From: Neoconidiobolus thromboides FSU 785
Lineage: Eukaryota; Fungi; Entomophthoromycota
Length of the DNA stretch: 36,374 bases
Reading direction: 5' to 3'
Assembly (NCBI GenBank): GCA_025603075.1
Contig: MU626452.1
Span: 1 to 36,374, forward strand
The translations under genes were made by a program, and so were the position numbers. The notes beneath the pieces were generated by a model. It was not told the DNA's origin. It did not search any database and saw nothing but the letters and a program-made list of their open reading frames with translations. Below, in pieces: positions 1 to 36,374 of the stretch (positions are counted from its first letter, which is position 1; each line of letters starts with the position of its first letter).

Positions 1-27
1 AGTTAGATAAGTTAGATAAGTTAGATT
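1..27. repeat. Short tandem repeat (AGTTAGATA) x about 3 at the window edge
   Basis: Directly visible: agttagata agttagata agttagatt. Confidence 0.7.
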
Positions 28-760
28 TAACTTTTGAAGCTGCATGTAAGAATAGTAAATTAAACGATCTATTGCTAGAAGAGATAAAAAGTAATTGTGA
101 GAAAGCTGGTTTTGCTAGGTACTTATTATTTTATGTCCATTATTTTATACTAAGTACTTTAGATTTGAAATCCCTAAGTATATTCATATTCACCCTACTC
201 CATTCACTCTAGAAAATGGACTTTTAAATGATACGTAAGCTACATAATAATAATGATAAGATAGATATTAAACTAATATTATTCTAGCTTTAAAATCAAA
301 CGTAAAGCAGTGAAAGAAGAATTTCTCCCCATTTTTGAAAGCTTCTATAGATAAAGTTATCTATTATAATTTCTATTAGTTATTTTAATACGAAAATAAA
401 TCCAAAATTAAAATTCATAATATCAGACTTTATAATATCAGTATTATAACAGTAAGTTGGGATATTATAGTATCAGAGAAAAATTGAGTTCTTAAAAATT
501 GCCTTGCCTTGCATAAAATAAAACTAATAACAAATTTTTAGCACACAACCTAAAGCTCTTTGATATTTTTATTTAAACACGTTGATTAATATTGATGTCA
601 GTGTTAGGTTAAGGGTAAGTTTTCTAAATATTCACTAGCAGATTTTATTCCATTATAAAATCGATTTTTTATCAAAAATTTCCAAGGTTATCCAATCAAA
701 ACCCATATTTCAATTTAATTTAATTTAATTTAATTTTAAACCTAACCATACTAAAACGAA

Positions 761-1869
761 ATGAATAATTTAGATAGTTCTAATATAAGGTAGAAACAGG
801 AACTATAACGTATACTAGTGGACAAATTTCAAAATGTAAGATATTGTATAGAAAAAAGGGATAATAAAGGACAATTGTTTGTGTTAAATTTAAAAAGGAA
901 TAAAACCATTTGTCAATGCTGCGGAGCGGGACATACGGAATATGATCAATCCTCAGTAAAAGATATTTATTAGTCTGCTAAATCTTTTTGTATTAGAAAT
1001 AAAACTTTATTAGATTTCCACAATAATGAATTCAAAATCACATTCACACTTAGGATTTTAGACATAGAAAATAAGGAATGGTGTAATGGATATTTCATCA
1101 AAGAACTTTATTAATTATGGCTTTTTAAAGAAAAATAATATAAATATCATCAAGACTATGATTATTTAGAAGATGAGAGTATTTTGAATAAGTTTTGTTT
1201 TGTTGAGTCGTTTATATATTTACCAGGTATACTAACAGAAATAGTATCCTTTAATATCCAAACTAAAGAAATGAAGACAATTCATCAATTAGAAAAAGGT
1301 AGTATAAAATTATAATTCGTTAAAAGTAATAAATTATATGGGGATGTTTTTTTTGGCTTCATACTTTTTCCATTTTTTAAGCGCTATTTGAGCGGAAAAA
1401 TTAGTAGTAAAATTCTTAAACAAAAAAATATATCCTCATGTTTTTAAGAGATTAAAAGAGTTGTCATCCTTACCCACTGATGTCACTAAATTACATATAT
1501 TGTTTGACTTCTCATAATGTAAATGAAAGTAGATAAATATAAGAAATAAGTAGAAATAATGATACTGATAACAGTTCGTTAATTGAAGGAATTAATAGAG
1601 CTATTGTAGCAATATCAACTTTGATATCTTTATTATATAAATACAAGATAAAAAATAATAGGGCTCCAAGCATGATTACTGGTCCTATTATTATCAGACC
1701 AATTAATCCTTTAGATAGTAATAACGGCTACTATAATAACAAAGTTTCTAGTCATTCTTACGAGCTTGAAGGTGATGATATTCATACAATGTCTAAGAGG
1801 TTGTATATTAAAGCTATAAGAAATATGAGTATAAGCAAAGACAAAAAACAAAGTCAATGGACTACATGA
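761..1869 (+). pseudogene. Decayed two-exon gene of unknown function
   Basis: One frame runs from ATG 761 to a GT donor at 1299 (179 codons) with 5 internal stops (791 TAG, 806 TAA, 971 TAG, 1112 TAA, 1136 TAA). The intron contains a MITE. Exon 2 (about 1451-1869) has 3 more TAA and ends in TGA; the listed ORF 1621..1869 is its tail. No frameshift is needed. Confidence 0.6.
1340..1437 (+). mobile_element. MITE copy A (98 bp)
   Basis: GGGGATGTTTT...ATATATCCTC, flanks ATAT/ATGT, core shared with nine other copies. Confidence 0.9.
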
Positions 1870-2867
1870 CTTTAAATAATAACCATCAGTAAAAAGTATT
1901 TTATAAAGGCATAAGATCATTTTATCTTGGAAAATCAATTTTAGTATCATTATTTCAATTTTCATAACACTTTAAATTAATCCTCGATTTCTTATAATTG
2001 TAGAATTACAGCAGTATAAATAGTTAGTAGTTGAATCTAACATACATATGAGCATTTAAAGTAAATAAAGATATTTAAACTATAAAATGGTTTTAATGAT
2101 TGGTTTTAATTTTTTAACATCATCTTGGAATCACACTAAACCTATTTTCATTTTGTTATAATCTATATCCCAGAATTTAGAAACATTTGTTTAAATCAAA
2201 TATTTATTTTAAGACTTAAATTTATAAGCTGTTACATTTGAATAATTTTTTTGGTGCTATATCTGATATTAAAAATTATACATTTAGCAAAATTAATTAA
2301 CAACCATCTTTAATAAACAATAAATATGAAACAAATTAGAATAATGCCTTAAACATTTATAGAATAAACCTTAAAAAGGCTTTAAATAGTAGCATTTGTG
2401 TTAAGATGATAAATTTTAATTGTTATTGTAAAAACGATAAGTATATCAATTGAATGTACCATTTCCTAGTAATGCTAACAGAAAGCAACTCTTGAGTTTT
2501 ATCTCTTTTCAAATAGCAGCTATGTCAATTTTTATAATTAGTTATTGATATTACCTTTAGTATATTCGAGTAAAAAAGAAGAAAATAACTTTTATTTGAT
2601 AACTGTCCACTGTTAGCAGTCCATAAATTCAATGATTTATTATGAATTCTTAAATAACTATATCTTCATAAAAAATGTTTCTACCTATGCTTTTTGAAAC
2701 TAAAACCAGAACATCATTTTATATTTTTTGTGAGACTATTAGCATGCTTATTTTAATTCAAAATACTCTGTAATATAGAAACCAAAAATAACATAAAGTC
2801 CGTAGTTTAAATTAAAATTAAAATTTCAAAATCAGATATTAAAAATTAAAGCTATATTTTAACTTAT

Positions 2868-4698
2868 TTAATCTATAATTGCTTCTCCCTTTTTAGCAAC
2901 TAAATAAGTAAAATTAGCGTACAAATAAACAAAAAAACTAAAATAAATTTACCATTTTTCTCCACCTTAATAGCTGCGGACACCTCACACTCTTTAAGGT
3001 TAGCTTTTTCCATAATCACTGCATTTGAGCAAACAATACAATTTTCTAATTTCACACTAATAAAGTATTAGAAGCTAAATATCTCTATTATTTAAATTTC
3101 ATAATACTTACTTATCTTCTATCACTACATGATCCATAATGATAGTATTAGCAATTTTAACTTGTTTCCCAATAGTGCAATGCGCGCCAATAATGGATTT
3201 TTTAATTGAAGTACGCTCACTTAATTTAGTTCCGGTGCCTACCACAGAGTCTGGTCCAATCTAAATCTGAATCAATACATAAAATCAACATTACTATTCT
3301 TGTTTACTTGTGCAGTAGTTTCCTTTTCAACAGATCCTGGTATTCTTTCTTCTGGAGATAAGAACTTAGCAAACTAAGAAAAAGAGTTAGGAAACCCGTC
3401 TATAAAAACTATCTTTTTAGTTACCTGTCTATTCAAATCAAAATAAGAAGGTATGCTATCCAATTTGCCATGGATCCCTGTTTTTTGTGTTATAATATTA
3501 CAATTAATTTTATCCTCGCTTTGTGCAACATATTCACTATTCTTTCCAGATGAAGTGATATATTGATTGACTAATGGATCTAATAATGGGGGCTTGCTTG
3601 AAATACCTAAACAACATTACTAAATAAAAACAATTAAACTTATAAACATACATTTAATTAAATCATCATATGCATTCAAATTGTTTCTTGATTGTAATTT
3701 AACTAATAGCGGTATCAAATCATCGCAGATAGTAGTTAACGAATTATTATTCGAAATAAAATCTAGGATCCAAGGCGAGAAGATATATAAATCTGAGTTG
3801 TATAAGTTTTTGTAAAAATTAACCCTTGGATATCTACTTCATTTAGTAATTTCTTACAAATAGTATATAGTATTACTTATTCAATAAGGACATCTTAATT
3901 GTTAGATCATCCTCACTGCTATGCTTCTTATTATATACCCAAAGTCCTAAGTTTGGTTCAATACCAATTATATTTGGATGAACTAAATAGATAAACTACA
4001 GCAATAACAATATTGAAATAACTTACCATGTTCACTACTATTTGACTCGATCTTACTATTTTCATAAAAGTATGAAGTCATTAATGGTAATCTTTTAGAA
4101 TGTTCATTTAAAATATTGGTCAATGGTACATCACAAATAAAACTAGTTCCAAACACCAAAAAGTTACCCTAAAAGGTATTTAAGTTTATAATGAATAAAT
4201 AGGCATATACCATAAACTACTTATAACTTTACTTACATTGATCTTATGCTTTAACATCGATAATGCTTGGACTGATTTAACACTGACGTCAACCGGGTAT
4301 AATTCTACTTTTACAGGTCCTTGGTAAACTTTTGTTAAATAGTGGGTCAATTGGGCTTCTGCTTGTAAGTTGGCACTAGGTGATAGTACGAGTATGACCT
4401 CTATTGTAAACAAAATAATGTTAAACTAAATTAGTTCAAAATTTTAGACTAACCTTTTATATTTCCTTTTTCCAACCAGTTTAAAATATAGTGCAAAGCA
4501 GGCTGATTAGCTATTGGTAATAAAGTTGATGGTACACCCCTTGTAAGAGCACTTATTTTGGATCTATGATAATGAGGATGAGAGATATATTGATCTTTGA
4601 TTTAATTACTTGTACTCATCTTCTGAAAATATAACAGCTTGATAAGGGGCTGGCACTTTACCAGTATGTGGTTTATTGATAGCGTCGGAAAAAAACAT
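2868..4698 (-). CDS. GCD1: Translation initiation factor eIF2B gamma subunit (multi-exon)
   Basis: Hand-spliced protein: YQAVIF...LLPIANQPALHYILNWLEKG (nucleotidyltransferase-like N-terminus), KMSLLNKYPRV...DLYIFSPWILD, and C-terminal left-handed beta-helix repeats IGPDSVVGTGTKLSERTSIKKSIIGAHCTIGKQVKIANTIIMDHVVIEDNVKLENCIVC. About 9 GT-AG introns. Confidence 0.9.
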
Positions 4699-5290
4699 TG
4701 GTTATTAAATGGATCAAAGATTTGAGTTCGAATTTTTAACTTCGAATCTAAATTTATTGCAAAATCATAGTAATAGATTTTGGTAAAAAAATAGTTGTGA
4801 TTTTAATATAGTCTAAAAACAATTTATAGTTAAAATATTCAAAGTAGATAAAGCAATATAAAAATATAATTGTATTTTCAATATGTCAAAATTTATTGAA
4901 TTAAAAACACAGCTTTACTAGTAAATCAATCTTAATAATAGCCTTAATTAGATGGATATGGATTTTATTAATTTATCTTTGTAATGAAATTATTATTTTA
5001 TTTTTTAAACTAAAAACCTTGACAGATATCACGCTTCAGTACCATGTAATATAAGCTTCTAATTTATATATAAAAAATCTTTCCAATATAATAAAATCAA
5101 ATATATCATGCTATAATACTATTCAATGGTCATATTAAAATTAAATCTAATTTTCATAGTCAAAAATCCAGCCTAAAAGAGCTGCAAAACATTTTCAATA
5201 AGTCCAAGCTGCAAAAAACCTTGATGACGTTCAAAATCCAAGCAAACTAAAAACCTAGCAACAGTAACTTTAACCTTTTAATTTTCTAAA

Positions 5291-5868
5291 ATGAATACAT
5301 TAAGTTTAAACCATGACAGTCAACAAGACTTAATAATGAATGAAAAATCACTTGCATCCACTTGTAATGAATTTGGTGTCCATGATACCCTTCGATTTGG
5401 CATGCGTTCCATTGCTAACGAATTAGTATCTAATCACCCATTAGAACAACGTTTGGCTCAGGTAAAGATTGTTTCAGATAAAAATGCAGAATAATGCTTA
5501 TCATTTTAAAACTTAGTGGGGAGAAACCGAAATGAATATGAAAAATCAATTACACCGTAAAGTTTATGGGCTACACGCACCATTGCGTACATTGATGGAA
5601 AGAGATATATTATCAAAAGTAAATCTATTATTTAAAATAAAGAGCATTATTAATGGAATTTTTAGTTGCATCATAATCCATTATCAAAATACAGTAATAT
5701 CGCCTTAGATGTATTTGATGGTAAAGACGAAACCATTGATTTTGAAGATTTCTTAAATGGTAAATAATTTTTTGGTTGAATAGATGATTTGAATTAATTG
5801 CTTTTTTAGATCCTGACTTTTCTAGTAATATGTATGATATTCATTCCACTTTAGAAAAGCATTTGTAA
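5291..5868 (+). CDS. UMP1: Proteasome maturation factor UMP1/POMP (4 exons: 5291-5461, 5517-5618, 5666-5759, 5810-5868)
   Basis: HPLEQRLAQW, VYGLHAPLRTLMERDIL and LDVFDGKDETIDFEDFLN match the UMP1 family pattern; exon phases join cleanly. Confidence 0.92.
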
Positions 5869-6296
5869 TTTTTCAATAAATGGAGTTAATTATAAAGTAA
5901 AAAAAAATCATTAGAGCATTTTTACGAATTTAAGGAATGATTTAATTAATTTGAATCAGTAATATAGAAAGAGAATTTTTAACCACAATTTGTCTTTAAA
6001 CTGTACTAGATTTGTTTAATATTTTTTATTATATGTTTAGGTTTGAAAAGCATAATAGGTAAAACAAATAGCCTTTTTAAGGTTTTCTTTTATAAATAAA
6101 CTATATTATTAATAAACTGTTATGTTGGATTAAGTTAACCCCTTTAATGCCTTAACTTGCAAAAAAGTTCATATAATTTTAATGTAATCCTTATTTATCT
6201 ATAAACTTTACTTTTAAAGTCCTTAGAACGCTACAATCAGAAATCATGCTCTCTTTTCAAAAATAATATGGAAATATACTATATAATAAACAATAT

Positions 6297-6394
6297 GAGG
6301 ATGTATTTTTATGTTTAAGAATTTTACTAATAATTATTCCGCTCAAATAGTGCTTAAAGGATGGGAAAAGTAATGAAGCCAAAAAAACATCCCT
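6297..6394 (-). mobile_element. MITE copy B (98 bp)
   Basis: Reverse-oriented copy with a perfect ATAT/ATAT duplication. Confidence 0.9.
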
Positions 6395-6497
6395 ATATGG
6401 TTATTCGTTATATTATAATATAATATTTTATTAAAAATAAATACATTAATAGCTTATAACTCAATGAATATTTTCATCTTTTAAATCCATAAATAGC

Positions 6498-7082
6498 TTA
6501 TTCGATTTTAAAAAGATAGGCAAAGCAAATAAATTCAGGTAGTAGGATAGGAGGGAGTTGACCGATTAAACAAATTTGAGAGCACCGCCAACTAAACCTA
6601 AACCTATAAGAGAGCTAATAAATAGCTTATCTACATTTGAAACTATAGAACATGTTGCCCAGGGAATGGACCATTCTTGATCCTTGTGAGGTTTTTTTTA
6701 CAATAATATTTTAAAGCTAAATCATTACTTGTAAATTATATCCTTCGACCCTGTTCTCTGTGGCTAGAACTAATTTTGTTTAATCGATATAATATCTAAA
6801 ATATAGTTCTTGGATGTACTTATTATTATCATCATCCCAATGTTTAATAACTGCTCTTAAGATGTGATGTTGGTAAGTCTATACATTGACAATAAGTATA
6901 ATGCCAAGATCGAAATTACTATATTTTATAATACCCTCATTCGATATTTTAAGTGTGACTCCACAAGTTATAGCGTAATTGAGATAACCTTCTAACAAAT
7001 TTAGAATTTTCGATTTTATAAGTTCGAAATCTCGTTCAATATTGCTATATAGATAACACTGATACTTTTTTTTTGCGAATAT
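6498..7082 (-). pseudogene. Decayed reading frame of unknown function, divergent from LeuRS
   Basis: About 194 codons in one frame (YQCYLYSNIERDFELIKSKILNLLEGYLNYAITCG...LRAVIKHWDDDNNKYIQELYFRYY) with 6 internal stops, all TAA or TAG. Confidence 0.5.
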
Positions 7083-7223
7083 TTATTTTAATTATAAAAA
7101 ATAAGTATGACTAATCTTTTAATTCTATTCAATTAGCCAATCATTTTAACCAATCCCTTTGATTTCAAGAATATAAGGAAAGTATCAAAATCCATTAAAA
7201 CCTTGTTTATAAAAAATCGAAAA

Positions 7224-10200
7224 ATGGCAGCAAGTGTACAAAAAGAGGTAATTTTATTCCTTTGATCTCTCACCCTTCTAACCCCTTTTTAGTTTCGTAA
7301 GCGCGATTTCCTTCGTAGCTTAGAGGAACCAGCCCAATCTCGATGGTCTAAAGAAAAATTATTTGAAGCTGAAGTGAAACCTGGTAAAAAAAAGTTTTTT
7401 GCTACTTTCCCTTATCCTTATATGAATGGTCGTCTTCATTTGGGTCATGCCTTTACTTTTACTAAAGTGGAATTCGCTATGGGTTATCAACGTCTTCAAG
7501 GTAAAGAGTGTTTATTCCCTTTTGGTTTACATTGCACTGGTATGCCAATTAAGGTAAGTAGAGAAAATGTAGGTTAAGGAAGTAAAGCTTATATCTTTTA
7601 ATAGGCTTGCGCTGATAAATTAGCTAGAGAAATTGAAATGTTTGGCACTAATTTTGAACTTCCAAAAGGTATTTTTAGAAATTTTATTAGTAATATTTAT
7701 TAATGATCCTAGTCACAGAGTCTTTAGAAAACTTGGAAGTTACTGAAGCTAAAGATAGTCCAAAAAAAGTAATTGAATTGATACTTAATAGGAAAATAAA
7801 TAAATTAACCTTAAATAGCCTGGAAAAGTAGCTGCTAAATCCACTGGGGCTACATACCAATTTCAAATTATGCAATCCCTTGGTGTACCAACTCAAGAAA
7901 TTGCCAAATTTGCTGATCCTATGCATTGGTTAACTTATTTTCCTCCACATGCCATTGTAACTATAATTCTTTAATATTATAACATTCTTTAATTGTTTTC
8001 TTATTTTTAGGGAGATGTTAAGTCTTTAGGTTGTAGAGTTGACTGGCGTCGTTCATTCGTTACCACCGATGCTAATCCATTTTATGATTCTTTTGCGCGT
8101 TGGCAATTTAACAAATTGAAGTCCATTGAAAAGATTAAATTCGGTGAAAGATACACTATCTTTTCACCACTTGATGGACAGCCTTGCATGGATCATGATC
8201 GTTCTTCTGGTGAAGGTGTAGGACCACAAGAATATACAGCTATCAAAATTCAAGTAACCAAATGGACCGAAGCTAGTAAAAAAATAGTTGAAGCTGAACC
8301 AAAGTTAGCTGGTAAAAAAATATTTTTAGTAGCAGCTACTTTACGCCCAGAAACTATGTATGGGCAAACTAATTGTTTTGTTGGTGTTAATCTTAAATAT
8401 GGAGCTTATGAATTCAAAGATGATGAAGTTTATATAATTACTGAACGTGCAGCTAGAAATATGGCCTTCCAAGGATTAACCAAAGTTAAAGGAGAATTCC
8501 CTAAATTAGCAGATTTTATTGGTAGTGATCTTGTTGGATGTAAAGTTAATGCACCATTATCAAAACATGAGCAAGTTTATGTACTCCCAATGGAAAATGT
8601 ATTAGCTAATAAAGGTACTGGTATCGTTACTTCCGTTCCAAGTGATTCTCCAGATGATTATATTACAGTACAAGATCTTATTAAAAAAGCAGCTTACTAT
8701 AAAATTCAAACAGAATGGATTGAGCCTTTTGCTCCAATTCCAGTAATTAAAACTGAACAATATGGTGATCTTACTGCTCCTGCTGTATGTGCTGAACTTA
8801 AAATTGTGTCTCAAAAGGATCGTGATTCTTTAGCTAAAGCTAAAGAAATTGCTTATAAAGAAGGATTTTATAATGGTATTATGATTATTGGGGAGTACAG
8901 TGGTAAAACAGTACAAGAAGCTAAACCATTAGTCAAACAATTATTAATTGAACAGAAACTTGGATTTAATTATTGTGAACCAGAAAAGAATGTAGTGTCT
9001 CGTTCTGGAGATGATTGTGTAGTTGCACTTTGTGATCAATGGTATTTAGATTATGGAGAAGAAAAATGGTTAGAACAGGCTAAAAAATGTTTATCTCAAT
9101 TAAATACACATGGTGAAGAAGCAAGACATAGCTTTGAATCCACTTTAAATTGGTTAAATCAATGGGCTTGTGCTCGTTCTTATGGTTTAGGATCTAAAGT
9201 ACCTTGGGATGAATCCTTTTTAATTGAGTCTTTATCCGATTCTACTATTTATATGGCTTATTATACAATTGCTCATTATTTACAAGGTAATACTTTAGAT
9301 TCTTCTAAACCAAATGAGTTACAAATTACTGTAAATCAAATGACGGATGAAGTTTGGGATTATATTCTTTTAGATGGGCCAAAACCCCAATCTTCTTCTA
9401 TTTCGATAGAAAAATTAGATCTTCTCAAATCTTCTTTAGATTATTTTTATCCACTTGATCTTCGTGTATCTGGAAAAGATCTTATTCCAAACCATTTAAC
9501 TTTCTGTATTTATAATCATGTTGCTTTATTTAAAGAAGAAAAATGGCCACAAGCTTTTAGAGCTAATGGTCATTTGCTTCTTAATGGAGATAAGATGTCT
9601 AAAAGTACTGGTAATTTCATGACAGTAAGTGATTCTGTAAGTAAATATGGTGCTGATGCTACACGTATTGCATTAGCTGATGCTGGCGATTCAATTGAAG
9701 ATGCCAATTTTGATGAAAAGACAGCTGACACTGCTATTTTACGTTTATACACTTTGTTAGAATGGATTGAAGAAGTATTGGCTAAGCCAGAAAACTTAAG
9801 AAAAGGACCAAAGGACTCATTCCATGATACTGTATTCGAAAATGAAATGAATCAATTAATTCAATTAACCGAAGCTGCTTATGAAAGTATGTCATTTAGA
9901 GAAGCTTTGAAGAATGGCTATTATGAATTACAAATTGCTAGAGATATTTATAGAGAGGCTTCAATTGAAGAAGGTATGCATTATGATCTTGTTATGCGAT
10001 TTATTGAAGTACAAGCACTTTTAATTGCTCCATTTGCTCCCCATTATTGTGAACATTTATGGGGTACCATTCTTAAAAAAGAAGAATCTATTCAACTTGC
10101 TTCATGGCCACAAATCAGCACCCCTATTGATGATAGCGTTTTGAAATCTGCTGAATATTTACGTAAAACAATTAAGAAAGTAAGAGATCAAGAAATTACT

Positions 10201-10668
10201 TCACAAAAGAAAGGAAAGAAAGGAAAAGCAGCTGTTGCCTTTGATCCAAGTAAACCAAAATCTTTAACTCTATATATTGCTTCTACTTTCCCTGATTGGC
10301 AAGAAAAAGTTATTGGTATACAAAAACAATATTATAATGAATCAACGAAAACATTTGATGATGTTGCTTTAAGACAGGCTTTAACTGAGGCTAAATTAAT
10401 GGCAGATAAAAAAGTGATGCCTTTCGTTAATGAAATTAAAAAGAGAGTTATTGCTAATGGTTCGAATGCTTTTAATAGAGCTTTAACTTTTGATGAAGAG
10501 AATACAATTAGGAGAAATGAAAGTTATATTAAAAGAAATTTAGGTTATCAAGAACTTCAAATTGTTGTTTTACCTAATCATCCAGATGCTGCTTACTTTG
10601 AAAACTTACCTAATGCTGCTCAAACTTCTTTACCTGGGGAACCTAGTGCTGCTTTGGTTAATCTCTAA
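7224..10668 (+). CDS. CDC60: Cytosolic leucyl-tRNA synthetase
   Basis: [17 protein letters not shown] (HIGH motif), CP1 editing domain ([21 protein letters not shown]), GKDLIPNHL and KMSKS. Five 5' introns, then one exon of about 2.66 kb. Confidence 0.98.
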
Positions 10669-10913
10669 ATTAATCAAATAGAAAAATAAATTGATTTGTA
10701 ATCTATCTTCATGTTACCGTTTTTTACATTTGAGTTTTATAATTAAGATTTGAATAATGAATAAAATTACTACAATTTAACTTTTATTGTAGAATAAATA
10801 AGCGCTATTGATACAACTCGTTAGATAAATTAAATGTTAGTACAGCCGGAGGAACGGGAATCAACTCACATGTTCATATATTTTAATTACTTTGACATCA
10901 ATTTATACAATTT

Positions 10914-11011
10914 GGGAATGTTTTTTTGGCTTCATTACTTTTTCCATCTTTTAAGTGCTACTTGCGTGGAAAAATTGTTAGTAAAATTCTTAAATACAAA
11001 AATACATCCCC
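10914..11011 (+). mobile_element. MITE copy C (98 bp)
   Basis: Perfect ATTT/ATTT duplication. Confidence 0.9.
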
Positions 11012-11811
11012 ATTTAATAGATTATTTTATTATAAATCAAACTTTTAATACCTATTTTATCATTTTTGTAAATAATTTTGTATTCCTCATTTAAATTACT
11101 ATTATGTATTCTAATATAAATATGTTTAATGAAGTTTTCAAATCCAATTGGTAGATTCATATCAAACTTTATGTAGCTTTGTTTAACTTGGATCTCGAAT
11201 TTTACTTTAATTAAAATATATTTATTAGTTTTGGTAAAGGCGAATCTATAAACTTAGAATTCCGATTGATTAATTTTGTTTTTGAACTTCAGTTTTTTCA
11301 TCCTCTTCTTGAATTTGTTAAAAACCCTGTTAATTTTCAAGCCCAAAAGCAAAAGCAATGCGACGGAGCGCCGCATTACCTACTCATACTAAATAAAAGA
11401 GGATTTCAATAAATAATTTAATTACCTATTAACATATATTGATCTTTAATAGTACTACAGAACCCATCTTGATCTAAAAGGCCTAAACTCAAAGTTATAC
11501 TTACTAGTAGTGATGTATTAAATGAAATTACCTTGGACACGAGCACATTCTCTAACAGACAAAACTCCAAGTTCGTGAAAATGTATAGGATTACACTAAC
11601 AATAAATATTTGCTATTTCATATAAAAATATACTAATTATTCTAGCCATTGGATGAATATTAGTTGTAATTGTATTTGATTCAGCTCTTTTATAATTTCT
11701 TGGAAGCTTATTTTTCATCCATCAAATCTTTAAAGAATTGGTAACTCACCCTAAATAATCAATTGTTAACATATATTATTAACATTCTATTGTTCTATTA
11801 AAATTGCAAAA

Positions 11812-11892
11812 GTTTCATTATTTTTTCCATCTTTTAAGTACCATTGAGTGGAAAAATTGTTAGTAAAATTCTTAAACACAAAGATACATCCC
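11812..11892 (+). mobile_element. MITE copy D (left end missing)
   Basis: Core and right terminus ATACATCCC are present; lies in the presumed intron of the methyltransferase remnant. Confidence 0.8.
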
Positions 11893-12450
11893 ATATAATA
11901 TTAAAAAAGCATCAAAAGTTTACAATTTAAATCGTCAAAAAATGATGTGATTGCCTTGTTTTAGCCAACAACTAAACAAAATAGATAAATAAATAACAAT
12001 TGTAAGTAAAATAATAATAATTTATGTTAAACCATTTATCAATCGAACTCCTCATATAAATTCATCATAAAATACTTGAAACCTTTCACTAAAAGTTTAT
12101 AACATTACTCAACGATCATTTTAGTTTAACGATTGAATTAATACATAAAAGCTCGATTGAGAATGGATTCAGTAACTTTATAATTAACTTTTAAATTCTA
12201 AACCAACTGGTTTATCTATTATTAGTCCGTTTAGATCGACAAGCTATTTGCCTTTGTATCTTCTTGATTTAAAGAGCCTGTAAATTGAATTCTATCAAGT
12301 GCTCCACTACTTAGGTTGGTAACTTTATTATCACTATTCCAGAATTCAAAGTTGTATAAATAAAATATTTTACAACTTATCTTCGTATTAAAGTTATTCT
12401 CATTCTATGTTAATTTATGAATCAATAATAATAAAATTAAACCATTCGCT

Positions 12451-12486
12451 TTCAACAATTCAACAATTCAACAATTCAACAATTCA
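12451..12486. repeat. Microsatellite (TTCAACAA) x4.5
   Basis: Directly visible. Confidence 0.9.
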
Positions 12487-14052
12487 CCTTGTCTTTGCTC
12501 CATTTATACAATTCAATTCATTCTAAAATAGAATTTAATAAACTGAATGTTTAACAAATAAAGCTTACCTACCTATCTATATCCCAGGCTAAAGTATCTA
12601 ATTTATTACTCTTATAGTATTTGTATTTGTTTTGATCCTTTAAACTTAGTCGTACAATGATAAAATTAAGCCATAAAATTCAACTAGTGATTATGATTAT
12701 AAAATATAAGAGCTCTTTTTTATATTTCTTCATATTCTATTCAACGTAACTCAATATAAGTTATGTAACTATTGTACTGAACTCACTTTTTCTTAAAAGC
12801 TTCTATCTAAACCATTAAACTTGTTATCTATATAAGTCAATCCATTTTTTGTTTCTGGAGATATGACCACAGGATTTATATTCTTTTGATTTTATTTAGA
12901 CACTATTGTAAATATACTGATATTGGTTTGCAATAGTTTCCCAAATTCAAGTTGTTGATAAATTCAATGATGAACTAATTATGCTTACTTTAGCACTTAC
13001 AACATGTAATCTATTACTAATACTAGCGTTTTTCCCATCCGAGTATTTGACATCATCTAACTTCCTTAATTTTATCTCAACTCTATCAAATTCATTATAA
13101 TCAAAGTCATTCTTAATAGAATTAAATCGAATTGATGTTTCTTTCTATATAAAAAGATAAACTAAAGCTACAAAGGATAGAATTAGCACTTACTTTCTTT
13201 GGAATAACTTTTATACTACCAATAAATATACCACATTTTTTCATAATACCATTTTGGTTGAATTTACTATAGCCGTTTTCTTTTTGCTTATTAATCTGAT
13301 TGTAGTTATCATATTCTTCTATATATCCATTAATGTTTCGATTAAACTTATGAGAATTCTTGTTATTCCTTTGAAAATCTTCACGTATTTTCAATTCTTT
13401 ATAAACCTAATTTGATTAATACCATTTTTCTTAGTATTGAGCCTATTTACTCACCTTTTGCCTCTACCCTGACCAAAATTAAAAGGACCCTCCACGTTTT
13501 TCTTAGTTTTAATTCTTTCTGGATTTCCTTTAACCAGCTTATCCTTTATTAACTTATTTACGCTTCCTTTGTGATTACTCCGACCAAGCCTTAGATAATT
13601 CTTATCACCCCCTTTATTAAAGTTAAAGGAATCTTATCTTCCCTGTTCCTGTTCCAAATTAAATCTATCGCTAATGCCCTCATTTTTACTCCTACACAAT
13701 TCGAAACAATCCACATTATTTCCTTCAATAGCTTTTAAAGCTTCTTCAGATAAATAGGGACTCAAGTGTTCATAATAATCATTTTTATTATAAAAGTAAA
13801 TTGAAAAATCCATAGTTCTGAAAAATAACTTTTAAAATTCAAAAAATGTTTTTTATAGGCATTGTTCTGTGACGTAAATAAATGCATTTTTAACACAGGG
13901 TAATAAGCAAAATTCTGCTATATAGTGCAGTCAAAAAGTAAATAAATTAAATCAGAACCTTATAGCATTAATCAGTAAAAAGTTATAAATTAAAGTTTAG
14001 AGTTTTATTATTTTAAGTTTAAACACTTATTTTGATGTAAAAACTTATATAA

Positions 14053-14145
14053 GAGGAAGTTTTTCCTGATTTCATTACTTTTCCATTTTTTGAGCGCTAT
14101 TTGAGTGGAAAGATTGTTAGTAAAATTCTTACAAAACACATCTCC
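14053..14145 (+). mobile_element. MITE copy E (93 bp)
   Basis: ATAA/ATAA duplication; diverged termini GAGGAAG...CATCTCC. Confidence 0.85.
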
Positions 14146-14360
14146 ATAATGAAAATTTACTAAATAACTAAAGATGCTTTTATTTTATAAAACTTAATGT
14201 AAATTTAAATAAATCTAATAATAATTTTCGTAAATATTAATTTAACTTTTTTAATACAATTTTAAAATATTTATTCTGATTTTAATAGTTATAAGTTAAA
14301 CAATTAAATTTAGCTATTTAGTTAGGTAGTCGGAAGTTTTTAACAAATTTGATAAAATAT

Positions 14361-14455
14361 AGAGATGTATTGTGTTTAAGAATTTTATTAACAATTCTTC
14401 TACTCAAATGACGCTTAAAAGATGGGAAAAGTAATGAAGCCAAAAAAACATCCTC
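14361..14455 (-). mobile_element. MITE copy F (95 bp)
   Basis: Reverse copy, flanks ATAT/ATGT. Confidence 0.85.
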
Positions 14456-14600
14456 ATGTATTTTTAATATTTTTTATTATATTTTTAAAATAATAAGCTT
14501 AATACATAACTTATTTTAATATGGCTAAAAAAGTGAGTTTTTATTTACTGAACTGTATATTTATTTATTGGACTATTTATCAATTTTATAAATATTATAT

Positions 14601-14695
14601 GAGGATATATTTTTTTAAAGAATTTTACTAATAGCTTTTTTACTCAAATAGTGCCTAAAAATAGAAAAAGTAACAAAACTATAAAAAACATCCTT
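14601..14695 (-). mobile_element. MITE copy G (95 bp, more diverged)
   Basis: Reverse copy, flanks ATAT/GTAT. Confidence 0.8.
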
Positions 14696-14756
14696 GTATT
14701 GTTATTTGTCAATTTCATAAGTTATAATGTATATATTAAAACAGGCTTATATTATA

Positions 14757-15007
14757 CAGTTGTATTTGGATTATTTAAGCTGAAAATTATTATGGAATAT
14801 ACCATGTATTTGTTAATTATATAATAAAGATATTTTGAGTTATTATTAATGATAAAAAGTAATCTAAATTTTAATACTTTTTATTATGTCCCTCGAAAAC
14901 TGTTGTATTTTTAGACTCTGATATAAGTTAAAACACCTCACTTAATACATAGCTTGTAAAAATGCTACTTTACATAAATATTTATATATTGGAGTCAAAT
15001 ACAACTA
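14757..15007. mobile_element. Candidate Tc1/mariner-type non-autonomous element
   Basis: TA|CAGTTGTATTTG ... CAAATACAACTA|TA: 11 of 12 inverted match with TA on both sides. Only one clear copy in the window. Confidence 0.35.
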
Positions 15008-15203
15008 TAAAAAAACCTTTTTAATTGTTAGTTTAAAAAACATGTCTAGTTTAATGCTTTAATTTTTGAACCATTTTTTAGTTGTACTGTAAATGTTAAC
15101 GCAATTTTTTCTGAACTAAGTAAAATTCAAAATAACTCTTATATCATTAAAAATCTTCTTTGCTAACAAGGCGGTTGTTTTTTACCTTTATTTCCAAAAA
15201 AAG

Positions 15204-16325
15204 ATGCTATCTTTTATTTTATACTCTCTATTCAAACTCCTTCCATATATATTGTCCTCCATCTTCTTCTATCTTGTAAAACATGAATTTGAGTTTGCAT
15301 TTAATCGAGAAAAGTTGATTAAAGGTAATCATTTTCCCATTTTTCATTTTAGCTTGAATAGTTGCTAACAATCAATTAATAGAATTAGATGGCCGCCTTT
15401 TAACCTCTTATAGTAAAACAATTGAAATAAGAGGGAAGAGGTTAAGAGTGGTTGATATACCAAGTCAAAAAAAGAAAGATGCTCCATTGTTGGTATTTAT
15501 CCATGGCTTGGGGTCACAGGTAATTGAGGATCCTAAATAGGTTTGATATTGTTTATTGATATGATTAAATTTTTAGGTTTCGATTTGGAGATATCAATTA
15601 GAAGAGTTTTATAATGAATTTAATTTATTGGCGATTGATTTAGTTGGCCATGGTAATAGTGAAGTGACGAAGGAGTAAGTAGAGTTATTATTAATTTATT
15701 TAAAAATTAACTTTAAGTTATAAATAGTGAAAAAGATTATTCTTTAGATTCTATATCCAAAGATGTGATTGAAATATTAACACTTTATCAAAAACAACAT
15801 CAAAATAATATTATTTTAATAGGTCATTCATTTGGTACCTTAGTAATATCTAAAGTTATTGAAGAGTTAACAGAATTAAATAAAGTGATATTAATATCAC
15901 CAGTGTTAGGAATTCATACAGCACCATGGATTATTCAATATCCATGGTATTTGTTATCTATATTACGTACTTTAGATCGGTTTGGTGGTATTTATTCTAA
16001 ATCAGTAAATAGAGTTATTCATCCAGAATACTCCACAGATAAATTAAAATTAAGACAATTAAAATGGAATTATTTATCATATTCTAAAGTAGTACAAAGC
16101 TTATTAAAACAAAATCAATATAAAATGAAATTACAAGAATTTAATTCGAAATATGAAAATAAGGAAGTGTTGATTATCAATGGATTAAGTGATAGAGTGA
16201 CTGACATATTTAAATTAAATACAAAATTAACTATGATTCTTTATGAACATTGTGGACACAATCCGATGATTGAAAATACAACTAAATTAAATATAGATTT
16301 GGAAGGATTTTTTAAAAATAAATAA
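15204..16325 (+). CDS. Alpha/beta hydrolase with hydrophobic N-terminus (4 exons)
   Basis: LLVFIHGLGSQ, IDLVGHGNS, nucleophile elbow GHSFG, acid DRV and catalytic His in CGHNPMIE. Confidence 0.88.
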
Positions 16326-16403
16326 ATCTTGTATTTTGTTTGATTATTACGTCGTATTTTTTTTGTTTATATTTATTTGATAAAAATAAATTTATAAATT
16401 GAT

Positions 16404-16867
16404 TTATTCATATTGATCCACAGGAGCTTTTTCAGTAAGTGGTTCCCAGCTAAAAAGGGTATCAATAAATAAACACCAATTACTCAACTAATTAAAAAAC
16501 AACTTACATTTTCATTTCTTTGACTTTATCAATTAATTTTAATTCGTCTTCTGCTTCTAATACTAATTGTTCCATTTGTAATCTTTCTAGTTTTTCCAAA
16601 ATAACTTGAGGATCTTCTGTTTGTTGAATAAGATTATAACGATTTAAGGTAATAGCTGTAGTTGCTTTACGATAAAAGCTATCACTAGGCAAAGTTTCTA
16701 ATTTGGTTAATGTTGTTTGATATAACTCCTTTAATCTGGGGACACAGTTCTCATACACTGGTACTTTGGTCATACGGCCAACCTAAAAGGAAAAGGGTGA
16801 GTGGGGTTGATGAGGGAATTATTAAGTTTACCTTAATGACATCAAATAATAATTTGCTGGCTCTCAT
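16404..16867 (-). CDS. NDUFA5: NADH:ubiquinone oxidoreductase subunit NDUFA5/B13 (3 exons)
   Basis: LYQTTLTKLETLPSDSFYRKAT, MEQLVLEAEDELKL and spliced C-terminus KIWEPLTEKAPVDQYE*. Confidence 0.88.
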
Positions 16868-17061
16868 TTCAATTGAATTTAGTTGAATTTAATAAATGAT
16901 GTTTTAAATTTCTTAGTAAAATTTTGATTGATTGATGATTATCTAATTTTTCATCAAAACAAGAATCAATTATTAATCTATGGGATTTAATTATTAAACT
17001 GAAATTCTAATTTGTAAACTAAAAAAGAATTTCAAAAAACTCAAAATATTGTATTTTTAAA

Positions 17062-18034
17062 ATGAATTTCAATTACTTTACTAGACCAAGGTTATTTCAT
17101 AACCTTCAATTCAATATAACACGTCAATTAACTACGAAATTAACATCTACATCATGGGATCGACCAATTACTTCTTTAAATTATAAAATTGTTGAAAGTG
17201 ATTTAATAAAACGTAAGTTAATTTGTTATTATTACAATTTAAAAATTAGACATATAATAACTAACATTTATTTTAGTTGAAAAAACATATGGAAAATTAA
17301 GTGAATATATTAAATTAAAACATTTGCCATTATCAGTCACACCCTCAGATATCTTTAGGATAAGTAGAAGTATATCTGAAGAAGAATTTGAAAACATAGA
17401 ATGTAAGTTATTTTACGTATCATCTCTTATTAAATAAAGAAAGAAAATACTAACTATAATTTTTCTTATTTTAGATTATTTTTCAAGAGATTTAGATTAT
17501 ACATTTAATGGGACCGTATATTTAAAACTCCATACAAAAGAACAAAGTTTAGCTTATTTATTAGATTATAAACTTAACAATTTATTAGCAGGACATAAAT
17601 TAAGTTTTAATTTTATAGATGAATTCACTTATAACAATAAAAAAAATCAAAATCTATTGGGCCAAAATGAAGGTTCTGGAAGTAGTATATGGGTCTGCCA
17701 TCTTCCAATTAGAAGCAATATTAATGAAGTTTATTCATTTCTAAAAACAACAAATATTCCATTAATTTATGAAGATAATTTGAAATTAAGTATACAAGAG
17801 TTAACTATGCCAAAAAAGAATGGAGTAGTGAAAGAAAAGGATTATTTGGATCAAAATTTAGCTTATTTTATCACAGCAAAATCACATCAAAGTGTAAATT
17901 TAGGGTATAGAGTGAGGTATTCTAGACCAGCATATGCACATAGAGTTGCTAGTATTCTTAATGGTCAACCATTTCTAACGAAAAAATATCCTAATTTTAT
18001 TGCTTGTAAAACTAAAGTGAGTGTGTTGTATTAA
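17062..18034 (+). CDS. Probable mitochondrial protein with two RRM-like domains (3' end uncertain, may splice to about 18157-18202)
   Basis: Presequence-like Arg/Thr/Leu-rich N-terminus lacking acidic residues. RNP-like segments YIKLKHLPLSVTPSDI...GTVYLKL and SIWVCHLP...YRVRYS. The 3 exons are phase-compatible. Confidence 0.6.
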
Positions 18035-18207
18035 ATATTAATAAAATATAAAAAAATAACAGTTATTATTATTTTAATATTATTAAGAATAAACTTTTTT
18101 ATTATTCCTTATTATTTAATTATAAAAATAATAAGAATTATTTTAACTATATAAAAGAAAGAACAGAAGATCATTATAAAAAAAGAAGTAGAAAAAGAGT
18201 AAGTTAA

Positions 18208-18720
18208 TTAAACATCCAAATCAAAAAACCAGTCAAATTGTAAAATAAGGGATTCCACTAACATATATAAAGGTTGTAATTGAGGATGAAGATTATTATC
18301 TTTAGGTCGAGCAATAGTTGGACCAAATACAATAGCTAAATTATTAGCATCCATTAAATTCTCTTCAGAATATTCGCTTATCATTTTTAAATGTTCAATT
18401 AAAAATTTTAGTGTACTTAATTGTTCTTGACTTAATTGTTCTAATATTATATCTTTATATCCCATTAATCGTTCATTATAATCCTGAATTCCTAATTTAA
18501 TTTAATTTAATTTAATTATTAGTATATTATTATATTATAATATTCTTATTTATTATAATTCTTACTTGATGTTTCAATAATATTATCATAAGCAATAAAA
18601 GGTATTAAAGGTTCTGTCAATTCTCTAAAATATAATTTAAGTATACCAGTAATGGTATTAATATCAGGTTCAGATGCTAAAGATACTGGACCTAACAAAT
18701 AATATTAAATGAAATAAAAC

Positions 18721-18760
<40 letters not shown>

Positions 18761-21574
18761 ATTCTATTATAAAATAATACCTACCAATATTAATAAATTT
18801 TAATTTCCAATCCTTGATTTGTTTTGAATTACCAGATAATCGATAAATACCTTGACAATTGAAACAATTCCTTGAATTTAATTCTTCAATACACCTTTTA
18901 GGTACATAAGCAATATGATCACTATCTCCAATTAAAGTAAACCAAACGGAATCGCTATCTGTAAAAAACATTTCTTTATTTGTATTACTTGGTATGGATG
19001 ATGTTGATATTGATGATTTATGAAATAATTTGCCCATAATTTTGTTACTCTTAGTTTTATTATTACGTAATAATTTGATATCTAAATAATAAACAAGATT
19101 GTTATTATTATATTATTATTATTATTATTATATTATTATTATTATTATTATATTATTATTATTATTATTATTATATTATTATTATTATTATTATATTATT
19201 ATTATTTATACTTACCATCATTGGATTTGGGTGAACTTAAAGATGTAGTTAAACTATTATTACTTATTACTAAAATATAAAATATTAATAGTTTATATTA
19301 ATAAATATAAATTATAAATAAATTTACCATCTTGTTTAGCAATAAATTTTAAATTATGATTTCTATTTAATTTAGTAATAATTTGAATGAAGTTTGATTT
19401 CTTATGATTTAAATTAAAGGCATTAATATGATCTTTAATAGCTTTAAACCAATCATTAAATTGAATTAAATCTTCTGTTAAAAATAAAGGATTCAAATTG
19501 GACTGTGTTTTAATAAAAAATACATTGTTCTTTTTACTATGCGTTTTATCTGCTTCAGATATAGTTGCTCCTGCTAAATCATACCATCCTTTAAATTTGT
19601 ATTCTTTTTTTTCTTTTAGTTTAAAGATTAACAAAGTAGCTTCTATTAATAATACATAATATTGTTTCCAATGTTTTGTAGAGGATAATGTTCCACTATC
19701 ACATAATTCACTTTTGATACTTATTACTCCTTGTTTACCATCAATCTAAAATTAAATTAAATTAAATTAAATTAAAATTTATATTTTATATTTTTATATT
19801 ATTTAAAAGTAAATTACCTCGTCGATTAATATAATATTATTATCCTTTAAATTAACTTCATGTTTATCATCTACTATTAAATTACTTTCATTAAAAATAA
19901 TTTCATTATTATTCATTAGTTCATTATTATTCATTAGTTCATTATTATTCATTAGTTCATTATTATTATTATTATGGTAATCTTCATAATTATTACTATC
20001 AAACTCATGATTATATTTTACTACTTCATTGTAATTATCTTCTTCTCTATCATTTTCATCTAAATTAATCGGATTACCATCAATCTCAATAGTTTTCAAA
20101 AATTCATCGCCTAAAATTTCATCATTATCTTCAATATAAGAATGAAACTCTGCATGACTTGGAGAAGCAACTCCTAAGTTTAAATTTTCAATATCAATCG
20201 TTAATTGAGATTCATTTAATTGATTAATGATTTCGTTGTTTTCTTCTTCTTCACCTAAATACATTTGAGCAAATTGACTATATGTTATATCTAAGGAATT
20301 GTTTTCTCCTAGTTTAAATATAATTAATTAAATTACTTATAGTTCAAAATTTTATTTTTTAATTAATAGAATTAAAATAGTTTATAGCTTACCAGGTGGT
20401 AATAATACGGACTCCATACTTAATTGAGTTTCCGTTAATAATGGATCTTGTTCCACATTACTTTGAATTATATTTAATTCTTCCTTAATTGCTGCTGATA
20501 AATCACTGATACTGATTTCAACATTTGGTTTTGCTAATTCATCTTCATGACTATAATTATCGTTACTTTGTAACTCTTGTAAATCATGTTTAAAATTTTG
20601 ATTATTTTGATTTAAATGAGATTCTTGATTATCGATTTCTTCATGTTTATAATTATTTATTGTTTGTAAACCATTTAATTCATATTCAGATCCCTGATTA
20701 CTCTTCTTTAAGTAATATTCTTGATTATTCCTTTCGTCATGTTCGTAATTATTTATTGTCTTTAAGCCTTCTGTATCATATTCAAAATTTGGATTACTTT
20801 CATTCAAATAATATTCTTGAGCTTCATTGATATGTTCTTTATCTTCGTCCTCGTTGTATCGATCTTCTTCCCGCCTTTCATCTACATAATTACTTTCTTT
20901 ATACCTTTCCAAATCATTCCTTCTTCTTTCCTCTTCTTCATACTCTTTCTCTTCATATCTTTCTTCTTCATGTGCATCTTTATTGTATCTTTCATTAATA
21001 TTTCCACTATCTGTGTACCTTTCTTCTAAATACTTTACTTCTAACGATTGCTCATACTTTTCCTCCTCATACCTTTCCCCTTCTTCAAACTTTTCTTCTG
21101 TATACCTTTTTACTTTATCCTCCTCCTCATGCTTTTCATCATGGTTTTCTTGATACCTATACTCATTGTACCTCTCATCATATCTTTCTTCATCCATTTC
21201 TTCTTCATGCCTTCCTGCTTTCTCATATCCTTCATCAATATATTTTTCTTCATACTCTTTTTCATACCTTTCATTTTGATGAATTTCTTGATTATACCTC
21301 GATTCTTCATATGTTTCCCTTAAATAGTTAAAATCCTCATACTTCACTTTTTCCACCTCTTCATACCTCTCTTCATCCCTTTCAATTTCCCTATATCCTT
21401 CATTTACACACCTTTCCTCATCCTCTTCTTTTTCCTTCTCCTTTGCATTCTCGCTTTTTCTTTCCTGAATTAGCTCTTCAGCTGGAAATAAGTCATTGGT
21501 AAAATTTAAATTTGGGAGAACGATCGAATTAAAATTCATATCTGACATGATATTATATTCAACATTATTATTAC

Positions 21575-21614
<40 letters not shown>

Positions 21615-21857
21615 TAAATCCATTTCCTTTTGTTGAGTTATGCTCTTATTGGAAGTGAAAATGGACTTATTAATGTTAAGATTATTATCCTCTTGGCTTG
21701 ACATCAAATTCAAGTTTGGTGTTGTTGAATTCAATTTTATCGTAGTTTCATTTAAGTATGGATCATCTGAATGGTTGATATCGTATTCATTGTTATTTTT
21801 AAGCTGCTTAGTTGTAATTTCATTATTCATTTGAACTAAAAAACAAAATAAAATCAA
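18208..21857 (-). CDS. PH- and RhoGAP-domain protein with long acidic/Asn-rich N-terminal region (5' end not located)
   Basis: RhoGAP: GIYRLSG (arginine finger) and LIEHLKMISEYSEENLMDANNLAIVFGPTI. PH: KQGVISIK...WKQYYVLL...KKNNVFFIKT...WFKAI. Exons are linked by GT-AG introns; the listed start of ORF 20382..21857 sits in a splice acceptor tract. Confidence 0.85.
19102..19207. repeat. Compound (ATT)n microsatellite with higher-order 20-23 bp periodicity, filling an intron of the RhoGAP gene
   Basis: TATATT(ATT)n units repeated about 5 times, ending just before the reverse-strand donor CTTAC. Confidence 0.9.
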
Positions 21858-23340
21858 TATTCTAAGAAAATCGAAACAAAAGTCAATTAATTGTTAGCAA
21901 TAAAATATCGAGATTTGATTTATTATCTTTTATTTTAAAACCATAAAATGGATTTATTCTTTTTGAATTAAAAAATAAACGCAGAATATTAACTATTTTT
22001 AGTAGCTTAGGTAATAACTTGGGATACCTTTGAAATTTCATAAACTCAGATATTTGAAAGCAATCTGGGGTTCTATAAAGTTAATAGATTCCAGATTTTT
22101 AGTTAAGGTTAATAAGAACTTAGCATTGTAAGAAAAGTCAAAACAAGTTTGTTGTTAGAATAACTAGGGATAGAATATTCAATTTTAAAATGTTATAAAC
22201 TTCTTTGAGTTGATTAAAATTACACAACAATAAAATATAAAACAGTTGTTTAATTATAACAATTTGTTATGACTTTTCCTAAATCTTACTATTAAATAAT
22301 GAATATCTGGACATTCTTACTAAATATTGAATTTCACTTCAATAAGCACAACAAGAAATCCTTAACATATCATATTAAACTTCAATCTTAACCCAAACTT
22401 ATAATTTGTGTTATATTTCACTTAACTTTTCAATTCAACTAACCCAACTCTGTTCCACCTAACTATTTAATTTAAAAATTAGACAAATTAAATACTTAAA
22501 TTTTATTAATCCTTTAAATAACAAACATTTTAAATTAATTCTTATTCAAATAAATTGGGATACTCAATCTGTTTTGAATTATTAAAGCATTGTTTCTAGT
22601 TTACTCAGTTCAAATTTAATAATTTATATTCATCGATTTATACTTCCTTCTATAATTAATCAAGTATAATTTCTTCATAGTAATTAAGTAAAATACCTTT
22701 TATTTTTTAGCAAAAGCTACTACATAATCAAACTTGAAATTTACTATTCGACTTCAGTTTTATAACAAAAGCGTCACTTTCCTTTTGAAACTACAACTTA
22801 ACATAGGGCAACACCTTAACTACTTTTTTCACTACTCTGGCTTTGCTATCTCTGGTTAGAAACTTACTTTCTAGTCTTTCTTAACTAATAAAATAACTTA
22901 TGGTTTTAATAGCTATAGGTTTTTTAAGTAATGTTTTGAGCAAACAAATTAATCACATTATTTGATTAAAAGCAAAAGCAATTTCCACTGGTATTATTAA
23001 TATTGTTATAAAAAATATGAATTCTAGCTGATTTATTTGAAAAGTTATGCTATTTCAAATGTATTTTGTTATACTAGCTTATTTTGTGACAATGATGTTA
23101 ATATCAAAAATGAATATAACAATATATAGAATTAAATTTATTATTATTAGCTAGACTTTTATTCTTAATAGATAAAGATGGGTATATAAAGAAATTTTTA
23201 CTATAGATTTATATTAAATTTATTTTAAATTGTCCAAGTGTTACTTTATTAATCCATGTTGGTATACTTTTATCAAAAATTGCTAATTTTAAGCTTGAAA
23301 TGTCAAAATAGCTTAATAGAAACAAATTTATTTAATATAA

Positions 23341-23437
23341 GAGGGTGTTTTTTTGGTTTCCTCACTTTTCCATTTTTAAAGCACTATTTAAGTGGAAAAG
23401 TTGCTAGTAAAATTCCTAAACAAAAAAATACATCCCC
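23341..23437 (+). mobile_element. MITE copy H (97 bp)
   Basis: Perfect ATAA/ATAA duplication. Confidence 0.9.
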
Positions 23438-23949
23438 ATAAATTTATGATAAAAATTTCTTTATAAATCATCTTTATCTATTAAGAGTAAAGGTTTAGCT
23501 AATATAAATAATAGCTTTCTTATTAATATTAAATTATCAAACTCGGTCATATTATTTTTTATAAAAATACTTTAATTTTTTTATTAACAGCTTTGTTTAT
23601 ACTTTAAACACGATTAATTAAACTAGCATAAGTCATAGATATTTTGTTTTCCATGAATACAATAATTTTTTTGATTTTATCATACATACTCTTTAATCCT
23701 TTTGTCCCAAATACTTTTTGAGTCTCCTCTTCGTTTGATTATATTATACCAATTTTTAGAGTTTATAGAGCTTTTATTCAATCAAACTACGCCTTTTTTA
23801 AGTACAATATTCAAATAAAATTTAACTGCAAACAATTCATTTTTTTATAGAAAAAATCCATAAAATCCCAAAAATGCGCAATCCAAAAAATATAGAGAAA
23901 AAAGAACAAAATCCTTAACATTGTCTTTGATATAAAAAGGGGATATAAA

Positions 23950-25310
23950 ATGAGCAAAAAAAACATTAGCACACCAAGTGAAACTAAAGAGATAAAGATT
24001 ACCGAAACTGATTTCGATGTCGAAGGAAAGATCCCAATCACAAGTGTTCAATTGGAAGGGATTGTAAGTTGACTGTCCATGATCAAATTTTAAACTAATA
24101 TTTTATTCAGGTTTTAATGAATATCATTAAACACTGTCGTGAAAACTTTCCATCTTATTCATCTGGTTTATTATTAGGTTTAGACTTTAATGAAGTCTTA
24201 GAAGTAACAAACTCTTTTGCTTTCCCAAGTGTTTCTGAAAATAAAAGTATCAATGGTAGTCTTATTTTAACATAAATGAAATTATATGTAACCTCTATTT
24301 TAGCTGCTCAATATCGTGCTGAAATGATTCGTCATTACCGTGAAGTTAACATTGATTCCACCACTGTTGGATGGTATGTTTCATCCCAATTAAACGATTT
24401 TTTGACATCTAGTTTTATTGAAACTCAAGCTTCATATCAAAGAAGTTTGGGTAATAAATGTGTTGCTTTAGTTCATGGTATTTCAATTATATTTATGTAA
24501 AATGAAAAATTAAACATTATAAGATGTTTCTAGAAGTGCCATTGGTTCTCTTCACCTTCGTGCTTATAGATTATCAGATAGTTTTATGGAACTTTACCAA
24601 AGCAATAAGTTCACTTCAAAAAGGTAATTTTTGCTTATTTTAATGAACTAATTTTTAATTTTTTTTAGTTTAAGTGACTCTAATCTTACTTTTGAGAATA
24701 TATTAGTCGAAATTCCAATCATAATTCATAATCCAGATATTATCAATGCTATGTTACATGAACTTGTTGATGATAGTGAAGTACTTGAAGCCAGTTTGAA
24801 TACTGGACCATCTATTCGTTTTAATACCCCAGCTTTACCAAGCTCCTCTTTTATATCACCAAATTATGGCATCTTAGATTTAAATATTGAGCCATATATT
24901 GAACGTAACCTTGAAAACTTATTAGAGTCTTTGGAAGATTATTCTAATGAACAAAATAATTTCCAATATCATTCACGTAATTTAGCAAGAGAAAAGAGTC
25001 GTATTCAAAGTTATCTTCAATCTAAAGTAATAATAATAATAATTTTAGTATAAAGTAAAACTAATATACATTATAGCACCAAGAAAATGAAGCAAGAGTA
25101 GCACGTGGACAAGCACCATTGATATTAGAGACTGAAGAACAAGTTTATGCTAAATTTAAGTTACCAGCAGAACCTTCACGTTTTGATTCTTTATTAACTA
25201 ATTATCAAATTAATAGTTATTGTAAACAACTCAATCAATTTACTGGACCAACTTTAACTAAAATGTATGCTACACAAGGATTACAACAAAGTAATAATCA
25301 ACAGGAATAA
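23950..25310 (+). CDS. EIF3H: Translation initiation factor eIF3 subunit h (6 exons)
   Basis: MPN-like domain: VLMNIIKHC...GLLLGLD...LEVTNSFAFP, REVNIDSTTVGWY, LHLRAYRLS; C-terminal PAEPSRFDSLLTNYQINSYC. Confidence 0.93.
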
Positions 25311-25552
25311 ATTAGAAAAGGATATACATTAAAATAAAACTTTGTTTTTAATTAAAAAGCTTTATATTTAACTTTTTAATTATGGCTTATTAAATACTTA
25401 ATTATTGATTTAAAAAAATAATGATTATGAATTAAAATTTAATTATAAAGCATAAAATTATCAAATAATATTCTTAGGTTAGAATAAGATGCTACTTTAT
25501 TTTAAAAGTTTAACACGACTTAAAAAAACAGGGGTAAAAACTAGAAGGATGA

Positions 25553-25894
25553 TTACCAAAACCAGCCAAAGTTATTGAAAGGACCGAAGCCATCACAGCC
25601 ATCGAAGCAGCCACCACATCCACCAAATCCACCACATCCACCAAATCCACCACATCCACCACATCCACCATTAAAACAGCCACCACAATTGCCATCAAAG
25701 AAACCATCAAAAACACCACCACCGAAACCATCAAAACCAAAAGGAATAAGTCCAGTAAAGCCAAAATCACATGATCCACATCCCCAACAATCATCAAAAC
25801 ATCTTCTAACAGGGGTAGAGCCCAAACCAGTTGGGGCAGTGAAGACAATAGTAGCTAATAAAGCAATAATGAAAATAACAGTTTTATTAAACAT
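25553..25894 (-). CDS. Small secreted Gly/Cys/Phe-rich repeat protein (113 aa)
   Basis: ATG at 25894 gives a signal-peptide-like MFNKTVIFIIALLATIVFTAP, a dibasic VRR site, then 12 Cys in GGCGGF/FDG repeats. The region is locally GC-rich and intronless. Confidence 0.8.
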   Translation of the reverse strand: MFNKTVIFIIALLATIVFTAPTGLGSTPVRRCFDDCWGCGSCDFGFTGLIPFGFDGFGGGVFDGFFDGNCGGCFNGGCGGCGGFGGCGGFGGCGGCFDGCDGFGPFNNFGWFW

Positions 25895-26223
25895 TTTTAA
25901 TCCAGTCAATGGAGTTTTATTTGAATTCTTTGTATAAATTCATTATATTTATACTTTGTTTTATATATTCTAGTTAAATTGATTATTTGATGATTTTTAA
26001 CAATTCATCTATCTTTAATTTTGATTTATCTGATTTTTGAGTTTGAACTTGATAATATTATTTTTAATTTTCTAAATTTAGGAAGTGAGAGTTTTAAATT
26101 ATATGTCAACTTATAATTCACCCATAATACTAAGTGATCCTATCAAAATGATATTACTAAATTAAATAAAAATAAAAAATTATCATTTCGGTATAAAAAT
26201 TTAATCAAAAAATATAGACATAG

Positions 26224-29200
26224 ATGAAATCAGACTTCAAAGTAATTCAAATGGTAAAATTATTAAATATAATAATTAAACATCAATTTAGTTTTCAAAC
26301 CTTTGTGGTACAGTTTATAAACAAGGAAACGTAATTTTTACACCAGATGGTAACTCATTAATATCACCAGTTGGAAATAGGGTTACGGTATTTGACCTTA
26401 TAAAGTAAATGACTCATAAAATTCAATTTATAATTATTAAATAGTTTAAAGTAATAAGTCTATTACATTGCCTTTTGAAACAAGTACCAATATAGTATGT
26501 ATGGATATAACGCCCAATGGAAACATGTTGTTTGTGGCTGATGAGGGTAATAAATTAAAATAATAATTGTATAGAGTGAATGTTAACAGTTTTATAAAGA
26601 GGGTCATGGAGTTTTGATGAACTTGAATAGACGCTTTGTCCTCCATAGATTCAATTTTAAAGGAAGAATAAGAACATTAAAGTTTAGTCCAAATGGAAAG
26701 TAAAAACTATATATTTTACTATAACGAATAGAATATTAAAGGAAATTTAGATTCTTTGCTTATACTATAGAAAATGAAATTCAACTTTGGAGAACTCCAG
26801 GTTCCCATAGAGAGTTGACCCCTTTTATTAAACTTAAAGAAAGTAAAAGCCACTTTGATACCATTACTTGTTTAAGTTGGTCACCTGATAGCAGGTAATA
26901 AAAAGGAAAATAAAATGAAAGAGAAATAGATATTAATCAAACTATAGATATATTGTTACTGGATCAACAGATATGAGTTGTAAAATTTTCCCATTATATG
27001 GAAAAAAAAGTGAAATTGTTACATTATCTGGACATAAAGATTCGGTTATGGGATGTTATTTTTCAAATGATATGAAGCATGTAAGCTTTAACTATGATAA
27101 AAAAAAATTTATTTATAGCTTTTAGATTTATACAATTAGTAAAGATGGTGTATGTTGCGATTGGGAATATACATCGATCCGTGAAATATTGGTATCAAAT
27201 GGAGATGAAATCGATCATGAAACTATTGATGAAGATAGATTGGATAGAGTTAAATGGTTAGTAACTAATAGAAATTATTTCAATCAAGCTGGAAGTAAAG
27301 TTATTTCGGTTGCTTTCCATCCATTATCAAATTTACTTTTGGTTGGTTTTTCAAAAGGTATTTTTGGTATTTGGCAATTACCAGATTTTGCAAATATTCA
27401 TACTTTAAGGTAAGCAATTAAATTCCTCTATTAATTTTATTTACTAATTTTATTTAGTATTTCTCAAACAAAAATTGATACAGTAAGTATTAATTGTACT
27501 GGTGAATGGTTAGCATTTGGTACTGTAAAATATGGTCAATTATTAGTATGGGAATGGCAATCTGAGACTTATGTACTTAAACAACAAGGGCATTACTTTG
27601 ATATGAACACTATGTCTTATTCGGCAGATGGTCAAAATATTGCAACCGGGGGTCAAGATGGAAAATTAAAGATATGGGACACTGCTTCTGGTTTCAGTTT
27701 CGTGACATTTAGTGAGCATCAAGGGCCTATTTCACAAGTTGAGTTTACAAAACAAGGTCAAGTGGTTGTTTCTGCTTCTTTAGATGGTACTGTACGTGCT
27801 TTTGATCTTTTAAGATATCGTAACTTCCGTACCTTTACTACCCCGGATCCAGTACAATTTTCTTGCTTAGCTGTAGATCCATCAGGTGAAATTATTTGTG
27901 CAGGTTCTATTGATACATTTGAAGTTTTTGTATGGTCAATGCAAACAGGTAAATTGCTTGATGTCTTATCAGGCCATGAAGGTCCAATTTCATGTATGGC
28001 CTTTTCTCCTATTGATAATATGGTGGCTACTGGTTCATGGGATGGAACAGTAAGAATATGGGATGCTTTTGGTAGAGGTCAATCTGTCGAACTTTTACAA
28101 GTTGACTCTGATGTACTTGCATTAACTTATAGTCCAGATGGTAAACAAATCGCTGCTGCTTCTTTGGATGGACAAATTACCTTTTGGGATCCAAGTGAGG
28201 GTCAACAACAGGGATCTATTGAAGGTAGACATGACATTTCAGGTGGACGTAAAGTAGGGGATAAAATTAGTGCAGCTAATTCAGCTCAAGGGAAATCGTT
28301 CAATTCATTATGTTATACTGCTGATGGAAAATGTATCATTGGTGGTGGAAACAGCAAATATGTATGCATCTACGATTGCTCAACTTCAGTCTTAGTTAGA
28401 AAATTCCAAATAACTTATAACAAATCATTAGATGGAACCCAAGAAATGCTTAACTCTAAATTTATGACGGAAGCAGGGGCACTTGATACGATCGATGATC
28501 AAGACGATGATCCTATGGTTAATATGAAATATCGTAAAGAAGCTCTTCCAGGTGTAGCACAAGGAGATTTGTCAGTAAGGAGAACTCGCCCAGAAGCTCG
28601 TACTAAATCTGTAAGATTTTCTCCAACTGGAAGGTCATGGGCTGCAGCTTCAACTGAAGGGTTACTTATTTATTCATTAGATGATACATTACTTTTTGAT
28701 CCATTTGATCTTGAAATTGAAATTACACCCGAATCAGTATTAGATACATTGAAGAATGAAGATTACTTAAAAGCCTTGGTAATGTCGTTCCGTCTTAATG
28801 AAAAACCAATTATTAAACAAGTCCTTGAAAAAATTCCACCATCAGATATCCCACTCATTTCACCATCGATACCATCAAGGTATTTAGAATCACTATTGAA
28901 GTTTTTGGCCAATTATGCTGAGCAAGGTACTCCTCATCTAGAATTTTTATTAATTTGGTGCCATTCTCTATTCACCAGTCATGCCCAATATTTAAAACAA
29001 AATATTGCATCCTATTTACCTTCTATTCGTGGTATTCAAAAAGTGCTTTCTAAACTTTATGGAGACCTTTCTAATTTGTGTGAAGATAACTTATATCTTA
29101 TAGAATACCTTGGAGACTCAAAAGATAAAGTTGATATGTCGAATTTAAACGAAGATGAACAAGGAGAGCCTATACCTAATTTTGAAGAAAATGAAGATGA

Positions 29201-29237
29201 GATTGAGATTGACGATGACGAGGATTATATGGAATAA
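26224..29237 (+). CDS. PWP2: Periodic tryptophan protein 2 (UTP1), SSU processome WD40 protein
   Basis: MKSDFKFSNLCGTVYKQGN...SPVGNRVTVFDL, LKQQGHY, FDLLRYRNFRTFT, RFSPTGRSWAAASTEGLLIYSLD and a C-terminal Utp12-like domain. Confidence 0.97.
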
Positions 29238-29672
29238 TGTAAACCTCATTATACGATATAATATCTTCTCTTTAAATTTAAATTGTTTTAATTCTTAGTA
29301 AGTTGGTGTTGTAAATCATTTAAATTTTATTTGATAGCTTTAATCAATAGTTGCTATGTATGTAGCTATCTTTAATCTTTAATTAAATTTTTATAGAATA
29401 TTTTATTTGTACTTTTTTAAACTTGCAATTTTAAGCTTAAAATAAATTAATTTATTATGTTCCTCTTTATTTTTTAAAATAGTTTATTTAAATACTATTC
29501 TCATTAAATGTAATAACTCAAGTTCAAAATAGATATTTGCTATAGATGAAGTGAACATAAAATTTCGAAAACCTAAATCAAGAATTTAATATTTTGTAAT
29601 TTATTTTTTACTTTTTTGCAATAATTTGAATGTTTTTAAAAAAAAATAAGTCAACTTTTAAACTTTAAAAAA

Positions 29673-29920
29673 ATGGAAGATTATAGTGATAATGAGATAG
29701 TAGCCGTAGAAACAAGAGATATCATAGGAGGTAAATAGTATTATTTCTGATATTTTATCTTTTAAATGAGTTAGAATTACAGGAATTGTCACAATTATTA
29801 AATTTAGACTTAGATAAAGAAAGTATATCTAATGTATTATCCCTTACAGAACAAGGTTATAATCCAGAGTCATTAGCAACAATATTACTTGAGTTAAAGA
29901 GTGAGAAAAGAGCAGATTAA
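29673..29920 (+). CDS. MZT1: Mitotic-spindle organizing protein 1 (Mozart1); exons 29673-29730 and 29775-29920; absent from the ORF track
   Basis: MEDYSDNEIVAVETRDIIGELQELSQLLNLDLDKESISNVLSLTEQGYNPESLATILLELKSEKRAD* matches the MOZART1 pattern. Confidence 0.85.
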
Positions 29921-30048
29921 AAACTAGACTCACTCACAATAGTAAAGTCAGATAACAATCCCATTTTATTAATAAATTATTATTATTCAAAGATTTAGTT
30001 ATCTGTTTTAAAGATTTTTAAATCTACCCATTTATTAGAGTAAAAATA

Positions 30049-30694
30049 TTAGTGACAGGCAAACGATCTACTTGCAGACAAAGGTTTAAACGCAGAAATA
30101 AAAAAATGACCAAATAAAGCACCAAAAGTTACGGCCAGCATAAGATAGATATTGTAGGTCATGAATATAAGCATTAGCATGAAAGAATAAAAAACTTGGA
30201 TAGCATAAATTATGCTTAAAGGGAAACGACTTACAGGTTTTCTAAACATTTTTTAACATTTAAAATTTTAATAATAGAAATAAATACCTTTTTATATTGA
30301 TAGTATCCTCTAGGCTTTCGTCTTGTAACAAACGCGGGGAAGTTAATGGGTCATAGCTATCTTCTAAATGTATTGATTCTGGCTCAGAATTTGCTAATAC
30401 ACGATAACTCCTCTCAATTCTCTCCTGCCAGTTTTGGCTTAAACTTCTTAAATATTCATATCCAATGCCTAAGATGAATATTATTAAACAAGATAATACC
30501 ATTGATAAAGCTCCATTGATTCTCCAGAAATCAAAAAGTACACAAATGTTTTCAACATCTGCGTTGATGGTCATCTAATATTTAATACTCTTTAAAACTA
30601 TAAGTTATAATAATTATGACAGCTTTACTTTCATTGAACATTCTCCATGATTCATCCCTCCTGATTTTGGCATGTTATGCATTGAATGATCCAT
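30049..30694 (-). CDS. Ctr-family copper transporter (CTR2-like, 3 exons)
   Basis: Met/His-rich N-terminus MDHSMHNMP...CSMKM, TM2 MxxxM (MLIFMTYN) and TM3 GxxxG (GALFGHF). Confidence 0.93.
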
Positions 30695-30869
30695 TTTACG
30701 TTATATAATATATCTTAAAACTGTTCTCTAATAAATTGGAGCAATGTTTCTTTAAAATCTTTAATAAATTTATTCTCTATCTCATCATTAGTAATTTTAA
30801 TTGGTTAAAAAGTGCTTTGGTATCTTAAATAAAAGCTTTGTGATTAATTAACTTCACCTTTTTTAAATA

Positions 30870-32079
30870 ATGAATTTACAACTAATTTTATTCAACTTTT
30901 ATTTACTCTTTATATGTGCTGACAATGAGAAATTTATCAGTTCTACTAAATCAAAGCATACGAATAATTGGGCAGTCATAGTAAGTGTTCATATGATCTA
31001 TTTTAGCCCTAATTTACGCTTTCTAGGTAAGCGCCTCCAGGTTTTGGTTTAATTACAGGCATTTGTCGAGTGCCATAGGGATTTATCGAACAGTAAAAAG
31101 GTTAGGAATCCCAGACTCCAATATAATTTTAATGTTAGCTGATGACATAGCGTGCAATCCAAGAAACAAATTCCCAGGTCAAGTATTCAGAGATACCAAT
31201 GACGAAGACCTTTACGGAAATGATATTGAAGTGGATTACAAAGGATATGACGTGACAGTTGAAAATTTTGTTCGTGTACTCACTAACAGGCTGCCTGAAA
31301 ATGTACCTAAATCCAAAAGATTACAAACGGATGAAAACTCAAATATACTAGTTTATCTTACCGGCCATGGTGGAGAGAATTTTTTGAAGTTTCAAGATAG
31401 CGAGGAGATCACTGCTCAAGAGATTGGGGACGCGTTTATGCAAATGAATCAAAAATCTAGGTACAACGAAATTTTATACATCATTGATACATGTGAAGCA
31501 AATTCTTTATATTCTAAGATTAGGTCACCAAATATTATATCTGTAGGTTCAAGTAAAATTGGAGAGAAATCATATTCTTACAATAACCATAATGATCTTG
31601 GAGTTACTGTTGTTGAAAGGCTTACTCATTTTACCCTTGAGTTTATGAAGGGTGTCAATCCAGAAAGTCAAAAAACATTGAAAGAGTTGTTTGATTTTTA
31701 TGACCCAAGTAAGTTAGATGCTCATCCTGGGTTTGTTACAGATAACATCGATAGAAAATTCGATGAAGTATTGTTAATGGATTTCTTTGGTTCAAAGCAA
31801 AATGTAATTATTACTTCAAACGAAGAAGAGGTGAACAACACTATTTTAACTAATTATGAACCAGTCAAACTAGAAAATGTAGATGAAATTGAGGGCGCTA
31901 ATCATAATCAAAGTGATTTCTCAACCCAGTTTATTGATAGCTTATTAAATTATTTTGAATTTAATAGTGATTCAACTCCAAGTTCATATAATATAATCGC
32001 AAATGAGGATAACCGATTCACTCCTTTAATAGTAGCTTTCATTTTATTGTTCCCTTTAGCATTATCCTATTATAGTTAA
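30870..32079 (+). CDS. GPI8: GPI transamidase catalytic subunit (peptidase C13); intron 30981-31026
   Basis: HTNNWAVIVSASRFWFNYRH, catalytic His in YLTGHGG and Cys in DTCEA; signal peptide and C-terminal hydrophobic segment. Confidence 0.96.
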
Positions 32080-32426
32080 AATTTAACTAAAGTATATTTA
32101 TTTAAATTATTTTATTTTAATATGATTATTTAAAATAGTTTAATGTTTGAATTTAAGTGAGAGTCTGATAATTATTTAACAGCTATATGAATGAAATAAA
32201 TTAGTAAACCTGGATTTTGTGATGAGAATTAAATTTATAAATGGTAGATATTATAATATTAAAACGAAGAATATAAAATAACATATCGATTTTATTTTTT
32301 ATTTTATTAGCTAAATATATAGATTGGGAAGGCATTTAGTATCTTCATTTCCAATAGTACTAAGGAAAATAAAAAAACTAACTTAAAGTGAAATAACAAA
32401 CAACTATTAAAATTACAAAACTAAAC

Positions 32427-34304
32427 TCAATGCTTTAAACTACTATTACATTTTGTCAAGGCCTGCTTAACGATTGGACATTCTAATAATTGATTTGGCG
32501 ATTCAAAGAGGGTGACTAAATTGGGAGTTAATCCTTTGGTAGCTTGATTGACTCGATGTTGAAACTTCATTCTAAGTTTGATATGATTATTGTTTGGCAT
32601 ACCATTAATGGAATTTGACATATCTTCGTTTTGAAGCGAATTTCCAGAATCAGTGCTACTGAAACTATTAGTGCTATCACTTCTTAATGGCTGAATAGGG
32701 TGTAAAGTATTTGTATCAATACTACTAGAAAGCGAACTGTTAACCTTGGTTTCTAACCCTGCATCAGAGCTAAGTGATGTTCTACTACAGTTAGGGCTTT
32801 GTGTCACTGTGGGATATTTATCTTGTCTACCTGAAAGCCAATGGACTGCATCCTTTAAACTAGATACACTGCCCCTTGCTTTAGTCACTCCCCTTAGTCC
32901 TGAAACGCTGCTTTTGAGTTTTGATAAACTACTCGAAGAACCATTGTTTTTAGCTAAGTTAGAAAGTGACGATTTTTTCTTTAAAAGCGGTGTAGTGATA
33001 TCTCTTATAAAAATCTTGACAATACTTTCTGGATGCTCCCTTGCTAAACTGGTATATAACTCTAAATCCATTTCACCAGAATCGCCTATTAAAATAAACT
33101 TTCTATTTGGAAAATCTTGAAATAACTGTAAAATGGAAGCTTTTTTACTTCCTTGAGGTTCATAAAAAAAGGATTTATGAGATCTTATATCAAACAGCTT
33201 AAGATGCGCTGATCCAGATGGGAAAGAATGTTTCCTAAAAAAATCTTCTAACATTGGTAAAAGCTGCCATGGTGAATTAGAAACATAATGAAAAGCGGCT
33301 CCTTGGATCCACCAATATTTATATACGTCAGACATACCGGTAACATCTTTACAATCATACAAAAAGGTATTACTTAAAACTACCTTTTTACCTAAATAAA
33401 CTCCTGAATCTTTAATGGTATCGTCAATATCACTAATAATCGATATTCCATACTCATCAAGTAACTGGATTTGCCCAGTTACACCCGGGCTAGTTTTGGA
33501 ATGCTTAGCTTGTACAACTAAAATGTTGTCAGGTTGATCCTTTGATATGTTGCTTTTCCATGTTTGTATGATTTCATCTGGAACCTGTATATCTGTATTA
33601 AAATGTCCATCTTTAACCTCAACTGGATGAGTTTTTAACTTTCGATTTCCTGAAATAATATTGTTGCTTATCATATCACATGTATTAGTAAATGAACCTG
33701 GTTCAAGTTTGTTGCTTTTATCTGATTCTCTTTCACGAACTTTTTTTGGAAGAGTTTTTGACTCAAAAGCAAGGATGTCGTCTTCAGGCTCTTCCGTAAA
33801 TATTGGTTCAGTAGATATTTCCATTGTATTTGTACAAGTTAATCCAAGTACATCGATATTCATTGTTAAATTGATAGAATTAGCATCAAGAAAGAAGCCA
33901 AATCTTTCTTCTAAGCTCCTATTTTCCACATCTTCTTTAGTTATTCCAACTACCTTTCTAGCTAAAGCTAAAGCTAACTTATGACTGCGAGTGGGCTTTG
34001 GTCTATTAAAAGCTCGACCTTTGATTTTAATATTCCAATATGAGTCCCTGCCACTACCAACCTTAACACCATAAGAAGGGAAAAGACAACAATTATGTTC
34101 AATTACGATATCTGATTTATTAGTACTACCAGCATAATTCCATAGAAAGCTAGTGAAACTATCGTCATTTGAATTATCTGAAGTTACTGACCCCAAGCTG
34201 TCTCCACTGTTTCCTCTTAATGTACTTTTTTTAGTATTCCTTTTACTGAAAAATAAAGACGACATTGATTCTGGATTTTTAACTGGTACCAGCTTTTTAA
34301 TCAT
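32427..34304 (-). CDS. APP1: APP1-type phosphatidate phosphatase (DUF2183, HAD-like)
   Basis: ISDIDDTIK (DxDxT), FHYVSNSPWQL and FILIGDSGEMDLELY; intronless. Confidence 0.9.
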   Translation of the reverse strand: MIKKLVPVKNPESMSSLFFSKRNTKKSTLRGNSGDSLGSVTSDNSNDDSFTSFLWNYAGSTNKSDIVIEHNCCLFPSYGVKVGSGRDSYWNIKIKGRAFNRPKPTRSHKLALALARKVVGITKEDVENRSLEERFGFFLDANSINLTMNIDVLGLTCTNTMEISTEPIFTEEPEDDILAFESKTLPKKVRERESDKSNKLEPGSFTNTCDMISNNIISGNRKLKTHPVEVKDGHFNTDIQVPDEIIQTWKSNISKDQPDNILVVQAKHSKTSPGVTGQIQLLDEYGISIISDIDDTIKDSGVYLGKKVVLSNTFLYDCKDVTGMSDVYKYWWIQGAAFHYVSNSPWQLLPMLEDFFRKHSFPSGSAHLKLFDIRSHKSFFYEPQGSKKASILQLFQDFPNRKFILIGDSGEMDLELYTSLAREHPESIVKIFIRDITTPLLKKKSSLSNLAKNNGSSSSLSKLKSSVSGLRGVTKARGSVSSLKDAVHWLSGRQDKYPTVTQSPNCSRTSLSSDAGLETKVNSSLSSSIDTNTLHPIQPLRSDSTNSFSSTDSGNSLQNEDMSNSINGMPNNNHIKLRMKFQHRVNQATKGLTPNLVTLFESPNQLLECPIVKQALTKCNSSLKH

Positions 34305-34849
34305 TAAAACTTAAAACATAACTATGAAAAAATATTATATTATACCCCAAGTTACCATCCTGATGATTGGTCCATTAAATAGAAGCATAATTTGGCTTCT
34401 AAAACTAAAAAATTGTGCGGTTAATTTAGGTTCTAACAAAAAATAGTCACCATGCTTTTTTGGGAAAATCTTTTGGTTAAAACAAACTTTGGCTTAAGTT
34501 TCAAAATAATTTATGCAAATATTACACTTGAAGTACAACACTTTACCAGGTTTCGAGAATTTATTAGCTTTTACTTGCTATTATATTCTAACTGTTAATA
34601 TAGGATTTATTAGACATTTTTAAACTAAATAAACTTGAAACCACGCGCTATCGGAAAATTGATATTAAGCAAGAAAGATCAATGATGCTATAGCCGCTAA
34701 AACTCTATTACATCTTAGTTGACTATTCATTTAAGAAAAAAATTATTAGATTTGGATAACAAATTACACATGAAAAATGTCAAATAAACACTAGCTCTAA
34801 AGATCAAAGGCAAGTTAGGCTGTAATAAAATTGCTGCAGCAGCTATTAT

Positions 34850-34943
34850 GGTGATGTATTTTTTGGCTTCACCACTTTTTCTATTTTTTAAGCACTATTT
34901 GAGCGGAAAAATTAGTAAAATTCTTAAACAAGAATACATCCCC
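34850..34943 (+). mobile_element. MITE copy I (94 bp)
   Basis: Core and termini match; the flanks (TTAT/ATAC) do not form a clean duplication. Confidence 0.85.
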
Positions 34944-35140
34944 ATACGTCAAATATTTTGGTAAAATAAACCATAAAGTTAAACATATTAGAAAACAAAC
35001 AAGGTTGTATTGACTGAAATAAACAATTGATATCAAAGAAATTGAAAATAGAATTATGGTAGAATCAACATTTTACCTTTCATTTAACTATTGATGTCGT
35101 GTATTTTAAATTTCTATTTCTTTTGTATTAATTCGTTTAT

Positions 35141-36110
35141 TTATACAGATTTGAAATGCTGTTGCTTGAACTTTTCTACTTTGATACAGGTTCTTAATTT
35201 ACCAAAATATACGTTGTAAGCACTAAAGTAGAGTTGAGTTACACAAGAAATCCAAAGCAATCAAAATAGCAGCAATGGCACCAAGCTCATATTAAAATTA
35301 AAATAGATCTGTAACTAATCAAGTGGTCAATCAAGTAAATAGAAAAAAAGATCTGAAAGCATGCAGACAGAGTAAAGAGAGATAGTAAAATAAATTCTTA
35401 ATGAGCTTCTTGATTTTTTTGCCACATCAAAGCTTGTTTTTAATTATCAAAGACTAAAAATTGAGTGTAAGCTACTTGGAGAATAATCCGATTTTATATA
35501 ACAGGCCATTATCATTAATAAACTTATAAATGAAATTGTAGTAAAATGATAAAATGGTATACTTGACCAATGAAGTTTTAGGATATATCAAACAAGCCGA
35601 CTTTGCAATTTATAGATAAAATTTGAACTTGGGGGTGCTTTTTGACTTCATTGCTTTTTCCATTTTTTAAGCGCTATTTGAATGGAAAATTTGCTGGTAA
35701 AATTCTTAAACGCAAAAATACATCCCCACTTAGTAGCTAAAAAAATATATAATACTGGATGAAACACTATTGATAAAACCTTTAGTATAAATATATCTAA
35801 TGGAGTTGATTTTGATGGCAATATTTAATCTTTCCAACGTCAAGAAGGCAGAAACGATAAATTGATAAAAAAGGAATGAAACTGTAAAAAACCCTAAATA
35901 TTGATATGAACTAGAATTATCAACAACATCGTCTTCTCTTATTAGTATATATATTATGCCAGATATCCAAACTAAAGGTACCATAAGACCAATGATTACT
36001 ATTAATATGACTAATTTCAAACCTTGTATATATTTATTTATTCTTATTGCTAGATAGAGAAGAATGATACTGGTGACTACAAATGGGGCTGTCCTAATTG
36101 GTTTCAGAAT
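35141..36110 (-). pseudogene. Multi-pass membrane (7TM/GPCR-like) pseudogene interrupted by a MITE
   Basis: The 5' part has hydrophobic helices and FLTLERL (TM3 E/DRY-like). Beyond the MITE a single frame gives further hydrophobic segments with 6 internal stops. Confidence 0.55.
35631..35727 (+). mobile_element. MITE copy J (97 bp)
   Basis: Perfect ACTT/ACTT duplication. Confidence 0.9.
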
Positions 36111-36374
36111 CTACTTAGAAATTAATCCAAATTTAAAATTTCAAGTTTGTGTTCAATATAACGGTTAAATCTAAAAAGCCTAAAATTAAATGTCTCTATT
36201 TAAAACTTATTTTAATTGTTTTCTTTTCTTAAATAGCTAATTTTCCTAACTATATATTTTATGTTAGTTCTGTTAGATATTTAACAGATATATAATATAC
36301 AACTATATGATTATATAATTATATAAATACATAATTATATAAATACAGTTATTTGACTTTATTTGACTTTATTT

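Follow-up and report, generated by a model that had tools for sequence, protein, structure and literature searches.

The minus strand at positions 11330-11595 of the DNA analysed here very probably holds the surviving 3' end of a Dim-2-like cytosine methyltransferase gene, with about 95% of the enzyme gone from the DNA. The analysed DNA (hereafter the window) is the whole of scaffold MU626452.1, 36,374 nucleotides from assembly GCA_025603075.1 of Neoconidiobolus thromboides FSU 785 (Entomophthoromycotina). The scaffold carries housekeeping genes for LeuRS, a Utp12/WD40 protein, a C13 peptidase and an APP1 phosphatase. The LeuRS gene is convergent with the relic, ends at 10668 and has a 54-nt intron. 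Synteny with Entomophthora muscae was sought at LeuRS and none was found, the neighbour there being an FF/WW protein. A ciliate-type genetic code was considered on account of two in-frame TAA/TAG stops between open frames and a frame that is open past TAA; reassignment of stop codons was ruled out by standard-code ORFs of 2655, 1881 and 1800 nt, which in 25%-GC DNA are normal housekeeping proteins. Minus-strand GC skew was observed to persist across 12-13 kb.

The locus had been taken for intergenic DNA in which the coding sequence was hidden. It is in fact covered by a GenBank CDS, KAI9292381.1 ('hypothetical protein K502DRAFT_352058', 260 aa, 11330-13813, minus strand, no Pfam match on record), which reads the same three exons. 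All that the GenBank record leaves unannotated is the methyltransferase ancestry of these last three exons. Enumeration of GT..AG exon chains gave 11,625 solutions, and the deposited product was retrieved instead. Mapped onto the DNA, it has seven exons separated by introns of 78, 86, 49, 1393, 49 and 46 nt, with the following features:

13813-13690, 13611-13455, 13368-13194 and 13144-12989, minus strand: orphan exons 1-4, from the mapping of KAI9292381.1
11596-12988, minus strand: intron 4, 1393 nt, 24.6% GC, intergenic composition, negative codon log-likelihood ratio in all frames
11595-11532, minus strand: relic exon A (deposited exon 5), 64 nt, motif IX; reads CNPIHFHELGVLSVRECARVQ(G) and ends in phase 1 within the Gly codon of QG
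11531-11483, minus strand: intron between exons A and B, 49 nt, GT..AG, phase 1, ancestral position, GC 24.5%
11482-11426, minus strand: relic exon B (deposited exon 6), 57 nt; reads (G)LLDQDGFCSTIKDQYMLI(G)
11425-11380, minus strand: intron between exons B and C, 46 nt, GT..AG, phase 1, ancestral position
11379-11330, minus strand: relic exon C (deposited exon 7), 50 nt; reads (G)NAALRRIAFAFGLEN followed by TAA at 11332-11330; motif X and natural C-terminus

The preliminary description of this DNA had proposed three minus-strand mini-exons joined by canonical introns of 49 and 46 nt. This structure is exact in the DNA, is the same in the deposited model and is conserved in Basidiobolus. Spliced together, the three exons give a 56-aa peptide that is exactly the string proposed there and is 100% identical to residues 205-260 of KAI9292381.1. 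The peptide contains motif IX (RE.AR.QG) as SVRECARVQG at 11553 and motif X (GNA/S) as IGNAALRR at 11380, both aligned to the family. When KAI9292381.1 was compared by hhalign with an alignment of 10 fungal relatives, residues 207-259 matched positions 971-1023 of the 1043-position profile (98.3% probability, E = 2e-14), and residues 1-204 gave no match to the same profile. When the 56-aa peptide was run exhaustively with phmmer against 1.84 billion representative proteins, it matched RFD/BAH/C5-MTase proteins with E values of 8.6e-9 to 7.6e-4. The matches fall at extreme C-termini, and full-length fungal proteins of 759-1204 aa give E values of 8.6e-9 to 7e-5. The matched proteins combine RFD/DUF7893/BAH domains with a complete PF00145, and the fungi represented are Acaulospora, Radiomyces, Ambispora, Geosiphon, E. 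muscae, Phycomyces, Basidiobolus and Apophysomyces, the last with a protein named 'Dim-2'. Against PDB structures of DNMT1, the peptide aligned without gaps to their last ~51 residues (E = 2.7e-5).

The family HMM also recognised the tail exon by exon, with 14.1 bits for exon A (profile 960-978), 13.9 bits for exon B (978-1000) and 3.4 bits for exon C, the three matches being colinear over profile positions 960-1011. Pfam PF00145 scored 17.4 bits on the 56-aa peptide against a gathering score of 22, and single exons submitted separately had no Pfam match. On the whole of KAI9292381.1 the score was 22.4 bits, just over the gathering score and covering only positions 198-309 of 324, and this match is best read as homology to a fragment, not to a domain. 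The hhalign and phmmer results bear out the earlier reading of the peptide as motifs IX-X of a C5 cytosine methyltransferase, and the tail is a genuine C-terminus of this kind from the DNMT1/Dim-2 superfamily.

Within that superfamily the tail scored 35-51 bits against a Dim-2-like clade of early-diverging fungi and 24-28 bits against DNMT1/MET1. Matches to plant CMT2 reached ~29 bits and those to plant MET1 24-26 bits, and canonical DNMT1s of Coemansia and basidiomycetes lay outside the best 45 matches, below 23.6 bits. Judged by these scores, the tail belongs to the Dim-2-like clade of early-diverging fungi, to which it is clearly closer than to canonical DNMT1. The name 'Dim-2' for this clade rests on the Apophysomyces annotation and on PMC7862722, Neurospora DIM-2 itself being outside the comparison; according to published surveys, Dim-2 occurs in early-diverging fungi (PMC7862722). 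An earlier assignment to the DNMT1 class thus holds at the level of the DNMT1/Dim-2 superfamily and fails for DNMT1 proper, given 35-51 bits for Dim-2-like proteins against about 24-26 for DNMT1/MET1. Nor has GNAVPPP drifted to GNAALRR, as had been supposed. Intact members of the clade read GN(A/S)V(A/P)R.(I/V)AF.LG, for example GNAVARP or GNSVPRN, and stop a few residues on; the window's GNAALRRIAFAFGLE is therefore the normal form of this lineage, not a decayed GNAVPPP.

To address descent, the proteins of Basidiobolus and E. muscae were each mapped to the corresponding gene and intron positions were compared. Exon 17 of Basidiobolus (67 nt) starts with QGRVLHY and ends with ...VREVARAQ|G in phase 1, and is the counterpart of the window's 64-nt exon. 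Exon 18 ends with ...DQYRII|GN in phase 1 and is 57 nt long, as is its counterpart in the window. The acceptor at 11596 is intact and corresponds to the phase-0 intron that precedes QGRVLHY in Basidiobolus. Basidiobolus has all three boundaries at the same position and phase, and E. muscae has one of them, the II|GN intron. Both ancestral introns are kept, so the tail does not have the structure of a processed (retro-)pseudogene. Because these introns are shared with Basidiobolus and E. muscae, chance, a retrocopy and a foreign origin are effectively excluded, and the tail appears to have been inherited vertically in N. thromboides.

The remainder of a DNMT gene had been expected across 11.2-14 kb, an expectation that Pfam, tblastn, hhalign, family HMM and chain searches all failed to support. 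Among 36 open minus-strand pieces of at least 20 aa in 11.1-14.2 kb, Pfam found no methyltransferase, BAH or RFD match. Alignment of relatives over 11.2-14 kb, a check suggested with the earlier claim, was run as a tblastn with 18 relatives as queries, the whole window as target and very permissive settings, and the only significant matches were the three tail exons. At 13105-13010 a segment from the BAH end gave a weak match (E = 0.29) that hhalign, the HMM and the chain test (z = 0.78 and 1.3) did not support. Against intron 4, read in three frames, the family HMM reached at best 2.5 bits, with the match misplaced on the profile; exons 1-4, likewise read in three frames, scored -3.5 bits, which 52 of 100 shuffles equalled. 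The chain test used ordered 7-residue PSSM blocks in three frames, tolerated frameshifts and introns, and was calibrated on 300 dinucleotide shuffles. It detected the tail with z = 15.3, which none of the 300 shuffles reached, and still with z = 9.1 when the tail was searched in 1.66 kb. With the same test, z was 0.26 when the core was sought in intron 4, 0.0 for the TRD end in 11596-12100 and 1.3 for the N-terminus and BAH in exons 1-4.

Individual motifs were also sought. The AdoMet-binding loop of motif I (F.G.GG) had no match in three frames of 11330-13813 and no HMM or chain signal. The catalytic Pro-Cys of motif IV (PCQ) is absent from the coding strand of the locus, where Pfam, tblastn, HMM and chain searches for it were negative. 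Motif VI (ENV) occurs just once, at 11552, where it overlaps exon 5 out of frame, a regular-expression scan found no motif VIII (Q.R.R) at the locus, and neither RFD (PF12047) nor tandem BAH (PF01426) was matched by Pfam on any open piece. Two lookalikes in intron 4, LAWDIDR for motif II and GLILLLL for the lead-in to motif IV, were not supported by HMM and chain statistics. The earlier impression of a dead locus is upheld: only motifs IX and X were found, no catalytic core accompanies them, and with motifs I, IV, VI and VIII absent the locus is catalytically dead.

The tail itself has changed at 5 of 19 family-invariant columns (R12G, F25L, G33S, V46A and L54F). The invariant columns were defined from 12 functional members in three phyla, which differ at none of the 19 columns in 10 of 12 cases, at one in 1 of 12 and at two in 1 of 12. 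With 5 of 19 invariant residues changed, constraint for methyltransferase function has been relaxed. In neutral simulations, five invariant changes need only ~0.12 substitutions per site, and the frame together with ten splice-site bases survives in ~15% of runs, indels uncounted. Purifying selection on the tail was accordingly not significant (P ~0.15), and neutrality of the tail is neither rejected nor proven. The tail has a GC content of 38.7% against 24% around it and an in-frame codon signal of +0.28 to +0.48 bits per codon; its frame is open and its four splice dinucleotide pairs are intact, which is equally the look of exons still in use. Divergence as mild as ~0.12 substitutions per site is unable to erase ~950 conserved codons, which argues that the core was physically removed.

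Further features lie on either side of the relic:

11721-11599, minus strand: open piece containing YKRAESNTITTNIHPMA, followed by an in-frame TAG at 11598-11596 before CNPIHF
11792-11895, no strand assigned: MITE copy in intron 4; its relic-facing end lacks ~18 nt (missing or replaced) and the rest aligns well
10907-11025, no strand assigned: second MITE copy, just downstream of the relic stop and before the convergent LeuRS

The first of these was read in the preliminary description as a TTVTNPEPM-like exon, YKRAESNTITTNIHPMA, preceding the tail. The text is present, and its homology is unsupported: against the homologous sub-profile the piece scored -0.2 bits, 56 of 300 shuffles were as good, and only TITT matches the TIxTT of the family. 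The same description had noted an out-of-phase junction near 11596-11633, and the junction is indeed broken either way, since removal of the proposed 38-nt intron (11633-11596) leaves it out of phase and retention leaves the in-frame TAG. The MITE placed there in the next presumed intron was likewise recovered, as the copy at 11792-11895 upstream of the tail. The MITE family is ~100 nt long with termini GGGGATGT...ACATCCCC, and 10 copies in the window were aligned. The shortened end of the copy at 11792-11895, the one shortened copy on which this rests, is a candidate deletion breakpoint.

We propose that an ancestral Dim-2-like gene, inherited vertically, would have been reduced to its last three exons, 56 codons and natural stop. 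The part removed would comprise the RFD, BAH, motif I, the motif IV Cys, motifs VI and VIII and the target-recognition region. The core would have been lost by deletion or rearrangement, not mutated in place, and the breakpoint would most likely lie between 11596 and ~11810, beside the shortened MITE. In the GenBank model the three relic exons are spliced to the four orphan exons across an intron that, at 1393 nt, is atypical, and KAI9292381.1 is probably a chimeric gene model.

The alternative that the 260-aa model is genuine, an orphan gene having captured three exons of a dead methyltransferase whose tail is now selected for a non-catalytic role, seems to us unlikely. Its junctions are GT..AG, the frame is kept across them and the ancestral acceptor has survived intact at 11596. 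The tail resembles coding sequence in its frame, splice sites, GC and codon usage, exons 1-4 carry a codon signal that is weak and frame-specific (+0.14 to +0.29 bits per codon), and intactness by neutral survival has a P of ~0.15 or less. Such a gene would, however, need an intron 16-30 times as long as the other six introns measured (five in the model and that of LeuRS), at a point where exon 4, left unspliced at 12988, simply runs to a TGA at 12949-12947, 13 codons beyond the donor, giving a simpler 217-aa alternative. Its product matched only itself among 5.8 billion sequences, no relatives were found in metagenome contigs, and AlphaFold2 on the single sequence gave a pLDDT of 33 with no confident fold, which is uninformative. 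Five invariant residues are lost from the tail, and the strands and helices of motifs IX-X complete the large domain and do not form a module of their own. The deposited model of the neighbouring LeuRS gene lacks ~148 N-terminal residues, whose coding sequence sits at ~7293-7700; with that model mis-annotated, gene models on MU626452.1 are not reliable evidence of splicing. A more specific version, in which a young orphan gene after deletion of the core took the enzyme's last three exons, splice sites and stop as its own 3' end, with the tail selected for a non-catalytic role, is rather more doubtful still. If true, it would amount to gene birth by the salvage of a dying epigenetic enzyme.

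It is very unlikely, in our view, that the locus is a full-length DNMT1-class pseudogene that decayed in place over ~11.2-14 kb, with hidden exons including YKRAESNTITTNIHPMA and a MITE-bearing intron. The 1393 nt would offer about enough room for a Basidiobolus-like core with ~60-nt introns, TITT stands at roughly the proper distance from the ancestral acceptor, minus-strand GC skew reaches through 12-13 kb, and the weak BAH-end match could be counted in its favour. Against this, no core, TRD, BAH or RFD was detected by Pfam, tblastn, hhalign, HMM or chain test (z = 0.26, 0.0 and 1.3), ~0.12 substitutions per site are too few to make equally old exons unrecognisable, the upstream exon scored no better than shuffled sequence often does, and intron 4 is intergenic in composition. 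Chance resemblance, or splice sites chosen to fit a remembered motif, might be suspected because the junctions were picked by eye, the 56-aa peptide falls below the Pfam gathering score and its single exons match nothing in Pfam. This suspicion has almost nothing left to stand on, since an independent gene model uses the same junctions, E values reach 2e-14, three exons match the HMM in colinear order, the chain test gave z = 15.3 with 0 of 300 shuffles reaching it, and Basidiobolus has the same intron positions and phases and one exon of equal length. Hardly any probability attaches, similarly, to a functional methyltransferase whose core lies elsewhere (split or trans-spliced) or to a fragment that is a contaminant or was acquired horizontally. 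The annotated proteins searched included none from N. thromboides with a C5-MTase core, five invariant residues of the tail are changed, its introns are fungal and ancestral, and the scaffold bears ordinary fungal housekeeping genes of the same composition and with the same MITE family.

The reading of the tail as the remnant of a truncated Dim-2-like gene bears on the fate of the enzyme. A query with the catalytic region of the E. muscae protein, the enzyme of the closest lineage, gave 135 matches, from E. muscae, Massospora, Basidiobolus, Glomeromycotina, plants, basidiomycetes and others, and none from Neoconidiobolus or Conidiobolus. The exhaustive search with the tail found no other N. 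thromboides protein. The search for a paralog covered annotated proteins, was word-indexed with a length filter and used a library clustered at 50% identity; at the DNA level the analysis covered scaffold MU626452.1. Judged on annotated proteins, the Dim-2-like enzyme has probably been lost from N. thromboides.

Most reported losses of fungal 5mC enzymes are deduced from absence alone. The relic is a physical remnant with conserved introns, from which it would follow that the Neoconidiobolus ancestor had a Dim-2-type enzyme, and its loss would be recent enough for the tail to be readable, at ~0.12 substitutions per site since constraint relaxed. We predict that N. thromboides is without cytosine methylation that depends on Dim-2, provided that it has no other class of DNMT. 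Loss of DNMTs is frequent in fungi, with an ancestral loss of DNMTX in Cryptococcus (PMC7862722), and Zoopagomycota have been described as 5mC-poor and 6mA-rich (PMC11258239). The relic fits the known pattern of repeated DNMT loss in fungi. Its value lies in dated physical evidence of the loss of an enzyme and in a caveat for annotation; no novel type of system is involved. Surveys of gene families should leave KAI9292381.1 out of their tally of DNA methyltransferases, although it narrowly passes the Pfam threshold.

The nearest known systems are the Dim-2-like proteins themselves, exemplified by Radiomyces spectabilis KAI8379795.1, Apophysomyces KAG0191047.1 ('DNA methyltransferase Dim-2'), Basidiobolus meristosporus ORX84408.1, Entomophthora muscae KAJ9077490.1 and Acaulospora CAG8575511.1. 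The relic aligns with their last ~53 residues without gaps at 47% mean identity (range 32-52%), has a similar end point, and shares with them ...SVRE.AR.QG(F)LD.D...DQ(Y/H).IIGN...R..AF.LG as well as the positions and phases of the tail introns. Unlike the relic, which corresponds to ~5% of such a protein, they are ~900-1400 aa long, with RFD/DUF7893/BAH and a complete PF00145 scoring 104-152 bits, and the relic differs from them further in its five substituted invariant residues. DNMT1 and MET1 (mouse/human 3PT6, 5GUT and 3AV4; plant MET1) belong to the same superfamily, have the same layout of motifs IX-X and supply the top PDB matches. However, DNMT1 reads GFPD...KHRQVGNAVPPPLA (GFPD...KHRQ(V/I)GNAVPPPLA), whereas the window reads GLLDQD...DQYMLIGNAALRRIAF; the Dim-2-like clade and the window have G(F/L)LD.D...DQY.IIGNA..R.(I/V)AF, unlike DNMT1, and the RFD, CXXC and BAH of DNMT1 are absent at the relic.

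As in other losses of fungal 5mC enzymes (PMC7862722), the enzyme is seemingly gone and here a fragment is left; unlike most reported losses, this one is accompanied by a physical remnant with introns that has been absorbed into an annotated gene model. A formal parallel is Pisum sativum KAI5410970.1, which is also an annotated protein with C-terminal methyltransferase motifs and no catalytic core. The pea protein repeats motifs IX-X of plant MET1/CMT type three to four times in tandem, is of unrelated origin and, unlike KAI9292381.1, is without an orphan N-terminal part.

The deposited 260-aa model KAI9292381.1 (11330-13813, minus strand) joins the last three exons of a Dim-2-like C5 cytosine methyltransferase gene, the relic, to four orphan exons. 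Its first intron (13612-13689) is 78 nt, a length divisible by three, has a weak donor, GTAAAA, and contains a TAA at 13636-13634 flanked on both sides by open stretches in the same frame. The gene predictor may have bypassed a nonsense codon here; if it did, the four orphan exons may themselves belong to a decaying gene. The fourth intron, of 1393 nt, contains a perfect tandem repeat, (TTCAACAA)x4.5, at 12451-12486.

The 36-kb scaffold carries a MITE family with a unit of about 100 nt and the terminal inverted repeats GGGGATGT...ACATCCCC, of which ten copies were aligned. The density of the aligned copies is about 1 per 3.6 kb, and half of them are clustered around the relic locus, between 10.9 and 14.7 kb.

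Aligned copies of the MITE family on the scaffold
1336-1445, MITE copy
6283-6401, MITE copy
10907-11025, MITE copy
11792-11895, MITE copy
14049-14172, MITE copy
14370-14482, MITE copy
14576-14722, MITE copy
23336-23440, MITE copy
34859-34918, MITE copy
35626-35750, MITE copy

The first copy falls within the span of the deposited model at 12-1869, which has a very low coding fraction (a 128-aa product across 1.86 kb), has no Pfam match, and looks like the same long-intron kind of model as that of the relic gene. Long (ATT/AAT)n microsatellites lie at 18690-19222 and 21525-21621, within minus-strand ORFs and the following gene models.

18208-20264, gene model holding an (ATT/AAT)n microsatellite
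20382-21857, gene model holding an (ATT/AAT)n microsatellite

The encoded products would carry poly-Asn or poly-Ile-type tracts, and the 491-aa ORF has no Pfam match. At 25510-25937, ORFs overlap on opposite strands across a Gly/Cys/Phe-rich repeat (FGGCGGFGG...); the region is of low complexity and imitates motif I in a regex scan.

The deposited LeuRS model (P0001, 914 aa, start at 7870) is 5'-truncated. When the N-termini of the Entomophthora muscae and Basidiobolus proteins were used as tblastn queries, about 148 N-terminal residues absent from the model were found to be encoded at approximately 7293-7697, with 74% identity to the E. muscae query and 54% to that of Basidiobolus, and from 7810. 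Synteny with the window is absent around LeuRS in E. muscae (L002, contig QTSX02002262.1), where the downstream neighbour encodes a WW/FF-domain protein and not a methyltransferase.

The second-best match to the relic tail, a 297-aa Pisum sativum protein (P0122, KAI5410970.1), owes its rank to the summing of repeat scores, as it carries C5-methyltransferase motifs IX-X in three to four tandem copies and lacks the core. The C-terminus of the 1069-aa Basidiobolus ranarum protein (P0148) departs from all relatives directly after ...ARGQG. The conserved phase-1 intron lies at exactly this point, and the gene model probably runs into it.
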